A DNA stretch of 64,000 nt from an uncultured Nitrospiraceae bacterium. Lineage in GTDB: Bacteria; Nitrospirota; Thermodesulfovibrionia; Thermodesulfovibrionales; Dissulfurispiraceae. Position 1 is the first letter of the stretch. Every line of letters begins with the position of its first letter. This document shows positions 1 through 64,000 of this stretch, in pieces. A model generated the notes under the pieces. That model was not told the DNA's origin. It saw only the letters and a program-made list of their open reading frames with translations, and did not search any database. The stretch is from contig CAYMRS010000006.1 in the NCBI GenBank assembly GCA_964392915.1, forward strand, positions 14,756-78,755. Direction: 5' to 3'. The translations under genes and the position numbers were made by a program.

Positions 1-1
1 G

Positions 2-157
2 CTGAACTGTGATGAGCATACGCCCACCGCTGTTCAGTGCAACGTTACCGGAACGCCCACTATTGTGGTTTACAAGGCGGGGAAGGAAGTCGATCGCATT
101 GTTGGCGGCCTGCCGAAAGAGACGCTGAAAGAGCGCGTTCTGAAAAAAATCGCTTGA
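2..157 (+). CDS. thioredoxin, C-terminal fragment (5' end lies outside the window)
   Basis: The frame is open from the window edge to TGA at 155-157. The translation ..NVTGTPTIVVYKAGKEVDRIVGGLPKETLKERVLKKIA resembles the conserved thioredoxin C-terminus (G-x-P-T...Y/F-K-x-G..V...G). The CxxC active site would lie upstream of the window and cannot be verified. Confidence 0.7.
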   Translation: MNCDEHTPTAVQCNVTGTPTIVVYKAGKEVDRIVGGLPKETLKERVLKKIA

Positions 158-323
158 GCCGGCGTCAATGGCAAGCAACAAGACCATTATTAATCAATAT
201 GTTATGATGCTTGCCGGGGCTTGTTGGCGGCAAGGCATGAGCTATCAGGCGCACCGGCGTTTTTCGGGAACGGCTCTGCCTGCTGCTGACTGACAGGCGT
301 CGGGCGAAAGGATTCGGAGTATT

Positions 324-1268
324 ATGCACATTCTCGTTGTCGGGCTCGGCGCCCTCGGAATTGCGTTTGCGACACTCCTGAAGAAAGCCGGTCACCGCGT
401 GCATGGACTTACCAAGGAAAAGTATCTGCCGGCTCTTGCAGGGGAAATGTTGCACCTGTCCGGGATATGGGGAGACCACGAGGCATTGCTTGACGGCATC
501 TATGCCGACATTCAGCCGCTGACTCATGAGAAGCCCGACCTCATCATCCTGACGGTTAAGTCGTTTGATACTGAAAGCACCGTGCATTCCATCGCTGCGC
601 TTGTCGGCGCACAGACGCTGGTCATGGCAGCGCAGAACGGGTACGGCAACTATGAAACTGTTGTCCGTATCGTCGGGAAAGAGCACGCCCTCCTTGCGCG
701 CATTATTTTCGGCGCGAAGGTGGTCGGAGTCGGACGGTCGGAAGTTACCGGCATTGCCGATGCCGTGCGGATTGGACAGCCTGAGGGGGCTGTCCCTGAA
801 GGCACGATTATCAAGGTGGCGGAAGCAATAAATGATGCCGGAATTCCGGCAGCTCACTCGCCTGACGTATACGGCATCCTCTGGGACAAGATTCTCTACA
901 ACTGCGCCCTCAATCCCCTCGGAGCCATGCTTGAATGCAGCTATGGCAGACTTGCCGATGACGAAGGCATCAGGCAGGTCATGAACGCTATGATCAGGGA
1001 GATCTTTGACGTAGCCAAAGCCCATCATATCACGTTGCGATGGAGCAGTGCCGATGAATACATCAAACACTTCTACGAAAGGCTCGTGCCGCCCACCCGC
1101 CAGCACTTCCCATCGACCTACCATGATCTGAAGGCAGGCAAGAAGCTTGAGATCGACGCCCTGACAGGCGCTATCGTCCGCCTCGGCAGGGAGAAGGCCG
1201 TGCCCACGCCGGTGAACGAAACCATTACGAATCTCATCAGGGCAAAAGAGCGATTGCGAAATGCCTAG
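324..1268 (+). CDS. panE: 2-dehydropantoate 2-reductase (ketopantoate reductase, ApbA/PanE family)
   Basis: 314-aa ORF with GGAG a few nt upstream of the ATG. It has an N-terminal Rossmann motif (MHILVVGLGALGIAFA) and PanE-like blocks (KSFDT, LYNCALNPLGA, GKKLEIDALTGAIV). Confidence 0.85.
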   Translation: MHILVVGLGALGIAFATLLKKAGHRVHGLTKEKYLPALAGEMLHLSGIWGDHEALLDGIYADIQPLTHEKPDLIILTVKSFDTESTVHSIAALVGAQTLVMAAQNGYGNYETVVRIVGKEHALLARIIFGAKVVGVGRSEVTGIADAVRIGQPEGAVPEGTIIKVAEAINDAGIPAAHSPDVYGILWDKILYNCALNPLGAMLECSYGRLADDEGIRQVMNAMIREIFDVAKAHHITLRWSSADEYIKHFYERLVPPTRQHFPSTYHDLKAGKKLEIDALTGAIVRLGREKAVPTPVNETITNLIRAKERLRNA

Positions 1269-1280
1269 CACCATGCTGAT

Positions 1281-1805
1281 ATGCTCTCATTGACAACCAT
1301 CGCAACGGCATGCCTCATCACATTACTCATCTGCCTGCCGGCGCATTCCGCTGCTGACCCTGCCGACACGGCTCTCCGCGTGATTCTGCGCGCTGAGCCG
1401 ATGCGGTGCGATTATACCGAAGGGTGCTCCTGCGCATCCTACAATCAGCCGGCCTCCCCCTATGCAAAGGCCCGCGCCTGCCCCGCAGGCGGCGGAAAAA
1501 TCGCGTTCTTGGCGTGGGACGCATCCGGAAATAAAGTCGAAGAAGGAGAATTCATTGGTGTCGTCAAGCACGGGCCATGGGTCGACTGGCACACAAACGG
1601 TGTCCGGGCTTCCGAGAGCCGCTTTGATCGCGGAAAGCAGATCGGCCCGTTCAAAGCTTGGCATGACAATGGGAAAATCGCCATCGTCGGTCAGTTCCAT
1701 GACGGGAAACCCCACGGATCCTGGCTCCACTACGCGTCCAATGGAAGCCTGAAGAACAGGCAGGTTTGGGAAAAGGGAGTGCTTGTGTTTCAGCGGGAGC
1801 GCTGA
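1281..1805 (+). CDS. secreted MORN-repeat-variant (YwqK-family-like) protein
   Basis: 174-aa ORF with a signal peptide (..LLICLPAHSAADPA). It has repeated G-x-W-x-x-W/Y-H-x-N-G units (HGPWVDWHTNG, GPFKAWHDNGK, HGSWLHYASNGS). Confidence 0.7.
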   Translation: MLSLTTIATACLITLLICLPAHSAADPADTALRVILRAEPMRCDYTEGCSCASYNQPASPYAKARACPAGGGKIAFLAWDASGNKVEEGEFIGVVKHGPWVDWHTNGVRASESRFDRGKQIGPFKAWHDNGKIAIVGQFHDGKPHGSWLHYASNGSLKNRQVWEKGVLVFQRER

Positions 1806-1875
1806 CGCGCTGTCAGCCGGGTCAACGTTCGAAACCGCCTCTGTCGGCATGGGGCATTCACATACCTCCTGCGCG

Positions 1876-2209
1876 TGAGGTAAGCTGAAAAGAATGGACC
1901 CCAAAGTCTCGGGTAACATACGAGACGAAGGTGGAACAATGGAGCGAAACCCGCGAGGGGCGATACACGAAGGAATTCCGGCTGGAAGCGGTGAAACTGA
2001 TAGTGGAAGGGAAATTATCGACACGAGAAGTAAGCCGTCGATTGACCGTGTCGGAGAATACATTGCAGAACTGGCTGAAAGCATATCGGCAGGGGAAGTT
2101 GTCAGAGGGGGTAAGAACTGCCGCTCCGGGAGCGCTTTTCAGGAAGAAATTAACCGCGCGGCGGCAGTGTTCCACGTGGAACAGGGCAGCATACCGACAG
2201 CAGAAGTGA
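1876..2209 (+). mobile_element. IS3-family insertion sequence remnant (putative left end plus truncated OrfA helix-turn-helix region)
   Basis: ORF 1931-2209 begins ..RYTKEFRLEAVKLIVEGKLSTREVSRRLTVSENTLQNWLKAYRQGKLSEG, the typical IS3 OrfA HTH. No OrfB/DDE part follows, and the coiled-coil part is scrambled across frames. The TGAGG.. start at 1876 as the left inverted repeat is only a guess. Confidence 0.55.
2168..2183. promoter_or_regulatory. parS: parS centromere-like ParB binding site (perfect palindrome TGTTCCACGTGGAACA)
   Basis: Exact 16-bp palindrome matching the parS consensus TGTTNCACGTGNAACA. It lies immediately after the truncated IS3 OrfA region. Confidence 0.8.
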
Positions 2210-2461
2210 TATTTTTCTTAACGTCCCCCGGTCGGTTTTTTAGGCTTTCACCTCTTATCTTAAAAAACAAGCCAAAACGGCAGGTTACGCAGCCTTCATG
2301 CAAAGCGAACTCTCTAAAAATCGCTTCTCATCCCAAGGATTTTCAGGGCATTGAAAATAAACCGATCAGGTGATATAGTTAAATTAACAAATGTTCCGAA
2401 TCATAGGCTGTTGATAAGAGTGGCCAGCAAAATGCAAAAATGTTAACGAAGGGATACACGG

Positions 2462-2971
2462 ATGCTCCTACAGTTTTGCATTGCCTTTTCCATTTTAGTG
2501 ATGTTTCTTGGCGGCTGTGCAACACCAAGCGTCAGGACGATAGAAAAAAGTGACTACTTCGCAAAGCTTTATTTTCTTGTTGATGGAAAAACAACTCGTG
2601 AGGACGTAATTCTCAGGCTTGGAGAACCGACGGGTATATTTGAAGGGGAACGCATTTTCACGTATATACTCGTCATCGACAACGAAGACAAATTGCATGT
2701 TTTGCCGCGGCAGTTTGCGCTGAACGTCGCAGATCCCCGACTCTATTCACGTAATCCTTTATTCTTCCCCTCGCTCCGCTCGGGGAAGAATGAGGCAGTT
2801 GAGCCGGAACTCCTGTCACCCTCGCTCCGCTCGGGCGAAGAACCAGGAGTTCGAAACCGACCGCTTCGCGGCGGCTCAACTGCCTCAGTGTGCAGCCTTG
2901 TGCTTGTTTTTCGCATAGACAATGTCCTTGAGAAGCATAGTCTTGTCGGAACAAAGGATTTAATCAGGTGA
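2462..2971 (+). CDS. small lipoprotein, paralog 1 of 3 (carries an in-frame palindromic insertion)
   Basis: 169-aa ORF with a lipobox (MFLGGC). It shares the motifs T(R)xxV/I..LG.P...FEG.RI.TY and LVLVF...L.KHSLV with the next ORF. Its stop overlaps the next start (GTGA). Confidence 0.75.
   Translation: MLLQFCIAFSILVMFLGGCATPSVRTIEKSDYFAKLYFLVDGKTTREDVILRLGEPTGIFEGERIFTYILVIDNEDKLHVLPRQFALNVADPRLYSRNPLFFPSLRSGKNEAVEPELLSPSLRSGEEPGVRNRPLRGGSTASVCSLVLVFRIDNVLEKHSLVGTKDLIR
2762..2887. repeat. 126-nt nested palindromic element lying in frame inside the lipoprotein gene
   Basis: Hairpin A pairs 2762-2770 TTCTTCCCC with 2782-2790 GGGGAAGAA. A 16-bp perfect stem pairs 2791-2806 TGAGGCAGTTGAGCCG with 2872-2887 CGGCTCAACTGCCTCA. 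An inner 9-bp stem pairs 2807-2815 GAACTCCTG with 2844-2852 CAGGAGTTC. The direct repeat CCTCGCTCCGCTCGGG occurs at 2769-2784 and 2820-2835. The length is exactly 42 codons. Confidence 0.7.
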
Positions 2972-3456
2972 AGCAATACTGTTTGCTGATCCTCCTGGTT
3001 CCGGTATTGTTTCTCAGCGGCTGCCAAACAGTAACTTATGACAACTACTTCTCGGAATCCTATATGTACTCTCGCTGGCTTCCCGCCCTCGAAGAGAACA
3101 AGAGTACACGTTACCAGATTCACGAAAAAGTTGGCTTGCCTTCCCGCTCTTTTGAGGGAGGCAGGATTGTCACCTATCGGATTATGATAAATGAGTGGAA
3201 AAATGGACTGAGCGACACTCAGTTTAAAGCATCTTGTTTGGATAAATATCAAGCGTACGGCAGAATTGAAAAGCTTCTTGCTGACAAACGCTTTGAACGT
3301 TTGGACAAGGAGGGTGCCTTGCTCGTCATTACCGAAGCAAACAAGGACAAATATGAAAAAGAGATCATCGCCGGGATTGTCGAATATCATTTAGTTCTTG
3401 TCTTTGATGCTGTCGATGGTCTGAAAAAACATTCTCTTGTCCGTATACAGCCATGA
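2968..3456 (+). CDS. small lipoprotein, paralog 2 of 3
   Basis: 162-aa ORF with a GTG start overlapping the upstream stop. It has a lipobox (LFLSGC) and shares motifs with paralogs 1 and 3 (VGLPSRSFEGGRIVTY; HLVLVFDAVDGLKKHSLV). Confidence 0.75.
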   Translation: MKQYCLLILLVPVLFLSGCQTVTYDNYFSESYMYSRWLPALEENKSTRYQIHEKVGLPSRSFEGGRIVTYRIMINEWKNGLSDTQFKASCLDKYQAYGRIEKLLADKRFERLDKEGALLVITEANKDKYEKEIIAGIVEYHLVLVFDAVDGLKKHSLVRIQP

Positions 3457-3896
3457 AGCTCGCGTCTTTTCTTGTTTGGAGCGCACTGGCGGCAGCACTG
3501 TCAGGTTGCCTTTATATCCCGACACCTCAACACAGTCTTCTGTCCGGGCGCGGAATGATTGATGAAGAAACAACCCGGGGATTTCGGGCCGGCACTACAA
3601 CTCGCGGAGAAGTTTTGCTGCTCCTGGGTGAGCCTGACGCAACATTCAAAAATCAGAGCGTTTTTCTTTATACCTGGACGCGTACTCAGGGATATTTAGT
3701 CGTTGGCGGTTACGGGAAGGGAGAAATAGTGGCAGTCGGCAAGACCACAGTGCTGTTGCTGGAATTTGGCGAACACAATTACCTGAAGCGGCATGAATAC
3801 CTGTCTCCGGGCTTTTTTTCTTCTCCCGTCAGCAAGGCAACCGAGTGGTTGTCTGAGGGTCCAATGCCAGCCGGCTTGTCAGAAGAGAAGCGATGA
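3453..3896 (+). CDS. small lipoprotein, paralog 3 of 3
   Basis: 147-aa ORF with an ATGA overlap onto paralog 2. It has a lipobox (AALSGC) and shared motifs (TRGEVLLLLGEPDATF..; VLLLEFGEHNYLKRHEYL). Confidence 0.7.
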   Translation: MKLASFLVWSALAAALSGCLYIPTPQHSLLSGRGMIDEETTRGFRAGTTTRGEVLLLLGEPDATFKNQSVFLYTWTRTQGYLVVGGYGKGEIVAVGKTTVLLLEFGEHNYLKRHEYLSPGFFSSPVSKATEWLSEGPMPAGLSEEKR

Positions 3897-4149
3897 AAAA
3901 TGCGCGCAATTCTTGCTTATCCTGTGCACAATGACGGCAGGGTCTTGGGAGTCGGGTTCAGGCAGCAAAATAATCCCGGAATTGTCATTCGGCAAGGCAG
4001 AGCATGAGGATCTGCTCATTGTCGAGCGGCATCCCGAGCCTCTCGCCGAGGTGGGCGGCGGTCACATGCCTTCGGTCACCGAATAAAGCCGCCTCACCCA
4101 TGCCATGCCCTGCATTGTGCGGTCTTTAATCCGGCGAATGGCCCATTTG

Positions 4150-4914
4150 TTATAGATTGACCAGCAAGCCTTTTTGCTTTAAATATTCTTTGACTTCCCT
4201 GATGCTGATGGTGCGGTAATGAAAAACAGAGGCAGCCAAAAGTATCTCCGCGCCTCCTTTCGTAGCGGCCTCGTAGAAATGCTCCAGCTTTCCCGCGCCC
4301 CCAGAAGCTACTACCGGGAGATCAACAGCATCGGAGACGGCTCTCGTGAACTCCAGGTCGTATCCTGCCTGGGTTCCGTCGCCATCCATGCTGGTCGGCA
4401 GGATTACGCCGGCTCCCAAATCCTGACATTGTTTTGCCCATGCAATCGCGTCTTTGCCTACAGGCTTGGTTCCCCCCGAGACAACCAATTCAAAGCCGGA
4501 GGGCATCTGCTTGTTTCTTCTGGCATCAACAGCAATCGTTATTCTTTCAGAGCCATGCGCTTTCGCTGCGAGCTTCACGATGTCGGGGTTCCTGACGGCG
4601 GCGCTGTTCATCGATACCTTATCAGCTCCCGCCTCGAACACGAGATCAATGTCTTCCAGGGAGGCGATACCGCCGCCGACGGTCAGGGGGATGGCGATAA
4701 CCGATGAGACGTTCTTTACCCATTGCAATCGCGTTTTCCGGTTTTCCAGTGTTGCCGCGATATCCAGCATGGCCAATTCATCGGCCCCTTCCTGTTCATA
4801 AAAAGCCGCGTTTTCGACCGGATCGCCGGCATCTCGTAAATTGATAAAGTTTATTCCTTTGACGATCCTCCCGTCTTTCATGTCAAGACAGGGCATGATT
4901 TTTATCAACTTCAT
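4150..4914 (-). CDS. hisF: imidazole glycerol phosphate synthase, cyclase subunit HisF
   Basis: The translation [20 protein letters not shown]...[10 protein letters not shown]...GGGI...ASGGAG is classic HisF. I chose the second ATG (4914) because AGGGAGG lies 5 nt upstream of it. Confidence 0.92.
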
Positions 4915-4985
4915 CAAGGCCTCCCTCTGAAGCATATAAATGCTTTCAATTATATCAATTTGTCATGCCGTTTATGGCATAAAAA

Positions 4986-5001
4986 TGTTCCACGTGGAAC
5001 A
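4986..5001. promoter_or_regulatory. parS: parS centromere-like ParB binding site (perfect palindrome TGTTCCACGTGGAACA)
   Basis: Second exact copy of the 16-bp palindrome, in the hisF/dgt intergenic region. Confidence 0.8.
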
Positions 5002-5064
5002 AAAAGCCCGCGGCGCGCGAAGCCACAATAAATCAGCCAACGTCTCCGCACTTACGATCCGGCA

Positions 5065-6102
5065 TTAGATTACCTTCCACTGCTGCGGAAAGAAGAGCTT
5101 CTCGTAGGTCATCAGCGCAAACCTATCTGTCATGCCGGCGATAAAGTCGCAGATGAGTCGATGTTTTTCAGTGTCGCGGGAGATCGGAACATCCCTGAAA
5201 GCCTCTTCCGGGTGCTCCAGATAATGGGCGTAGAGTGAACGGAGGATGCCTTTGGCCTTTTCGAGCTCGGTTCGAACTGCCGGATTTTCGTATACGGCAC
5301 GATACATGAAGTCGCGGAGTCCATAAACCGCGTTTCCCATCTCTTCGCTCAGCACAACAGCGGTGAGGTTTCTCGCGAGTGAAGCATGGATTACGTCGCG
5401 CACCATCGAATCGATGCGCTTTGCATAAGCATCGCCAATGACATTTGATATCTCTCCCGGCACGTCGGAGCGCTGAACCACCCCGGCGCGAACCGCGTCA
5501 TCAAAGTCGTGATTCAGGTAGGCAACAATATCGGCAATGCGGACCGCCTGTCCTTCCAGCGTTGCCGGCCGCTCCTTTTCCGCCTCCGGGATAATCATGC
5601 CCCTGCCCTTTGAGTGCTTGAGAATTCCGTCGCGCACTTCGTGCGTGAGGTTCAGCCCCTCGCCCTCCTTTTCGAGCGCGTCAACCACGCGAAGACTCTG
5701 CTTATAATGGTCGAACCCGCCGGGGTGCAACTCATTGAGCACCTCCTCGCCCGCATGACCGAAAGGCGTATGGCCGAGGTCGTGGCCGAGAGCAATCGCC
5801 TCTGTGAGATCTTCATTCAGCCGAAGCGCCCGCGCTATGGTGCGGGCTATCTGGGAAACTTCGAGGACATGCGTCAGGCGCGTGCGGTAGTGGTCGCCCC
5901 TGGGCGCAAGAAAAACCTGAGTCTTCTGCTTGAGGCGACGGAATGCTTTGCAATGAATGATGCGGTCGCGGTCGCGCTGAAAGCAGGTTCGGATGTCGTC
6001 TTCACTGTCCGCCCTGGCTCTCCCACGGCTCCGGCTGCTCAGGCACGCATGGGGATGCAGTATCCGGCGCTCAATCGCTTCTGTCTGTTCCCGTATGTTC
6101 AT
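5065..6102 (-). CDS. dGTP triphosphohydrolase-like HD-domain phosphohydrolase (short form)
   Basis: 345-aa ORF with the HD motif ..[15 protein letters not shown].. and an ..[20 protein letters not shown].. N-terminal block typical of the dGTPase family. Confidence 0.85.
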
Positions 6103-6218
6103 ATTGCTCAGCAGAATGACGATGCGCCTATAAAAAAAGAGCCGTCAGAATGATAGCCTGACAGTCATTTTCGCGCTCCCTCATGAACCATCCTTTCACA
6201 AAGATTGCCCCGCCACCG

Positions 6219-7619
6219 CTATGATTTTCCGATCGCAGCCGCAACGCCGTCGGCAAGCGAAACAACATCATTATCCAGCACCGTCCGCGCATCAAACAGC
6301 AGCGCATCGTCCTTGATGCGCGCGATAACGGGCGGGCTCTGATTGCGGAGCTTGGCCTCAAGCGCATTGACGGTCAGAATTGCCGGGCGAATGGCAACAG
6401 CATACGTATCCAAAAGGATCTCGGAAAGGGCTCCGCCGCCCGATTGGGAGGCATCCTTCACTATTCGTATATCGGCTTCTCCAGCCGGGACAGCCTTCTT
6501 CAGGCGTGCGGCTATCTTCTGCGCACGCTTCCTAATCTCAGCGGGCTTCATGAAGAGCATGCGAAGCGTCGGTATCTCACGCTTTGCCCGCTCTTCGTCA
6601 AGATATAGATGAAGCGTCGCCTCAAACGCCGCAAGCGTCATCTTGTCGACCCTCACGGCACGCATAAGCTGATTTTTTGCTATAATATCAATGAGTTCCT
6701 TCTTCCCAACGATAATCCCGCCCTGCGGGCCGCCCAGCAGTTTGTCGCCGCTGAATGTGACGAGGTCGGCCCCGGACTTGAGAATTTCCTGGACGGTCGG
6801 TTCGATGTGGATGCCATACGGCCTCATGTCAATCAGGCTGCCGCTTCCAAGGTCGAACATAACCGGTATCGTATGCTTTTTTCCGAGCGCGGCCAGACGT
6901 TCAATCGACGGGGTTTCCGTAAAGCCGACCATGCGGAAATTGGATTGATGGACTTTCATCAGAAGCGCGGTGTTTTCGTTGATGGCGCGCTCATAGTCAT
7001 ACACATGCGTCTTGTTCGTCGTGCCGACCTCGCGCAGAAGAGCGCCGCTGTTGCTCATCACATCGGGAACGCGGAATGACCCTCCGATTTCGACCAGTTC
7101 GCCGCGGGAGACAATAACCTCCCTGCCCTTTGCGAGGGCGAGGAGGCAGACGAAAACCGCAGCCGCATTATTATTCACGATAAGACTCGCCTCAGCACCC
7201 GTAATGTCGTTGATCAGGCGCTGCACATGGCTGTACCGCTTGCCGCGCCTGCCCTGCTCGAGATCGTACTCCAGATTGGAATAGCCGGATGCAATCTCTG
7301 ATACATGGCGTAAAACAGCCTCTGAAAGAACCGAGCGGCCGAGGTTCGTATGAATGACAACTCCCGTCGCATTGATAGCCGGCTGAAGGCTGTATGCGCA
7401 GAGCTTTTTAATGCGGGTCTCCATCTCTGATTGCAGCGCCGCCAGATCGACCATAGAGCGGACACCGGAGCGGATATGATCACGCTCCCGCTGGAGCACG
7501 TCGCGGATGCCCTGCAGCACATACCGGCGCGCATAGCGGCTGATCCAATATGTTCCTTCCGCGGACTTCAGAACTTCATCAACAGACGGCAATGCGGCCA
7601 GCAGTTTTTGATGGTCCAT
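6219..7619 (-). CDS. selA: L-seryl-tRNA(Sec) selenium transferase SelA
   Basis: 466-aa ORF. The N-terminus ..LPSVDEVL.. and the PLP-lysine block FSGDKLLGGPQGG are hallmark SelA sequences. Confidence 0.9.
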   Translation of the reverse strand: MDHQKLLAALPSVDEVLKSAEGTYWISRYARRYVLQGIRDVLQRERDHIRSGVRSMVDLAALQSEMETRIKKLCAYSLQPAINATGVVIHTNLGRSVLSEAVLRHVSEIASGYSNLEYDLEQGRRGKRYSHVQRLINDITGAEASLIVNNNAAAVFVCLLALAKGREVIVSRGELVEIGGSFRVPDVMSNSGALLREVGTTNKTHVYDYERAINENTALLMKVHQSNFRMVGFTETPSIERLAALGKKHTIPVMFDLGSGSLIDMRPYGIHIEPTVQEILKSGADLVTFSGDKLLGGPQGGIIVGKKELIDIIAKNQLMRAVRVDKMTLAAFEATLHLYLDEERAKREIPTLRMLFMKPAEIRKRAQKIAARLKKAVPAGEADIRIVKDASQSGGGALSEILLDTYAVAIRPAILTVNALEAKLRNQSPPVIARIKDDALLFDARTVLDNDVVSLADGVAAAIGKS

Positions 7620-8119
7620 GGAAACGCTCCTTAAACGCTTAAAAAATGATACCTCAAAAATCGAACTATGGAAGAATTAATTTTCCATAGAAAACGAATC
7701 GTTACGTATGTTGAAAAATGCGGTCCAACACTGATTTGCAAACCAGCGTACATTTAATCGGTTGCCTTTCGCGCTATTGTAACCGGTTATCCGAGACTTT
7801 TCAAAGGAATCCGTTTTGTATTATGATATGTACTTGTAAAATAGGCTTCTTGATTAGTTATATAGATAATAACTGGTTTGTTGTGATTGCTGATTGATGA
7901 CAAATGTCTGCCTACGTGACTATTCAATCAGACAACCGCAATCAACAATTCCTGAAACATCCGGTCTCGTTGCTGGAAAGATGCCTGATCGACCTTATCG
8001 AAGGGGCGCTCACGCAGGAACTGTTGATGAAATAAAGTGTCCGCAACGCCGACCGCAGGGGACCGATCTATCCATGATGGTACTGCGGCGGGTTTCCCGT
8101 GAAGGAGAATACAGTTATT

Positions 8120-9700
8120 ATGAAGAAAGTACTCATCAGTGACAACATCTCGTCCCGATGCGTCGAGATCCTGAAGAATGCAGGGCTTGAAGTCGACGTC
8201 AGGACCGGCCTGAAGCCTGAAGAATTGAAGTCGATTATCGGCGACTATGCCGGCCTCGTCATTCGCAGCGCCACCAAGGTGACCGCTGACCTTATTGATG
8301 CCGCCGCAAACCTCAGGGTTATCGGCCGCGCCGGGTCAGGGCTCGACAACGTGGACAAGGTTGCCGCGTCGAAAAAGGGAATCGTTGTCATGAATACGCC
8401 GGGCGGCAATACCGTCACGACAGCTGAGCACGCCATTGCCATGATGTTCGCCGCTGCTCGTAAAATCGCCCAAGCAAATGCCTCAATGGCGGCAGGCAAG
8501 TGGGAAAAGAAAAAGTTCATGGGCATCGAGCTTTACAATAAAACCCTCGGCATCATCGGCCTGGGAAAAATCGGCGGCGAGGTCGCAAAACGCGCACAGG
8601 GACTCGGCATGAACGTCATCGCGTATGATCCGTTTCTGAGCCAGGAAAAGGCAACGGAGATGGGCATCGCGAAAGGCGCGATTGCTGAAATCATGAAGCG
8701 CGCGGATTTCATCACGGTCCACACGCCGCTCACCGCTGAGACCAAGGGACTATTTAACGCGGAATCTCTCAGGACCTGCAAGAAGGGGGTTGTATTAATC
8801 AACTGCGCGCGCGGCGGCATCATCAATGAAAAAGATCTGCTTGATGCGCTGAACAGCGGGCAGGTCGGCGCGGCCGCTCTTGATGTTTATGAGATTGAGC
8901 CGCCGGTTGACAATCCGCTTGTCGGCCACGAAAACGTCGTCTGCACTCCGCACCTCGGCGCATCCACCGAAGAAGCGCAGGAGAATGTCGCGGTTGCGGT
9001 CGCCGAGCAGATTGTCGATTATCTTGTCTACGGCACCATCCGCAACGCAGTCAACTTCCCGTCGATTCCGGCGGATCAGGTTGCGACGCTGCAGCCGTGG
9101 ATCAACCTTGCGGATCTCATGGGCAGCTTTACCTGCCAGCTCTTCGAGGACGGCATTACAGAACTGACGGTCGAATACCGCGGCGATGTCTCCGCCCTGA
9201 ATTGTCAGCCCATAACGATTGCGGCGATCAAGGGATTGCTGAATCCGATCCTTCTTGAAACAGTCAACTTCGTGAATGCGCCGTTCATCGCCAAGGAGCG
9301 CGGCATTGAGGTCAAGGAAATGAAGAGCAAGGACTCCGGCGACTTTCAGTCCCTGATAGTGCTGAAGGTGAAGTCCGCGACAAAAGAACGGTCTGTTGAG
9401 GGCACACTCTTCAGCAAGAAGGATCCGCGTATCGTCAGAATCGACAAATACCCTGTGGAAATTCTGCCGGAAGGTCCGATGCTCGTCATGCAGAACAACG
9501 ACATGCCCGGCGTCATCGGCAACATCGGAACGACGCTCGGCAACGCTGGAATCAATATCGCCCGGATGCATTTCGGCAGGGAGAGCGCGGGCGGCAAGGC
9601 GCTTTCGATCGTAAACATCGACTCCCCGGCAACAGAAGCTGTGCTGGAGCAAATCAGAGCATTGCCGAACATTCTCCTGGTCAAAGCGATTATTGTATAG
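8120..9700 (+). CDS. serA: D-3-phosphoglycerate dehydrogenase SerA (long form with ACT domain)
   Basis: The translation MKKVLISD..., the NAD motif GIIGLGKIGGEVA and ..CTPHLGAST.. mark a roughly 526-aa long-form enzyme. The start at 8120 was chosen because AAGGAG lies about 9 nt upstream. Confidence 0.92.
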   Translation: MKKVLISDNISSRCVEILKNAGLEVDVRTGLKPEELKSIIGDYAGLVIRSATKVTADLIDAAANLRVIGRAGSGLDNVDKVAASKKGIVVMNTPGGNTVTTAEHAIAMMFAAARKIAQANASMAAGKWEKKKFMGIELYNKTLGIIGLGKIGGEVAKRAQGLGMNVIAYDPFLSQEKATEMGIAKGAIAEIMKRADFITVHTPLTAETKGLFNAESLRTCKKGVVLINCARGGIINEKDLLDALNSGQVGAAALDVYEIEPPVDNPLVGHENVVCTPHLGASTEEAQENVAVAVAEQIVDYLVYGTIRNAVNFPSIPADQVATLQPWINLADLMGSFTCQLFEDGITELTVEYRGDVSALNCQPITIAAIKGLLNPILLETVNFVNAPFIAKERGIEVKEMKSKDSGDFQSLIVLKVKSATKERSVEGTLFSKKDPRIVRIDKYPVEILPEGPMLVMQNNDMPGVIGNIGTTLGNAGINIARMHFGRESAGGKALSIVNIDSPATEAVLEQIRALPNILLVKAIIV

Positions 9701-9706
9701 GTATAG

Positions 9707-11071
<1,365 letters not shown>

Positions 11072-11112
11072 ACCCCCTTATGGGTGCTCGGGAATCAGTA
11101 ATGTGTCATTAA

Positions 11113-11140
11113 AAAGGCCGCCCTGAAACGGGCGGCCTTT
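11113..11140. terminator. bidirectional intrinsic terminator between convergent purA and serC
   Basis: An 11-bp stem pairs AAAGGCCGCCC with GGGCGGCCTTT around the loop TGAAAC. The A-run and T-run flank both sides. Confidence 0.7.
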
Positions 11141-11163
11141 GAGCGACTGGAGTTCATTCGAGA

Positions 11164-12315
11164 CTACTGACCGCTTACTTGCTCATACGCCCACTCAAGC
11201 CACTCAACGCAAAGCTTAACGTCAGCGGTAGCAACCGTCGGGCCGCACCAGATGCGGAATCCTGTGGGCGCCGCTTTATACGCATTAATATCGTATGCAA
11301 CGCCCTCGGAAGCAAGCAGCTTCTCAATCTTCTTTGCGATCGCCTTCTGGTCATCCGCCGAAAGCGCGGTGAACTTCGGATCAACCACCTTCAGGCAGAC
11401 CGAGGTGTTGGAGCGGATCGCCTTGTCTTCAGCAAGGAAGCCGAAGTATTTGCTGCCCGCGACCCATGCCTCAACCGCTGCAAGGCTGTCGTTGGAGATC
11501 TTCATCAGCCCTGCCAGGCCGCCCTGCTGTTCAGCCCACTTCAGCGCGCAGAGCCAGTCCTCAACGCAAAGCATCGACGGCGTGTTGATCGGCGAACCGG
11601 CAAAGATATCCTCATTGAGCTTGCCGCTCTTCTTCATGCGGAAGATCTTCGGCATCGGCCATGCCGGATCATAGCTCTCAAGACGCGCAACCGCGCGCGG
11701 AGACAGCACCATCATGCCGTGGCCGCCCTCGCCGCCGAGGCATTTCTGCCAGGAGAAGGTGAGCACATCGATCTTCGCCCACGGAATGTCCATCGCAAAG
11801 AGTGCGCTGGTGGCGTCGCAGAGCGTAATGCCCTTTCTGTCGTCCGGAATCCAGTCGCCGTCCGGAACCTTCACGCCCCCGGTCGTACCGTTCCAGGTGA
11901 AGACCACGTCATTGTCAAAGTTCACTTTCGAGAGATTCGGTAGCTGTCCATACGGTGCTTCATAGACCGTTGCGTTCAGCTTCAGCTGCTTGGTGATGTC
12001 CGTAGCCCAGTCCTTGCCGAAGCTTTCCCAACACAGCACATCTACCGGCAGCGGCCCCAGCAGCGACCACATGGCACACTCAAACGCGCCGGTGTCGGAC
12101 CCCGCAAAAATGCCGACCTTGTAGTCAGCCGGAATGCCGAGGAGCGGTCTGATATTGTCGCATGCCGCCTTCAGTTTCTCTTTGCCAACGGCTGCTCTGT
12201 GCGAGCGGCCCGGCAGGTAACCGCCAAGCTCCTGAAGCGACCATCCCGGATGCTTGGTGCAGGGACCGGAACTGAAATTCGGAACAGCAGGTTTCTGTGC
12301 AGGCTTTTCTTTCAT
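11164..12315 (-). CDS. serC: phosphoserine aminotransferase (long, about 380-aa form)
   Basis: 383-aa ORF with the N-terminus ..NFSSGPC.KHPGW.. and a PLP-lysine region [12 protein letters not shown]. Confidence 0.85.
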
Positions 12316-12573
12316 GACACAACTCCTTTATCCATGTTAGTTGACGAAATTTCTTTGTGCCTCATTCAGGAAGAGCGTAGTGAGGGCATCCTCTTGCAGT
12401 GTACACCCTTGCTGAGCGGCAAAAAGCAGATCAGGCTGAAATATCTAAGTTTCTCTTCAGCAGTGCACTCAAAAAAGGTGTCATTAGTATAAATCAAACC
12501 GGGGGGAGGATGTATAGTAGGTGATGCCGTTGTGAGCATCCAATAGCCGATTGTTTATCAATGAAAATCTCTC

Positions 12574-12602
12574 TTGTTGTATATTACCTAAGATGCTAAG
12601 AT
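12574..12602 (+). promoter_or_regulatory. candidate sigma70-type promoter upstream of hsdM
   Basis: TTGTTG (12574-12579), a 17-nt spacer, then TAAGAT (12597-12602), about 65 nt upstream of the hsdM GTG. This is pattern match only. Confidence 0.3.
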
Positions 12603-12668
12603 GAGCGATCACCGAAAATAATCAGAGCAGCATGTCCCGATAGCACAGACATATGCGGAGAGAGAGAC

Positions 12669-15224
12669 GTGGCTCAACTAGAACATATCGAAGCCATTGA
12701 AAAACGGCTGTGGAGCGCAGCGGACACGCTGCGGGCAAACTCCAACTACGCCAGCAACGAATATTTCCTGCCTGTAATGGGCCTCGTTTTTCTGCGCCAT
12801 GCATACAGCCGCTTTCTCTCAGTCAAGGACGACATCGAGGCTGACCTGCCGACACGCGGCGGCAAAACCCGTCAGCTGACCAAGGAAGACTTCTCGCAGA
12901 AGAGTGCTATTTTCCTGCAGCCCAAGGCCCAGTTCGACGCGCTTGTAGCCTTGCCCGACAGCGCGGACCGCGCAAAGGCTATCATCGAAGCCATGGAGTC
13001 CATCGAGTCTGACTACGAAGGCCTGCGTGGTGTTCTGCCCAAGAGTGAATATCAGGAGCTCGATAATGCCGTACTCGGCCAGCTCCTGCGCACGCTCAAT
13101 CCGGAAGAACTCAAGCGCATCTCTGGTGACGTTTTCGGTCGCATCTACGAATATTTTTTAACCCAATTTGCCGACCAGAAAGCCCACGACGGAGGCGAAT
13201 TCTTCACCCCGGTTTCCCTGGTCTCGCTTATTGCCAATGTCATAGAACCGACCGCTGGGGCGGTGCTTGACCCGGCCTGCGGCTCGGGCGGCATGTTTGT
13301 GCAGAGCGCCCGCGTAGTCGAGCGGAGACACGAGAACCCGACCGAAAAGCTCACCTTCTACGGGCTGGAAAAGAACGCCACCACTATCCGGCTGGCCAAG
13401 ATGAACCTCGCGGTGCACGGTCTCGAAGGCGACATCCAGAAGTCCATCACCTATTACGAAGACCCGCACGAACTCCTGCGGAAGGCAGACTTTGTCATGG
13501 CCAATCCGCCCTTCAATGTAGACGAGATCGACGCCGACAAGGTCAAGAACGACCCGCGCCTTCCCTTCGGCCTGCCGGGCGTCAACAAGAAGGGCAAGGT
13601 CAGCAACGGCAACTATATCTGGATCAGCTATTTCTACAGCTACCTGAACGAACAGGGCCGCGCCGGGTTCGTCATGTCGTCACAGGCGTCCAGTGCCGGG
13701 CGCGATGAGGCAGCGGTCCGCCAAAAACTGGTCGAGACCGGCGATGTGGATATCATGATCGCCATCCGCTCCAACTTCTTTTACACCCGCACGGTTCCCT
13801 GCGAACTCTGGTTCATTGATCGAGACAAGCCCGATCAACCCTCATCCCCGGCCCTTCTCCCAACGGGAGAAGGGAGAAATTACCGGGGAGGATATGACTT
13901 TGCCGGATTGGTTGACCGGACTCGTGAGTTGCGGAAGAAACAGACTCCGGCGGAACAGATACTGTGGGAGATTCTGCGTGACCGGCAGTTTGCGGGATTG
14001 AAGTTTCGTCGACAGCATCAGTTTGGCGACTATGTCCTCGACTTCTTCTGTCATGAAGTGAAACTTGTGGTGGAACTCGATGGAGCGGTTCATGAACACC
14101 GCACAGAAAAAGATGCAAAGCGAGATGCATATCTGAAATCTCAGGGCATGCAGGTTCTCCGCATTTCCAATAAGACCCTCGTTAAAGATACCGCTTCGGT
14201 TTTGGCGCAAATAACTGCACTGCTCCCTTCGCCCATTGGGAGAGGGGCTGGGGGTGAGGGTCAGAACATTGTCCAACGACATAAGGAAAATGTTCTGATG
14301 ATCGATGCCCGCAATGTTTATCGAAAAATCACCCGGAAGATTTACGATTTCAGCCCCGAGCAGGAGCAAAACATCCTGGCCATCGTCTGGCTCTACCGGG
14401 GCGAGACCGGACGCTATCTCGACCTTGTGGCAGGTTATTGCACCCGCATGCTGGCCGAGGGCGCCGCGTGCTTTTCGGCTCAGGACAGAGATGGCGTGCA
14501 GACCAAACCGCTGCCTGCTTTCATCGGAGCATTGGCAGCATTGCACGGCGCTGTTGAGCCGTTTCTCAAGACGTTGGACAAAAACGCACCCCACGCTGAG
14601 GCCCTTAGGGAGCTGGACGAAGCTGTACCTATATTCAAGGCTGACGTGGAAGCATTTCACAAGAGCGTTGCCGACCAGCAGGCAGCATGGAAAAAACAGA
14701 AGACAACCAATGGCGAACTGAAGAAAGCAGTTGACCGGCTTGCGCCGATGGCCGAGACGAGCCGCGACCTCGTCAAGCAGACCGATCTGCTCTACAAACT
14801 CGCCTGCCGACTTGTCGAAATCTGCGAAAACGAATGCGCCGCCCGCGACAGCGACACGTGGTCGAGCCGTGAAATCACCCGTACCCGCAAGGCTGCCGAC
14901 GAAGCCCGCGCTCAGACAGTGGAGCAGCTCAAGCAGGTGCGCTACTTCTGGAAACAGGCTCACTGGCTCACCGAGCGCTTCCCCGACGCCAGGCTGCGCG
15001 ATGTGAAAGGGCTCGTCAAGCTTGTGAACCGGGCCGAGATCGAGGCCAACGACTGGAGCCTCACGCCCGGCCGCTATGTTGGTGTTGCGCCCGAAGAGGC
15101 GGACGAGGATTTCGACTTTGAAGAAACGCTCCGCAATATCCATGTTGAGCTTGAAGACCTGAACGCCGAGGCCGTGCAACTGGCAGCGACGATCAGGAAG
15201 AACTTCGAGGAATTGGGAATATGA
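12669..15224 (+). CDS. hsdM: type I restriction-modification DNA methyltransferase subunit M (long form) with an in-frame DUF559 endonuclease-like insertion
   Basis: 851-aa ORF with a GTG start preceded by GGAGAGAGAG. It has an HsdM N-terminal domain, SAM motif I DPACGSGGM (13269-13295), motif IV NPPF (13503-13514) and a C-terminal ..NDWSLTPGRYVG... Residues about 390-531 are a foreign module, listed separately. Confidence 0.93.
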   Translation: MAQLEHIEAIEKRLWSAADTLRANSNYASNEYFLPVMGLVFLRHAYSRFLSVKDDIEADLPTRGGKTRQLTKEDFSQKSAIFLQPKAQFDALVALPDSADRAKAIIEAMESIESDYEGLRGVLPKSEYQELDNAVLGQLLRTLNPEELKRISGDVFGRIYEYFLTQFADQKAHDGGEFFTPVSLVSLIANVIEPTAGAVLDPACGSGGMFVQSARVVERRHENPTEKLTFYGLEKNATTIRLAKMNLAVHGLEGDIQKSITYYEDPHELLRKADFVMANPPFNVDEIDADKVKNDPRLPFGLPGVNKKGKVSNGNYIWISYFYSYLNEQGRAGFVMSSQASSAGRDEAAVRQKLVETGDVDIMIAIRSNFFYTRTVPCELWFIDRDKPDQPSSPALLPTGEGRNYRGGYDFAGLVDRTRELRKKQTPAEQILWEILRDRQFAGLKFRRQHQFGDYVLDFFCHEVKLVVELDGAVHEHRTEKDAKRDAYLKSQGMQVLRISNKTLVKDTASVLAQITALLPSPIGRGAGGEGQNIVQRHKENVLMIDARNVYRKITRKIYDFSPEQEQNILAIVWLYRGETGRYLDLVAGYCTRMLAEGAACFSAQDRDGVQTKPLPAFIGALAALHGAVEPFLKTLDKNAPHAEALRELDEAVPIFKADVEAFHKSVADQQAAWKKQKTTNGELKKAVDRLAPMAETSRDLVKQTDLLYKLACRLVEICENECAARDSDTWSSREITRTRKAADEARAQTVEQLKQVRYFWKQAHWLTERFPDARLRDVKGLVKLVNRAEIEANDWSLTPGRYVGVAPEEADEDFDFEETLRNIHVELEDLNAEAVQLAATIRKNFEELGI
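13838..14261 (+). mobile_element. DUF559 (Vsr-like endonuclease fold) module bounded by imperfect 23-bp inverted repeats, read in frame with hsdM
   Basis: ACCCTCATCCCCGGCCCTTCTCC (13838-13860) matches the reverse complement of 14239-14261 (ACCCTCACCCCCAGCCCCTCTCC) at 20 of 23 positions. The interior encodes RELRKKQTPAEQILWEILRDRQFAGLKFRRQHQFGDYVLDFFCHEVKLVVELDGAVHEHR..DAKRDAYLKSQGMQVLRISNK, the DUF559 signature. Confidence 0.75.
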
Positions 15225-16279
15225 CGGGAAAAAAGAAGGCGCCCAGCATGATCAATCCGCCGGCCGGAGCAGTGCCGGCAGCCTACGCATCGGCGTTTGC
15301 AGAGATTAAGGAGCGTGTTCGCACCGCCCAGTATGCCGCCCTGAGATCGGTCAATAAACGACTGGTCGGGCTCTACTGGGACATCGGGCGCATTATCCTC
15401 GAACGCCAGGCAACAGAAGGCTGGGGTAAATCCGTAGTCGAGCGCCTGTCTGCCGATCTGCAGCGGGAATTCCCCGGAACAGGCGGTTTCTCAGCTTCCA
15501 ACGTCTGGCGTATGAAGGCTTTCTATGAGGGCTATTGTTCGTCAGAAAAACTCGCACCACTGGTGCGAGAAATTGCATGGAGTCATAATGTGGTCATTTT
15601 GGAGCGATGCTCCGATCTCCTTGAACGCGAATTCTACCTGCGCATGACCCGCAAGTTCGGCTGGTCGAAAAACGTGCTCATCCATCAGATCGAAAACCAG
15701 AGTTATGAGAAAAGTCTGCTGGGCCAGACCAATTTCGACAAGGCACTTACCCCGGAGTTGCGCAGCCGGGCAAAGCTCGCCGTCAGGGACGAATATACCT
15801 TCGACTTTCTGGAACTGGGCGAAAGACACTCTGAGCGCGAACTGGAGCGTGCACTGATCGGCCGTATCGAGGATTTCCTCCGTGCCATGGGCGGCATGTT
15901 CGCGTTTGTGGGCAGCCAGTTCAGGCTGGAGGTTGCGGGTAAGGAGTACTTCATTGACCTGCTGCTGTTCCATCGAAAACTAAAGTGCCTGGTTGCCATA
16001 GAGCTCAAGATCGGCGAGTTCGAGCCCGAGTTCGTCGGCAAAATGCAGTTCTACCTCGCCGCGCTGGACAAGCTGGTGCGCATGGAGGGCGAAAACCCGG
16101 CAATTGGCATCATTCTCTGCAAGGAGAAAAACCGCACCATCGTTGAATACGCTCTCATGCCTGCCGACAAGCCCATCGGCGTGGCAACCTATGACATCGT
16201 CAAGCGCCTGCCCAAGGCGCTCAAGGGTCAGCTCCCCAGCCCCGAACAAATCGCCAGAATACTGGAGGACGGGGTATGA
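15221..16279 (+). CDS. YhcG-family PD-(D/E)xK nuclease domain protein (DUF1016)
   Basis: 352-aa ORF with an ATGA overlap onto the hsdM stop. It is YhcG-like over its full length (..LVGLYWDIGRIILERQ..GWGKSVVERLSADLQREFPG..GFS..NVWRMKAFY..). The C-terminal core FIDLLLFHRKLKCLVAIELKIGEF is a D...E-x-K motif. Confidence 0.85.
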   Translation: MTGKKKAPSMINPPAGAVPAAYASAFAEIKERVRTAQYAALRSVNKRLVGLYWDIGRIILERQATEGWGKSVVERLSADLQREFPGTGGFSASNVWRMKAFYEGYCSSEKLAPLVREIAWSHNVVILERCSDLLEREFYLRMTRKFGWSKNVLIHQIENQSYEKSLLGQTNFDKALTPELRSRAKLAVRDEYTFDFLELGERHSERELERALIGRIEDFLRAMGGMFAFVGSQFRLEVAGKEYFIDLLLFHRKLKCLVAIELKIGEFEPEFVGKMQFYLAALDKLVRMEGENPAIGIILCKEKNRTIVEYALMPADKPIGVATYDIVKRLPKALKGQLPSPEQIARILEDGV

Positions 16280-17472
16280 ACTGGGAGACCAAGAAACTTG
16301 AAGCTGTCGCAGATTTCAGTCTTGGGAAAATGCTTGACCAGAAAAAGAATCGTGGCGAACCACTACCTTATCTTGCAAATGTCAACGTTCGCTGGGGGGA
16401 ATTCGCTCTGGCCGATCTGAGGGAGATGCGGTTCGAGCAACATGAGTTGGACCGCTATGGTCTTAAATATGGCGATATCGTAATGTGCGAAGGTGGAGAA
16501 CCGGGGCGATGTGCGATTTGGAAAGAGCAGTGCGCCAGCATGATGATCCAGAAAGCACTTCACCGGATTCGGCCACACGATTGTTTGCGGCCAGAGTTTC
16601 TCTACTACTTTTTTCTCTACAAAGGTCGAACTGGTCATCTGGCGTCACTTTTCACTGGTTCGACTATCAAGCACCTTCCACGTGAAAAGCTTGCGCTGGT
16701 TGAAGTGCCAGTGCCGCCCCACTCTACCCAGGCCCAAATCGCTTCGGTCCTCTCCGCCTACGACGACCTGATCGAGAACAACCGGCGGCGGATTCAGTTG
16801 CTGGAGCAGGCGGCGCGGCTGCTCTACAAGGAATGGTTTGTCCACCTCCGCTTCCCCGGCCACGAACACACCAAAATCATCGACGGCGTGCCTGAGGGGT
16901 GGGAAAAGAAAGCCGCCTTTGAGGTTATGGATGTTCTCAGTGGCGGTACACCCAAGACAACGAATCTGTCCTATTGGTACGGGGATATTCCATTTTTCAC
17001 CCCAAAGGACGCGACCGATTTTGCATATGTGCATGACACTGAGAAATCCATCACCGAGGCCGGATTAAAGAACTGCAACAGCAATCTTTATCTAAAGGAT
17101 ACCGTATTCATCACTGCTCGAGGAACGGTTGGCAAGATCAATCTCGCCCAATGCCCCATGGCAATGAACCAGTCCTGTTATGCGCTCGTTGCTCACCCAC
17201 CGCTAAATCAGCAGTTTCTGTATTTTGCCTTGGTGGACGGAGTAGAACAATTTCGTAGCCGGGCTGTCGGTGCGGTATTCGATGCGATCGTTCGGGATAC
17301 ATTCAAGCTGATTCCTTTCGTCGTGCCAGACGAAAAGCTGATTACAGCTTTTATGGAGCACGTATCCCCAATGCTTGCTCAGATTGATAACCTTGCTGGG
17401 CAGGTTCGAAGCCTACGAAAAGCCCGCGATCTTCTTCTGCCCAAACTGATGAACGGGGAGGTGGCGGTATGA
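16276..17472 (+). CDS. hsdS: type I restriction-modification specificity subunit S
   Basis: 398-aa ORF with an ATGA overlap onto the upstream stop. It has two target-recognition halves, each followed by a conserved helix (..DDLIENNRRRIQLLEQAARLLYKEWFV.. and ..LRKARDLLLPKLMNGEV). Confidence 0.9.
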   Translation: MNWETKKLEAVADFSLGKMLDQKKNRGEPLPYLANVNVRWGEFALADLREMRFEQHELDRYGLKYGDIVMCEGGEPGRCAIWKEQCASMMIQKALHRIRPHDCLRPEFLYYFFLYKGRTGHLASLFTGSTIKHLPREKLALVEVPVPPHSTQAQIASVLSAYDDLIENNRRRIQLLEQAARLLYKEWFVHLRFPGHEHTKIIDGVPEGWEKKAAFEVMDVLSGGTPKTTNLSYWYGDIPFFTPKDATDFAYVHDTEKSITEAGLKNCNSNLYLKDTVFITARGTVGKINLAQCPMAMNQSCYALVAHPPLNQQFLYFALVDGVEQFRSRAVGAVFDAIVRDTFKLIPFVVPDEKLITAFMEHVSPMLAQIDNLAGQVRSLRKARDLLLPKLMNGEVAV

Positions 17473-17657
17473 ACCTGAAATCACTTCCCTCCCAGATCGC
17501 CCTCGGCGAAGACTCTACCCGCCAGTTCAAGGCAGATGTGAAGAGCGCCGACTCCCAGGCTATGGAAATGGCGGTCTTTGTCAAAACGGGCGGCATGGTT
17601 TTATCAGGTCACGTTGACCCGATACGTGACCTTTTAAGCATGGAGGCAGCGGCATGA
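17469..17657 (+). pseudogene. N-terminal stub of an AlbA_2 (Schlafen-like) ATP-binding/DNA-binding protein
   Basis: 62-aa ORF. SQIALGEDSTRQFKADVKSADSQAMEMAVFVKTGG matches the start of AlbA_2-domain proteins (..GE....EFK.......L..E..AF.N..GG), after which similarity stops. It has ATGA overlaps on both sides. Confidence 0.55.
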
Positions 17658-18682
17658 ATGATTCCGAAATTCTTATTTATCAAGCCGCCGACGGCAAAAT
17701 CAAAATCGATGTCCGGCTGGAAGACGAGACGGTCTGGCTGACCCAGGACCACATGGCTGGGCTGTTCGGTAAAAGCAAGAAGACTATTTCCGAGCACATC
17801 CGCAATATTTTCAGTGAAGGCGAACTGGTCGAGGAAGTGGTTGTCCGGAATTTCCGGACAACCACTCGACATGGCGCCATGCCTGACAAAACCCAGTCCA
17901 GAGACGTTCAATTTTACAACCTGGACGTGATCATCTCCGTTGGTTACCGGGTCAGGTCCCACCAAGGCACGCAGTTTCGCATCTGGGCCACACAGCGGCT
18001 GAAGGAGTACATCGTCAAGGGCTTCGCCCTGAACGATGAGCGCTTCAAAACGGGCAACTCGATGGCCTATTTCACGGAACTGCAGGAACGCATCCGTGAA
18101 ATCCGTCTTTCCGAGCGCTTTTTCTATCAGAAAATCAAGGATATCTATACCACCAGCATCGACTGCGACCCCAGGGACGAAAAGACCATCGAGTTTTTCA
18201 AGGTGGTTCAGAACAAACTCCTCTGGGCTATCAGCCGGCAAACGGCGGCGGAACTGGTGTATCGCCGGGCGGACGCCGCGCTACCCTTGATGGGTATGCA
18301 ATCGTTCGATAAGCAAGGTGATCTGGCGGTACGTAAAAGCGATGCGAGCATCGCCAAGAACTACCTCGCCGAGGACGAAATGAAGCTGCTCGGCCTGCTG
18401 GTGGAACAATACCTGGCCTTCGCCGAAACCATGGCCCAGCAGAGAATTCCCATGCACATGGCAGACTGGATTCAACGGCTGGACGCCATTATTCAGCTTA
18501 ATGGGCGGGAGTTGTTGACCCATGCAGGCAAAATCAGCCAACAGATGGCCCAGGAAAAAGCCGATCTGGAATATGACAAGTTCCGGGAAACGCAGCGGCG
18601 CTTCCAGCATGAAGAGAGCCTCAAGGAACTGGAAGAGGATATTGAAAAGATAAAGCCGCCTCAGGGAAAGGGAGGCAATTGA
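17654..18682 (+). CDS. RhuM-family (virulence protein RhuM / Fic-DOC-related) protein
   Basis: 342-aa ORF. IYQAADGKIKIDVRLEDETVWLTQDHMAGLFGKSKKTISEHIRNIF..GEL, ..FYNLDVIISVGYRVRSHQGTQFRIWATQRLKEYIVKGF.LNDERF.. is the characteristic RhuM sequence. Confidence 0.88.
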   Translation: MNDSEILIYQAADGKIKIDVRLEDETVWLTQDHMAGLFGKSKKTISEHIRNIFSEGELVEEVVVRNFRTTTRHGAMPDKTQSRDVQFYNLDVIISVGYRVRSHQGTQFRIWATQRLKEYIVKGFALNDERFKTGNSMAYFTELQERIREIRLSERFFYQKIKDIYTTSIDCDPRDEKTIEFFKVVQNKLLWAISRQTAAELVYRRADAALPLMGMQSFDKQGDLAVRKSDASIAKNYLAEDEMKLLGLLVEQYLAFAETMAQQRIPMHMADWIQRLDAIIQLNGRELLTHAGKISQQMAQEKADLEYDKFRETQRRFQHEESLKELEEDIEKIKPPQGKGGN

Positions 18683-21600
18683 ATGCCCCCGACTCCTTAC
18701 ACAGAAGACACCCTCGTTCAGCAGACAACGGCTGAATACCTTGAACAGGTGCTCGGCTGGCGGTCGGTGTATGCCTACAACACCGAGGACTTCGGGCCGG
18801 AGAGCCTGCTGGGGCGGGCGACGGACCGCGATGTGGTGCTGACCCGCTCCCTGCGGCAGAAGCTCGAAGCGCTGAACCCCGGCCTGCCGCCCACGGCGTC
18901 TCCGGATTTTCGATTTCGACTGCCCGGAAAACAATGATTTTCTCTGTGTGCGGGAGCTCTGGATACGGGGCGACCTGTACCGCCGCCGGGCAGACATTGT
19001 CGGGTTCGTCAACGGCCTGCCGTTGCTGTTCATGGAGCTGAAGAATGTCAGCAAGGATATTCGCGCTGCGTATGAGCGCAATTTTCTTGACTACCGCGAC
19101 ACGGTGCCGCACCTGTTTCATCACAATGCGGTGGTTGTGCTGGCCAATGGGGTAGATGCGCGGCTTGGGTCGGTTACGAGCCGTTTTGAACATTTTCACG
19201 AGTGGAAGCGGCTGGCAGAGGACGAACCGGGCGTTGTGGACATGGAGACACTGCTGAAGGGGGTCTGTGCGAAAGCGAATTTTCTGGACATGGTGGAGAA
19301 CTTCATTGTTTTCGATGACTCGACCGGGGAGTTCCGGAAGATAGTGGCGAGGAATCATCAGTTTCTTGGCGTCAATCGGGCTATTGATGCGGTTCGGGAC
19401 CGGAAGTACCGTGGCGGCAAGCTTGGGGTGTTCTGGCATACGCAGGGGTCGGGCAAGAGCTATTCGATGGTGATGTTTACGCGGAAGGTGCATCGCAAGC
19501 TGGGCGGCAACTTCACGTTTCTGGTCCTGACGGATCGCGATGATCTTGATACACAGATTTACAAGACCTTTGCCGGGTGCGGTGTGGTGGACAATGACCG
19601 GGACCCCTGCCGGGCAGCGAGCGGAGAGCATCTCGCGCAACTGCTTGCCCAGCACAAGGCGCACATCTTTTCGCTGATCCAGAAATTCAACCAGAACGTT
19701 GTCGAGGGTGAAGCCTATACGCAGCGGGACGATATCATCGTGATTACTGATGAGGCCCATCGTACACAATATGGAACACTGGCGCTCAATATGCGCAACG
19801 CCCTGCCGAATGCCAGCTATATCGGTTTTACCGGAACACCGTTGTTCAAGGATGACGAGATAACCCGGCGCGTGTTCGGTGAGTATGTCTCCACCTATGA
19901 TTTCCAGCGGGCCGTGGAGGATAAAGCGACGGTACCGCTTTATTATGATGCCCGCGGAGACAAGCTTGGGGTGGCGATTGGTGATCTGAACGAGCGGATT
20001 GCCGCGAAGCTGGAAGAGCTGGAAACCGGCGCCATAGATGTTGAGCAGAGGCTGGAGCAGGAACTCAAGCGCGATTACCATATCATTACGGCGGGGAAAA
20101 GGCTGGATCAGGTGGCCCGCGATTTCGTGCAGCACTACTCAATGGCGTGGGAAACCGGCAAGGCCATGCTGGTCTGCATCGACAAGATCACCTGCGTTCG
20201 GATGCACCGGCTGATTGAGTTTTACTGGAACGAACGAATCGGTGAACTGCAGGCGCAACTTCCTACGGCCACTGATGAACAGGACGAGCAGTACCGTCTC
20301 CGGCAGATCGGGTGGATGCGACAGACGCAGATGGCGGTTGTGGTCAGCGAGGAGCAGGGCGAGGTGGAGAAGTTCCGCAAATGGGATCTGGACATTACAC
20401 CGCACCGGCGTCTGATCAAGGAGGGCATGTCACTGCCCGATGCGATGCGGCGGCAACCGCAGTTTCAGAATATGCAGCGGCTGGCGCTGGACGATGCATT
20501 CAAGGCAGAGGAGCATCCGTTTCGCATTGCCATTGTCTGCGCGATGTGGTTGACCGGCTTTGATGTCCCCAGCCTTTCGACGCTGTATTTGGACAAGCCG
20601 CTCAAGGCGCATACGCTGATGCAGGCGATTGCGCGTGCGAACCGGGTGCATGAAGGCAAGAACAACGGGATGATTGTGGATTATTGCGGTATCCTGAAGA
20701 GTCTCCGGAAAGCGTTGGCGACCTTTGCCGGAACGGGAGACGGAGGGCGCGGTGGAGAGGGCGGCGAGACTGAACCTGCCCGGCCTGATGAGGAGTTGCT
20801 GGCTGATCTTGCAGAGGCGATTGCTCTTGTGCGGTCGTTTCTTGCTGAGCGGAATGCGTCACTGGACAACATTGTCAACAATACGGGGTTCCGGAGAAAT
20901 GCGGCAATTCAAGCAGCCAAGGAGGCGGCAAATGAAAACGACGAAACGCGAAAGCGGTTTGAGATCATGTGCCGCGCGGTTTTCTCCAAGTTCAAGGCCT
21001 GCATTACGGTTGGAGGCGTCAACGACTATCGGACAGACTATGATGCGATAAACATCATTTACAAGAGCCTGATGCAGGATCGTGAGCAGGCCGATATCAG
21101 CGGGATTATCCGTCAATTGCACCAGGTCGTTGATGAGGCCATAGAGACCCGCCCAGAGTGGATAAGCGAGGATTCCGAAGCCTACGATATCAGCAAGATC
21201 GATTTTGGCCGTCTTCGCCGGGAGTTTGAACGTACCCCGTCCAAGCGCACCACGGTGCAGAATCTGAAAACAGCCATTGAGCAACGACTGCAGTGCCTGC
21301 TCCGGCAGAACCCGCTCCGTACTGATTTTCAGCGGCATTACGAAGAGATTGTTGCCGGGTACAACCGCGAGAAAGACCGGGTGACGATCGAAAAGACATT
21401 TGAAGCGCTGCTCCAGCTCCTGAACGGAATGAGTGAAGAGGAAAACCGCGCTGTTCGTGAAGGACTTGATGAAGAATCACTGGCTGTGTTTGACCTGCTG
21501 AAGAAACCGGCTCTGGAGGCCGATGAGATCAAGCGCATCAAGGTGGTTGCGGTTGATTTGCTGAAGATCGTCAAGGCCCGCATTCAGGAGATCGAGGATT

Positions 21601-21794
21601 GGGAGAGCCGCGAAGCTACCCGCGATCGCATACGGTTGACCATCCGCGATTTTTTGTGGAGCGACAAAACCGGTCTGCCCGTTGATCAATACACCGAGGA
21701 AGATGTCAGGATTCGTGCGGAAGATGTTTACCGCCATGTCTATCGGGTTTATCCAACTCTTCCGTCGCCGTATTACGATGTGCGCGTTGCATAA
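18683..21794 (+). pseudogene. hsdR: type I restriction enzyme subunit R, N-terminal region disrupted (frame change with apparent internal deletion near 18876-18900)
   Basis: ORF 18683-18937 (84 aa, MPPTPYTEDTLVQQTTAEYLEQVLGW..LNPGLP) is an HsdR N-terminus. The remainder (nuclease motif D-x13-ELK in RRADIVGFVNGLPLLFMELK, Walker A GSGKS, DEAH in VITDEAHRTQ, 948 aa from GTG 18948) lies in a different frame that is open only from 18876. Confidence 0.7.
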
Positions 21795-21892
21795 GATATC
21801 ATCGGGCACGATCACGCGTTGCTAATATAGCAAATCATCCGTATAACAAAGAACGAACATGATAGAATTCGGCATAATAAGCAAAGCAGAGA

Positions 21893-21919
21893 GAGCCGCC
21901 CGGCATGTTCGGCTTTTTT
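21893..21919 (+). terminator. possible intrinsic terminator after hsdR
   Basis: A short GC stem pairs GAGCCG with CGGCTT around an 11-nt loop, followed by TTTTTTA about 100 nt after the hsdR stop. The stem is weak. Confidence 0.35.
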
Positions 21920-22004
21920 ATCGCATGCTAAAATCGGTCATAGGGTATCCATAAGGGATTGCGATGATTTATCAAGACACTTCTTTTTCTGACTAATCGC
22001 TCGT

Positions 22005-22703
22005 ATGGCAATTGCTTCTCTTCTCGGCCTCCTCTTTCCGCAGCGCTGTCCTGTCTGCGGCAAGGAAGCGCAGTCGTCGCCCGCGCTTCCCTTATGCGGG
22101 TCCTGCTGGGCGGATATCCCTCATTACACGGGCCCGGCCTGCAGACAGTGCGGACTCCCCACGATCTCACACCACACCGATCTCTGTCAGACGTGCACAA
22201 CCGATCCGCCCCCTTTTTCTCTCATGCGTTCCTATGGCATCTACGACGGTGTGCTGAAAGAAGCGATCCATTTCCTGAAATTCAACGGCAAGCGACGACT
22301 GGCGAGACCGCTTGCCGACCTTCTGGCGGAGCTTGACCTTCCCGCTGCCGATGTGATTGTTCCGGTTCCCCTTCATGTCAATCAGCTGAGAAAGCGCGAA
22401 TTCAATCAGACGGCCCTTATCGGGAAACATCTTGCCCGGCGACTGAAGATTCCGCTCCGCATAGACATTCTGTCGAAAACACGCGTTACCGCGGCCCAGA
22501 CAGCCGTTGACCGAAAAAAACGGTTCAAAAATATTCACAAGGCATTCATCGCGTCGGACGCCGCGCGGGGACTGAAGATACTGCTTGTTGATGACGTCAT
22601 AACCACCGGAGCAACAGCACGCGAATGCGCACATTCCCTGCGGCGAGCCGGAGCCAAGGAAGTATGTGTTATCGCGCTCGCGCGTTCAATGCCGAAATAC
22701 TGA
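22005..22703 (+). CDS. comF: ComF-family protein (phosphoribosyltransferase domain)
   Basis: 232-aa ORF with N-terminal Cys pairs (CPVCG..CGSC; CRQCG..CQTC) and the PRTase motif ILLVDDVITTGATA. Confidence 0.85.
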   Translation: MAIASLLGLLFPQRCPVCGKEAQSSPALPLCGSCWADIPHYTGPACRQCGLPTISHHTDLCQTCTTDPPPFSLMRSYGIYDGVLKEAIHFLKFNGKRRLARPLADLLAELDLPAADVIVPVPLHVNQLRKREFNQTALIGKHLARRLKIPLRIDILSKTRVTAAQTAVDRKKRFKNIHKAFIASDAARGLKILLVDDVITTGATARECAHSLRRAGAKEVCVIALARSMPKY

Positions 22704-22779
22704 CATCTGCGACAGCCCACGCGGGACCGGAGAATGGCCGGTGGGATAAAACAAGGGCTGGCTGGCACACGCCGACAGC

Positions 22780-22809
22780 TTGAAAAATACGGCGCGCTAC
22801 TGGTAAAAT
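22780..22809 (+). promoter_or_regulatory. candidate sigma70 promoter for tRNA-Leu
   Basis: TTGAAA (22780-22785), an 18-nt spacer, then TAAAAT (22804-22809), about 25 nt upstream of the mature tRNA 5' end. Confidence 0.5.
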
Positions 22810-22834
22810 TTCAGCTCACTCATTCAACCGGGCA

Positions 22835-22919
22835 GCCGAAGTGGTGGAATTGGTAGACACGCACGTTTGAGGGGCGTGTGGGGCAACCTGTGCGGGTTCG
22901 AGTCCCGCCTTCGGCACCA
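22835..22919 (+). tRNA. tRNA-Leu (anticodon GAG), class II with long variable arm, CCA encoded
   Basis: Folded by hand. The acceptor pairs GCCGAAG with CTTCGGC. The anticodon stem pairs CACGT with GCGTG around the loop TTGAGGG (GAG). The variable arm is 13 nt. The T arm is GCGGG-TTCGAGT-CCCGC, with a 3' ACCA. Confidence 0.93.
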
Positions 22920-22931
22920 TCTTTTTGAATG

Positions 22932-22963
22932 AAAACCGCATCGTTCAGGTGCGGTTTTTTTTT
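22932..22963 (+). terminator. intrinsic terminator after tRNA-Leu
   Basis: The stem pairs ACCGCA with TGCGGT around a 9-nt loop, followed by a run of 9 T. Confidence 0.75.
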
Positions 22964-23029
22964 GCCCCCCATTCCTGTTAGCATACGTAACTGTAGTTAT
23001 CATTTTTCCTGTCTGTTTGGGAGGTTAGC

Positions 23030-23362
23030 ATGGAGCTTCAGATCACCATTGACGGAACTTCTGAGACAATTCATATTGCGGACGCCTACCGCCCGGATCT
23101 CGCGGGAATTTCAGCCCGTATTGCTCAATTGGCAAAGAGCAAGGACGTAAGCGTAGCGTCGCTGGATATGAGCGGATTGATTCAGGCCATGATCCGGGGG
23201 ATTTCCGGCTGTGAACGCGGCTGCCCGGCGGATGCCAAGAGCCTTATTACCAGAGGATATAGCGGGTTCGATCTCAAGTACGTCGAAGGCGGCATTCTTA
23301 CCGCGCGGTCGACAAATGGAACCCTCAAGGGGCTGACGGTCAAGATGTTCCCTGATTTTTGA
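23030..23362 (+). CDS. hypothetical small protein (110 aa) with a GCERGC motif
   Basis: GGGAGG lies 5-6 nt upstream of the ATG. The ORF is clean and I recognise no family. The only notable motif is ISGCERGCPADAK. Confidence 0.55.
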   Translation: MELQITIDGTSETIHIADAYRPDLAGISARIAQLAKSKDVSVASLDMSGLIQAMIRGISGCERGCPADAKSLITRGYSGFDLKYVEGGILTARSTNGTLKGLTVKMFPDF

Positions 23363-23568
23363 CACGATTTCTCTTCCGGCTTTTGAACGCAGAGCGCCTC
23401 GCAAGCCTTGTTCACGGGCAGCAGGAAGTGAAGTTTCTGGGGACAAGACAAGAGCGGAGTTTGTCAAAACAATAAGTCGGCGATTCCCATTTCCACAAGA
23501 GCGTTTGCCGGCGACGGTCTCTTCCCCGCCGGTTGACGCTTCCTGACCGCTGGCGGTAATCTAGAAAC

Positions 23569-24249
23569 ATGAAATTTCTTCTCTTCGACATTGACGGAAC
23601 GCTTATCAGCGCGGGAGGTTCCGGGACGCGGTCGCTCAACCTTGCGTTCCGCGACATCTTTGGTATCGATGTCGCGTTTCGCGGTTTCAACATGGGAGGC
23701 ATGACTGATCCGCTGATCGTGAAGGAAGGGCTCGCGAAACACGGCATTCCGAACAGCAACGGCATAGTTCCGCAAGTGCTGGAGTCCTATCTGAGCCACC
23801 TCCGCACTGAAATACAGACGGACAGGCGACACCTCAAGCCGGGTGTTCTTGCAGCGCTCGATGCGCTTAAAACCATGCCTCAGTATACCGTCGGTCTGCT
23901 CACCGGCAATCTTGAGTCCGGCGCCCGCATAAAGCTTGAGTCGTTCGGCATTTACGACCGCTTCCTTTGCGGCGCCTTTGGCAGCGACCACGAAGACCGA
24001 AACCTGCTGTTGCCGGTTGCCGCGCATCGGTTCCGGGAAAAGAAACAGCAGGAAATCGACTTCAGCCGCTGCATCATCATCGGCGACACCCCGCGCGATG
24101 TGGCGTGCGCCAAACCATACGGCGCTGCGTGCATAGCTGTGGCGACCGGTCCCTATAAACGCGCTGATCTTGAGGAGACCGCGGCAGACGTGGTGATGGA
24201 CAACCTCGGCGATACCGCGCAACTTCTTGATACGCTCAGCAGGCTGTAA
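23569..24249 (+). CDS. HAD-superfamily hydrolase (phosphoglycolate phosphatase-like)
   Basis: 226-aa ORF with HAD motif I (FDIDGTL), motif II (LLTGN) and motif IV (IIGDTPRDV). Confidence 0.85.
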   Translation: MKFLLFDIDGTLISAGGSGTRSLNLAFRDIFGIDVAFRGFNMGGMTDPLIVKEGLAKHGIPNSNGIVPQVLESYLSHLRTEIQTDRRHLKPGVLAALDALKTMPQYTVGLLTGNLESGARIKLESFGIYDRFLCGAFGSDHEDRNLLLPVAAHRFREKKQQEIDFSRCIIIGDTPRDVACAKPYGAACIAVATGPYKRADLEETAADVVMDNLGDTAQLLDTLSRL

Positions 24250-24257
24250 GAGCCGGC

Positions 24258-26147
24258 ATGATACCTTTCAGCTTTTGGAACAATACCATCATTTCTGATG
24301 ATCGTCCGTTCACCGTCGGCGACAGGGAAACCGCAGCTGTAATCGGCTGGGGCGGGATACGGGTGTTTGACAAGGATGTCGATCTCCTGTCGCTCTGTGT
24401 TGCATACGCGTGGGCTTTCGAGCGCTACTCCTGCGGCCAGTGCTTGCCATGCAGTCTCGGTTCGAAAAAACTGGCGGAAGGTTTTGAAGGGCTTCGGCTT
24501 CACGGGACGGCTTCCGGGGAACTCACCCGGCTCCGGACACTCGCAGATACAATCGCAAAATCATCAATGTGCCAAATCGGCCAGACAACGCCGCTTGCGC
24601 TCATCCATGTCATTGATGCATTTGGAGAGAGTCTCATGCGGTCTGCTGAACCTGCGGCGGCTCTGAGCTACTCGTCAACGCTCACGGCTCCCTGCATGCA
24701 GGCCTGCCCGATCCATCTCGACATCCCCCGCTATATTGAAGAAGTGAAGATGGGACGATTCAACAAGGCGCTTGATGTCATTTGCTCCCGCCTGCCCCTG
24801 CCGGGCGTCGTTGGCCGCGTCTGCACAAGACCATGCGAGAGCAACTGCCGCCGAACGCTGATTGATGAACCAATTCAAATCAAGCATCTGAAGCGCTTTG
24901 TGGCAGACCACGCACGCGAGCAGCTATTTTTGCCGCATTATCCGGCTGTTGACAGGAATGATATCCGAATAGCCGTCGTCGGCGCAGGACCTGCCGGCCT
25001 CACCTGCGCGCATGTTCTCGCACTCCAGGGCTATCAGGTCACCATCTTCGAAACGCTGCCCGAATCGGGGGGAATGGCCGCGGTCGGCATTCCGGACTAC
25101 CGCCTGCCGCGGGAGATCCTCCGGGGCGAGGTCGCGCAGATAGAAAAGCTTGGCGTAACCATTCAATACAATAAAACCCTCGGCTTCGATTTTGCGGTAG
25201 AAGACCTTGAGCAGCAAGGCTTCAAGGCCATCTTCCTCGCCATGGGCTGTCACTGCCACAAGAAGCTCGGCATTGAGGGCGAAGATAAAAATTATGAGGG
25301 ATTCATCCCCGGCGTTTTTTTCCTGCGGTTCGCGAATCTGGGCGAAGAAACGCCGAAGGGAAGAAAGCTGGTGGTCATAGGCGGAGGCAATGTCGCCGTT
25401 GACTCGGCCCGCATTGGGTTTCGCCTCGGCTTTGAGGAAGTGCATGTCGTGTATCGGCGCAGCCGCGCGGAGATGCCGGCCGACCACATCGAGGTGCGCG
25501 ATGCCATGGCTGAAGGCGTGCAGTTTCATTTCCTCACCGCGCCGAACCGCATTGTCGGGGAAAACGGCAGGGTGAAAGGGCTTGAGTGCTCGCGGATGGA
25601 ACTTGGGGAGCCCGACGCTTCCGGCCGCAGACGTCCGATCCCGGTGCCGGACTCCGGGTTCTTCATTGCTGCGGATGTGCTTGTTCCCACGATAGGCCAG
25701 GAATCGGACTTTGGCTGTCTTACCAGCCTGCCGGGGGTCGAAATCACCAAAAAGGGCACGGTCATTATTGATGAATTGTTTATGACGCATAAAGCCGGCA
25801 TCTTTGCGGGCGGCGACTGTGTTTCCGGGCCGGACACGGTCATCCGCGCCTGCGCGCACGGCCGCCTGAGCGGACTGCATATTCACCGCTTTCTGACAGC
25901 CGAGCCGTCAGAACCTTTTGCCGAACAGCTTGATGAAAAGTTTATGGCGCAGATGAAGCCGTTTGATCCGAAAGAGAAGATGGAGATTCCGGGCGGAGCG
26001 CCGCGTATGCCTGTACAGCATGAAGACGCGGAACTGCGGAAGCATGATTTTCGGGAAGTAGAGAAAGGATTTACGCCGGAAGAAGCCCGGAAAGAGGCGG
26101 GCCGCTGCCTGAGATGCTACCGGGTGGTTGTCGCGGCGTACCGCTGA
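24258..26147 (+). CDS. NAD(P)H-dependent iron-sulfur flavoprotein: NuoF-type SLBB/4Fe-4S N-terminal module fused to a GltD-like (glutamate synthase small subunit-like) oxidoreductase
   Basis: 629-aa ORF. It has ..YSCGQCLPC...MCQIGQ.. (NuoF Fe-S region), then ..CMQACP...GRVCTRPCE..C.. (GltD N-terminal clusters), then the dinucleotide folds VVGAGPAGL and VIGGGNVAVD. Confidence 0.8.
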   Translation: MIPFSFWNNTIISDDRPFTVGDRETAAVIGWGGIRVFDKDVDLLSLCVAYAWAFERYSCGQCLPCSLGSKKLAEGFEGLRLHGTASGELTRLRTLADTIAKSSMCQIGQTTPLALIHVIDAFGESLMRSAEPAAALSYSSTLTAPCMQACPIHLDIPRYIEEVKMGRFNKALDVICSRLPLPGVVGRVCTRPCESNCRRTLIDEPIQIKHLKRFVADHAREQLFLPHYPAVDRNDIRIAVVGAGPAGLTCAHVLALQGYQVTIFETLPESGGMAAVGIPDYRLPREILRGEVAQIEKLGVTIQYNKTLGFDFAVEDLEQQGFKAIFLAMGCHCHKKLGIEGEDKNYEGFIPGVFFLRFANLGEETPKGRKLVVIGGGNVAVDSARIGFRLGFEEVHVVYRRSRAEMPADHIEVRDAMAEGVQFHFLTAPNRIVGENGRVKGLECSRMELGEPDASGRRRPIPVPDSGFFIAADVLVPTIGQESDFGCLTSLPGVEITKKGTVIIDELFMTHKAGIFAGGDCVSGPDTVIRACAHGRLSGLHIHRFLTAEPSEPFAEQLDEKFMAQMKPFDPKEKMEIPGGAPRMPVQHEDAELRKHDFREVEKGFTPEEARKEAGRCLRCYRVVVAAYR

Positions 26148-26229
26148 CACAGAACATCGCGTCGCCTCAACATGCTCCGGTTCTGCTATACTTTTCAAGA
26201 TGCTATTTTATCCAGCGAGGACTAAACCC

Positions 26230-26619
26230 ATGAAGTTTCACACAGGTCGTTTTTCTCTGATTTTTTCGCTCATGTGCCTGCTTTTTGCCGTTGCGTGCGC
26301 ATCGTCCCAGAAGTCCATCGAGGCGCGCGGCAATGAATGGATAGCGAGGACGCTGCCTGAGCTGAAACAGGCAATGGCAAGTCCTGCTTCCTACGCCTCG
26401 AAGATTCGGTGGAAAGAGAGCACCTACCCGCTCGTGACCGGAGATTTTGTTTTTATCGAGCCGATTGAGGCAAATTGTTCCATCCACTGGAAAGTCAGGC
26501 CGTCAGGCCTTATTTTCGACTATCAGGCGGTCGGAAAAGGGTGCGGCCCTCAGTCGCAGGCCCCGGGTGCTTCCGAGTCCCTGGAAGAGCGTCTGACGAA
26601 ACCGACGCCGACATGGTGA
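26230..26619 (+). CDS. probable lipoprotein, unknown function
   Basis: The internal ATG at 26230 gives MKFHTGRFSLIFSLMCLLFAVAC.. (signal peptide plus a lipobox-like VAC). The upstream part of the ORF overlaps the preceding gene. Confidence 0.55.
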   Translation: MKFHTGRFSLIFSLMCLLFAVACASSQKSIEARGNEWIARTLPELKQAMASPASYASKIRWKESTYPLVTGDFVFIEPIEANCSIHWKVRPSGLIFDYQAVGKGCGPQSQAPGASESLEERLTKPTPTW

Positions 26620-26651
26620 GGCGGCTCGCAGACGTGAGCGTTTCCCCTGCG

Positions 26652-27047
26652 TCACGCGACATGGTTTCGTATCTCATCAATCGCTTCCAGCACGACTTCG
26701 CGCACTGACTCGTTTGCATCCTCACTGCACGATTCCAGAAAAGGAAGTGCCGTTTCATTTTTGAGCATGCCGAGCACATATGCGGCATCGCCGCGCACCG
26801 TAGGGTTCTCGAACTTCAGCAACTCGCCGAGCGCGGGAATTTCTTCAGCCAGTCGGTCCGGATGCGTCATGGACAGCTCTTCAACAAGCGCCGTCGCGCC
26901 AAGGCGGACACGCATCCGCTCATCCTGAAGCATATCCGTAATCAGCGGAAACAACTTTTCATCGGCGCGAAACATGTCGATGATGTTGTCGAGAAATCCG
27001 AGCTCCATGTGATCGAAAATCATCTGCTTTAATTCTTCGTTCGTCAT
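26652..27047 (-). CDS. HEAT-repeat domain protein
   Basis: 131-aa ORF with repeated helical units (..DERMRVRLGATALVEEL.., ..NPTVRGDAAYVLGML.., ..ESVREVVLEAIDEI..) typical of HEAT/PBS-lyase repeats. Confidence 0.65.
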   Translation of the reverse strand: MTNEELKQMIFDHMELGFLDNIIDMFRADEKLFPLITDMLQDERMRVRLGATALVEELSMTHPDRLAEEIPALGELLKFENPTVRGDAAYVLGMLKNETALPFLESCSEDANESVREVVLEAIDEIRNHVA

Positions 27048-27080
27048 ATGTTTTCCCGCTTGCCGTCAATAGGCCGACGA

Positions 27081-28025
27081 CTACCCGTGCCAGTCAACTT
27101 TCGCTTTTTTGCGGCCGAAGACATGCTTTTCCGCGGAGAGCGCCGCAAGAGCGCCCTGCGCCGAGGCCACGATGACCTGACGCGCTTCGGCGCAGGTCAC
27201 ATCTCCCGCGGCCAGCACGCCGGGAACATTTGTCTCCATGGCTGAATTGGTGATAATGCACCCTTCTTCTGACAGTTCAACCGCGCCCTGCAGGAAATCG
27301 ATTATCGGCTTGCTGCCGCTGAGGTAGACAAAAACGCCGTCCATCGCAAGCTCGCTCTCTCCGGCGGCACTTTTCATTGTGATCTTCTCGACCAGATCGC
27401 CGCCGGTAATTTCCGCAACCGTCTTGCCGAGAAGCACCTTGACATTCGGAAGGGCAAGGGCGGGGTGGTCATCATCAATCTTGAGCTTCGGCGCAGGGGA
27501 TATAAGATAGACCATTTGCGCGAACCGCGCAAGCACGCCTGCCTCCTTCACCGCCTCCTCGGAGTTCCCGAGAACGCAGACGGTTTTCCCTTTGAAGAAG
27601 GCGGCATCGCAGATGGCGCAGTAGCTCACGCCCCGCCCGAGAAACTCCTCCTCCCCCTTGATGGAAGCTTTTCGTCCCATCGAGCCGGTGGCAATGATGA
27701 CCGTCTTGCCCTGATAGGTCGCGTCCATCGTGAAGACCTGCTTCACTTCTTCATTCAGCATGACGCCGACGATTTGGGCGTCCTCCCGGTATTCCGCGCC
27801 GAAGCTGAGAGCCTGCCTGTGCATAACCTCAAGCAGTTCCTTACCGGTCAGCGGCTTGTCGAGGCCGGGGTAGTTTTCAATGAGGCTCGCATACGCGAGT
27901 GCGCCGGCAGTCTTCGATTTGTCGAGAATGATGGTCTTCATCTTGGCGCGCGATGCATACAGAGCAGCGCTCTGTCCTGCCGGTCCGCCGCCGATGATAA
28001 TCACATCGTAGAGTGGTTCAGTCAT
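27081..28025 (-). CDS. thioredoxin reductase-like flavoprotein lacking the canonical NADPH-binding motifs
   Basis: 314-aa ORF with the FAD motif DVIIIGGGPAGQSAA, a redox CxxC (CAICD) and a C-terminal GVLAAGDV. The NADPH site reads VLGNSEEAVKEA..LISPAPK, whereas canonical enzymes have GGGNSAxEEA..HRR. Confidence 0.8.
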   Translation of the reverse strand: MTEPLYDVIIIGGGPAGQSAALYASRAKMKTIILDKSKTAGALAYASLIENYPGLDKPLTGKELLEVMHRQALSFGAEYREDAQIVGVMLNEEVKQVFTMDATYQGKTVIIATGSMGRKASIKGEEEFLGRGVSYCAICDAAFFKGKTVCVLGNSEEAVKEAGVLARFAQMVYLISPAPKLKIDDDHPALALPNVKVLLGKTVAEITGGDLVEKITMKSAAGESELAMDGVFVYLSGSKPIIDFLQGAVELSEEGCIITNSAMETNVPGVLAAGDVTCAEARQVIVASAQGALAALSAEKHVFGRKKAKVDWHG

Positions 28026-28033
28026 GGTGCCTC

Positions 28034-29176
28034 CTAAAAGGTTCTCAAAATGGTGTAGAGCGTATCGCGTTGCGCAGGCTGAAACCCGGCGCTTTTTATC
28101 GCGCTGACGATATCGTCTTTTGTGACCCGGTATTCAACTCCCGCAGCGCGGACAACGTTCTCTTCGATCATGGTCGACCCGAAATCGTTCGCGCCAAAGC
28201 GGAGCGCAACCTGCGCCATCTTCAGGCCCTGCGTCACCCACGAGGCCTGTAGGTTCCGGACATTGTCGAGATAGACGCGCGACAGTGCCAGCACCCGCAG
28301 ATAGTCAACAGCCGTCGCTTTCTGAAATGTCGGCGCCTGACTTCCTGGTCTTTGATTGTGGCTTGACGTTGCTGTTTTTTGCTTCTCTTCTGACTTCGGC
28401 TTGAGCCCCTCCTGTTGGTGACTTCTGACTTCTTGCTTCCTGCTTAACTCCGTGTTCCCCGGCTGAAACGACCAAGGGATAAAAGCTGTAAATCCGCCGG
28501 TTTTGTCCTGCAATGCTCTGATGGCCTCGAGATGATCGATAATTTCCTCCGGGGTTTCGACGCTGCCGAACATCATCGTCGCGGTCGTCCGCATGCCGAG
28601 CCTGTGCGCTTCTTCCATAACCCTGAGCCAGTCGCCGGTCTTGATCTTTTTAGGGCTCAGCACCTCACGCACGCGATCGGAAAGAATCTCCGCCCCGCCG
28701 CCCGGAATCGAATCGAGCCCGGCCTGCTGGAGCAGTATCAGTGTTTCCCTGATAGTCAGCGCATGCCGCTGTGCCAGATAGGCAACCTCAGGAGGGGAAA
28801 AGCCGTGAATATTTATCTCGAACTGCGTTTTTATTTTCCGGAGCAGGCCGGTGTAGTAGCCGAGGTCGAGCTCAGGATGCAGTCCGCCCTGAAGCAGGAT
28901 CTGCGTGCCCTGCAGGGCAATGGTTTCCTCGATTTTTTGAAAGAGTTCGCCGTTGGACAGCACATATGCGCCGGGACTGTCCGCATCGCGGTAAAAGGCG
29001 CAGAAGGTGCATTGGTTGACGCAGACATTGGTGTAATTGATGTTGCGGTCAACGACAAAGGTTACCGTGCCGCCCGGGTGCAGCTCTTTCCGCGCGGCAT
29101 CTGCCATCGCGCCGAGTTCAAGCAGGTCGGCCCGACGGAGTAATGCGAGGGCTTGCTTTCTGGTTATCCGCGCCAT
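28034..29176 (-). CDS. mqnC: radical SAM enzyme of the futalosine menaquinone pathway (MqnC-like; CofH/MqnE/MqnC family)
   Basis: 380-aa ORF with VDRNINYTNVCVNQCTFCAFYR (CxxxCxxC) and GGLHP, GGGAEIL, MMFG..E blocks. The mqnC versus mqnE assignment comes from memory of the N-terminal motif and is tentative. Confidence 0.7.
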   Translation of the reverse strand: MARITRKQALALLRRADLLELGAMADAARKELHPGGTVTFVVDRNINYTNVCVNQCTFCAFYRDADSPGAYVLSNGELFQKIEETIALQGTQILLQGGLHPELDLGYYTGLLRKIKTQFEINIHGFSPPEVAYLAQRHALTIRETLILLQQAGLDSIPGGGAEILSDRVREVLSPKKIKTGDWLRVMEEAHRLGMRTTATMMFGSVETPEEIIDHLEAIRALQDKTGGFTAFIPWSFQPGNTELSRKQEVRSHQQEGLKPKSEEKQKTATSSHNQRPGSQAPTFQKATAVDYLRVLALSRVYLDNVRNLQASWVTQGLKMAQVALRFGANDFGSTMIEENVVRAAGVEYRVTKDDIVSAIKSAGFQPAQRDTLYTILRTF

Positions 29177-30264
29177 AGTTCCCGGTAAAGCCCGTCACGC
29201 TCGACCGGAACTTTCCCCGCCCTGCGGATAAGGGCGATCAGGTCGTCGCGCGTCATGGCGCCGGCGGTGAGGCCGCCGGCCATGCGGGTAATTCTTTCTT
29301 CGATGACCGTGCCGTCGATGTCATCAGCGCCGAAGAGCAGCGCGACCTGCGAAATCTTTTCGCCGAGCATTACCCAGTACGCCTTGATGTGGTCGAAATT
29401 GTCGAGCACGAGACGGCTGACCGCAATGGTCTTGAGGTCATCGATGCCGGAAGAGTAGTGGCCGCCGATTTCGGTGTTCTTCGGATGATACGCAAGCGGG
29501 ATAAACGCCTGAAACCCTCCGGTTTTATCTTGCAGTTCCCGCAGCTTGAAGAGGTGGTCCACGCGGTCTTCGTACGTCTCAACATGACCGTAGAGCATGG
29601 TCGCATTTGTCCTGAGGCCAACAGCATGCGCGACTTTCATGATTTCGAGCCAGCGCGCCCCCGGAATCTTCTCGGGGCAGATCTGATTTCGCACCCCCTC
29701 GGCAAATATCTCCGCTCCTCCGCCCGGCATAATCTGCAGACCCGCGTCGCGAAGACGCGTCAGCACCTCATGCACGCCGAGTCCGCTGATGCGCGAAAAG
29801 TAGTCGATTTCGACGGCGGTAAAAGCTTTGATGCTCAGCGTCGGATGGTGTTTGCGGATCGCGGCGATGAGGGTGAGATAGAACTCAAACGGCCAGTCGG
29901 GGTGCAGGCCGCCGACGATATGCACCTCCGAAAAACCGAACCGCGTGTTTGCTGATTCCTTTGTCCCCTTCGGCTTGGGGTCGCTGTCCAGACGGGCAAG
30001 CATCTCCTGGAGCGTAAGCTCATACGCGCCTTCTTCGCCTTTTGATCGGCTGAACGCGCAAAACCTGCATCTGTTCACACAGATATTGGTCGGATTAATG
30101 TGGCGGTTGACGATAAAAAAGGCTTTTTTCCCGTTTTTTCTGCGCGCCGCCTCTTCCGCAAGCCTGCCGAGGCCGAAAAAATCATCGCTCCGGAAAAGAC
30201 GCACCGCCTCTTTTCTCGTCAGTCTGCCGCCGGAAAGAATCTTGTCCCGAAGCTTTTCAATCAT
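29164..30264 (-). CDS. mqnE: radical SAM enzyme of the futalosine menaquinone pathway (MqnE-like, aminofutalosine synthase family)
   Basis: 366-aa ORF with VNRHINPTNICVNRCRFCAFSR and GGLHP, GGGAEIF, MLYGHVE blocks. It is a paralog of the adjacent gene. The assignment within the family is tentative. Confidence 0.7.
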   Translation of the reverse strand: MIEKLRDKILSGGRLTRKEAVRLFRSDDFFGLGRLAEEAARRKNGKKAFFIVNRHINPTNICVNRCRFCAFSRSKGEEGAYELTLQEMLARLDSDPKPKGTKESANTRFGFSEVHIVGGLHPDWPFEFYLTLIAAIRKHHPTLSIKAFTAVEIDYFSRISGLGVHEVLTRLRDAGLQIMPGGGAEIFAEGVRNQICPEKIPGARWLEIMKVAHAVGLRTNATMLYGHVETYEDRVDHLFKLRELQDKTGGFQAFIPLAYHPKNTEIGGHYSSGIDDLKTIAVSRLVLDNFDHIKAYWVMLGEKISQVALLFGADDIDGTVIEERITRMAGGLTAGAMTRDDLIALIRRAGKVPVERDGLYRELWRG

Positions 30265-30341
30265 TGTTCATTATAGCGCGGACGTTCTGAAGAACGGAAG
30301 GCGCTTGCAGGCAGTTGCGCTCCGTCTGGTAAACTATCAGG

Positions 30342-33155
30342 ATGCCGCCGCGCGATTTGATCATACAAGGAGCAAAACAGAACAACCTCAGGAATATCAG
30401 TCTGACTTTGCCGCATAACAAGGTTGTCGCGATCACCGGCATTTCCGGTTCCGGCAAGTCCTCGCTGGCATTCGATACGATATTTGCCGAAGGCCAGTGG
30501 CGCTTTATAGAATCGCTCTCGGCGTATGCCAGGCTCTTTCTCGAAAAGCTTGACCGGCCCGATGTGGACGCGATTTACAACATCCGCCCGGCGATTGCCC
30601 TTGAGCAGAAAAATCCGGTAAAAGGCTCGCGTTCAACGGTTGGAACACTGACCGAAATATATGATCTGCTGCGCATCCTTTTTGCCCGCATCGCCACGCC
30701 ATTCTGCCCGCTTTGCCGCAGGGAGATACGGCGGTGGGATCCATCCCAGATAGTGGCGGAGCTGCTCGAAAAATATCCTGAACAGAAGGCGATGATCGTC
30801 TTCAGCATAACCGAATCACTCGCTTCGCTCAGGCAGCGCGGATATCGGCGCCTTCTGATGAACGACGCGGTTCAGGATATTGATGAGATTCAGGGCGATA
30901 ATGCCTGCAATCAGTCCTGCGAAGTTGTGCTCGATCGGCTTGTTATCCGCGATGAGCCGCGCTTTTCCGATTCGGTTGAGATGGCGTGGCGGGAAGGAGG
31001 AGAGCGCATGAAGGTTGTTCTGGTGCAGGCGGACGAAGCCGGGAATCCCGCATGGAACCAGCTCATTTTTTCTTCGCTGAACTCGTGCGATGAATGCCGC
31101 TTCTCACTGCCCGAGCCGACGCCGGTTCTCTTCTCGTTCAACCACCCTCTCTGCGCCTGCCCCGAGTGCAAAGGCTTCGGCAACATTCTGAAATACGATG
31201 AAGACATCATCATTCCCGACCCCGATCGGTCGCTCAGCCAGGGAGCCATCGAGATCTGGGAAAAGCCGGGGTATGTCTGGTGGAAAGAGCAGCTGCTCAA
31301 AGGGGCCAAAAAGGCAGGAATTGACGTCAGCAGACCTTACAGGGAGCTGAGCGCTGAAGACCGCGCGAAGATATTCGAGAGCACCGAGCCATTTTTCGGG
31401 GTTAAGGCTTTTTTTGATGAGATGGAAGCCAATCGCTATAAACTGCACGTCCGCGTATTTCTGAGCCGCTATCGCACGCCGATGACCTGCCCTGCCTGCA
31501 AAGGCAAGCGGCTCTGCGATCTGGCGCTCTCCTATAAAGTCGATGGCCTCGACATTGCCGATGTCTGCCTCATGCCGATAGAAAAGCTTGCGCATTGGGT
31601 CGAAACCCTGCACCTGAGCCCGATGAAGCGCGATATTGCCAGAGAGGCGCTGAAGCAGATCCTGCTGAAGCTCAGGTTTTTGCTTCGCGTCGGCCTCGGC
31701 TACCTGACGCTGAGCCGCCAGGCAAAGACGCTCTCCGGCGGCGAGTATCAGCGCGTAACCCTCTCCAAGCAACTCGCCTCGGCGCTGACCGGCACGCTCT
31801 ATGTGCTCGATGAGCCGACCATCGGGCTCCATCCCCGCGACACCGGCCGCATCGCTGAAATCATGCGTGAGCTTGCCGCACTGGGAAATACCGTCATTGT
31901 GGTTGAACACGATCGTGACATTATCCGCATTGCGGACTGGGTTGTCGAACTCGGACCGGGCGGCGGCCAGCGCGGCGGCGAAGTTGTCTTTGCCGGATCG
32001 GCTCAGGATTTCCTGAAATCCGATACGGCAACAGCACGATACGTCAGAGGGATAGGCTCGGAATCGGCAGATGCTCAGGGAAACGGGAAGAATAGTGCGC
32101 AATTCCGGCCGCATCAGCTTTCGCTTTTGCTGCAGGGCGCTACCGGCAATAACCTGCGCAATCTGACCCTTCGGATTCCGCTGGGACTGCTTACGGTCGT
32201 GACCGGAGTTTCCGGCTCCGGCAAGAGCAGCCTGATAATTGAAACACTGGGCTACGCGCTTGGACGGCACTTCAAGACCGATTCCGAAATTCCGCTGCCG
32301 TTTACAGGGCTTGAACGAGCAGACCGCATTCGCGGCGTGCAGTTTATTGACCAGAGCCCCATTGGGAAGACGCCGCGCTCCAATCCGCTCACCTATCTCA
32401 AGGTGTTCGAGCCTATTCGGAAGCTCTATGCTGCGCAGCCTGAAGCCAAAGCTCACGGTCATTCTCCCGGATACTTCTCGTTCAACATACCGGGAGGGCG
32501 GTGCGAGACCTGCAAGGGAGAAGGCTATCAGCGGCTTGAGCTTTACTTCTTTGAAGATGTCTTCGTGAAGTGCGAGGATTGCAAGGGACTGCGGTATCAG
32601 GAAGACGCGCTCCGCGTTACCTGTAACGGCAAAAACATCAGCCAGGTGCTTGCCATGACGGTTGATGAGGCGAGCGTTTTCTTTGCAGACGCGACAGATA
32701 TCGTCACCCGACTCCGCCTGATGCAGGAAATCGGGCTGGGGTATCTGCGGCTTGGGCAGCCGGCAACAACGCTCTCGGGCGGCGAAGCTCAGCGCCTGAA
32801 AATCTGCGCCGAACTTGGGCAGTCCTCATTCGTCCGTCGTTCGGCAAAACAGGCAGGAAAGGGCATGCTGTATATTCTGGACGAGCCGACGGTCGGCCTT
32901 CACCACAACGATGTACTGCTCTTCATGAACATCATCCGCAGGCTGATTGCCGGCGGCAATACAGTCGTTATCATTGAACACAACCTTGATGTTGTCAGAC
33001 AAGCAGACTGGATTGTCGACCTCGGGCCGGAAGGCGGGGAGCAGGGAGGCATGATAATTTTTGAAGGGCCGCCGGGCGAACTCGCCCATGCGGAAGGATC
33101 GATCAGCGGGCTATATTTGGGAGCGTACCTGAAGGAAATCAAAGCAGATGATTGA
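30342..33155 (+). CDS. uvrA: UvrA-family ABC ATPase (excinuclease ABC subunit A or a close paralog)
   Basis: 937-aa ORF with two ABC modules (GISGSGKSSLAFDT.., GVSGSGKSSL.., LSGGEYQR, LSGGEAQR) and zinc modules (CDEC..CPECKGFG; CETCKGEGY..CEDCKG). The N-terminal block AEGQWRFIESLSAYARLFLEKLDRPDVD deviates somewhat from the canonical AEGQRRYVESLSAYARQFL. Confidence 0.85.
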   Translation: MPPRDLIIQGAKQNNLRNISLTLPHNKVVAITGISGSGKSSLAFDTIFAEGQWRFIESLSAYARLFLEKLDRPDVDAIYNIRPAIALEQKNPVKGSRSTVGTLTEIYDLLRILFARIATPFCPLCRREIRRWDPSQIVAELLEKYPEQKAMIVFSITESLASLRQRGYRRLLMNDAVQDIDEIQGDNACNQSCEVVLDRLVIRDEPRFSDSVEMAWREGGERMKVVLVQADEAGNPAWNQLIFSSLNSCDECRFSLPEPTPVLFSFNHPLCACPECKGFGNILKYDEDIIIPDPDRSLSQGAIEIWEKPGYVWWKEQLLKGAKKAGIDVSRPYRELSAEDRAKIFESTEPFFGVKAFFDEMEANRYKLHVRVFLSRYRTPMTCPACKGKRLCDLALSYKVDGLDIADVCLMPIEKLAHWVETLHLSPMKRDIAREALKQILLKLRFLLRVGLGYLTLSRQAKTLSGGEYQRVTLSKQLASALTGTLYVLDEPTIGLHPRDTGRIAEIMRELAALGNTVIVVEHDRDIIRIADWVVELGPGGGQRGGEVVFAGSAQDFLKSDTATARYVRGIGSESADAQGNGKNSAQFRPHQLSLLLQGATGNNLRNLTLRIPLGLLTVVTGVSGSGKSSLIIETLGYALGRHFKTDSEIPLPFTGLERADRIRGVQFIDQSPIGKTPRSNPLTYLKVFEPIRKLYAAQPEAKAHGHSPGYFSFNIPGGRCETCKGEGYQRLELYFFEDVFVKCEDCKGLRYQEDALRVTCNGKNISQVLAMTVDEASVFFADATDIVTRLRLMQEIGLGYLRLGQPATTLSGGEAQRLKICAELGQSSFVRRSAKQAGKGMLYILDEPTVGLHHNDVLLFMNIIRRLIAGGNTVVIIEHNLDVVRQADWIVDLGPEGGEQGGMIIFEGPPGELAHAEGSISGLYLGAYLKEIKADD

Positions 33156-33416
33156 TTTGCGGCAGGCGGCCACGTTCCAACAAACTACGTTACACAGGGG
33201 CAACTCCATTCAAATTCGAACGTTCTATGTCTCAGCCTTACAAGCCTGTTCTTAACAGGGTGCTGAAAAACTCCTGTTGCAAAATGCACAGTTAAAAACG
33301 ACTCTCTCAGAGGCTCAAGAATCGAAAAACTCGGCGACAATCCGGCATTATCTCTTTCCTCTTCGGTTCTCTTCTGTTATGATTCTGATCAAATACAGCA
33401 CGAGGAGGCTCCCACC

Positions 33417-33821
33417 ATGAAAGTCGAAGAGATTATGACGAAAAAAATCGAATTTATCGAGGCAGAAGCGCCGCTTTATGATGCGGTCGAAAAGATGATC
33501 GATAAACGTCTTCGCTGTCTGGTCGTCAGGCCGAAAAGCGACAAAGACGTTTTCGGCGTGATTACGGTGCGCGATATTGTTTTCAAGGCGGTTGCCAAGA
33601 ACCTCGATCTCTCCCGGATCAGGGTCGAAGAGATCGCCGAAAAGCCGCTCATCTGCGTGAATAAGGAGATGGAACTTCCTCACGTTATCAGCATGATGCA
33701 GAACTTCAACATTGCCCGCGTGTTTGTGTGCGAGGGGGCCGATATGGTCGGCATTGTCGCGCTGATGGACGTGATGAGCGGTTCGCTTATTGATCGTGCA
33801 AGAGGAGGCAGCAGTGTTTAA
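33417..33821 (+). CDS. CBS-domain pair protein
   Basis: 134-aa ORF with two CBS-like units (..VEEIMTKKIEFIE....A...M......LVV.. and ..VEEIAEKPLICVN......V...M......VFV..GIVALMDV). Confidence 0.8.
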   Translation: MKVEEIMTKKIEFIEAEAPLYDAVEKMIDKRLRCLVVRPKSDKDVFGVITVRDIVFKAVAKNLDLSRIRVEEIAEKPLICVNKEMELPHVISMMQNFNIARVFVCEGADMVGIVALMDVMSGSLIDRARGGSSV

Positions 33822-34446
33822 AAAGCTCTTTTCGGGCGGCAATCCGGAACAGGCGGTTATTGAGAAGATACGACAACACATCGGGATCCTCTCCTCTGCC
33901 GCGGATGCGCTGCGTGAAGGTATCGAAAAGAATGATCCTGAACTCATTGCGAGCGTCGCCGATCTGGAGAGGGAGGGTGACAGTATCAGGCGCGCCGTTG
34001 TTTCACACGTTTTCGAAGGGGCGTTTCTGCCGTTTCTGCGGCCATTTATCTGTCGCTTTGTGGAGATTGTGGATCAGGTCTTCGATGATCTCGAAGATGC
34101 GTCGGTTCTTTACCGGCATTCACGACCCTACGTAACCGGCGAGATCCGGGAAAATGTCGTCAAGATTGCAGCGCTGAACACCCATATGTGCGAAATGCTG
34201 CTGATTGCCTTTGATTCCTTGTTTACGGGCGGCGATCTTCGGGAAAAAAGTCTTGCAATAAGGGTGTATGAAAAGCGTATCGATGAGCTCAAGTTTGACC
34301 TGCTGGAACAGGTGCGGGCGGTGGAGCCGGCGACGTTCTGGGACGGACGAACGCTGGCGCGGTTTATCGATTATATAACTCAAGTCAGTGATACCATTGA
34401 GGATGCGAGCGATTACCTCCAGATAATCAATGTGAGTCTCCGCTAG
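33814..34446 (+). CDS. DUF47-family protein (PhoU-like partner of the PiT phosphate transporter)
   Basis: The GTG at 33814 is preceded by AGAGGAGG with a 5-nt spacer. The helical protein carries the ..LEREGDSIRR.. motif typical of DUF47/TIGR00153, directly upstream of a PiT gene. Confidence 0.8.
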   Translation: MFKKLFSGGNPEQAVIEKIRQHIGILSSAADALREGIEKNDPELIASVADLEREGDSIRRAVVSHVFEGAFLPFLRPFICRFVEIVDQVFDDLEDASVLYRHSRPYVTGEIRENVVKIAALNTHMCEMLLIAFDSLFTGGDLREKSLAIRVYEKRIDELKFDLLEQVRAVEPATFWDGRTLARFIDYITQVSDTIEDASDYLQIINVSLR

Positions 34447-34472
34447 CACCTGGTGCCGGTTCATCACTGCTC

Positions 34473-35408
34473 ATGGTTGACTACATCCCCATAATAGCCT
34501 GTGTGTTCATGGCAATCGGCATGGGCTCCAACGACACTTCCAATGCCGTCGGCATCTGCATCGGCTGCGGACTTCTGAAGCTGAAGCGGGCCATTCTGCT
34601 CTTCGGCGTTCTTGTTCTGGTCGGCATTACAGTGCAGGGAGAGAGGGTCATGAAAACCGTCGGCAAGGATATCGTGGAAGTCGACATGATCGTCCTCAGT
34701 CTTTCGTGCATCGTATCGGCAACCCTGATTATCGGCTCGAACTGGAAGAAAATCCCCTTGTCCGTGCTGCAGGTTTTGATCGGCAGTCTTGCCGGCGCCG
34801 GCGCCGGTGCCGGTGCGGCAGTGAACTATGCCAAACTCGGGCAAATTCTCCTTTCATGGGCTGTTTCTCCATTCATTGCTCTGTTGCTGGCGCATTTTTT
34901 GTACAGAGGACTTGAGCGGGCGCTCTCGCGGTATCCGGTCTTTGCGATTGAGCGTGTGTTAAGAAGTCTCTTGCTCGCAAGCAGCATTCTGATTGCGTAC
35001 AATGTCGGAGCGAACTCTCTGGCGACGATAATGGGTCCGGCGGTGCATGCGGGCGCGCTTGGCACGTGGCAGGCATTTATTCTCGGTTCGGTCTTTGTCT
35101 TCCTGGGCGCATATTTTCTGAGCTATCGGGTTGTTGAGACCGTCGGGAAGGGCATAACTGCTTTGGACCCGTTTTCAGGATTTGCCGCACAATTCGGCGC
35201 GGGCGTCTGTGTCCTCATGTTCACCTTTCTCGGGATGCCTATTTCGACGACATACTGCATTATCGGCGCTATCAGCGGCGTCGGGCTGGTGAAAGGGATG
35301 GGAACGGTCAGGAAAGATCTTCTCGTGAAAATTCTCAGAAACTGGATTCTCGGCCCCACGCTCGGCTTCTTCATCTGCTTTCTTTTCATGCGCCTCTACT
35401 ATGCATAG
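34473..35408 (+). CDS. inorganic phosphate transporter, PiT family
   Basis: 311-aa polytopic membrane ORF with GSNDTSNAVG near the N-terminus and ..PISTTYCIIGAISGVG.. near the C-terminus (duplicated PiT signature). Confidence 0.85.
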   Translation: MVDYIPIIACVFMAIGMGSNDTSNAVGICIGCGLLKLKRAILLFGVLVLVGITVQGERVMKTVGKDIVEVDMIVLSLSCIVSATLIIGSNWKKIPLSVLQVLIGSLAGAGAGAGAAVNYAKLGQILLSWAVSPFIALLLAHFLYRGLERALSRYPVFAIERVLRSLLLASSILIAYNVGANSLATIMGPAVHAGALGTWQAFILGSVFVFLGAYFLSYRVVETVGKGITALDPFSGFAAQFGAGVCVLMFTFLGMPISTTYCIIGAISGVGLVKGMGTVRKDLLVKILRNWILGPTLGFFICFLFMRLYYA

Positions 35409-35486
35409 CATATATGGGGCCGATTTCTTTGCACAGGCGGAGCATATTTGTTAAAGTACCACATAATTCTTTCATGAGGAGGTCAC

Positions 35487-36065
35487 ATGAAAAGATATGC
35501 TGCGCTGCTGGCCATGCTTGCGGTCATGCTTCTTATACTCCTTGGGTGCTCCTCACCGTATCGGGTTGTAAGCCAGGCGGATCAGTCCGATTTCGCGAAA
35601 CAACAGAGAGCCGGCGACCCCGCGGGCGCTGCTTCATCGGGGGGGCGGACAGAGTCCATTTCCGAGCGCGATATGACGGCTGCACGGCAGTCTGATGTCC
35701 AAAGCCGCCTGCGCGAACTGCAACAGAAGGTGAGAGACATCAACTTCGATTATGATCGGTACGATATTCGCGAGGATGCCAAGCCGATTCTGAAAGAGGT
35801 TGCGGGCTTGATGGGGCGGGCAAAGGGCATCAAACTGGTTATTGAGGGGCATTGTGACCAGCGCGGGACGACCGAATATAACCTCGGACTCGGAGAACGC
35901 AGAGCCCACTCGGCAAAAGAGTATCTGACAGCACTCGGCATTCCTTCCAGCCGCATCGAGACGATTAGTTTCGGGCAGGAAAAACCCCTCTGTGCGGAAG
36001 CCAGTGAGGCGTGCTGGGCCAAAAACCGACGTGGGCATTTTGTCTTTGTCGAGGAGGTTCGCTGA
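35487..36065 (+). CDS. pal: peptidoglycan-associated lipoprotein Pal (OmpA family)
   Basis: 192-aa ORF with GAGGAGG upstream and a lipobox (LLGC). It has an OmpA-like domain (..INFDYDRYDIR.., ..IEGHCDQRGTTEYNLGLGERRA..). Confidence 0.9.
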   Translation: MKRYAALLAMLAVMLLILLGCSSPYRVVSQADQSDFAKQQRAGDPAGAASSGGRTESISERDMTAARQSDVQSRLRELQQKVRDINFDYDRYDIREDAKPILKEVAGLMGRAKGIKLVIEGHCDQRGTTEYNLGLGERRAHSAKEYLTALGIPSSRIETISFGQEKPLCAEASEACWAKNRRGHFVFVEEVR

Positions 36066-37021
36066 TGCAGGCGAAGTGGTGCGCGCGTCTTCTTGCTGCA
36101 ATTCTGTTGTCGGCTTCGGTTTTTTCTTTCGGATGTTTGACGCCGGGAGAGTCGGATTCTCTCAAGCGGTCGGTTGCCAATCTCCAGTTTCAGTCTGATG
36201 ATCAGCGCAAGGAGACAGCCGACCTTAAAATGAGGCTCGACGCGCTTGCGCAGGATTTGAACGCTGTGGGCGCCATCAGGGAAAACCAGTCATCGGTTCT
36301 CACAAAGACGTATGACTTTTCAAAAGAGCTGCAGGCTCTGAAGGGCCGTTTTGAAGAAAACCGCTATCAGAACGAAAAAACGTTCAAGGACATGGCGCTT
36401 GAGCGCGAGCTGATGAATGCCAAGATATCGGCTCTGGAGAATGAAATCCTGAAGGCAGGCGGGTCTAGGCCTTCATCCGTGTCGGATAAAAAGGCTGTTG
36501 CTGTTGCTCCGTCAGGACCGGCTGCGCCTGCTGGTGCGGCGCCGGCTGAGCCTCATGAAGAAAAGGCATCAGAGCCGCAGAAGCTTTATGATGAGGGACA
36601 GACTCTGCTGAAAGCCAAAAAATATCCGGAGGCCCGCGAAAAATTTCAGCGGCTGGTCAAGGACAATCCGAAACATCAGCTGATTCCCAGTGCCCGCTAC
36701 TGGATCGGCGAGTCTTATTACGCCGAAAAGAAGTTCAACGATGCCATCATCGAGTTCGATGATGTCTGGCAGAAATATCCGAAACACGATAAAGCCCGGT
36801 CTGCAATGCTGAAGGAGGGCTATGCCTTCTACGATTCCAAGGATTGCCGCGCCTCCAGGGTGATTCTCCGGAAGCTGGTCGAGAAATATCCGCAGAGCGA
36901 AGAAGCGAAACTGGCGGAGAAGAAGATTGCCGAGATCAACGCGGACAAGAGCTGCGTTCCGAAGAAGACAAAACCGGCTGCGACGACGAAGAAAAAGAAG
37001 AAAGCAACAGCCGGCAACTGA
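36065..37021 (+). CDS. ybgF: Tol-Pal system protein YbgF/CpoB (coiled coil plus TPR)
   Basis: The ATG at 36065 overlaps the pal stop (TGATG). The protein has a signal peptide, a coiled-coil region and a C-terminal TPR block (..YDEGQTLLKAKKYPEA..F..L....P.......A.YWIGESYY..). Confidence 0.85.
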   Translation: MQAKWCARLLAAILLSASVFSFGCLTPGESDSLKRSVANLQFQSDDQRKETADLKMRLDALAQDLNAVGAIRENQSSVLTKTYDFSKELQALKGRFEENRYQNEKTFKDMALERELMNAKISALENEILKAGGSRPSSVSDKKAVAVAPSGPAAPAGAAPAEPHEEKASEPQKLYDEGQTLLKAKKYPEAREKFQRLVKDNPKHQLIPSARYWIGESYYAEKKFNDAIIEFDDVWQKYPKHDKARSAMLKEGYAFYDSKDCRASRVILRKLVEKYPQSEEAKLAEKKIAEINADKSCVPKKTKPAATTKKKKKATAGN

Positions 37022-37043
37022 GCTGTTCGGGGAACGGAAAGGC

Positions 37044-38030
37044 ATGGACACCATTCGGGATACCTACGACCGGGTTATTGACTATCTGCGCATATCGATA
37101 ACGGATCGGTGCAATCTCCATTGTGTCTACTGCATGCCATCAAACGGGGTTCAGCTGCTCCGCCACACCGAGATCCTCAGCTACGAGGAGATTATCCGCA
37201 TTGTCCGCGTTGCGGCTCTGCTGGGCGTACGGAAGGTGCGGATAACCGGCGGGGAGCCGCTTATCCGAAGGAATCTCAGGCATCTCATCACGGCTCTCCG
37301 CGCCATCCCCGGCATCGAAGACATCAGCCTCACAACAAATGGGTTGCTTCTTGGCAAATATGCAGATGAACTCGCAGCCGCCGGGTTGACACGGGTGAAT
37401 GTGAGTGTCGACTCGCTGAAGAATGATCGCTATGCCGCGATAACGGGCGGAGGAAGTCTGCCCGTTGTGCTTGCCGGGATTCAGCGTGCGGCCTCACATG
37501 CTCTCAACCCCGTCAAGATCAATATGGTTCCGATGCGCGGTGTCAATGATGACGAGATAGAGACGTTCGCACGTCTCACGCGTGAGACTTCGTACGATGT
37601 GCGATTTATCGAATTCATGCCCGCCGGATCCAACGATTACTGGTCGGCTGAACGGGTCATCCCGACGCAGGAGATCATGGAGCGGGTTGAGCGGATAGCG
37701 CCTATAACGCCGGTAAAGCGTCGAAATGACGGTCCTGCCCGTTATTATGCTTTTGCCGATGCGCCAGGGGTTCTCGGATTTATCAGCCCGATCAGCCACC
37801 ATTTCTGCGGTTCATGCAACCGTTTGCGCCTTACGTCGGACGGCAAGCTGCGCCCCTGTCTCTTTTCTGAAACGGAAATAGACCTGAAGTCAGCCATGCG
37901 CCGGAATGTTCCGGATGAAGAGATTGCACGGCTCCTGCGCCTTGCGGTTGAAGTGAAACCACAGGCGCACGCATTTGCTGACCGTCCTGCTATTGGCCAG
38001 CGCCGCCCGATGTCGGCAATCGGCGGGTAA
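37044..38030 (+). CDS. moaA: GTP 3',8-cyclase MoaA (molybdenum cofactor biosynthesis)
   Basis: The ATG at 37044 gives MDTIRDTYDRVIDYLRISITDRCNLHCVYCMP.., with ..RITGGEPL.. and a C-terminal CGSCNRLRLTSDGKLRPCLF. Confidence 0.92.
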   Translation: MDTIRDTYDRVIDYLRISITDRCNLHCVYCMPSNGVQLLRHTEILSYEEIIRIVRVAALLGVRKVRITGGEPLIRRNLRHLITALRAIPGIEDISLTTNGLLLGKYADELAAAGLTRVNVSVDSLKNDRYAAITGGGSLPVVLAGIQRAASHALNPVKINMVPMRGVNDDEIETFARLTRETSYDVRFIEFMPAGSNDYWSAERVIPTQEIMERVERIAPITPVKRRNDGPARYYAFADAPGVLGFISPISHHFCGSCNRLRLTSDGKLRPCLFSETEIDLKSAMRRNVPDEEIARLLRLAVEVKPQAHAFADRPAIGQRRPMSAIGG

Positions 38031-38056
38031 GTGGGTACATGGTATAATCATGAGTT

Positions 38057-39259
38057 ATGAAGGACCAGACTACGCTATCCGCCGCAATCTCTTCGTTTGA
38101 TCACAAAGCCGACCGTACCCTGTACTGGTCATTTGTGGCGCTCTTTTTTTTTCTGCCGATTGGAACCTCGCCGGCGGTTATTGCGGGGGTTCTGGCGCTT
38201 TCCATCTGGATTCTGTCAGGAAAGGTCATAACCGAGCGGCACCGGTGGCTGAGCGAGCCCTGGTTCTGGGCGCTTGCCGTTTTTATTGTACTTCCGTGGG
38301 TTGGATTACTGTGGGCGCCGGATGTGCGGGAAGGGATTGGATTTGCATCCAAAACATACTATTACCTGCTCGCATTTGCTCTTGCATCGGTGAGGCTTTC
38401 GGAACAGGATGCCTCGCTGTTGCTGAAGGCGTTTGTCGCGGGACTCGCCGTAGCGGCGATCTGCTCATTATTGCAGCTTGCGACAATACTGCCGGTCAAG
38501 AGCGGGATACCGTCGCTCGTCGGAGCAAAAAGAATTCTCGGAGGGCTGTTTCTGGTGTTCGGCATCTGTCTTCTGCTGGCTTTTTTGAGGGATTGCCTGC
38601 GCGCCGATCTTCGTTTTGTGCTCGTCAGTCTCATTGCTCTTTTCTTTACGACTCTTGGCATGACCGGATCTCGTTCAGGATATCTCGGATTTGTGGCGGT
38701 TATTCCGGTTCTCTATAACTATTTCTTTCGTCGTATTTCTGTGATTCGCATTGCCGGATTTCTGGCAATATTGCTGATCCTGCTTGCAGCATTTGGGCCA
38801 TTTCGTGACCGGATGCCTTCGATTCAGAGCGAGATTCAGCGGTTTGATCAGGGAGATGCTAACTCTGCGGCCGGAGAGCGGCTGCATATGTGGAAAGGAG
38901 CTCTTGTAATTATTTCCGAGAACCCGCTTCTTGGCACGGGCACCGGCGGCTATAAAAACGCAATGAAACCTTTTGAAAATGAATCAATCTCAGTTCGCGA
39001 TATTAATAATCCGCACAGCAGCTTTTTTTATATGGCATGCAGTTTCGGCGTTGGCGGTCTGATTGTACTCGTCTGGTATTTTGGGGTTTTGCTCCGCAAA
39101 GGCTGGACAGCGAGGCATTCTCCTGTCGGGTTGGCGGTTCTCTGTTGCGGGGTTCTTACGGTTGTTCTCAGTTTCACATCTACGCCTGTCATCGATTTTG
39201 CAACAGCGAATCTTCTTGCGCTGATGACAGGAATCCGGGTGCCAAACAATGACGTCTAA
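38057..39259 (+). CDS. O-antigen ligase family (Wzy_C domain) membrane protein
   Basis: 400-aa polytopic ORF with a ..TGSRSGYLGF.. block and a periplasmic loop ..GERLHMWKGAL......PLLGTGTGGY.. typical of the O-antigen ligase/polymerase family. Confidence 0.8.
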   Translation: MKDQTTLSAAISSFDHKADRTLYWSFVALFFFLPIGTSPAVIAGVLALSIWILSGKVITERHRWLSEPWFWALAVFIVLPWVGLLWAPDVREGIGFASKTYYYLLAFALASVRLSEQDASLLLKAFVAGLAVAAICSLLQLATILPVKSGIPSLVGAKRILGGLFLVFGICLLLAFLRDCLRADLRFVLVSLIALFFTTLGMTGSRSGYLGFVAVIPVLYNYFFRRISVIRIAGFLAILLILLAAFGPFRDRMPSIQSEIQRFDQGDANSAAGERLHMWKGALVIISENPLLGTGTGGYKNAMKPFENESISVRDINNPHSSFFYMACSFGVGGLIVLVWYFGVLLRKGWTARHSPVGLAVLCCGVLTVVLSFTSTPVIDFATANLLALMTGIRVPNNDV

Positions 39260-40013
39260 ACAACCCGTGTCTGTTGCCATCATTACGTTCAATGAGGCGG
39301 ATCGCCTGCCTGACTGCCTTGCAAGTCTCGGCTTTGCCGATGATGTCGTGGTTGTAGATTCCGGAAGCACTGATGGGACGATTGAAATCGCCCGTGAAGC
39401 AGGCTGCCGTGTTTTTGCAGAGGAGTGGAAGGGCTTTGGCCGGCAGAAACAGAGCGCTGTTGATAAATGCCGTCATGGCTGGGTTTTGGTCATTGACGCC
39501 GACGAGCGAGTGCCTCCTGAGACTGCAGCGGCTATTTGTACGTCCATCCAGGATGCTGCTATTGACGGCTATAGTTTTCCCAGAAAGAATTTCTATAATG
39601 GCAAATGGATTCGCTCATGCGGTTGGTGGCCCGATCGGGTAGTGCGGCTTTTCAGAAAAGACAGGGGAAAGATCAAAGATTTGCTTGTCCATGAAGCAGT
39701 GCGAGTAGAAGGAAGAGTAGCAGAACTTGCAACTCCGCTTCACCACTATCCGATCAGAAGCCTTGGAGACGTGCTTGTGAAAATTAATAAATATTCCTCT
39801 CTTGGGGCAGATCAACTTTACCATTCAGGAGGGCGCGCATCTGTTGCCAAGGCTGCAATTAAGGGATTCGCGGCTTTCATGAAATCATTTTTTTTGCAGC
39901 GCGGAGTTTTTGATGGCGGGGAAGGGTTTATCATTTCTTTTTCTCATGGTGTCAATACTTGCTATAAATATCTGAAACTTCGTGAAAAGGAGCTCCTGTC
40001 TTATGAATCCTGA
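39249..40013 (+). CDS. glycosyltransferase family 2
   Basis: 254-aa ORF with VSVAIITFNE...DDVVVVDSGSTDGT...VLVIDADE (DxD). Confidence 0.85.
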   Translation: MTSKQPVSVAIITFNEADRLPDCLASLGFADDVVVVDSGSTDGTIEIAREAGCRVFAEEWKGFGRQKQSAVDKCRHGWVLVIDADERVPPETAAAICTSIQDAAIDGYSFPRKNFYNGKWIRSCGWWPDRVVRLFRKDRGKIKDLLVHEAVRVEGRVAELATPLHHYPIRSLGDVLVKINKYSSLGADQLYHSGGRASVAKAAIKGFAAFMKSFFLQRGVFDGGEGFIISFSHGVNTCYKYLKLREKELLSYES

Positions 40014-40785
40014 CTCTCCTGAGTCAAAATCCCTTCCAGTTACAAACAAAAAGGTTCTTGACCTCCTCGTCCGCCATAATTTCCTGGAAGGGAAAATCCT
40101 TGATCTCGGAGCCGGGAACGGTTATTTTTCGAGCCTTGTAGCTGCCGAAATCATCAGGCATCGCAACAATTGCGACGTTAACAAACATTTGTTTGCCTGC
40201 GATTTCCATCCTCATAATTTCAGGGTCGCTTCCGTTTCCTGCATGTTTGCGGATCTGAATGCCCCGTTGACGTATGAAAGCAGTTCATTTGATGCGGTCT
40301 GTTCGATAGAGGTAATCGAGCATCTTGAAAACCACTTTTCATTTGTCCGCGAAATTTACCGCATTCTGAAGCCCGGTGGCGTAGCGATTCTGACAACGCC
40401 GAATACTTTGAATGTGAACAGCAGGCTCAGCACGCTTTTTACGGGCTTTCAGCCGTTGTTTGATCCGCTACCGCTTTCAACTCCGGATCGTATTGAGACC
40501 GGGGGGCATATCCACCCGGTTTCTCCCTATCACCTGATGTACATACTTCATCAGGCCGGCTTCTCAACTATTAATGTTCATACTGACCGGCTCAAGAATT
40601 CGGGTCGGGTGCTGACTGCGCTGTTCTATCTTCCGCTGAAACTTGCCTTCAGCAGTTATCTGAAGAAACTTGCAAAGCTCGATGCACGGCTGGTGGAGGA
40701 GAACAAGACGTATCTCAATGCCATCATGACACTTCCAATGCTTGCCGGCAGAACAGTTATTGTCGAAGCGGTCAAGAGGCGCTAA
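40003..40785 (+). CDS. class I SAM-dependent methyltransferase
   Basis: SAM motif I (ILDLGAGNGYF) and a post-I/II pattern (..FDAVCSIEVIEHL...LKPGGVAILTTP). The start at ATG 40003 was chosen over GTG 39982. Confidence 0.8.
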   Translation: MNPDSPESKSLPVTNKKVLDLLVRHNFLEGKILDLGAGNGYFSSLVAAEIIRHRNNCDVNKHLFACDFHPHNFRVASVSCMFADLNAPLTYESSSFDAVCSIEVIEHLENHFSFVREIYRILKPGGVAILTTPNTLNVNSRLSTLFTGFQPLFDPLPLSTPDRIETGGHIHPVSPYHLMYILHQAGFSTINVHTDRLKNSGRVLTALFYLPLKLAFSSYLKKLAKLDARLVEENKTYLNAIMTLPMLAGRTVIVEAVKRR

Positions 40786-40788
40786 CCA

Positions 40789-41709
40789 TTGAAGCAGGTA
40801 TCGAACAGTGTAACATTTGGTCCCTTTAGCGGTGAGCTTGAGGATGCGTTCTGTCCAACCTGCGGTTGCAGTGTGCCATCGTCGAACGAGTATCTCTGTG
40901 ACAAGGGCATCGGCTATTGTCGCTGCACGGGCTGCGGCATGCTCTATGCTTCGCCTCGTTTTACCGAAGAGTCCATGTTGCGTATCTATGACACTCAGGA
41001 ATTCGCCGATCTCGAACCCTATCGCGAGTGGTCATATGATGCATGGCGCGCACGCGGTGACCGTACGTATGTTACCAGCGCCCAGAAGGTTGCCCTTGTG
41101 GAGCGGTATCTGCCAAGCGGTAGCCGCCTTCTGGATGTCGGCTGCGCGACAGGCCTTTTTGTGCTTGAGGCCAACAAGAAGGGTTTTTGGTGTGAAGGAC
41201 TGGAACCAAGCGGCATGCTCTCCACAATTGCGCGCGATGTTCTGAATGTTGCGGTTTCGACCACACAGATTGAGGATTTTCGGACAGAACTAACATTCAA
41301 TGGAATTATTCTCTGGGATGTTCTTGAACATCTGTACGATCCTGTGCGTGTCCTTCGTTCATGTGCAAACCTGCTTGTGCCGGGTGGCGTAATCTTTCTT
41401 CAGGTTCCTCATTCTGACGGCATGTCATTCCGGTTAAAGAGCATGCTTTCCAGGATTGGACTCAAAAAGCCGGGCTATAAGCACTTTGGCTTTCCTTGGC
41501 ATGTTTATGCATTCAACCGGAAAAGTTTGAGTTTCATGCTGGAGCGCTGTGGGTTTGAGCCGGTGCATTTTGAGTCGTGGTCGCATCTTCTGAAGGATGG
41601 AAAACGGTCTTTCCCGGAAGATGTTATCATTCGGGCCGCACGCAGGTTTTGTCTGTCTGACTATATCGTCTGCGTTGCCCGTAAGCGGCAGGACTATGCA
41701 GGTTCCTGA
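40789..41709 (+). CDS. class I SAM-dependent methyltransferase with N-terminal Cys-rich (zinc-ribbon-like) segment
   Basis: 306-aa ORF with a TTG start. It has CPTCGC...CTGCG, then LLDVGCATGLF, ..FNGIILWDVLEHL.. and LVPGGVIFLQVP. The start codon is uncertain. Confidence 0.75.
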   Translation: MKQVSNSVTFGPFSGELEDAFCPTCGCSVPSSNEYLCDKGIGYCRCTGCGMLYASPRFTEESMLRIYDTQEFADLEPYREWSYDAWRARGDRTYVTSAQKVALVERYLPSGSRLLDVGCATGLFVLEANKKGFWCEGLEPSGMLSTIARDVLNVAVSTTQIEDFRTELTFNGIILWDVLEHLYDPVRVLRSCANLLVPGGVIFLQVPHSDGMSFRLKSMLSRIGLKKPGYKHFGFPWHVYAFNRKSLSFMLERCGFEPVHFESWSHLLKDGKRSFPEDVIIRAARRFCLSDYIVCVARKRQDYAGS

Positions 41710-42772
41710 ACGAGGAGTACCCCCTGTTTTGGCAGATGCCGAGCGAGTGCTGGTCATTAACTTGAAGTATCTTGGTGACTCCATCTGGATGCTGCCGTTT
41801 TTAGACAACCTCAGACAGTACAATCCGAAGTGCCGCATTTCGGTTCTCGTGAATGAGGGAACTGAAATGTTTTTTTCAGGACACTCTTCAGTAGATACTG
41901 TCATGACCTTCCCCCGAAAGGCCGCAAAGCGGTTTCCGTCAGGAATACTGACGACGGCATCGCTCATCCGTCAACTCCGCAGGCTTAAGCCAGATGTGAT
42001 TCTTGAATTGACCGATACGGATCGTCCGGCAGTGTTGTCGTGGTTTGCGGGGGCTCCGGTGCGCGTTGGCTATAACAATCAGAACCGTTGGCGCAATCGC
42101 CTGTATACCGAGACGGTTAAGGCGAAAATATATGAGAAACACATGGTCGAGTATCATCTCGACATGCTGTGTGAGCTTGGCGTGCCAATCACCGACACCA
42201 CAATTCGCATACCGGAAGACCCAGGAGCTTCAGCCGTGCTTCGTTCACGTTTTCCATCAGTGTTCCAGCGTGACGGACGTCCTCGGATTCTTGTGCATCC
42301 CGGTGCTCGCGGACCGTTGCGGCGGTGGGGAGTTGCGCGATTTGCCGAGGTTGCCAATGCATTTGCGGGGGAGTGCCGTTTTTTCTTTGTTGCGGGAGCC
42401 GGGGAACAAGAACTCCTTGACGACATTCTCACAAAGGTTAATTTTGAGCCGGAAGTCTGCGCGAGCGGTCTTAGTGTCCGTGAGTTTGGAGAGCTATGCG
42501 GGCAGAGCGAGTTGTTTATCGGCAATGACAGCGGACCAATCCATATTGCAGCAGCGAAGACTTTTGTAGTAGGGATATACGGCCCCACGCTGCCGGAGTT
42601 TGTTTCGCCATGGACTGAAAAGAAACTGCTGCTTGATCCCGGCCCGCTCTCCTGCCGGCCATGCCGGCAGGAGAGATGTATCAATGAAAAATATAAGGAA
42701 TGCATCAACAGAATTCAGGCAGGGCAGGTTATTGCAGCGGTAAGAGACGCGCTCAACCTTTCGGGGTCTTGA
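41696..42772 (+). CDS. glycosyltransferase family 9 (LPS heptosyltransferase-like)
   Basis: The ATG at 41696 gives ..RVLVINLKYLGDSIWMLPFLDNLR.., ..ILVHPGARG..RRW.. and ..LFIGNDSGPIHIAAA.., typical GT9 blocks. Confidence 0.85.
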   Translation: MQVPERGVPPVLADAERVLVINLKYLGDSIWMLPFLDNLRQYNPKCRISVLVNEGTEMFFSGHSSVDTVMTFPRKAAKRFPSGILTTASLIRQLRRLKPDVILELTDTDRPAVLSWFAGAPVRVGYNNQNRWRNRLYTETVKAKIYEKHMVEYHLDMLCELGVPITDTTIRIPEDPGASAVLRSRFPSVFQRDGRPRILVHPGARGPLRRWGVARFAEVANAFAGECRFFFVAGAGEQELLDDILTKVNFEPEVCASGLSVREFGELCGQSELFIGNDSGPIHIAAAKTFVVGIYGPTLPEFVSPWTEKKLLLDPGPLSCRPCRQERCINEKYKECINRIQAGQVIAAVRDALNLSGS

Positions 42773-43553
42773 GATACTTGTCAACGCCATTTGCACAGAA
42801 GGCAGGGGCGTTCACTGAAGCTTGCAGTCGCTGGATGTTCTTTTCAAGATTCTCCCTGCTGTATTGCCTGTGATACAAGTGATAGCAGCAGGCCCGAAAC
42901 TTCAGGTCTTTCCGGCGCAGACCATTTTTATACAGCCTCACGGCAAGCTCCGAATCTTCCTTTCCCCATCCGACAAAGTCTTCGTTAAATCCATTGACCG
43001 CAAGAAAATCTTCCCGGAAAATGCTCATATTGCAACTGCGAATCCCGCGCATGCTTGATGAAAGGCGGATGAGAGGCACTGGCAGGCGAAACGCGTTCAT
43101 CACATTTCCTGCCCTGCCTTGCAGGGCCAACAAGAGAAAAGCTTTATAGGTTCCGTCTTTTTGACGAAAATCCTGAGATATATGTTCTCCGAGCAAAACC
43201 CGATGTCCCTGAATAAAAGAGCCTCGCTCCGCGTACTGCAGATGATCCGCAACAAGAGAGCGTGAGGGGATGGAATCATCATCACAGAAAATAAGGTATT
43301 CGCCAATGCTTGAGGAAACGGCTTTGTTGCGAATTGCCGCGGCCCGGAACCCGTTGTCTTCGTGCCAGACATGACGCATCGGCACGCTGCTCACGGCAGC
43401 TAATTCACCGACGCGCAGTGCGGTAGCCTCGGCAGACCCGTCATCCGCGATTATCATCTCATCAGGAGGGCAGGTCTGATGCAGGTATCCTTCAATGGTG
43501 CGTTCGAGATAATGCGGACGGTTATATGTACTAATAATTACTGATACTTTCAT
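42753..43553 (-). CDS. glycosyltransferase family 2
   Basis: 266-aa ORF with MKVSVIISTYNRPHYLERT...IIADDGS...IFCDDDS. Confidence 0.85.
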   Translation of the reverse strand: MKVSVIISTYNRPHYLERTIEGYLHQTCPPDEMIIADDGSAEATALRVGELAAVSSVPMRHVWHEDNGFRAAAIRNKAVSSSIGEYLIFCDDDSIPSRSLVADHLQYAERGSFIQGHRVLLGEHISQDFRQKDGTYKAFLLLALQGRAGNVMNAFRLPVPLIRLSSSMRGIRSCNMSIFREDFLAVNGFNEDFVGWGKEDSELAVRLYKNGLRRKDLKFRACCYHLYHRQYSRENLEKNIQRLQASVNAPAFCANGVDKYLKTPKG

Positions 43554-43627
43554 TTGGTCAGGTGTTCTGTCTTTTATGGTAAATTATAGCATATGTCTTT
43601 CGAGAGTCCTTTCCAAAACAGTTATTC

Positions 43628-45421
43628 ATGCGACATACCATAGATACCATCTTCCGGCGCTACCCATCGGGAACCAACTGGAGCGATCTGGCAATTCTTC
43701 GGATGCTTTCAAGACCCCACCGGTGGCGATTGATTGCGGCATTGCTCTGCAGTCTTGCCCTGTCGGGAATCAACGGCGTTATTGCCTGGAGCATTAAGCC
43801 ATTGACCGACCTCGTTCTCATGGAGAAATCGCGGGAGTACCTTCTTTTCATTTCTATCGGTGCGGTGCTCCTTTTTTGCTTGCGCGGAGGATTTACCTTT
43901 GCCGCAAATTATCTTATGGGGTCGATTGGCGCAAAAATAGTTCGCGCACTTCGCCAGTGGCTTTACGAAAAGCTCCTGCGTCTTCCCTACGGCTTTCACG
44001 TGCGGACATCCAGCTCATCGCTTGTTTCCAAAACCATGAATGACGTTGAGGTTTTGCATTATGCCGTTGCACATACCATAAAGGATTTATTGGTCGAAAC
44101 AGGAACGTTGCTTGTCCTCATGGGGGTAGCGATTTCCCGAAAGTGGGATCTCGCGCTGCTGGCATTTGTTGTTGTTCCTCTTACTGTTTTCGCCATAGCC
44201 CGGCTCGGGGGGCGACTGAAGCGTATGAGCATGGCCGCCCGGCTGCTAGTCGCTCAGCTGACTACCATTCTTCAGGAGAGCCTTCTCGGCCTCAAGATCA
44301 TTCGTGCCTTTACCATGGAAACACACATGGCCAAGCGATTCGATAATGTGCTTGCAGAGCACTATCGTGCCGTTATGCGCGGTGTGCGCGTCAATGAATT
44401 TTCATCACTTTTGTCGGAGGTGCTTGGCGGTATTGGCATTGCGGTCATTTTATTTTACAGCCTCCACCTGGTGATTGTCGGTGAAATGACCCCAGGCGAT
44501 CTTCTGTCGTTCGTTGCGGCTATCCTCATGGTATATACTCCGCTTCGTCGGCTGAGCAGGGTTCACGGGAATTTTCAGCAAGCCCGCGCAGTGCTTGAAA
44601 GGCTCCGCGATATCGGGCTGCAGGAACCGGAGCCGCAGGGAGGACACCCTGTAACATTGCAGGGCAGAATAGAGCTCCGCGACATCTCCTTTCGTTACCC
44701 TGGAGCCGATGAGGATGCTCTTCATTCGGTGAACCTCTCGGTCCGGCCGGGCGATCTCGTCGCGCTTGTCGGATATAGCGGTGCGGGAAAAAGCACACTT
44801 GCTGATCTGATTGCGGGATTCTGGCGTCCATCTGCAGGGAAGCTGTTGTATGAAGACAGGGCAATGCAGGAGTTGTCTCCCGCTTCCCTGCGTAGTCAGA
44901 TTGGCATTGTTACTCAGGATGTGTTTCTCTTTGATGACAGCATTCTGGAGAATATTCGTTTCGGACATCCTGATGCAAGCGCTGAAGAAGTTATTGCCGC
45001 CGCAAAGGCGGCATTCGCGCATGAGTTTATCATGGAATTGCCACAGGGATATGAAACGCGGATAGGAGAGCGCGGCGTCCGGCTGTCCGGGGGACAGAAA
45101 CAGCGCATTACTATCGCACGAGCAATTCTCCGGAATCCGAGCGTCCTGATTCTCGATGAAGCCACTTCGTCACTGGATATGGAATCAGAGCATCAAGTCC
45201 AAAAGGCGCTTGATGTGCTGATGCAGGACAGAACAACGCTTGTTATCGCGCACCGCCTGTCGACAATCCAGAAAGCAAACCGGATTGTTGTTATGAGTCA
45301 GGGAACGATTATTCAGCAAGGATCGCATGATGATTTGCTTGCGCAAGGCGGGCTCTATGCTGAGCTTTATGCCATGCAGTTCCGCACGGATGACGCTGAA
45401 CCAGATTATACGAGACAGTAG
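43628..45421 (+). CDS. ABC transporter permease/ATPase fusion, MsbA-like lipid exporter
   Basis: 597-aa ORF with six predicted TM helices, then Walker A (GYSGAGKST), the signature LSGGQKQR and Walker B (ILILDEATS). It sits in an LPS gene context. Confidence 0.85.
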   Translation: MRHTIDTIFRRYPSGTNWSDLAILRMLSRPHRWRLIAALLCSLALSGINGVIAWSIKPLTDLVLMEKSREYLLFISIGAVLLFCLRGGFTFAANYLMGSIGAKIVRALRQWLYEKLLRLPYGFHVRTSSSSLVSKTMNDVEVLHYAVAHTIKDLLVETGTLLVLMGVAISRKWDLALLAFVVVPLTVFAIARLGGRLKRMSMAARLLVAQLTTILQESLLGLKIIRAFTMETHMAKRFDNVLAEHYRAVMRGVRVNEFSSLLSEVLGGIGIAVILFYSLHLVIVGEMTPGDLLSFVAAILMVYTPLRRLSRVHGNFQQARAVLERLRDIGLQEPEPQGGHPVTLQGRIELRDISFRYPGADEDALHSVNLSVRPGDLVALVGYSGAGKSTLADLIAGFWRPSAGKLLYEDRAMQELSPASLRSQIGIVTQDVFLFDDSILENIRFGHPDASAEEVIAAAKAAFAHEFIMELPQGYETRIGERGVRLSGGQKQRITIARAILRNPSVLILDEATSSLDMESEHQVQKALDVLMQDRTTLVIAHRLSTIQKANRIVVMSQGTIIQQGSHDDLLAQGGLYAELYAMQFRTDDAEPDYTRQ

Positions 45422-45430
45422 GAGGCAGAC

Positions 45431-45847
45431 ATGAAATACGGAGAAAAGGCGGTTAAGGAATCGCAGCTCGAAATATGGCCGAACCCGAACCCGGAGCGTG
45501 ATTATGAGGTTTCAATAAGCTTTTCTGAGTTCACCTGCCTCTGCCCCCGGTCCGGTTACCCTGACTTTGCGGTGATATCCATCCTGTATGTTCCCGACAA
45601 GTCAATCGTCGAACTCAGGGCGCTGAAGCTTTGGCTCAACTCATTCCGCGATAAGCACATCTCGCATGAAGCGGTCACCAACCTCATCTGCACTGAGCTT
45701 GGGAAGGCTCTGAAGCCAAGACTCCTTGAAGTTGTGGGCGATTTCAACCCGCGTGGCAACGTTAAGACTATCATCACGGCCACCGCTCAGGGCAAGCGGA
45801 AAGCACCAAAGAAAAAGAAAATCCTCAATCGCGCTCAACACGGATAG
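45431..45847 (+). CDS. queF: NADPH-dependent 7-cyano-7-deazaguanine reductase QueF (unimodular type)
   Basis: 138-aa ORF with the catalytic Cys block [14 protein letters not shown] and a QueF motif ([14 protein letters not shown]). Confidence 0.88.
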
Positions 45848-45880
45848 CCCGGGAACTGCGTTTGATCTGAAAGCCTTCGC

Positions 45881-46495
45881 TCAGCGTGCGGCCGCCCTTG
45901 CCCGTTCGATAAAGAGCCGGAGTTTTATGGGATCCTTCTTGCCTTTTGCTCGCTCAACTCCACTGCTGACATCTACGGCGTAGGGGCGAACTTGTGTCAC
46001 CGCTTTTGCGATATTGTCCGCCGTTAACCCGCCCGCCAGAATAATTGAACCGTATCGTTTTGCTTCGATCGCGATCTCCCAGTTAAAGACCTGCCCCGTT
46101 CCGCCGTATTTGACCGGGGAGTAAGCATCAAGCAAAAAAGCCGAGGCAGTATACTGCTCAAAAGCTGCAAGATCAGACATCGCTGCTACCCGGAATGCCT
46201 TAATCACGTGGGACCATTGCTTACAGAATGCAGGCGATTCGTCTCCGTGGAGCTGAACCATGTCAATGCCGGATTCAGCTTTCACTGCATTGATCGTTTC
46301 AGCGGATTCATTTACAAACACACCGACGGTGGTGAGAAACGGCGGAAGCAATTCGATAATCGAGCGGGCAGTTTCAGGGGAAACTCTTCTGGGACTCTTT
46401 TGGTAAAAAACAAAGCCGAGGGCATCGGCGCCGCACTCGACGGCGGCCGATGCATCTTCGGCATTCGTGATTCCGCAGATTTTTATGCGGACCAT
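45881..46495 (-). CDS. trpF: phosphoribosylanthranilate isomerase TrpF
   Basis: 204-aa ORF with MVRIKICGITN..DA......GADALGFVF...SPR.. and a C-terminal ..AGGL....V......PYAVDVSSGVE. Confidence 0.9.
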   Translation of the reverse strand: MVRIKICGITNAEDASAAVECGADALGFVFYQKSPRRVSPETARSIIELLPPFLTTVGVFVNESAETINAVKAESGIDMVQLHGDESPAFCKQWSHVIKAFRVAAMSDLAAFEQYTASAFLLDAYSPVKYGGTGQVFNWEIAIEAKRYGSIILAGGLTADNIAKAVTQVRPYAVDVSSGVERAKGKKDPIKLRLFIERARAAAR

Positions 46496-46497
46496 GT

Positions 46498-47850
46498 TTA
46501 GATGTTGGGTAACCTGCTGAGCGATTCTCGGATCAATTCATCCGGATATTCAAAATCCGTGAGCTTTCCGTTCAGATAGTCGTCATAGGCGGCAAGGTCG
46601 AGGTATCCATGACCGCTGAGTCCGAATAGGATGCATTTCTCCTTGCCCTCCTCTTTTGCGATAAGCGCCTCATCTATTGCAGCCCGGATGGCGTGCGAGC
46701 TTTCCGGAGCAGGAATAATTGCCTCGGATTTGGAGAACATGAGGGCAGCTTCAAAGCATGCAAGCTGTCCATATGCCTTCGCCTCGATGATGCCGTCATG
46801 ATAAAGCTGGGACACCAGGGAAGAATCGCCATGATAGCGCAACCCCCCCGCATGAATACCGGGAGGCATGAAGTCATGTCCGAGCGTATATTGCATCATC
46901 AGGGGAGTGAAGCCTGCGGTATCGCCAAAGTCGTACCGGAAGTCGCCTTTGGTGAGTGTCGGGCAGGAAGACGGTTCAACCGCGATGGCCCGGAGCTGTT
47001 TTCCGGCGATCTTGTCAGCAATAAACGGGAATGCAATGCCACCAAAGTTGCTCCCGCCGCCGCAACAGGCAATCACCACGTCGGGGTAGTCGTTTACCAG
47101 CGCGAACTGTTTTTTTGTTTCCAGTCCGATGACTGTCTGGTGAAGGACGACATGATTCAGGACTGAGCCAAGAGCGTAGTTCGTGTCCGGGCGGGTTGCG
47201 GCGTCTTCAACCGCTTCGGAAATCGCAATGCCGAGACTGCCCTGGCTTTCGGGATCCATTTCGAGAATTTTTCTGCCTGAGTTCGTAAGAGTTGAGGGGC
47301 TCGGATGCACGGTCGCTCCCCAGGTTTCCATCGCAATTCTCCGGTACGGCTTCTGGTTGTAGCTGACTTTTACCATGTAGACCGTCACTTCAAGGCCGAA
47401 CATGCCGCCGGCGAGGGCCATGGATGAGCCCCATTGCCCCGCACCCGTTTCTGTAGCAATGCGTTTGATTCCGGCCTGCTTGTTATAGTATGCCTGAGGG
47501 ATCGCCGTGTTCGGCTTGTGGCTTCCGGCGGGGCTGACGCCTTCATATTTGTAGTAGATGCGCGCCGGGGTGCCGAGCATCTTTTCGAGCCGGTGGGCGC
47601 GGAAGAGCGGAGCAGGACGCCAGAGCGTGTAGATGTCGAGCACTTCTTCGGGAATATCAATCCATCTCTGGGTCGAAACTTCCTGCTCGATCAGCGCCAT
47701 CGGGAAAATGGGAGTCAGGTCCTGTGGGCCCACGGGTTGCCTGGTGACAGGATGCAGCGGGGGCTTCGGGCGGGTGGGCATGTCCGCCATTATGTTGTAC
47801 CACTGGCGGGGGATTTCTTTTTCGGACAGGGTGATTTTTGTTTCCAGCAT
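46498..47850 (-). CDS. TrpB-like PLP-dependent enzyme (TrpB2 class tryptophan synthase beta paralog)
   Basis: 450-aa ORF with ..[13 protein letters not shown]......[19 protein letters not shown].. (PLP lysine) and ..GGGSNFGG... Its length and N-terminal extension are typical of TrpB2. Confidence 0.85.
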
Positions 47851-47954
47851 AAGGTCTCCAGATCATGATTTATTTAACGTTGAATACAATCTTAGCATAA
47901 AAAGCCGCTCTTCCCGCCAGCGTGAAGGGGAGAACGATTCTTTATGGCGAACCT

Positions 47955-50138
47955 CTATCTGTCAGCAAAGACACATGTCGAATTCATCCGCGTAAGGCAA
48001 TTTGAATTCAGGTCAAAAACCTGCTGGGAGGAATAATTTGTCGTAGCGCACAGGGTGGTACATGTAGTATTGGTATAAATATCGTATGTATCCGCAGGTG
48101 CTACGTTGATATTAGCGCTGTTGCTCCAGAGCACGCATGCGCCGGCGTTTATTCTGTACCAGCGATTTGCCCCGGTCATATTTTGGAGAGCATATCCTGC
48201 CGAGCAATTCGCAATGGTTATTGAAGATGCGCGGTCGCTGATGCGAGGGCTTACGCAGCTGTCCGTAACCCGTGAGGTGAACGCATACGTGCCTGCAGCC
48301 GTCGGGGTCCCGGAGATCGTGCAGCTAGCAAGTGTCAGGCCAGGCGGCAGTGACCCTGTCGGGATGCTGCAGGTGACGGGCGCAGTCCCGCCGGTGTATG
48401 TAATGTTCTGGGAATAGCCCGGCTTGTTGAGCGTTCCCGCAGCCAGGGGGACCAGCGTATTGTTTGTTATGGCAGGACAGAGCGTCACCGTTGTCGCGCA
48501 GGTGCTGAAGCCGCTGACATTGAAGACAGACATCTGGTATGTTGTCACTGCCGCGATGTTTGCGGTTGTGCAGCTGTACGAACCCAGGTTGTTGAAGTTG
48601 GCGCATGTTCCGCCGGGTGAAGCAAGCCATGTTCCATTTGCCGGGCCATTGGTTATCGCGGCCGAAAGAACGGTGTTTGTTCCGCTTACAACCGTGCCCG
48701 GGCTTGCGGCAAGAGTGCAGGTCGGTGTCTGGGACGATGCGCCAACGAAGACTGATGCGGAGCAGCTCGTGGTGCCCTGGGCAGTTGTAATGTTCAGGTT
48801 AAATGTGGTGGTGCCGGAAATAGAGGCGGTAGTGCAGTTGCCGCCGCTGCCGGTAACGCTTGCCGGGCAGGTGCCTCCGGGGGCTGGCGTCCATGTGCCG
48901 CTGGTCGCCGGTCCACCGTTGATTGCCCATACAAGCGTAACGGCTCCTGCCGATCCGAGCGAACTTGGATTCGCACTAAGTGTGCAGGAGAGTCCGGTGC
49001 CGGCATTGACCGCAACGGAGAGATTCTTTGTTGCCCGGCGATCAGGGCGCGCGCCGCCGGCATAGCGGCTGTCATCGACCGTTGCCGTGAAACTGTATGT
49101 TCCGGCTGTGGTCGGAGTCCCGCAGACGCATGGCGAACTTGCGTTGCACGATAGCGATCCGCACGCCCCGGCTGTTTGCAGGGAAAGTCCGGCAGGCAGA
49201 GCCGAAGTTGACCAAGCATACGGAGCAAGCCCTCCGGTCGCGCTGAGCGAAGCGGCATAATTCGCCCCGACTTGCCCGTAGCTCAGGATTTCGGTCGTAA
49301 TGCGCGGCTTGTTCGGATTGATGGTGATGGTCAGACTTTTTGTGGCAATGCGGCTGGGCGCATCGCTGTCGGCAACCTGTGTCGTGAAATTGAAACTTCC
49401 ATCAGTCGTCGGAGTCCCCGTGACAGCGCCGCCGACTGCCAGGGCGAGTCCCGGCGGCAAAGCGCCACCGGAAAGCGTCCAGGAATACGGCGCTGTCCCG
49501 TCAGTCCCTTCGAGCGTGACTGCGGGATACGCAAACTCTTCGGTTCCCGAAGGCAGGCTTTCCGTTGTCACGCGAAACGAAGAACACGCCTGCGCCCTTA
49601 TTTTGTCGATGTCGGTATACTGTACGATATCATCGTATTCAACTGCAGCCCCGGCCGCAGGGATGCAGGCGGTCGCTTGTCCCACTACAGGGATGGCAAA
49701 GGCTGTTCCGGTTGCACTGCCAGTCTGATTACAGAGATTTTCTCCCGTGCTGAAAACGATGAACGCCACGTTCGACTTGGTGATCGCTGTTCCTGAGGAA
49801 CTGTCATTGACTGTCAAAAAGGTGCCGGTCGATGTGCAGATGTTTGTGAGCGGAACACGGGCATACTGCAACGGATTGCCGTACGTGTCGGATGTCTTCA
49901 CCCCGAGCGCAGTGAATTCTGTTGTGGTGGGCAGGCGTTTGTTGCCGGCTGCAAATCCGAGAACAGCCTCGTACGCCGCCTTGACAATCTCACGGTTTTC
50001 GATGAGCTTCGCTCTTTTCGTTAGCGGTCCGATGAGCGATGCGCCGGCACCGATAAGAAGTCCAATGACGACAAGGACAATGGCAAGTTCAACAAGAGTG
50101 AATCCCTTCTGGTTTTTCTGCTGCGCCCGCTTCATCAT
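47955..50138 (-). CDS. giant type IV pilin-like protein (prepilin N-terminus plus repeated Ig-like, Cys-rich domains)
   Basis: 727-aa ORF. The N-terminus ..KNQKG/FTLVELAIVLVVIGLLIG is a class III signal with G-1, F+1 and E+5. It is followed by three units of the pattern ..Y..TL..TGG..PY.W.....LP.GL.L...G.I.GTPT..G.Y.F (putative-Ig-like), two paralogous Cys-bracketed domains and a Cys-rich C-terminus. Confidence 0.8.
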   Translation of the reverse strand: MMKRAQQKNQKGFTLVELAIVLVVIGLLIGAGASLIGPLTKRAKLIENREIVKAAYEAVLGFAAGNKRLPTTTEFTALGVKTSDTYGNPLQYARVPLTNICTSTGTFLTVNDSSSGTAITKSNVAFIVFSTGENLCNQTGSATGTAFAIPVVGQATACIPAAGAAVEYDDIVQYTDIDKIRAQACSSFRVTTESLPSGTEEFAYPAVTLEGTDGTAPYSWTLSGGALPPGLALAVGGAVTGTPTTDGSFNFTTQVADSDAPSRIATKSLTITINPNKPRITTEILSYGQVGANYAASLSATGGLAPYAWSTSALPAGLSLQTAGACGSLSCNASSPCVCGTPTTAGTYSFTATVDDSRYAGGARPDRRATKNLSVAVNAGTGLSCTLSANPSSLGSAGAVTLVWAINGGPATSGTWTPAPGGTCPASVTGSGGNCTTASISGTTTFNLNITTAQGTTSCSASVFVGASSQTPTCTLAASPGTVVSGTNTVLSAAITNGPANGTWLASPGGTCANFNNLGSYSCTTANIAAVTTYQMSVFNVSGFSTCATTVTLCPAITNNTLVPLAAGTLNKPGYSQNITYTGGTAPVTCSIPTGSLPPGLTLASCTISGTPTAAGTYAFTSRVTDSCVSPRISDRASSITIANCSAGYALQNMTGANRWYRINAGACVLWSNSANINVAPADTYDIYTNTTCTTLCATTNYSSQQVFDLNSNCLTRMNSTCVFADR

Positions 50139-50203
50139 AAAATAGAGATCTCCAACCGACCGCTGTAGTAAAGTTTATAAGTCATTATATCATAAGCCTA
50201 TTA

Positions 50204-50212
50204 TGCTATAAT
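50204..50212 (+). promoter_or_regulatory. candidate extended -10 promoter element (TGcTATAAT) for trpBA
   Basis: TGCTATAAT lies in the AT-rich divergent intergenic region, about 25 nt upstream of the trpB ORF start. I found no good -35 element. Confidence 0.4.
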
Positions 50213-50234
50213 ATTTTTCTCTATTCAAAGCATC

Positions 50235-51440
50235 TTGGGGGCTCTCATTCATAAGTTGCCTGACAAAAAGGGATATTTTGGTCAATACGGAGGTCGGTTC
50301 GCTCCTGAAACGCTTATGCCTGCGCTTGACGAGCTTGAGCAGGCGTATGCGTCTGCCAGGAAAGACAAGGCGTTTCGAGCTGAACTTGCGTATCTGAACG
50401 CCACGTTTATCGGCCGTCCGACAGCGCTCTATTATGCAAAGCGCCTGACGGAAGCAGCAGGCGGTGCGAAAATATATCTGAAGCGCGAAGACCTGGCGCA
50501 TACCGGAGCCCATAAAATCAACAATGCGCTCGGGCAGTGCCTGCTTGCGAAACGTATGGGAAAGAAAAGGGTTATTGCCGAGACCGGTGCGGGGCAGCAT
50601 GGCGTGGCGACGGCGACGGGAGCTGCCTTGTGCGGCCTGCAGTGCGAGGTCTACATGGGGTCTGTCGATGTAAAGCGTCAGGCGCTCAATGTCGTCCGCA
50701 TGCGAATGCTGGGGGCAAAAGTTGTCGATGTCCCGCTCGGCTCGCAGACCTTGAAGGATGCCATTAATGAGGCGCTCCGCGACTGGACTACGAATGTCCG
50801 CACCACCCATTATGTTCTCGGCACCGTCTTTGGTCCGCATCCGTTTCCGATGATCGTTCGTGACTTCCAGTCGGTCATCGGGAATGAGGCCCGGGCCCAG
50901 ATATTGGCCGCAGAGGGTCGCCTGCCCGACTGCCTCATTGCGTGTGTCGGCGGCGGAAGCAATTCAATGGGTCTGTTCAACGCATTTCTTGACGACGCGG
51001 TCGAGATGGTCGGGGTCGAGGCAGGCGGCGAGGGGATAGAAACAGGAAAACATGCCGCGCGCTTTGCCGCGTCTGGATCGGTCGGCATCCTGCAGGGGTG
51101 CAAAACCTATGTCATGCAGGATGAAAACGGCAATGTGCTCGAGACGCACTCTGTTTCAGCTGGGCTCGATTATGCATCAATCGGGCCGCAGCACGCCTTT
51201 TTTCATGACACAAAAAGAGTTCAGTATACATGGGCCACCGACGGTGAAACGCTTGAAGCGTTCGGACTGCTCGCGCGGACGGAAGGCATCATTCCCGCGC
51301 TTGAATCCGCGCATGCGATTGCCGAAGCGGTCAAAAGAGCCCGAACCCTTGGCAAAGACAAGATTGTGCTGGTCAATCTTTCAGGCCGTGGCGATAAAGA
51401 TGTTCAGCAGGTGGCGCAGATTCTGGGGATGCCGTTATGA
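50235..51440 (+). CDS. trpB: tryptophan synthase beta chain TrpB (TrpB1 class)
   Basis: ..[24 protein letters not shown].., [16 protein letters not shown] (PLP lysine) and GGGSNSMG. The start is uncertain (TTG at 50235 or TTG at 50256). Confidence 0.92.
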
Positions 51441-52246
51441 TCCGCAAGCAGAAGAATCGCATTGATGCCGTATTTGCCCGCCTGATGCGGGAGCGGAAAA
51501 AGGCGTTTATCGCATATATTATGGCCGGCGACCCCTCGCTTGAACAGACAAAGCAGCAGGTGCTGCTCCTGGAGCGGTGCGGAGTTGACATCATCGAGCT
51601 CGGCGTGCCGTTTTCCGATCCGGTTGCCGACGGACCGACGATTCAGCGTGCCGCTGAGCGCGCACTGGCATCCGGCACGACGCTGAGGCGAGTGCTGCCC
51701 TTTGTAAAAGAGCTTCGTGCCGCTACGCAGATTCCGATTGTGCTGATGACGTACTACAACATTATCTTCAAATACGGCGAGCGGCAATTTGTCCGGGAAG
51801 CGCTGGACTCGGGGGTCGACGGCGTTATTCTGCCGGATCTTCCGCCGGATGAGGCAACAGGATTTATTTCGTGCGCCAGGGCCGGAGCCGGCGAAAAATC
51901 ACTTGCAACGATCTTCCTGGCCGCGCCCACATCGACCGATAAGCGGGTTAAAAAAATAGTGTCGGCATCCAGCGGATTTGTTTATTATGTTTCGATGACC
52001 GGTATCACCGGCACCAACCTGCATGTTGATGAGTCGTTTGCCCGTCATGTGCGTTCTGTCCGCGAACGTTCCCGAAAGCCAGTTGCTGTCGGTTTTGGGG
52101 TTGCCAGCGCGCAGGATGTCCGCATGATCCGCGAAGTTGCCGACGGTGTTATCGTCGGCAGTGCGCTGGTCCGGACGTTCCATGAACGTCCGGATGACGC
52201 AGAGGCATTTATCAGAGAACTGAGGGAGGCGATTATTCAGGGCTGA
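51437..52246 (+). CDS. trpA: tryptophan synthase alpha chain TrpA
   Basis: 269-aa ORF with an ATGA overlap onto trpB. It has ..[11 protein letters not shown]......[22 protein letters not shown].. and ..GFVYYVS..GITG... Confidence 0.92.
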
Positions 52247-52314
52247 GAACCCGGGGAGATAGGGGAATATCTTTCACCTAATCTCCTTAGGACTGAACCC
52301 TGAATCCTGAACAT

Positions 52315-53166
52315 ATGGCATGGTTTAAAAAGAAAAAAGAACTGAAGACCGAGAAGAAGGTCAAGATACCGGAAGGTCTCTGGGTGAAGTGCGACAACTG
52401 CAAGGAAATCGTCTACAAGAAAGAGATCGAAAAGAACCGGCAGGTCTGTCCGAAATGCAATTATCATTTCCGCATCAGCAGCAGGGAACGGTTGCGGATT
52501 CTTGCCGATGACGGCAGTTTTGCAGAGCTTGACGCGGATCTTGCCACCACCGATCCGCTGGAGTTTATGGATAGCGTCCCCTATGCGAAGCGGATTGACG
52601 ACAACCGCATTAAAAGCGGACTGAACGAAGCGGCACTGTATGGAGATATCCTGATAAAGGGTTTCCCCGCTGTGCTTGCCATTATGGACTTTTCCTTCAT
52701 GGGTGGCAGCATGGGCTCGGTGGTCGGTGAGAAGATCTCCCGCGCCGCGGAGCGTGCGCTTGAACGCAAGGTGCCGCTTATTACGATCGCATCATCAGGC
52801 GGAGCGCGGATGCAGGAAGGGATGTTCTCGCTGATGCAGATGGCGAAGGTCTCTGCCGCTATCGGTCGTCTGCGGGAATCTGATGTTCTCTATATTTCAG
52901 TGCTTGCGGACCCGACATTCGGCGGTGTTACCGCAAGCTTCGCGATGCTCGGAGACGTTATAATTGCCGAACCGCGGAGCCTGATCGGCTTTGCCGGCCC
53001 GCGCGTCATTGAGCAGACAATCAAGCAGCAGCTCCCCGAAAACTTTCAGCGCGCAGAATTCCTGCTGGAACACGGAATGATAGACCTTGTGATTGAGCGC
53101 CAGGAGTTAAAGGATACTCTTGTGAAACTAATCAGCAACTTTATGCCCGGGGCAGCAGCCAAATAA
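52315..53166 (+). CDS. accD: acetyl-CoA carboxylase carboxyltransferase beta subunit AccD
   Basis: 283-aa ORF with an N-terminal zinc ribbon (CDNCKE...CPKCNYHFR), then ..MDFSFMGGSMGSVVGEK.. and ..SGGARMQEG... Confidence 0.93.
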   Translation: MAWFKKKKELKTEKKVKIPEGLWVKCDNCKEIVYKKEIEKNRQVCPKCNYHFRISSRERLRILADDGSFAELDADLATTDPLEFMDSVPYAKRIDDNRIKSGLNEAALYGDILIKGFPAVLAIMDFSFMGGSMGSVVGEKISRAAERALERKVPLITIASSGGARMQEGMFSLMQMAKVSAAIGRLRESDVLYISVLADPTFGGVTASFAMLGDVIIAEPRSLIGFAGPRVIEQTIKQQLPENFQRAEFLLEHGMIDLVIERQELKDTLVKLISNFMPGAAAK

Positions 53167-53169
53167 GCG

Positions 53170-54522
53170 ATGAGCTATTCGGCTTCGATAGACTACCTTC
53201 TCTCGCTGCAGAAACAGGGAATCAAGCTGGGCCTCGAGAAGATGCAAATGCTTCTTGGACTGCTCGGCAACCCCCAAAAGAGTTTTCACGTGATTCACGT
53301 TGCCGGAACCAACGGAAAAGGTTCTGTTTCTGCTTTCTGCTCGTCCATGCTTGCGGCGCATGGCTGCCGCACGGGATTGTACACGTCTCCGCATCTTGTC
53401 AGCTTTACCGAGCGCATCCGCATCAATGGAGCGGAAATAGCCGAATCCGAAGTGGTTGCCATAACCGAAGAGATTCGCGGGGCTCTCGATTGCCATCCGG
53501 ATGTCTCTCCCCCGACCTTTTTCGAGTTTGTGACCGCGATGGCGTTTCTGTTCTTTGCGCGGAAGAAGGTCGAATGGGCGGTTGTTGAAACAGGAATGGG
53601 CGGGCGTCTTGACGCCACGAACGTGGTCGAACCTGTCGTGTCGGTGATTACGAGCATCAGCATGGATCACTGCCGGCATCTCGGCAATTCACTCGCGGAG
53701 ATTGCCGAAGAGAAGGCGGGCATTATCAAGCGCGGAGTGCCGGTAGTGTCATCGTCCCAGTGTCCTGAGGTGCAGGACGTGATTGCGCAGACAGCCGCGG
53801 CCCGCGGCTGTTCCGTCGCTTTTCACGGGAGAGATTTTTTTGGCCGCGTGAAAAATTCTTCCCTCGACGGAACGGAATTTGACTTTGTTTCCGGCAATGA
53901 AACGCTTGCAGGATGCCGGGTCTCGCTTGCCGGAGCGTTTCAGGCTGAAAATGCGGCCGTCGCGCTGCGCGCCGTTTCAACGGCGCTCGGGGTCTTGCGG
54001 AATGGCGTTCAGCCGATCTTTTCAGTGGAGAAAGCCCGTTCCGGACTGCGCGATGCTGTATGGCACGGTCGCCTCGAGGTTGTCGACCGGGCGCCTCTGA
54101 CCGTTGTTGACGGGGCGCATAACCCCGCAGCGGCTGAAGCGCTTGCAGAATTTGTCAGAAGCTCGCTTGCGGAATGCGATGTTATTCTTGTCGCCGGAAT
54201 GCTTGCGGATAAAGATATCGCAGGAGTGATGCAGCCGCTCTGTTCCTGTGCCAGTTCTGTCGTCATCACGGCCCCGGACTCCTCCCGCGCGGCTGACCCG
54301 GAACTGCTCGCCTCATGCGTGCGGGAATGCGGAATGGATTGCGAGGTGGTGCCTTCGGTCCCTGCCGCGCTGGAGCATGCCCGACTGCTGTGCAGGAATC
54401 GTTCGGCATTGTCCGGAAGAGAGCCGCTGATTCTTGTCGCCGGCTCTCTGTATGTGGTCGGCGAGGCGCGCCGGGCTTGCGGGAGCGCCTCATTTCTTGG
54501 CGAGGTGCGGGAATGGCGCTGA
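53170..54522 (+). CDS. folC: bifunctional folylpolyglutamate synthase / dihydrofolate synthase FolC
   Basis: 450-aa ORF with the Mur-ligase P-loop HVAGTNGKGS, ..YTSPHL..F.ERI.. and ..VVDGAHNP... Confidence 0.9.
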   Translation: MSYSASIDYLLSLQKQGIKLGLEKMQMLLGLLGNPQKSFHVIHVAGTNGKGSVSAFCSSMLAAHGCRTGLYTSPHLVSFTERIRINGAEIAESEVVAITEEIRGALDCHPDVSPPTFFEFVTAMAFLFFARKKVEWAVVETGMGGRLDATNVVEPVVSVITSISMDHCRHLGNSLAEIAEEKAGIIKRGVPVVSSSQCPEVQDVIAQTAAARGCSVAFHGRDFFGRVKNSSLDGTEFDFVSGNETLAGCRVSLAGAFQAENAAVALRAVSTALGVLRNGVQPIFSVEKARSGLRDAVWHGRLEVVDRAPLTVVDGAHNPAAAEALAEFVRSSLAECDVILVAGMLADKDIAGVMQPLCSCASSVVITAPDSSRAADPELLASCVRECGMDCEVVPSVPAALEHARLLCRNRSALSGREPLILVAGSLYVVGEARRACGSASFLGEVREWR

Positions 54523-56600
54523 TACTCGCCTTCTTTTCAGTGATTGTCATGCTGGCATGGCCGTCAGCAGCTCCGGCCACCACCATTACCGCGGATACAC
54601 TTGAGCATTTCGAAAAAGAAGATAAATATGTTGCGGTAGGCCATGTTCGTATTGAGCGTGATGGAGCGGTGGTGACGTCTGATCGGGCGGTGCTTTTCAA
54701 CAAGACCGGCGATGCTGAATTGCAGGGAAATGTTATCTATGAAGATGCGACTTCCGTAATCAATACCGAAAAAGCGCTGCTGAACCTTGACAAGAACACG
54801 GGTTCCCTTGAAAATGCAATTATTTTTTTGAAAGAGCGGAAGTTTAAAGGAGTTGCCCCCGCACCGGGGAGCGGCGTATTGCCGGCGGCGCTGCAGGGGC
54901 AGAGAAATACTATTCACTACTGGATATACGGGGATCAGATTGTCAAGCTTGCGGAAGATCGCTATTATGCCAAGAGCGCGACGATAACATCGTGTGACGC
55001 TGAACCGTGCCTCACTCCTGAAAACCTCAAGAAAAACAGGTATCTCGGAAACCCGCGGGAGGTCGCTTCGTCTTCAAGGCCCCCATGGGCTTTCCACGGA
55101 AGCAATGTTGACATTGTCGCCGGCGAGGCAATAACGTCAGGCAGCACGACGCTGCAGGCCGGCGGCGTACCGGTCATGTTTTCGCCGTATTTCCGGGCAT
55201 CCCTCAGTGGCAGGGAAACGGGCTTGCTTATTCCGGGATTCGGCCACAGTTCGTTCAAGGGATTTGTTTTCAGACCGTCCTTCTTCTGGGCAATCGACGA
55301 CAACAAGGACCTCACCGCATCTGTTGATTATTTCAGCAAGCTTGGCATCGGCAAGAAGCTTGACTATCGCTATCTCGATTTCGACGGCAAAGGAGCATGG
55401 TCCGTCTATCATATTAAAGACACGGATGTTCAGAGAAACTATTGGGAAATCAAAGGCGCGAGCGATATTCAGCTCTCACCCGACAGCAAAGCATATGCGG
55501 ACATCAACTATATAAATCACCCCGATTTTTACCGGCGATATTCCGGAACGTCAAGCACCCGTTTCCTGCAGTCGACGGCAGAGTACTCGTCCCGAATCAG
55601 CAATAATCAGCGGGCCTATCTGATGGGACAGTATCTGATAGACCTGAACTACGGCGCATCCCTGCATGAATTGCAGAGGCTTCCCGAGTTCGGCTATGCG
55701 ATGCAGCCAACCAAAGCCGGTCCCTTTGTTTTTCATCTGTCAGGCAGCGCAACAAACTTTGTCCGATCGGAAGACCCGGGCGGTCAGCGGGTTGACATAA
55801 TGCCGACGCTTACGCATACGTTCGGCGATGCAGTGCGCTTCCAGCAGTCTCTTTCTCTGAGGGAGACTGCCTATTTATTCAGGAACAATCCCGCCAACAG
55901 ATCAGCCGAGCATCGGGAAACGTTCGGGTATCGTGCATCCGCAAGCATACGCTTCATGAAGCCGTATGATTCTTTCACTCATGTGCTGGAGCCCTCGCTT
56001 GAATACAACCTTGTTCCGCAGACACTGTCGCTTCCCCTGCTTGATTCCGCGGAGCTGTACAACAAGATTTCGGAGCTCCGCTTCTCGCTCATGAATTACT
56101 TCCGCTTCCGGGATTCCATTCTTGCGCTGCGCCTTTCGCAGCCATACGAGGCAAATCCCTTCGCGCGGTCAAGCCGCCTGCAGCCGACCCGGATTGAGGG
56201 GAACTATGCAGCAAAGGGATATACCGTATCATTCGATGTTGAGCATAGCTTTACCGACGGTGAAACACAGACGGCAAACAGTCTGGTCTCCATCGAGTTT
56301 CTCCCGCGCACAAGCATTTCGGTCGGAGAGAGGTATTCAAAGGCAAGCAACCTTATGTACTATACGTTCGGCGTCAGCACGCAGTACTTCAGGCAGTGGT
56401 TCCTGAGTGCAGCAACGTCCTATGACACCAAGGCAAAACCGAAGCTCCGCGATTTTTCGGTCACGGTGTCTCATAGTCAGCAATGCTGGGCGGTCAGTTC
56501 CCAGATCACGCGGCGGCCTGCCGGAGCAGGGCTGCCCTCCGATTTCAACTTCTCGCTGCTTCTCGAACTGAAGGGGATAGGCGTTCTGAAATTTCTATGA
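54513..56600 (+). CDS. lptD: LPS-assembly outer membrane protein LptD
   Basis: The ATG at 54513 (overlapping the folC stop) gives the signal peptide MALILAFFSVIVMLAWPSAAPA. An OstA-like N-domain follows (TITADTLE.....YVAVGHVRIERDG.VV.SDRAV......DAELQGNV), then a long beta-rich C-terminal region. Confidence 0.85.
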   Translation: MALILAFFSVIVMLAWPSAAPATTITADTLEHFEKEDKYVAVGHVRIERDGAVVTSDRAVLFNKTGDAELQGNVIYEDATSVINTEKALLNLDKNTGSLENAIIFLKERKFKGVAPAPGSGVLPAALQGQRNTIHYWIYGDQIVKLAEDRYYAKSATITSCDAEPCLTPENLKKNRYLGNPREVASSSRPPWAFHGSNVDIVAGEAITSGSTTLQAGGVPVMFSPYFRASLSGRETGLLIPGFGHSSFKGFVFRPSFFWAIDDNKDLTASVDYFSKLGIGKKLDYRYLDFDGKGAWSVYHIKDTDVQRNYWEIKGASDIQLSPDSKAYADINYINHPDFYRRYSGTSSTRFLQSTAEYSSRISNNQRAYLMGQYLIDLNYGASLHELQRLPEFGYAMQPTKAGPFVFHLSGSATNFVRSEDPGGQRVDIMPTLTHTFGDAVRFQQSLSLRETAYLFRNNPANRSAEHRETFGYRASASIRFMKPYDSFTHVLEPSLEYNLVPQTLSLPLLDSAELYNKISELRFSLMNYFRFRDSILALRLSQPYEANPFARSSRLQPTRIEGNYAAKGYTVSFDVEHSFTDGETQTANSLVSIEFLPRTSISVGERYSKASNLMYYTFGVSTQYFRQWFLSAATSYDTKAKPKLRDFSVTVSHSQQCWAVSSQITRRPAGAGLPSDFNFSLLLELKGIGVLKFL

Positions 56601-57472
56601 GCTTTGTTGTCTGTCTTGATAAAGACGCCGGCATGTCATCCCACGATGCGGTTGTCAGAACAAAGAAAGCTCTCAGGGTGAAGAAGGCCGGACATGCCGG
56701 AACGCTCGACCCGATGGCCACCGGGGTTTTGCTCGTCTGCATCGGCGAGGCGACGAAAGCCGCCGGTCTGTTCTCTGATCTTGACAAGGAATATGTCGCC
56801 ACGCTCAAGCTTGGCGAGATGACTGACACGTATGATGCCGAGGGCAGGGTTATTGAGACGCATGATACCGGTGGGGTTACTGCTGATATGGTGCCTGCCT
56901 GCCTTCCGGCATTCCGGGGAGCTCTTCAGCAGGTTCCCCCGATGTATTCCGCCCTGAAGCGAAACGGGGAGCCGTTATATCAGCTTGCGCGGCGGGGGAT
57001 AGAAGTGCACAGGGAGCCGCGGCCGGTAACGGTTTATGCGCTTGACCTGCTTTCCATTGCCATCCCGTTTGTTCGTCTGAGGGTCTCCTGCTCAAAAGGA
57101 ACCTATATCCGCTCGCTCTGCCATGATATCGGCCTCAGGCTGGGCGTCGGCGCGCATATGACGGAATTGGCGCGCGTTCGTATTGGCACTTTTATGCGGC
57201 AGCAGTGCGTCCGCATAGAAGATCTGCCGGAACGCCCGGATGCCCGGACTCCTCTGAACACGGCGCTCGGGCATCTGCCGTGGGCCCGATTTTCCGGCCG
57301 CGGACTGGTGCGCATACGCCACGGCAATCCGGTTCCGGTCGGGGATGCCGAGACGAGCAAACCGTTTTCTGACGCGGGCCTGACGCGGCTGCAGGATGAT
57401 CAGGGCACTCTTGTCGGCATCGGGCATATCCGGTCGGGGTCGATATATGTTGACCGGCTGTTTATTCTTTAA
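56597..57472 (+). CDS. truB: tRNA pseudouridine(55) synthase TruB
   Basis: The ATG at 56597 (ATGA overlap with lptD) gives ..DKDAGMSSHDAV......KAGHAGTLDPMATGVLLVCIGEATK.. and ..PPMYSALK..G..LY..AR.G. Confidence 0.92.
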   Translation: MSFVVCLDKDAGMSSHDAVVRTKKALRVKKAGHAGTLDPMATGVLLVCIGEATKAAGLFSDLDKEYVATLKLGEMTDTYDAEGRVIETHDTGGVTADMVPACLPAFRGALQQVPPMYSALKRNGEPLYQLARRGIEVHREPRPVTVYALDLLSIAIPFVRLRVSCSKGTYIRSLCHDIGLRLGVGAHMTELARVRIGTFMRQQCVRIEDLPERPDARTPLNTALGHLPWARFSGRGLVRIRHGNPVPVGDAETSKPFSDAGLTRLQDDQGTLVGIGHIRSGSIYVDRLFIL

Positions 57473-57496
57473 TTATCTGTTTTTGAAGGAGGTTGT

Positions 57497-58795
57497 ATGA
57501 TTCCGCGCTATACTCGCCCTGAGATGGGGCAGCTCTGGGATCCCCAGAATCGTTTTCAGAAGTGGCTTGATGTTGAAATTGCGGCGTGCGAGGCCTGGCA
57601 TGAGCTTGGTGAAATTCCGGCTGACGCGCTTGCAGTGATCAAGCGGAAGGCAGCGTTCAGTATCGACCGAATCGATGAAATCGAACGTGAAGTAAAGCAC
57701 GATGTCATCGCGTTTCTGACATCCGTCGCGGAATATGTCGGTCCTGAGTCGCGCTTTGTTCACAAAGGACTCACGTCATCGGATGTCGTTGATACCGCGC
57801 TTTCTTTGCTGATGCGCGAGGCTGCGGATCGCATTATCGCAGATCTGAAGGAATTGATGGCAGTGCTCCGTTTGCAGGCCGCCGCCTATAAGCATGTTCC
57901 GTGCATCGGGCGCAGCCACGGCGTGCATGCGGAACCGATGACCTTCGGCCTAAAATTCTGCCTCTGGTTTGCGGAGGCGGAACGCTCGCTTGTCCGCATG
58001 CGGCGCGCCCGCGAAATCATCAATGTCGGCAAGGTTTCGGGAGCGGTCGGAACGTTTTCGAACATTCCTCCCCGCCTCGAAGAAATCGTATGCGAAAAAC
58101 TCGGCCTCTCACCGGAGCCGATTGCCACACAGGTCATTCAGCGCGACCGCCACGCTGAATATATGACAACGCTTGCCCTGGTTGCGGGGCTTGTCGAAAA
58201 GATTTCGGTCGAGATCCGGCATCTTCAGCGCACGGAAGTGCGCGAAGTTGAGGAGCCGTTTTCCCCAGGGCAGAAGGGGTCGTCGGCAATGCCGCATAAA
58301 AGGAATCCTGTCGGCTGCGAGAACCTGTCGGGGCTGGCGCGCGTAGTGCGATCCAACGCGCACGCTGCGCTGGAAAACATGCCGCTCTGGCATGAGCGCG
58401 ATATTTCGCATTCTTCAGTTGAGCGCGTCATTATTCCGGACAGCACAATTCTGGTTGACTATATGCTGCACAGGCTGACAGGGATTCTCCGGAATCTGCA
58501 TGTCTATCCTGAACGCATGCGCGAGAATATGGAGCTGAGCTGCGGTCTGTTCAACTCCCAGAGGGTGCTGCTCGCCCTGATTCAGAAAGGGATGACGCGG
58601 GAGGAGGCATATCTCGTCACGCAGCGCAATGCCATGGAAAGCTGGCGGACGAAAAAACCGTTTATCGAGCTGCTTCTTGCAGATGCCGATGTAATGAAGA
58701 ACCTTTCAGCAGAAGAACTCAGCGCTATCTTTCAGCTCGATAACTATCTGCAGTACGTTGACTATCTTTTTGAGCGGGTCTTTGGAAAGCAGTAG
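57497..58795 (+). CDS. purB: adenylosuccinate lyase PurB
   Basis: 432-aa ORF with [12 protein letters not shown] and the fumarate-lyase signature [12 protein letters not shown]. Confidence 0.95.
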
Positions 58796-58816
58796 CTGAG
58801 CCTTCTGGTTTCTCTG

Positions 58817-58858
58817 ATAAGCCGTGACGGACATCAGGCGCGTCGCGGCTTATTTTTT
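58817..58858 (+). terminator. intrinsic terminator after purB
   Basis: A 13-bp stem pairs ATAAGCCGTGACG with CGTCGCGGCTTAT (one G-U pair) around an 11-nt loop, followed by a T-run. Confidence 0.8.
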
Positions 58859-59110
58859 GAACACTCCTCTGAGCCGCTTTTTTACTGCGCAAGACACTCG
58901 CAAAATACTCAAATTGCTCATACAGTTCTGCCCTTGACGGTTCGTGTTTGCTCTCAGTATCATTCTTCATGGTGGTGTCTCCTTTCCTTTTTTGTTGATT
59001 GCACGTTCAACATTGAAAGGTTACACCGCCTAACTCAATTTACACACCTTTTGAGGATACCTCAGACGATTTCCGGGGCGCTGATTAAGAGGCGGCAGCA
59101 ATAGATCTGT

Positions 59111-59830
59111 TTATGATTGCGTTTTTTTGACTCCGACATAGTTGGCAAAGTGCAGATCCGTTCCATTTTTATATCCGGAAGACCATCTTTCTGCTATGTA
59201 ATTTACCAGAGGATTTGAAAGGCCATTCAAAAAAGAATAGTTCACATTATCTTCGAGGTGATGCCGCGCATGGTTTTTCTTCGGCAACAATAATCGGACA
59301 CGCATAAGAAACAGAGTTGAAGGCGAATTCGAGTTGTGACACAGATAATGCGAGACTTCCGCCAAAGAGGAAAGAACACCGAAATATACCAGACCATAGA
59401 GCAATACCGGACTCACGCCGGTCAGATTCAAAACAACAACTACAGCTGTCAGATAAAAAGCGAGCCAGATCTTTGACCCTGTTTCTTTAAAGTAGACGAC
59501 ATGCAGGGGGTTGTCTTCATATCTCGGCGTCTTGTGATGCAGGTGAAATTTTGCGATTAATGGGCCGGCAAATGACTCATAGTTGTCGTTTTTGTCCATA
59601 TACATATGAATCAGGCCGTTGATAAAGTCCGCCATGAAATATGCCAGGCAGAATACCGCAATGTGCCACCAGAAGCCAATTGAGAGCGGCAAGATGCGGT
59701 ACAGTAAAAACAGTTGCAGCGTTATGTTCACGATGGAGACCAACGTGTCTATGCGTTTGTATGAAGGGTTGTTTTCATACAAACGCATAGCCTTATTAAA
59801 CTGCGCCTGCTTAATCTCCAGAATCGTCAA
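59111..59830 (-). CDS. CarF/TMEM189-like membrane fatty-acid (plasmanylethanolamine-type) desaturase family protein
   Basis: 239-aa polytopic ORF with His clusters (NGLIHMYMD, KFHLHHKTP, SHYLCH, KKNHARHHLED). The C-terminal block LLPKKNHARHHLEDNVNYSFLNGLSNPLVNYI resembles the TMEM189/CarF block (..PRKHHRIHH....ETYFCITTGWLNYPLE), recalled from memory. Confidence 0.65.
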   Translation of the reverse strand: MTILEIKQAQFNKAMRLYENNPSYKRIDTLVSIVNITLQLFLLYRILPLSIGFWWHIAVFCLAYFMADFINGLIHMYMDKNDNYESFAGPLIAKFHLHHKTPRYEDNPLHVVYFKETGSKIWLAFYLTAVVVVLNLTGVSPVLLYGLVYFGVLSSLAEVSHYLCHNSNSPSTLFLMRVRLLLPKKNHARHHLEDNVNYSFLNGLSNPLVNYIAERWSSGYKNGTDLHFANYVGVKKTQS

Positions 59831-59962
59831 TCCTTCCCTCTATGAAGAGTGTGCCAGTGGAACGATCTGCGGTCAGGCCGAATAAGCGGGTCCAAAACAA
59901 GGGGAATTGGAAAGCGCAAAGGAGAGTGCATGCTCGGCTACATACATGTTGATAACCTGTCA

Positions 59963-60898
59963 TCAGATTGAGGAGCCGAATGCTGAAAGGCATCGCGCTG
60001 CGAATTCTTCCCACGTGAAGCGGTGTTCCTGTGTGCCATAGTTTTCGATGGCATACACCGATGCTACAGCACCCATGCGGCAGGCCACATCCAGCGGTTT
60101 CCCCATCAGCATGCCCTTGATAAGCCCTGCGCGATAGGCGTCGCCTGCGCCGGTCGGGTCAATCACCTTGGCGACCGGCGCGACCGGCAGTGGAACTTCC
60201 CCTTCTCTGGTAACAATAAGCGAACCTTTTTCGCCAAGAGTGGTGATAACTGTTCCGGCATGCGAAAGCAGACCTTCCGGATTCAGGCCCGTCATCTTCA
60301 TGACAAGTTCAAGCTCGTAGTCATTGACAATCAGAATAGCGCTGCCCGCAATCCACTCCCGGAGCGCTGCTCCGCTCCACGCTGTAAGCGACTGTCCGGG
60401 GTCGCATATGAACGGAATTTTCTTCTGGCGGTATGTTGCGGCGAGCTCTGCCATATCGTGCAGATTGCCTGCGGCGATGATGCCGATAGATTGAGATGCG
60501 TCGGCATTGCTGAATTCAAATCTTGCCCGATGCTTCATCGCCCCGGGATTGAATCCTGTAATCTGGTTATCTGCCTTGTCGGTCGTAATGTAGGCACCGG
60601 CGGTAAACTCCTCCTGTACAATCGTCAGGCTTTCGGTTGATATTTCGTTCTGCTTCAGCCATGCGAAGTAGGTGGCGTAATCCTTGCCGATGGTTGCAAT
60701 CAGCGTCGGCTTTTCCCCGAGCAGCGCGAGCGTGTAGGCAATATTGCCGGCGGTGCCTCCCAGCTTTTCCTGCATGCCGTTCACGGTAAAACAGACATTC
60801 AGAATGTGAATCTTGTCCGGCATAATGTGGTCGGAAAACCGCCCCGGAAAGTCCATGATGCGGTCATATGCCATTGAGCCGGATACATAAATATTCAT
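59963..60898 (-). CDS. PfkB-family carbohydrate/nucleoside kinase (adenosine kinase-like)
   Basis: 311-aa ORF with ..GGTAGNIAY.. and the PfkB signature ..VIDPTGAGDAYRAG... Confidence 0.85.
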   Translation of the reverse strand: MNIYVSGSMAYDRIMDFPGRFSDHIMPDKIHILNVCFTVNGMQEKLGGTAGNIAYTLALLGEKPTLIATIGKDYATYFAWLKQNEISTESLTIVQEEFTAGAYITTDKADNQITGFNPGAMKHRARFEFSNADASQSIGIIAAGNLHDMAELAATYRQKKIPFICDPGQSLTAWSGAALREWIAGSAILIVNDYELELVMKMTGLNPEGLLSHAGTVITTLGEKGSLIVTREGEVPLPVAPVAKVIDPTGAGDAYRAGLIKGMLMGKPLDVACRMGAVASVYAIENYGTQEHRFTWEEFAARCLSAFGSSI

Positions 60899-62686
60899 CT
60901 ACTCGTTCTCCTTGTGATTGAGGATCTGCAGCAGTCGTTCAGCGGAAGGCCGGGTAATGCCTTTGATGTTCATAATATCATCTACGGATGCATTTCTGAT
61001 ATTGTCGAGGCTGCCAAAGTGACGCAAGAGCGCAAGCCGCCGCTGCGGGCCGATGCCCTGAACCTGCTGCAGAACCGATTCGCTCAGCCGCCTGTCCCTG
61101 AGCTTGCGGTGATAGGCAATGGCAAACCGGTGTGCTTCGTCGCGGACGCGGCGGAGGAAGAGCGATGATTTGCTGGCGTCATCTATCGGCACAATCATGT
61201 CATCTGCCAGAAACACGCGGTCGGGCTTTTTTGCGAGGCTGACGAGATCGCGTTCTATTCCCAGTTCGGCAAGAACCTGTCGCGCAACGTCGAGCTGCCC
61301 GCGTCCCCCGTCGATGAGGATCAGATCCGGAATTTTATCGCCGAGATTCTGGAGCGTTCTCTCAATGGTTTCACGCAGCATGGCGTAGTCATCGACGCCC
61401 GAAACGCCGGCAATCCTGAGATGGCGGTAATACTCTTTTTTGAATTCGGCATTTTCTGCATAGACAAACGCACCGATTGATTCGCTTCCATGAATGGTCG
61501 AGACGTCGAAGGCTCCGATGGTGCGAGGGAGTTCGTGCAGTCCGAAGCGCGCCCGGATGTCGGCAAGCATGTCATCTGTGGAGCGGCTTGTTTTCCGCTC
61601 ATAGGCAAGCCGGGCGTTCTCGTTTGCCATGACCACGAGCTCCCGCTTTTTCCCCCTCTTCGGGGCCGCAAGAATGACCCGCTCCTCGCGCCGCCTCGTC
61701 AGCCACTCTGCCAATATGCCGTGGCTTTCCGGCAGGAGATCGGCGACAACAAGCGGCGGCGGCAGAATATCTTTGGCGTAGAAACTCTGAATCACGTCGC
61801 GGAGTATTTCGGCAGGATCACCGTTTACCGGCCTGTCAATCACATAGTCACGGGCACCAATCAGAATCCCGCTTCTGACAAACAGAACATCAACAGCCGC
61901 GCGCTGCCTGTGTTCAGTGTCTCCGCCATAAAATCCGAACGCATCAAGATCCCCCAGCTCCGGAGCTATAACCTTCTGCGCCTCAAATGCCTTCCGCAGC
62001 AGGGCAAGACGGTCCCGCAGCCGAGCCGCCTCTTCGAAACGGAGGTCTTCCGCAAGGCTATGCATCCGTGTTTCGAGCCGCTGGAGCAGATTCTGCTTCC
62101 GGCCTTTCAGAAAGAGGACAACGTCATCGACAACCTTCCGGTAATCCTCTTTGCTGACCAGTCCGGCGCAGGGCGCAGAGCAGCGCTTAATCTGGTGTTG
62201 AATGCAGGGGCGCACCGGTTCGGCGATGTCGTGCTTGCAGGCGCGGACCGAAAAGTTCCGGCGAATGAAGTCAAGCGCCTCCCACATCGCCTGCGCGGGA
62301 ACATACGGGCCGAAGTAAAGACTGCCGTCATTTTTCACTCGCCGCACCACCTGAAGGCGGGGCCACTCTTCCTTTATCGTGATCATGATGTACGGATAGC
62401 TTTTGTCGTCGCGCAGGACAATGTTAAAAGGCGGTTTATGCTGCTTTATGAGAGTTGCTTCGAGAATAAAGGCTTCCAGTTCGTTGCCGGTCGCGACAAA
62501 CGAAAAATCCCGAATAAGCCGAACCATTCGTGTTTTGCGCGCATCGAGATCCGCAGACCGTTGAAAGTAGCTCCGAAGTCGGTTCCGCAGATTTTTCGCC
62601 TTGCCAATATAGAGCACCACTTCCTTCCGGTCCTTGAAAATATAGACTCCGGGATTCGTCGGCACGCTGGAGAGGTCGGGCTGCAT
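60899..62686 (-). CDS. uvrC: excinuclease ABC subunit C UvrC
   Basis: 595-aa ORF with a GIY-YIG N-terminus (PGVYIFKD....VLYIGKAKNLRNRL), a UVR domain (..LRFEEAARLRDRL..) and a C-terminal HhH (..LLRHFGSLDNIRNASVDDI..). Confidence 0.95.
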   Translation of the reverse strand: MQPDLSSVPTNPGVYIFKDRKEVVLYIGKAKNLRNRLRSYFQRSADLDARKTRMVRLIRDFSFVATGNELEAFILEATLIKQHKPPFNIVLRDDKSYPYIMITIKEEWPRLQVVRRVKNDGSLYFGPYVPAQAMWEALDFIRRNFSVRACKHDIAEPVRPCIQHQIKRCSAPCAGLVSKEDYRKVVDDVVLFLKGRKQNLLQRLETRMHSLAEDLRFEEAARLRDRLALLRKAFEAQKVIAPELGDLDAFGFYGGDTEHRQRAAVDVLFVRSGILIGARDYVIDRPVNGDPAEILRDVIQSFYAKDILPPPLVVADLLPESHGILAEWLTRRREERVILAAPKRGKKRELVVMANENARLAYERKTSRSTDDMLADIRARFGLHELPRTIGAFDVSTIHGSESIGAFVYAENAEFKKEYYRHLRIAGVSGVDDYAMLRETIERTLQNLGDKIPDLILIDGGRGQLDVARQVLAELGIERDLVSLAKKPDRVFLADDMIVPIDDASKSSLFLRRVRDEAHRFAIAYHRKLRDRRLSESVLQQVQGIGPQRRLALLRHFGSLDNIRNASVDDIMNIKGITRPSAERLLQILNHKENE

Positions 62687-62749
62687 TCTTTACTATAGCA
62701 AAATGAAGAAGACCGAAGTCTTCCTTTCGCCTCCTGTTATAATAATGCC

Positions 62750-64000
62750 ATGTCTTTTTTGAAAAGCTGGAAAATTCTTCTCCTGCTCATGTTCCTCGGT
62801 CTTGCACTGGGATCTGGCGCGGGATTTTTTTTCTGGACGATCTCGGATCTTCCTGAAATCAGGACCCTCGAAACTTACCGGCCGATAGAATCATCCCTCG
62901 TCTATTCTGCTGACAACAGAGTGCTCGCCGATTTCTATATCGAACGGCGCACGTTTCTGCCGTCCCGGCAGATTCCGGACCGCTTGAAAAAGGCTATTGT
63001 CGCCATTGAAGACCAGCGGTTCTACTCGCATCCCGGCGTTGACATCATCGGCATTCTCCGCGCGCTCTACAAAGACATCCTGGCGCGGAAGATTGTAGAG
63101 GGCGGCAGCACTATCACCCAGCAGCTTATCAAGATGCTCTTTTTGAAGCCTGAAAAAAGCATCGTGAGAAAAATAAAAGAGGCGATGATCTCCGTGCAGA
63201 TAGAAAAAAGGTATACCAAGGATGAAATCTTAGGCATGTATTTGAATCAGGCATATTTTGGTTCGCAGGCATATGGCGTCGAGGCCGCCGCTCAGGTATA
63301 TTTCGGCAAATCCGCCGGAGAGCTCACGCTGGCGGAGGCCGCCATGATCGCAGGGCTCCCGAAGGCCCCATCCCAGCACTCGCCGTTCCGCAATCCCGAA
63401 AAGGCGAAGCTCCGGAGAAGTCTTGTTCTAAATAGCATGCTGGAGCTCGGCTCTATAACGAAGGCCGAGCACGCCAATGCGAATCTTGAACCGCTGCCCA
63501 CTTCCCGGTTTTCCCGCCGGTACGAAGCGCCGTATTTTGTCGAATTCCTGCGCCAGCAGATTGAAGTCAAACACGGAGACAAGATATACACCTCCGGCAT
63601 GAAGATTTATTCGACTCTTGATTTCGGCTTGCAGCAACATGCGGAAGCCGCGGTGAAGCACGGGGTGCGCTACATGGAAAAGCGCGTCAAAAAGGGCGTA
63701 CAGGTCGCCCTGATTGCTCTTGACTCCCGTACTGGACAAATACGCGCCATGGTCGGCGGCACCGACTTCTGGGATACGCAATTCAATCGTGCCACACAAG
63801 CGTTGCGGCAGTCGGGCTCGGCATTTAAGCCGTTTGTCTACGCCACGGCAATCGAAGCCGGCATGAAGCCGGAAGATACGATTCTGGACGCGCCGATTTC
63901 CTTTCCCGGCGGCAAGCAGGGAAGCCTCTGGTCGCCAAAAAACTACGACAACAAGTTCAGCGGCGAGGTATCGCTGAGAACAGCGCTTGCCCTTTCGCTC
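62750..64000 (+). CDS. mrcA: penicillin-binding protein 1A family (bifunctional transglycosylase/transpeptidase), 5' part running off the window
   Basis: The frame is open from ATG 62750 to the window end. It is absent from the ORF track because it has no stop. It has an N-terminal TM helix and GT51 motifs (AIEDQRFYSHPGVD, GGSTITQQL, RKIKE, YLNQAYFG). Confidence 0.9.
   Translation, partial: MSFLKSWKILLLLMFLGLALGSGAGFFFWTISDLPEIRTLETYRPIESSLVYSADNRVLADFYIERRTFLPSRQIPDRLKKAIVAIEDQRFYSHPGVDIIGILRALYKDILARKIVEGGSTITQQLIKMLFLKPEKSIVRKIKEAMISVQIEKRYTKDEILGMYLNQAYFGSQAYGVEAAAQVYFGKSAGELTLAEAAMIAGLPKAPSQHSPFRNPEKAKLRRSLVLNSMLELGSITKAEHANANLEPLPTSRFSRRYEAPYFVEFLRQQIEVKHGDKIYTSGMKIYSTLDFGLQQHAEAAVKHGVRYMEKRVKKGVQVALIALDSRTGQIRAMVGGTDFWDTQFNRATQALRQSGSAFKPFVYATAIEAGMKPEDTILDAPISFPGGKQGSLWSPKNYDNKFSGEVSLRTALALSL

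Follow-up and report, generated by a model that had tools for sequence, protein, structure and literature searches.

The window, by which we mean the whole 64-kb stretch of DNA that was analysed, carries an operon of type I restriction-modification (RM) genes on its forward strand. The methyltransferase subunit gene hsdM (12669-15224) is followed by hsdS (16276-17472), which holds neither the cassette described below nor any of its arms, and by a damaged hsdR (18683-21794), in which an 84-aa N-terminal fragment (18683-18937) precedes an ORF of 948 aa (18948-21794), with a frame shift and ∼42 codons lost. As originally predicted, hsdM is intact and encodes 851 aa without interruption. Pfam searches matched aa 10-141 to HsdM_N and aa 153-389 to N6_Mtase, and the translation contains the motifs DPACGSGG and NPPF. 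Both domains, the SAM and NPPF motifs and the operon with hsdS and hsdR identify the product as a type I HsdM, while a match to TIGR00497 stayed below the cut-off.

The N6_Mtase match halts at profile position 236 of 311. When aa 390-536 were removed, the match in the resulting 704-aa protein spanned the junction (profile positions 3-272) and its score rose from 239 to 255 bits. Hundreds of HsdM orthologues of 704 aa, 88-95% identical, read ...WFLNRAKPE|AHRDKVLMIDARN... without any intervening sequence. About 100 of the best matches were such empty alleles, as compared to 16 matches and 12 genome loci with a cassette at the same codon, and the cassette-bearing alleles (the window and proteins P0002, P0003 and P0006) are nested among the empty ones. 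An old fixed domain without repeat ends, the outcome that would have overturned the original prediction, is thus not what we see, since the insert is missing from most orthologues and, where present, comes with its arms.

Structure of the insertion in hsdM

Relative to the empty alleles, the insertion spans positions 13836-14276, i.e. 441 nt or 147 codons (aa 390-536), and DNA alignment with the insert-less locus L001 gives a gap of precisely this length. The in-frame insertion had originally been placed at 13838-14261; the insertion itself stands, but these boundaries do not, as they enclose 424 nt, a length not divisible by three. The length of the cassette keeps the host frame, so that the host protein gains a nuclease domain flanked by two flexible linkers; this domain loops out of N6_Mtase between ...ELWFIDRDKPD and HKENVLMIDARN.... 

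The insertion is framed by two arms on the forward strand. The left arm (type T; 13838-13876; ACCCTCATCCCCGGCCCTTCTCCCAACGGGAGAAGGGAG) is translated as PSSPALLPTGEG, was found by nhmmer with E=2e-14 and holds a perfect 10-bp hairpin at 13852-13874. The right arm (type C, inverted; 14223-14261; CTCCCTTCGCCCATTGGGAGAGGGGCTGGGGGTGAGGGT) is translated as LPSPIGRGAGGEG and was found with E=2e-12. The inverted ends of 23 bp noticed earlier are therefore real, yet each extends to 39 nt. In the window 34 of these 39 positions (87%) are complementary, and up to 40/40 are in other cassette copies. A hairpin had been proposed for each end. The left one is significant (DNA dG -10.8, z -3.4), while the right one is not (z -0.2) because its stem contains two mismatches. 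Another hairpin, TCAGAACATTGTCC...GGAAAATGTTCTGA, lies across the right junction (14261-14298; dG -10, z -5.5); its 5' half is additional sequence that empty alleles lack, and its 3' half consists of the host codons K-E-N-V-L. This junction hairpin is kept, with its halves swapped, in loci L083, L086 and L014. An nhmmer arm search found no further arm anywhere in the 64-kb window.

Between the arms lies the motif NYRGGYDFAGL (13875-13907), which a comparison of 80 cassette copies marked as subfamily-specific and in which R17 and G19 vary little or not at all. It is located upstream of the Pfam match to DUF559. The Vsr-fold endonuclease core itself covers 13914-14222 (HsdM aa 416-518, E=2.5e-35 with the whole protein). 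The assignment to DUF559 thus holds in a profile search, and for the insert alone the match to PF04480 reached E=1.1e-36 and 125.4 bits (cut-off 20.6) over profile positions 5-107 of 109. NCBIfam PRK09767 also matched the domain (E=4.6e-24), and a profile of the cassette matched the DUF559 structure 3HRL (E=7e-28) and the catalytic domain of I-Bth0305I (3R3P, E=2e-4). The catalytic-type residues E40, D69, E80, D82, H86 and D93 (HsdM E429, D458, E469, D471, H475 and D482) are invariant in 80/80 copies including that of the window. In the alignment to 3R3P, D69 falls on the position of the crystal's D196A and D82 on N208, and given a one-residue shift H86 and D93 would correspond to H213 and D222 of I-Bth0305I, whose residue roles are described in PMC3239194. 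With a dN/dS of 0.07-0.27, the nuclease core is under purifying selection. The predicted product of the cassette is an endonuclease of ∼115 aa with the DUF559/Vsr fold (EDxHD-like), the coding sequence of which has neither its own start codon nor its own stop codon.

Pfam detected no Hint/splicing (intein) domain in HsdM, nothing significant was found in Rfam (the sole listed match was msiK with 15.7 bits and E=0.55, at a gathering score of 33), and PADLOC offered no family for the cassette beyond a weak DpdF match (E=3e-4). An AlphaFold2 model of the whole HsdM, built from a 22-sequence alignment, was poor (mean pLDDT 54, N-terminal half <50) and was therefore left out of the fold search; it suggests a folded DUF559 domain (pLDDT 60-80) flanked by low-confidence linkers.

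A cassette family in restriction-modification genes

The insertion belongs to a family with the layout arm, "HYRGGxDFSGL", DUF559, arm, placed in frame in other genes. We examined the best 80 of 445 confirmed genome loci; these 80 are drawn from >10 phyla, and all of their cassettes are in frame within long continuous ORFs. Representative sequences identify the three host clusters as HsdM-type (39), HsdR-type (34) and HsdS-type (7) proteins. Single-linkage clustering of the flanks gave at least 8 distinct site classes, an approximate count because it over-merged HsdS and HsdM sites, both of which follow a WFID-like motif. When 1.84 billion representative proteins were searched, 79 long host proteins emerged, with Pfam matches to Methylase_S (35), N6_Mtase (12), MmeI_Mtase (10), Eco57I (9) and HSDR_N (5), while non-RM families were encountered once or twice each. 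Cassettes are thus also present in MmeI/Eco57I-type (type IIG) enzymes, and one HsdR (L011) contains two. These data show a cassette family specialised on RM genes, which it occupies at many sites. The recurrence of the same cassette with its arms at many hsdM, hsdR, hsdS and type IIG sites supports the original proposal of a selfish or mobile in-frame nuclease cassette reminiscent of the Rickettsia palindromic elements (RPE). The family is widespread, with one copy in the window hsdM, and apparently undescribed: the literature on DUF559, on the arm peptides and on Vsr-like or homing nucleases with hsdM or RM contained no description of such an element. No consistent direct repeat was present in the flanks of 75 copies, i.e. 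there was no target-site duplication, and a transposase-like insertion chemistry is therefore unsupported.

The arms have a consensus of ∼39 nt, ACCCTCAYCCCCRGCCCYTCTCCCAnnGGGAGARGGGAG, of which five of the six reading frames are open and encode Pro/Gly/Ser-rich peptides. At their third positions, the Gly codons of the arms have an entropy of 0.2-0.7 bits, versus ∼1.9 bits for those of the core, and over 105 same-site pairs the difference at four-fold sites is 0.23 for the arms, 0.68 for the core and 0.60 and 0.64 for the scaffold. The dN/dS of the arms is mostly about 0.4-1.3, and within the arm hairpin 97% of cells are paired, with one compensatory pair (CG 31, UA 24). As judged from these substitution patterns, the arms are shown to be constrained as nucleotides and not as protein. 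Arm-only derivatives occupy the same sites as complete cassettes: at the HsdR site VEC(I/V)RQ|...|RRW(E/Q)IVRLIDF, L068 and P0159 have a full cassette, and L011, L016 and L057 have an element of ∼60 nt that consists of the left arm and the outer end of the right arm. Solo arms reach a density of 0.45 per kb in host ORFs versus 0.079 per kb outside. A 'landing pad' model was tested via solo arms at the hsdM site of empty alleles and rejected, as none was found there.

To what extent cassettes move can be read from their divergence relative to that of the host gene. At four-fold sites, the cassettes of L083 and L086 differ by 0.07, versus 0.43 and 0.53 for the scaffold; base-by-base comparison of this one pair showed that the common tract reaches ∼40 nt beyond the cassette on the left and ∼65 nt on the right. 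Among L004, L015 and L022 the corresponding values are 0.22-0.28 for the cassette and 0.53-0.64 for the scaffold, and for L067 versus L077 they are 0.00 and 0.20. Altogether, the cassette is much younger than the scaffold in four pairs of hsdM genes that share the insertion site and in one other pair, and the opposite pattern occurs in 27 pairs. Residues associated with the insert adjoin the site (positions 383-384 and 392-393), while distal diagnostic residues show no association. Younger cassettes with short common flanks are the pattern expected from homing, and ordinary recombination patches could also give it. In most close pairs, cassette divergence is about equal to scaffold divergence, and 63/78 cassettes share their site with their nearest neighbour. 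Because most cassettes co-diverge with their host gene, movement must be rare. This also applies to the window, where the cassette has diverged from its nearest relative at synonymous sites as far as the host gene has; the copy is for this reason not a recent arrival. It is an old, vertically co-diverging member of the family, with an intact nuclease and a partly decayed right arm.

Candidate explanations for the cassette

In our view, the segment of 441 bp is probably one copy of a selfish and self-contained DNA cassette that homes without an intron or intein. The mobility of the cassette, as originally proposed, is in agreement with the conservation of the arms as DNA, the discordance between cassette and host-gene histories in several pairs, the arm-only derivatives at shared sites and the homology to I-Bth0305I, a proven homing endonuclease. 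We infer a mechanism in which the nuclease would nick or cut DNA, with empty alleles, arm hairpins and heteroduplex loops as candidate targets, after which recombinational repair would copy the cassette in. Short arm-only derivatives would arise via internal deletion, and the colonisation of new sites would be a rare event.

In a bolder version, which is possible but which we would not call probable, these cassettes form a distinct class of mobile element: Vsr-fold homing-type nucleases without intron or intein, with palindromic ends that double as ORF-compatible linker codons, living as hyperparasites of RM genes across bacterial phyla. Their nuclease would act on arm hairpins or heteroduplex loops and so bias repair towards the cassette-bearing strand. 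In this version, the dispersed arms of 39 nt represent non-autonomous derivatives of the cassettes.

Some observations sit uneasily with selfishness, among them the co-divergence of most cassettes with their host gene and the lack of any other arm in the window. A nuclease of this size has no separate DNA-binding domain that could provide homing specificity, and selfishness alone leaves the near-exclusive association with RM genes unexplained. Moreover, dead copies of homing endonuclease genes are normally numerous, and 0/80 sampled copies had lost a catalytic residue, although the 80 copies were sampled by similarity, which favours intact ones. The absence of dead copies would also be expected of a domain that is useful to the host.

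Such usefulness is the core of an alternative that we regard as unlikely, in which DUF559 is a working accessory of RM complexes (for a second cleavage or nicking, repair or self-control), kept for the benefit of the host, and its origin by insertion is history only. The near-exclusive association with RM proteins, the invariant catalytic residues in a core under purifying selection and the long-term co-divergence of most cassettes with their host gene are consistent with this idea, as is the fact that the fusion is always in frame, which puts the domain physically within a DNA-handling complex. However, one structural role is hard to reconcile with at least 8 unrelated positions in three subunits and further enzyme classes, sometimes with two cassettes in one HsdR, and the hundreds of 704-aa alleles indicate that most orthologues work without the domain. 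Linkers conserved as DNA rather than protein are not predicted by a model of pure protein function, and the transfers of cassettes with short flanks point to behaviour at the level of the element. There is also no link with the loss of HsdR. It had been suggested that the domain gives the M subunit its own nuclease, which was of interest in view of the damaged hsdR; the damage was confirmed, but its connection to the cassette is unsupported because two relatives with a cassette-bearing hsdM, L005 and L022, have hsdR N-termini that are uninterrupted over the captured stretch, and because 34/80 cassettes reside in hsdR itself. Compensation for a broken hsdR was therefore rejected.

We consider it very unlikely that the nuclease is a mere passenger between REP- or MITE-like repeats, i.e. 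that the arm of 39 nt is a palindromic repeat in its own right, widespread and moved by another enzyme or by recombination, and that a DUF559 unrelated to arms and mobility became trapped between two copies. An unbiased arm scan does fit this explanation, since only 6 of 131 arm copies in 120 metagenome loci adjoin a DUF559. Solo arms also occur in intergenic DNA and in frame in unrelated genes (RecQ, AcrB, a tRNA synthetase and a topoisomerase), and a Y1 transposase gene is located 1.3 kb from one stand-alone DUF559 locus. On the other hand, no transposase was seen near the RM-embedded copies, and all 80 loci as well as the stand-alone intergenic copies share an arm-nuclease-arm unit with uniform spacing, in which HYRGG starts directly after the left arm. 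So uniform a unit, and purifying selection on its nuclease, would not be expected from chance trapping. Finally, an assembly chimera or a chance inverted repeat in G+C-rich sequence, for which the poor structure prediction of the whole protein is the sole observation, is virtually certain to be wrong: it is already refuted by the identical 851-aa protein encoded in the independent Logan assembly SRR8863431, by 27 other hsdM genes with a cassette at the same codon, by shuffles of the window (0.00 matches to the hairpin core expected) and by the nhmmer E-values of the arms.

Significance and comparison with known systems

If the selfish-cassette reading is true, homing endonucleases would have, besides introns and inteins, a third means of sparing a host gene, namely insertion as an in-frame domain with DNA repeats that act as protein linkers. 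The restriction to RM genes would then be a case in which one selfish element parasitises another, or a defence system. No function has been established for the very large DUF559 family (24,941 representative clusters at E<=1e-3), and a link to a defined cis element and mobility would give it one. The cassette would also matter for the annotation of RM enzymes, as stand-alone DUF559 proteins are named 'type I restriction enzyme R subunit' at JGI. In addition, arms and linkers show where HsdM, HsdS and HsdR can accommodate a whole inserted domain, which is of use in engineering.

Stand-alone DUF559 proteins (e.g. PDB 3HRL of Neisseria gonorrhoeae, and PRK09767) consist of the same domain, but as separate genes between ordinary genes, and no mobility was described for them in the literature searched. 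The closest stand-alone relatives of the cassette have 136 aa, are 55-60% identical to it and also end in a right arm, with further arms nearby. A similar arrangement is reportedly found in REP/RAYT systems (REPtrons/REPINs), where an enzyme gene lies between inverted short palindromic repeats that are also dispersed on their own. The cassette shares this organisation of repeats and enclosed gene; however, the RAYT enzyme is a Y1 (HUH) transposase in an extragenic setting, whereas the arms enclose a DUF559 nuclease of the PD-(D/E)xK/Vsr fold that is intragenic and in frame.

The solo arms resemble RPE and other in-frame MITEs (reviewed in PMC10969869) in being palindromic, inserted in frame in unrelated genes as a tolerated peptide and open in several frames, a likeness in behaviour only, as RPE sequences were not compared. 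While RPE measure ∼100-150 bp, encode no enzyme and are confined to Rickettsia, the arms measure 39 nt, occur in many phyla and can bracket a nuclease gene as a pair, and the nuclease-bearing form is, unlike RPE, tied to RM genes. The cassette has the terminal inverted repeats of a MITE but not the target-site duplication, and it encodes a conserved nuclease where a MITE is non-coding, non-autonomous and present in many copies, and the window offers no other arm.

Inteins with a homing endonuclease are likewise selfish in-frame insertions into conserved, often DNA-handling proteins, with the nuclease translated within the host protein. In contrast to inteins, the cassette is flanked by Pro/Gly linkers that derive from DNA repeats, and nothing suggests protein splicing. 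A further comparison is with the EDxHD/Vsr-like homing endonuclease I-Bth0305I (PDB 3R3P; Taylor et al. 2011, PMC3239194), the catalytic domain of which is homologous and has equivalent acidic and His residues that are conserved in the cassette. Both have their gene within a conserved host gene, and the younger cassettes with short common flanks may likewise reflect lateral copying. I-Bth0305I resides in a self-splicing group I intron, its relatives are found in inteins or free-standing, and it has an N-terminal NUMOD/HTH DNA-binding region. The cassette, by contrast, has no such DNA-binding domain and none of these housings, given the lack of a Hint domain or Rfam intron and the 80/80 continuous ORFs, and its nuclease, bracketed by palindromic arms, is, unlike I-Bth0305I, predicted to stay in the mature host protein.

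A selfish-cassette reading of the hsdM insert

The insert in the window's hsdM is best explained as a selfish endonuclease cassette, an in-frame, linker-flanked domain insertion that spares its host gene, with a DUF559 nuclease core between inverted palindromic arms. Of the available readings, this one, which was also the main one in the original prediction, is best supported by the distribution of the cassette, the constraint on its arms and the discordance in age between cassettes and host genes. A host-useful accessory domain is a serious rival, and one that is compatible with a selfish origin.

As predicted, hsdM (12669-15224, + strand) is an unbroken ORF of 851 aa, and the identical protein is encoded in an independent assembly. 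Pfam places HsdM_N at aa 10-141, N6_Mtase at aa 153-389 (ending at profile position 236 of 311) and DUF559 at aa 416-518 (E=2.5e-35); the predicted DUF559 identity also holds for the insert alone (E=1.1e-36, 125 bits versus a cut-off of 20.6). In silico removal of aa 390-536, a check proposed with the prediction, leaves 704 aa whose N6_Mtase match spans the junction without a break (profile 3-272), the score rising to 255 bits from 239 with the insert. DNA alignment with locus L001, an empty hsdM allele (83% identical), gives a gap of 441 nt, or 147 codons (13836-14276). The insertion starts at residue 390, much as predicted, and ends at residue 536 rather than about 531. Likewise the inverted-repeat ends are real, but 23 bp was too short, since the left arm (13838-13876) and the right arm (14223-14261) are 39 nt each. 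The arm-to-arm span of 424 nt is no multiple of 3, and the insertion is completed by a single codon on its left side and five, QNIVQ, on its right.

Most orthologues lack the insert, and the hsdM blocks on either side of it, which the prediction took to be contiguous elsewhere, are joined directly in them. About 100 of the best homologues, from Thermodesulfobacteriota, a spirochaete, Gammaproteobacteria and others, are 704 aa long and 88-95% identical over the matched halves, with a junction that reads ...WFLNRAKPE followed by AHRDKVLMIDARN...; 16 best homologues (836-903 aa) carry DUF559 at exactly the window's position. When the scaffolds (host genes minus cassette) were compared, the cassette-bearing window protein and homologues P0002, P0003 and P0006 nested among empty alleles. 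Insert-associated residues sit directly beside the insert (383-384 LN to ID, 392-393 RD to KG), and the distal diagnostic residues of cassette-bearing hsdM are of the empty type.

Distribution of the cassette and constraint on its parts

The sequences closest to the insert share 55-67% identity with it and comprise stand-alone ORFs and fragments of other restriction-modification (RM) proteins. The fragments carry the cassette in short-type HsdM between TYHAWR and GFCKSA, in HsdM_N, and in HsdR near the DEAH box or at the N-terminus. Searching 1.84 billion representative proteins exhaustively with phmmer returned 24,941 matches at E<=1e-3. The best new proteins numbered 146, 79 of them at least 300 aa long, and match coordinates put the cassette inside most of these 79. 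By Pfam these long proteins match Methylase_S (35), N6_Mtase (12), MmeI_Mtase (10), Eco57I (9) and, more rarely, HSDR_N (5), TaqI_C (3), ResIII (3) and SWI2_SNF2 (2); FGE-sulfatase, CobT-type phosphoribosyltransferase, nSTAND1, poly(A) polymerase, RecG and radical SAM, all non-RM, occur in one or two proteins each.

A search for more copies, using one genome per GTDB species, yielded 445 confirmed stretches, of which the best 80 were analysed. These come from Verrucomicrobiota, Omnitrophota, Hydrogenedentota, Nitrospirota, Thermodesulfobacteriota, Planctomycetes, cyanobacteria, Proteobacteria, Acidobacteriota, Firmicutes and others. The cassette lies in frame within a long ORF in all 80, at no fewer than 8 insertion sites; the cassette-masked hosts form three clusters of 39, 34 and 7, which representative sequences identify as HsdM-, HsdR- and HsdS-type. 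The cassette is thus a recurrent unit and no peculiarity of the window's hsdM. In one verrucomicrobial HsdR (L011, ORF 3209-7402), two complete DUF559 cassettes and several solo arms are all in frame; of the five arm matches that nhmmer found outside the first cassette, two flank the second.

Fifteen core residues are invariant in 80/80 copies including the window's (cassette numbering: E40, W44, R48, F57, R59, H61, G64, D69, C72, E80, D82, H86, D93, R96 and N112). Where synonymous sites are unsaturated, core dN/dS is 0.07-0.27, and codon comparison thus indicates a nuclease maintained under selection. The cassette profile matches the DUF559 structure 3HRL (E=7e-28) and 3R3P, the I-Bth0305I catalytic domain (E=2e-4).

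The window's arms are complementary at 34/39 positions, with 0 such matches expected in window shuffles, and those of L012 at 40/40. Of the hairpins predicted in each end, that of the left arm is supported (perfect 10 bp, DNA dG -10.8, z -3.4), while that of the right arm has two mismatches and is no better than shuffles (z -0.2). The arm consensus, ACCCTCAYCCCCRGCCCYTCTCCCAnnGGGAGARGGGAG with its reverse complement at the opposite end, is near-identical across phyla; hairpin positions pair in 97% of cells, and one pair alternates between C-G (31) and T-A (24). It is open in 5/6 frames, and its translations are peptides seen in proteins (PSPPAPLPEGEG, LPSPSGRGAGGEG, SPLPLGEGLGVR, PHPQPLSQRERG, TLTPSPSPRGRG).

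In the codon alignment of 80 copies, third-position entropy of Gly codons was ~1.9 bits in the nuclease core versus 0.2-0.7 bits in the arms. In 105 pairs of hsdM genes that both carry a cassette at the window's site, four-fold sites differed on average by 0.60 in the N-terminal scaffold, 0.64 in the C-terminal scaffold, 0.68 in the core and 0.23 in the arms. Because arm dN/dS is mostly ~0.4-1.3, this low arm difference reflects constraint on the nucleotides and not on the linker peptide. Together these comparisons establish the architecture and distribution of the cassette, the nucleotide-level constraint on its arms and the selection on its nuclease.

Fifty-eight arms from 29 cassettes fall into two co-varying types, T (CATCCCC / CCCTTCTCCC / GGGAGAAGGG) and C (CACCCCC / CCCCTCTCCC / GGGAGAGGGG), and the two arms of one cassette often differ in type, the window's included. 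There the left arm is of type T and agrees with the consensus, and the right arm is of type C with its two stem mismatches. An HsdM-type ORF of L051 contains a tandemly duplicated arm plus 28 nt (RPSPQPLSQWEREAQNKQQDG twice) at 2588-2685, on the upstream side of its cassette.

Solo arms occur at 0.45 per kb in host RM ORFs versus 0.079 per kb in flanking DNA (5.7x); no further arms were found in the 64-kb window. In exact-pattern scans the arm occurred only 11 times across 2.9 million viral contigs; among the metagenome matches listed there were at least 131 arms in 120 loci, and 6/131 arms adjoin a DUF559. Among the same matches, 42 host ORFs have an internal arm; 5/42 encode N6_Mtase proteins, and the remainder are unrelated (including RecQ, AcrB, class I tRNA synthetase, topoisomerase, PPDK, FabA and UbiD). 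Since arms lie mostly away from DUF559 and in unrelated ORFs, the arm alone is a widespread REP/MITE-like repeat, able to sit in frame in any gene, and it is the nuclease-bearing form that is tied almost exclusively to RM genes. In metagenome loci L102-L220 a 36-nt arm stands alone, in frame in housekeeping genes and also in intergenic DNA.

Stand-alone nuclease relatives (~136 aa, C-terminal end ...LPSPSGRGVGGEGL) sit among ordinary genes; their ORFs end in a right arm, and more arms lie downstream. At one such locus (L089, 5001-7198) the DUF559 gene is placed between lptD and lpxB and arms occur at 5432-5522; a Y1_Tnp (IS200/RAYT-type) gene 1.3 kb downstream has no flanking arms. Many stand-alone 136-aa DUF559 proteins are named 'type I restriction enzyme R subunit' by JGI, probably because the orthologue model was contaminated by cassette-bearing HsdR sequences.

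Movement and age of cassettes

Some cassettes are far more alike than their scaffolds. Four-fold differences were 0.07 for the cassette versus 0.43 and 0.53 for the scaffold in L083 and L086, 0.22-0.28 versus 0.53-0.64 among L004, L015 and L022, and 0.00 versus 0.20 in L067 and L077. The near-identical tract of L083 and L086 extends from ~40 nt left of the cassette to ~65 nt right. Homing with short co-conversion tracts would be expected to leave such age discordance with short shared flanks; patches of ordinary recombination may also lie behind it, and the reverse case, a cassette older than its scaffold, was seen in 27 pairs.

The nearest cassette neighbour occupies the same site in 63/78 cases (permutation mean 18.6, maximum 34), and most close pairs show equal divergence of cassette and scaffold, so that jumps to new sites are rare and old. 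At the HsdR site between VEC(I/V)RQ and RRW(E/Q)IVRLIDF, the cassette is complete in L068 and P0159, and L011, L016 and L057 have a ~60-nt element in which the left arm is combined with the right arm's outer end; by its composition this is a putative internal-deletion derivative with both termini kept. Both the age discordance with short flanks and the arm-only derivatives at cassette sites are evident in these loci.

The closest relative of the window's cassette is that of L003 (core 72% identical). Four-fold differences between the two are 0.44 for the cassette, 0.47 and 0.45 for the scaffold and 0.18 for the arms; given the equal cassette and scaffold divergence, the window's insertion is old and has co-diverged with hsdM. 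Directly 3' of the right arm lies a junction hairpin (14261-14298; dG -10, z -5.5), whose 5' half is formed by the insertion-specific extra codons and whose 3' half by host codons. It is kept with halves swapped (AACATT to AATGTT and vice versa) in L083, L086 and L014, and absent from the RFSxPLNRKGH subgroup and from empty alleles. The hairpin may have been left as a footprint of the insertion, or it may serve as a recognition site.

The hsd operon and known systems

The split hsdR (18683-21794, + strand) consists of an 84-aa N-fragment and a 948-aa ORF that keeps the PD-(D/E)xK motif region (ADIVGF...MELKN). Relatives' residues 1-75 align in one frame, at 18683-18907, and residues 118 onward in another, from 18894; the reported damage is thus real, with ~42 codons (aa 76-117 of relatives) missing and a frame change. 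A link between this damage and the cassette, raised originally as part of an alternative, with the cassette standing in for the lost R nuclease, is not supported, since relatives with cassette-bearing hsdM have an hsdR N-terminus unbroken over the captured stretch (L005 aa 6-346, L022 aa 7-281) and 34/80 best loci have the cassette inside hsdR itself.

Two passenger genes lie between the hsd genes, encoding YhcG/DUF1016, a PD-(D/E)xK nuclease (15221-16279; PADLOC candidate PDC-S02, E=1.5e-146), and RhuM (17654-18682; PDC-S05, E=2.6e-136); relatives have other passengers at matching positions, e.g. AAA, SLFN/AlbA_2 and ResIII genes in the empty-allele loci L084 and L001. A 71-131-aa HTH_3 (controller-like) gene directly precedes or overlaps hsdM in L001 and L083-L086; no HTH_3-type ORF was found in the window at 12316-12668, between serC-like 11164-12315 and hsdM.

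Under the selfish-cassette reading, in-frame linker-flanked insertion would spare the host gene in place of RNA or protein splicing, and the cassette would spread mainly through recombinational copying between alleles, rarely to new sites. We infer that the nuclease causes this copying, and likewise its cut target. Among papers outside subscription journals, no published description of the cassette was found in the DUF559 literature, the 2024 prokaryotic MITE review, or the literature on the arm peptides and on Vsr-like or homing endonucleases with hsdM or RM. The Vsr-like 'EDxHD' homing endonucleases, whose prototype is I-Bth0305I, are found in introns, inteins and as free-standing genes (PMC3239194). 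The solo arm of L102-L220 is similar in behaviour to RPE, as a repeat spread across many environments. As read here, the cassette would combine a homing endonuclease gene with an in-frame palindromic element, both of known kinds.

Follow-up and report, generated by a model that had tools for sequence, protein, structure and literature searches.

The locus described here raises the question of why a type I restriction-modification (R-M) operon should carry genes for a YhcG/DUF1016 nuclease and a RhuM-family protein among its hsd genes, and of what these passengers do there. The first-pass annotation of the window (the whole 64,000-nucleotide stretch of DNA analysed) had proposed, by analogy with the prr locus, that one or both of them could be second-line effectors kept latent by the R-M proteins. 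Our analyses favour, with a probability of roughly three in four, a different reading, viz. an acquired and partly decayed type I R-M operon with two slots of exchangeable, self-sufficient defence genes.

Organization of the operon

The operon comprises the following features.

12669..15224, + strand: hsdM, 851 aa from a GTG start, with both the DPACGSG AdoMet motif and the catalytic NPPF motif
13838..14261, + strand: DUF559 (Vsr-like endonuclease) cassette, inside hsdM and in frame, with 39-nt inverted repeats at both ends
15221..16279, + strand: YhcG/DUF1016 PD-(D/E)xK nuclease, 352 aa, in the hsdM-hsdS slot
16276..17472, + strand: hsdS, 398 aa, full length, with two target-recognition domains
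17469..17657, + strand: 62-aa ORF, remnant of an AlbA_2/HATPase_c_4 gene (the first ~45 codons of such a gene)
17654..18682, + strand: RhuM-family protein, 342 aa, directly 5' of hsdR
18683..18937, + strand: hsdR N-terminal fragment, an 84-aa ORF that is HsdR-like for ~75 residues before the frame is lost
18894..18907, + strand: hsdR deletion junction, where two reading frames overlap (HSP1 ends at 18907, HSP2 starts at 18894)
18948..21794, + strand: hsdR body, 948 aa from a GTG, in a frame open from 18876

The ORF coordinates and the sequence bear out the gene junctions described earlier: four ATGA overlaps join hsdM, YhcG/DUF1016, hsdS, the 62-aa ORF and RhuM, and the ATG at 18683 abuts the RhuM stop codon TGA at 18680-18682. 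Inspection of the junctions revealed a purine-rich, Shine-Dalgarno (SD)-like run 6-12 nt upstream of each internal start, and the same junction types were found again in five related loci, which argues that they are conserved and not due to chance. These observations support the earlier description of a tightly packed unit, in which all genes point the same way and their starts are coupled. Of the six-ORF operon originally proposed, five ORFs and their junctions stand, but hsdR is not a single ORF spanning 18683-21794, as it stops at 18937. No operon promoter was identified. One leader promoter would probably read all of the genes, and the overlapping junctions and internal ribosome-binding sites suggest that they are probably translated in a coupled fashion.

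The initial assignments of hsdM and hsdS are upheld by profile matches. HsdM combines an HsdM_N domain (1.2e-14) and an N6-adenine methyltransferase domain (N6_Mtase, 1.3e-70; both Pfam) with the AdoMet and NPPF motifs of a type I R-M methylase, and it matches PADLOC MTase_I at 4.3e-257. HsdS matches Methylase_S in two stretches (7.4e-31) and PADLOC Specificity_I from end to end (1.9e-76, 1-398 of 397 positions), in keeping with two target-recognition domains. The DUF559 cassette forms a 147-aa in-frame insert in hsdM (PF04480, 2.5e-35, aa 416-518), in which inverted hairpin arms (13838-13876 and 14223-14261, 87% complementary) flank the Vsr-like domain. It occurs as a single copy in the genome, its relatives are found mostly within R-M proteins, and it is missing from the related locus L009, whose 704-aa HsdM is 92% and 79% identical to that of the window on either side of the insert. 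This cassette is a feature separate from the passenger genes.

Cargo of related loci

Cargo was compared among loci whose HsdR proteins (1,080-1,091 aa) are 83-86% identical to that of the window. Their gene orders are hsdM-hsdS-KwaA-KwaB-AAA-S8 protease-hsdR in L009, hsdM-hsdS-RhuM-hsdR in L022 (Geobacter grbiciae) and hsdM-170aa-hsdS-AlbA_2-Fic-like_C-hsdR in L023, while L024 and L025 carry a DEAD helicase together with a protein of 264 aa, L024 having AAA_21 in addition. None of these loci contains YhcG, and RhuM is present only in L022, where the protein in the same position is 85% identical to the RhuM of the window and has an identical GGGAGGCAATTGAATG junction. All of the compared loci retain a near-identical hsdS 3' end and overlap junction: the window, L023 and L024 have in common both the HsdS C-terminus LLPKLMNGEVAV and an ATGA junction, from which L009, L022 and L025 depart by one or two conservative substitutions. 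The genome from which the window comes has a further hsdM-YhcG-hsdS-hsdR locus elsewhere, and this one is intact. The backbone of the operon in the window (hsdM, hsdS and hsdR) would offer two slots for cargo. That between hsdM and hsdS would be occupied by YhcG and that between hsdS and hsdR by RhuM, preceded by the stump of an AlbA_2 gene that had been there before.

The identification of this stump, which agrees with the AlbA_2 stub noted earlier, rests on a local alignment of the 62-aa ORF with the N-terminus of a 473-aa AlbA_2 protein of L028 (score 138, reached by 0 of 2000 shuffles) and on positional equivalents, an intact AlbA_2 gene being present in the same slot in L023 and adjoining hsdR in L028. 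The Pfam search, which included the AlbA_2 profile, gave no match for the stub itself. The ORF is the 5' remnant of an AlbA_2 (SLFN_AlbA_2 + HATPase_c_4) gene. In another locus (L029), an 89-aa N-terminal fragment of hsdR is located between RhuM and a YhcG gene, after which comes a full hsdR. Cassette turnover at conserved gene junctions may have left the AlbA_2 stump as a scar, and possibly also the hsdR lesion described below.

The KwaA and KwaB genes of L009 encode Kiwa, a proven stand-alone defence system. As in the window, they are exchangeable cargo in the hsdS-hsdR slot with overlapping junctions, although the cargo families differ. The restriction-linked 'rlo' ORFs in hsd loci of Campylobacter jejuni are another case of nested cargo, again of families different from those of the window.

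Insertion site and probable acquisition

The surroundings of the operon are as follows.

11164..12315, - strand: serC (phosphoserine transaminase), left flank, NCBIfam NF002841 at 3.3e-186
12332..21871, unstranded: inserted island of ~9.3-9.5 kb, holding only the hsd operon with a short leader and trailer
22005..22703, + strand: comF/gntX-family protein, right flank, TIGR00201 at 9.7e-33, with DZR_2 and Pribosyltran
22835..22919, + strand: tRNA-Leu(GAG), from ARAGORN and Rfam, 132 nt after comF

The placement of the locus between serC and comF, with tRNA-Leu beyond, is as first described. In a genome of the same genus (G005), serC and comF are adjacent, with a spacer of 266 bp as compared with 9,540 bp in the window, and homology to the window stops at 12331 and restarts at 21872; hence, the operon constitutes an insertion of ~9.4 kb. 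The spacer is variable in other genomes, containing a small GIY-YIG gene in G001 and two other ORFs in G002, whose homology to the window extends to 12521, while G003 lacks serC. A search of the island and its borders found no integrase and no direct or other border repeats, as had been remarked before. The tRNA-Leu(GAG) gene was considered as the insertion point and rejected, because it lies outside the borders set by the comparison with G005. The best explanation of the locus is a horizontally acquired type I R-M operon of ~9.4 kb in the variable serC-comF spacer.

Probable decay of hsdR

In the window, hsdR is split into the 84-aa piece and the 948-aa body by an out-of-frame deletion of ~140 nt (a length that is not a multiple of 3), seen in one metagenome-assembled contig. 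Relative to three full-length HsdR proteins (P0002, P0004 and P0024; 1082-1084 aa, 84-86% identical), residues ~77-118 are absent; in tblastn searches with these proteins the N-terminal fragment shows 74-77% identity over residues 1-76, and the reference segment AVRQIV...GERVRE is gone at the deletion junction. The first start of the body, the GTG at 18948, lacks an SD sequence and leaves ~135 N-terminal residues missing, and of the 198 positions of the HSDR_N profile the body lacks 1-95, its match beginning at position 96. It retains D...ELK, DEAH and the motor and C-terminal domains (SWI2_SNF2 7e-71, T1RH-like_C 1.6e-24, TIGR00348 1.3e-130). No single ORF here encodes an intact HsdR with an N-terminal PD-(D/E)xK nuclease, an SF2 motor and a C-terminal domain. 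Because hsdR is broken, the R-M system is probably restriction-deficient; the split falls in the nuclease domain, whereas both M and S are intact, so that methylation most likely persists but restriction is lost.

Alternatively, the split could be an error introduced when the metagenome-derived genome was assembled or its consensus called, the operon being intact and restriction-proficient in the cells. The genome is an assembly of 88 contigs, the exact 948-aa product is recorded from one contig only, and the microhomology at the junction could also mislead an assembler. However, alignment to the references is clean to the left and right of the 140-nt gap, the gap itself is clean, there are no ambiguous bases, and the AlbA_2 stump 1.2 kb upstream is a second sign of decay, so that we regard such an error as unlikely. 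With its restriction subunit broken, the locus conforms to a known pattern but in a partly decayed state.

Identity and genomic contexts of YhcG and RhuM

The YhcG/DUF1016 and RhuM assignments of the first-pass annotation are retained. YhcG matches YhcG_C (4.3e-61) and DUF1016_N (2.3e-45) in Pfam and the PADLOC family PDC-S02 over its full length (PDLC04831, 1.5e-146, residues 17-350), and the catalytic motif D246...ELK (D...ExK) of its PD-(D/E)xK domain, YhcG_C, is intact; it also matches phrog_22762 (1.6e-87), a phage protein family of unknown function. RhuM matches Virulence_RhuM (PF13310, 3e-100) and, likewise over its full length, PADLOC PDC-S05 (PDLC04853, 2.6e-136, residues 3-333), and RhuM proteins are 77-94% identical across phyla. 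The label 'Fic-like' for this passenger is withdrawn, and RhuM was rejected as a Fic/DOC-like protein, since neither half gives a Fic or Fic_N Pfam match at E<=10 and the Fic motif (HxFx(D/E)GNGRxxR; HxFxxGNxR) is absent. Searches of Pfam, NCBIfam and PADLOC detected no PrrC/RloC match (ABC-type ATPase + anticodon nuclease) in YhcG or RhuM.

The contexts of both families were surveyed across the class, in 250 genomes, with flanks of up to 9.5 kb a side, copies being counted as embedded when co-oriented with hsd genes. This applied to 14 of 44 RhuM copies (9/22 where flanks reached at least 6 kb on both sides; 32-41%) and to 17 of 56 YhcG copies (8/27 with such flanks; ~30%). The embedded share of 30-41% compares with ~1% expected by chance and, together with the membership of both proteins in PADLOC candidate families, it sustains the earlier view that they are not random hitch-hikers. 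The remaining 59-70% of copies have no hsd gene in the fetched flanks, a share that is overestimated on short contigs; divergent Hsd families may also escape the reference panel that was used. On the RhuM and YhcG trees, embedded copies are interspersed with free ones: the minimum number of changes in context is 10 and 13, respectively, which is close to the 12.6 and 15.5 obtained with shuffled labels. Of the 17 embedded YhcG genes, about 13 come after hsdM or before hsdS, and embedded RhuM lies directly before hsdR in 10 of 14 cases, unrelated type I families included. Such regular positions could reflect a functional tie, which pure hitch-hiking does not predict and which speaks against wholly autonomous cassettes.

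As defence candidates, PDC-S02 and PDC-S05 derive from genes found nested within BREX, DISARM and type I R-M systems ('guilt by embedding'; Payne et al., 10.1101/2024.01.29.577857); hence, the test for enrichment in hsd operons that the first-pass annotation had suggested is already in the literature (10.1101/2024.01.29.577857; PMC9881135; PMC3424549), and our census recovers such an enrichment. YhcG and RhuM of the window belong to the same HMM families and share the same type I R-M embedding, with no essential difference. In the text of Payne et al. that was consulted, no explicit mention is made of the rule of position by which YhcG comes after hsdM and RhuM before hsdR.

Function of the passenger genes

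Three other readings of the passengers were weighed, each of them of low probability. In the PrrC-like arrangement originally suggested, HsdM and HsdS (with or without HsdR) would bind YhcG and/or RhuM and hold them latent until a phage anti-restriction factor knocks out the R-M enzyme and sets the passenger free, leading to cell death or cutting of the phage. The prr locus of E. coli, in which the type I R-M system EcoprrI is combined with the anticodon nuclease PrrC, masked by Hsd proteins and released by a phage peptide, resembles the window in that an additional effector gene lies among the hsd genes and, in the window probably, is transcribed together with them. Both passengers likewise lie within the operon with coupled translation, their positions (YhcG in the M-to-S slot, RhuM 5' of hsdR) are conserved over unrelated type I families, and the RhuM-hsdR junction is common to the window and L022. 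However, PrrC is described as embedded in type I R-M almost without exception (10.1101/2024.01.29.577857), whereas only ~30-40% of YhcG and RhuM copies are embedded and ~60-70% have no hsd gene in flanks of at most 9.5 kb a side. In addition, embedded and free copies are mixed on the trees, neither passenger is related in sequence to PrrC, and both passenger ORFs are open and full length although hsdR is broken. Thus, of the hallmarks of a PrrC-type effector, nesting between hsd genes is seen, but near-exclusive occurrence with hsd genes and PrrC/RloC homology are not.

Escherichia coli B carries a type I system of its own, so the published RhuM assay in this strain is compatible with help from an R-M enzyme. 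In that assay a RhuM-domain PDC-S05 candidate reduced plating of T7 and T5 ~1000-fold with no R-M partner reported, which argues for a gene that works alone in a foreign host, and a PDC-S05 member was reported to be active on T4 as well (10.1101/2024.09.26.614923). On this comparative evidence a guard role appears unsupported and rather improbable; it is weakened rather than refuted, as the fixed positions leave room for a functional link.

The passengers could also be accessory R-M subunits, YhcG being an extra or alternative nuclease recruited by M2S and RhuM a DNA-binding helper of HsdR, with gene positions reflecting assembly order. The intact PD-(D/E)xK motif of YhcG, its place in the hsdM-hsdS slot of both systems of this genome as well as in most embedded cases, a suggested role for DUF1016 in restriction enzymes (PMC3424549) and the damaged HsdR nuclease domain, for which another nuclease could in principle substitute, are consistent with this. 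We nevertheless think it improbable, since most copies occur outside hsd loci and the loci with 83-86% identical HsdR carry unrelated cargo in place of YhcG and, save in L022, of RhuM.

Finally, it is similarly doubtful that the two passengers are hitch-hikers, selfish or derived from mobile elements, that have no defence role and are kept because the host would pay a price for disruption of an R-M operon: the lack of protection by PDC-S02 against T4, T5 and T7 (10.1101/2024.09.26.614923), the phage-family match of YhcG and the co-occurrence of DUF1016 with integrase and DDE domains (PMC3424549) point that way, but the RhuM-domain PDC-S05 is reported to protect, both proteins are highly conserved full-length ORFs, and a bona fide defence system, Kiwa, is among the other cargo of the same slots. 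The result for PDC-S02 leaves a defence role for YhcG unproven.

The reading that we prefer, exchangeable and self-sufficient defence genes in two slots of an acquired hsd operon, implies that the passengers would act independently of the R-M proteins and not be held latent by them, and that they would profit from being transferred and expressed together with the R-M genes. To the known pattern the window adds an example in which both candidates, PDC-S02 and PDC-S05, are present in one operon whose hsdR is broken.

Gene Organization of the hsd Operon

The best-supported reading of our results is that the type I restriction-modification (R-M) operon located between serC and comF was acquired, would act as a carrier of autonomous defence cassettes, and has partly decayed in this genome. 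The genes upstream of hsdR, and an insert within the first of them, are listed below; the names that the first-pass annotation had given to hsdM, YhcG/DUF1016, hsdS, and RhuM are upheld by Pfam, NCBIfam, and PADLOC.

Features of the operon (genes from the ORF map; families of hsdM, YhcG/DUF1016, hsdS, and RhuM from Pfam, NCBIfam, and PADLOC)
12669–15224, + strand, hsdM
13838–14261, DUF559 (Vsr-like) cassette inside hsdM, in frame, with 39-nt inverted hairpin arms
15221–16279, + strand, YhcG/DUF1016
16276–17472, + strand, hsdS
17469–17657, + strand, 62-codon ORF
17654–18682, + strand, RhuM

The gene junctions reported earlier are borne out by the ORF map and the sequence: an ATGA overlap joins each successive pair of genes from hsdM to RhuM, and the RhuM stop is directly abutted by an ATG at 18683. 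Each of the internal starts has, inside the gene upstream of it, a purine-rich run resembling a Shine-Dalgarno sequence. The same junction types are seen in related operons, and hence this packing represents a conserved property and not a chance occurrence. The operon is probably read as a single transcript, which a consensus scan neither proved nor contradicted (no sigma-70-type promoters, vs. 5.1 expected, and 12 terminator-like hairpins, vs. 10.6 expected, i.e., chance level). An antisense frame of 469 stop-free codons (13842–15251, − strand) crosses hsdM, including the DUF559 cassette.

An Insertion Between serC and comF

In the sister genome G005, of the same genus, serC and comF are divergent neighbours with 266 bp between them, answering the earlier question of whether the two genes adjoin in close relatives, and its homology to the window stops at 12331 and restarts at 21872. 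On the basis of this break, the operon, together with a leader of ~140 bp and a trailer of ~60 bp, is an acquired insertion of ~9.4 kb, the site of which is empty in G005. The serC–comF spacer varies within the genus (window positions 12332–12530 and 21857–21871; loci L015, L016, L017/L018, and L019): in G001 it is filled by a small repeated GIY-YIG nuclease gene, which breaks that assembly, in G002 by two unrelated ORFs (259 and 205 aa), and in G003 serC itself is also missing.

In agreement with the first-pass annotation, neither an integrase nor significant border repeats were found at the island; the best att-like direct repeat at its borders, a 12-of-14 match, was dismissed as chance. The tRNA-Leu gene, located on the far side of comF, did not serve as the insertion point. 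No match was found for the island DNA among PLSDB plasmids or for the RhuM DNA among E. coli genomes.

Lesions and the DUF559 Cassette

The hsdR gene, previously described as one ORF, is broken. The frame begun at 18683 ends at 18937 after 84 codons, and the remainder lies in a different frame, which is open from 18876 and has as its first start a GTG at 18948 without a ribosome-binding site. Both pieces align to the closest full-length HsdR proteins (P0002, P0004, and P0024; 1082–1084 aa, 84–86% identical), of which residues ~77–118 are absent from the window, and the two alignments share 14 nt at 18894–18907. As read from one metagenome-assembled contig, the frame appears to have been shifted by a ~140-nt deletion, possibly through imprecise loss of a DUF559 cassette or hairpin-type element. 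A separate origin of the N-terminal piece and the body was also considered, and their nucleotide identities (74–80% vs. 76–85%) are too alike to claim it. The body retains the D...ELK nuclease motif, DEAH, and the C-terminal domains. The nuclease domain has lost, or is separated from, ~135 of its N-terminal residues, and we infer that the system would be restriction-deficient yet methylation-proficient.

The 62-codon ORF is what is left of an AlbA_2/HATPase_c_4 gene, namely its initial ~45 codons; aligned with the N-terminal end of the AlbA_2 protein from the related locus L028, it scores 138, a value reached in 0 of 2000 shuffles. An intact AlbA_2 gene occupies the same slot in locus L023 and adjoins hsdR in L028.

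The DUF559 insert in hsdM, which comprises 147 aa, is single-copy in the window's genome. With this insert as query, a search without length bias across 1.84 billion proteins recovered 79 long hosts (at least 300 aa) among the best 150 matches. The hosts among these matches are mostly R-M proteins (viz. 36 Methylase_S, 14 N6_Mtase, 12 Eco57I-type, 11 MmeI-type, and 5 HSDR_N), and their insertion sites are many and different. In the HsdR proteins P0122 and P0220, a DUF559 cassette is held in the loop just before ...IDFDxPxNN, where L027:8026–8500 bears a cargo-less hairpin repeat; the right end of the deletion in the window (18894–18907) falls within a few codons of this loop.

The YhcG and RhuM Families

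The two passenger proteins match phage defence candidates of PADLOC, YhcG as PDC-S02 (1.5e-146) and RhuM as PDC-S05 (2.6e-136). Payne et al. had derived these candidates from genes that sit inside BREX, DISARM, and type I R-M systems, and a supplementary table of that work lists RhuM as FAM_00003 (10.1101/2024.01.29.577857). Beside inverting hsdS genes, DUF1016 is 17-fold and RhuM 14-fold enriched (PMC9881135), and the co-occurrence of DUF1016 with restriction genes had already been noted (PMC3424549). Hence, the neighbourhood enrichment test that the first-pass annotation had proposed is already done and in print. In a cold-seep study, one PDC-S05 (RhuM-domain) gene cloned into E. coli B lowered plating of T7 and T5 ~1000-fold and of T4 ~10-fold, and the PDC-S02 representative gave no protection against T4, T5, or T7 (10.1101/2024.09.26.614923).

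YhcG keeps a D...ExK motif and is presumably a nuclease. The Fic-like label earlier attached to RhuM is not supported, as the protein gave no Fic signal. RhuM begins with a small module that has a weak Rha-like match (Phage_pRha, E 0.025) and continues into a helical C-terminal part. Its AlphaFold2 model (mean pLDDT 46.6, from an alignment of 42 sequences at 77–94% identity) is too poor for use; only the N-terminal region at ~30–110 resembled a small DNA-binding module of alpha/beta type. PDB sequence searches with RhuM and YhcG returned nothing meaningful and no solved relative. Elsewhere in the window's own genome (contig C18:9588–9902, − strand), a 334-aa frame aligns to the RhuM profile over its initial ~108 positions alone, and this piece is the N-terminal module common to PDC-S23 and PDC-S05. 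This sharing suggests that the module recombines with other C-terminal parts.

Association of RhuM and YhcG with hsd Genes

In a census, 250 genomes of the same class were scanned for RhuM and YhcG_C, up to 9.5 kb per side of each copy was fetched, and neighbouring ORFs were labelled using a panel of ~140 HsdM/S/R references. This census supersedes an earlier adjacency count, a lower bound from an N6_Mtase scan in which 150 of 294 matches were listed.

Association of the passenger genes with hsd genes
RhuM: 44 copies; 14 (32%) co-oriented with hsd genes; 12 embedded between hsd genes; 9 of 22 (41%) where at least 6 kb was available on both sides
YhcG: 56 copies; 17 (30%) co-oriented with hsd genes; 8 embedded between hsd genes; 8 of 27 (30%) where at least 6 kb was available on both sides

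Both families are enriched with hsd genes (32–41% for RhuM and 30% for YhcG, vs. ~1% expected by chance), it being understood that genomes drawn from a single class lack independence, that short contigs inflate the "none" category, and that divergent Hsd families may be missed. Their positions follow a rule: hsdR directly follows RhuM in 10 of the 14 hsd-associated copies, and YhcG is located after hsdM and/or before hsdS in ~13 of 17. Most copies of either gene have no hsd gene nearby (flanks up to 9.5 kb). When mapped onto maximum-likelihood trees, the label "with hsd" requires at least 10 changes for RhuM (12.6 when shuffled) and at least 13 for YhcG (15.5 when shuffled); these values are near the shuffled ones, indicating that embedded and free copies are intermixed.

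A second type I R-M locus, this one intact, is present on contig C22 of the genome that contains the window (L021:4864–12483, − strand); although of another type I family, it bears YhcG in the same slot, in the order hsdM (708 aa)-YhcG (394 aa)-hsdS (433 aa)-hsdR (1008 aa) with overlapping junctions. In another genome, G136, the order is hsdM-Fic-ORF6N-YhcG-hsdS-...-RhuM-hsdR.

Cargo Variation among Related Loci

Six loci with HsdR proteins 83–86% identical to that of the window differ in their cargo.

Gene order in the six related loci
L009: hsdM-hsdS-KwaA-KwaB-57aa-AAA/nSTAND3-S8 protease-hsdR
L022 (Geobacter grbiciae): Fic, hsdM-hsdS-RhuM-hsdR
L023: hsdM-170aa-hsdS-AlbA_2-Fic-like_C-hsdR
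L024: hsdM-hsdS-264aa-DEAD helicase-AAA_21-181aa-hsdR
L025: hsdM-HTH/Fic-like_C-hsdS-264aa-DEAD helicase-hsdR
L028: AlbA_2-hsdR-RhuM

The HsdS C-terminus LLPKLMNGEVAV is the same or nearly identical in L009 and L022–L025, where the gene after hsdS begins on an overlapping ATGA (GTGA in L023), and L022 shares with the window an almost identical RhuM–hsdR junction. The order in a locus of a Prosthecochloris MAG (L029:7001–12842) is RhuM, an 89-aa N-terminal fragment of hsdR, YhcG, a full hsdR, and, further downstream, another RhuM; the cassette there looks as though it had carried the hsdR 5′ end along. The shared hsdS ends, the RhuM–hsdR junction, and the order in L029 are read as cassette swaps by recombination near conserved gene ends, of which the AlbA_2 stump, and possibly the hsdR lesion, may be scars. 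In L009 (4870–10004), whose HsdR is 86% identical to that of the window, and its sister loci L010–L014, a complete Kiwa pair (KwaA/KwaB) is nested between hsdS and hsdR together with an AAA/nSTAND3 ATPase and an S8 protease.

Evolutionary and Functional Significance

The fixed slots of RhuM and YhcG when embedded, and the location of most copies outside hsd loci, argue for autonomous modules as opposed to R-M-dependent effectors, and the passengers are thus likely to be independent of the Hsd proteins. A dependence on R-M had been proposed by analogy with PrrC, the anticodon nuclease of the prr locus. Among the features compared, nesting within an R-M operon is the sole one shared with PrrC; near-exclusive embedding and homology to PrrC both fail for YhcG and RhuM, as does dependence on R-M partners as far as published stand-alone activity goes. 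The observation behind the first-pass annotation is confirmed in part and its interpretation is partly supported.

A functional link to R-M is kept in view because the slot positions are regular, and we consider it unlikely. The fixed slots might, with low probability, be functional in one of two ways. In the first, YhcG (between hsdM and hsdS) and RhuM (just 5′ of hsdR, with a shared junction) would be no free riders but sentinels, each linked to the subunit next to it; RhuM, for example, might fire upon blockage or loss of HsdR, and a copy whose hsdR is broken, as here, would accordingly be under counter-selection or already primed. In a milder variant, the locus would be an integron-like cargo platform that uses the conserved 3′ end of hsdS and 5′ end of hsdR for recombination and bears the AlbA_2 stump and hsdR deletion as scars.

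A carrier of autonomous cassettes remains the preferred reading, and the locus provides a clean, well-delimited case of a type I R-M operon carrying other defence genes, the corresponding empty site being seen in a sister genome. In the same slots, backbones with 83–86% identical HsdR proteins bear a Kiwa, AlbA_2, helicase, or RhuM cassette. As the general idea is in print and part of PADLOC, the value of this case is confirmatory; its main use lies in the design of mechanistic tests for RhuM and YhcG.
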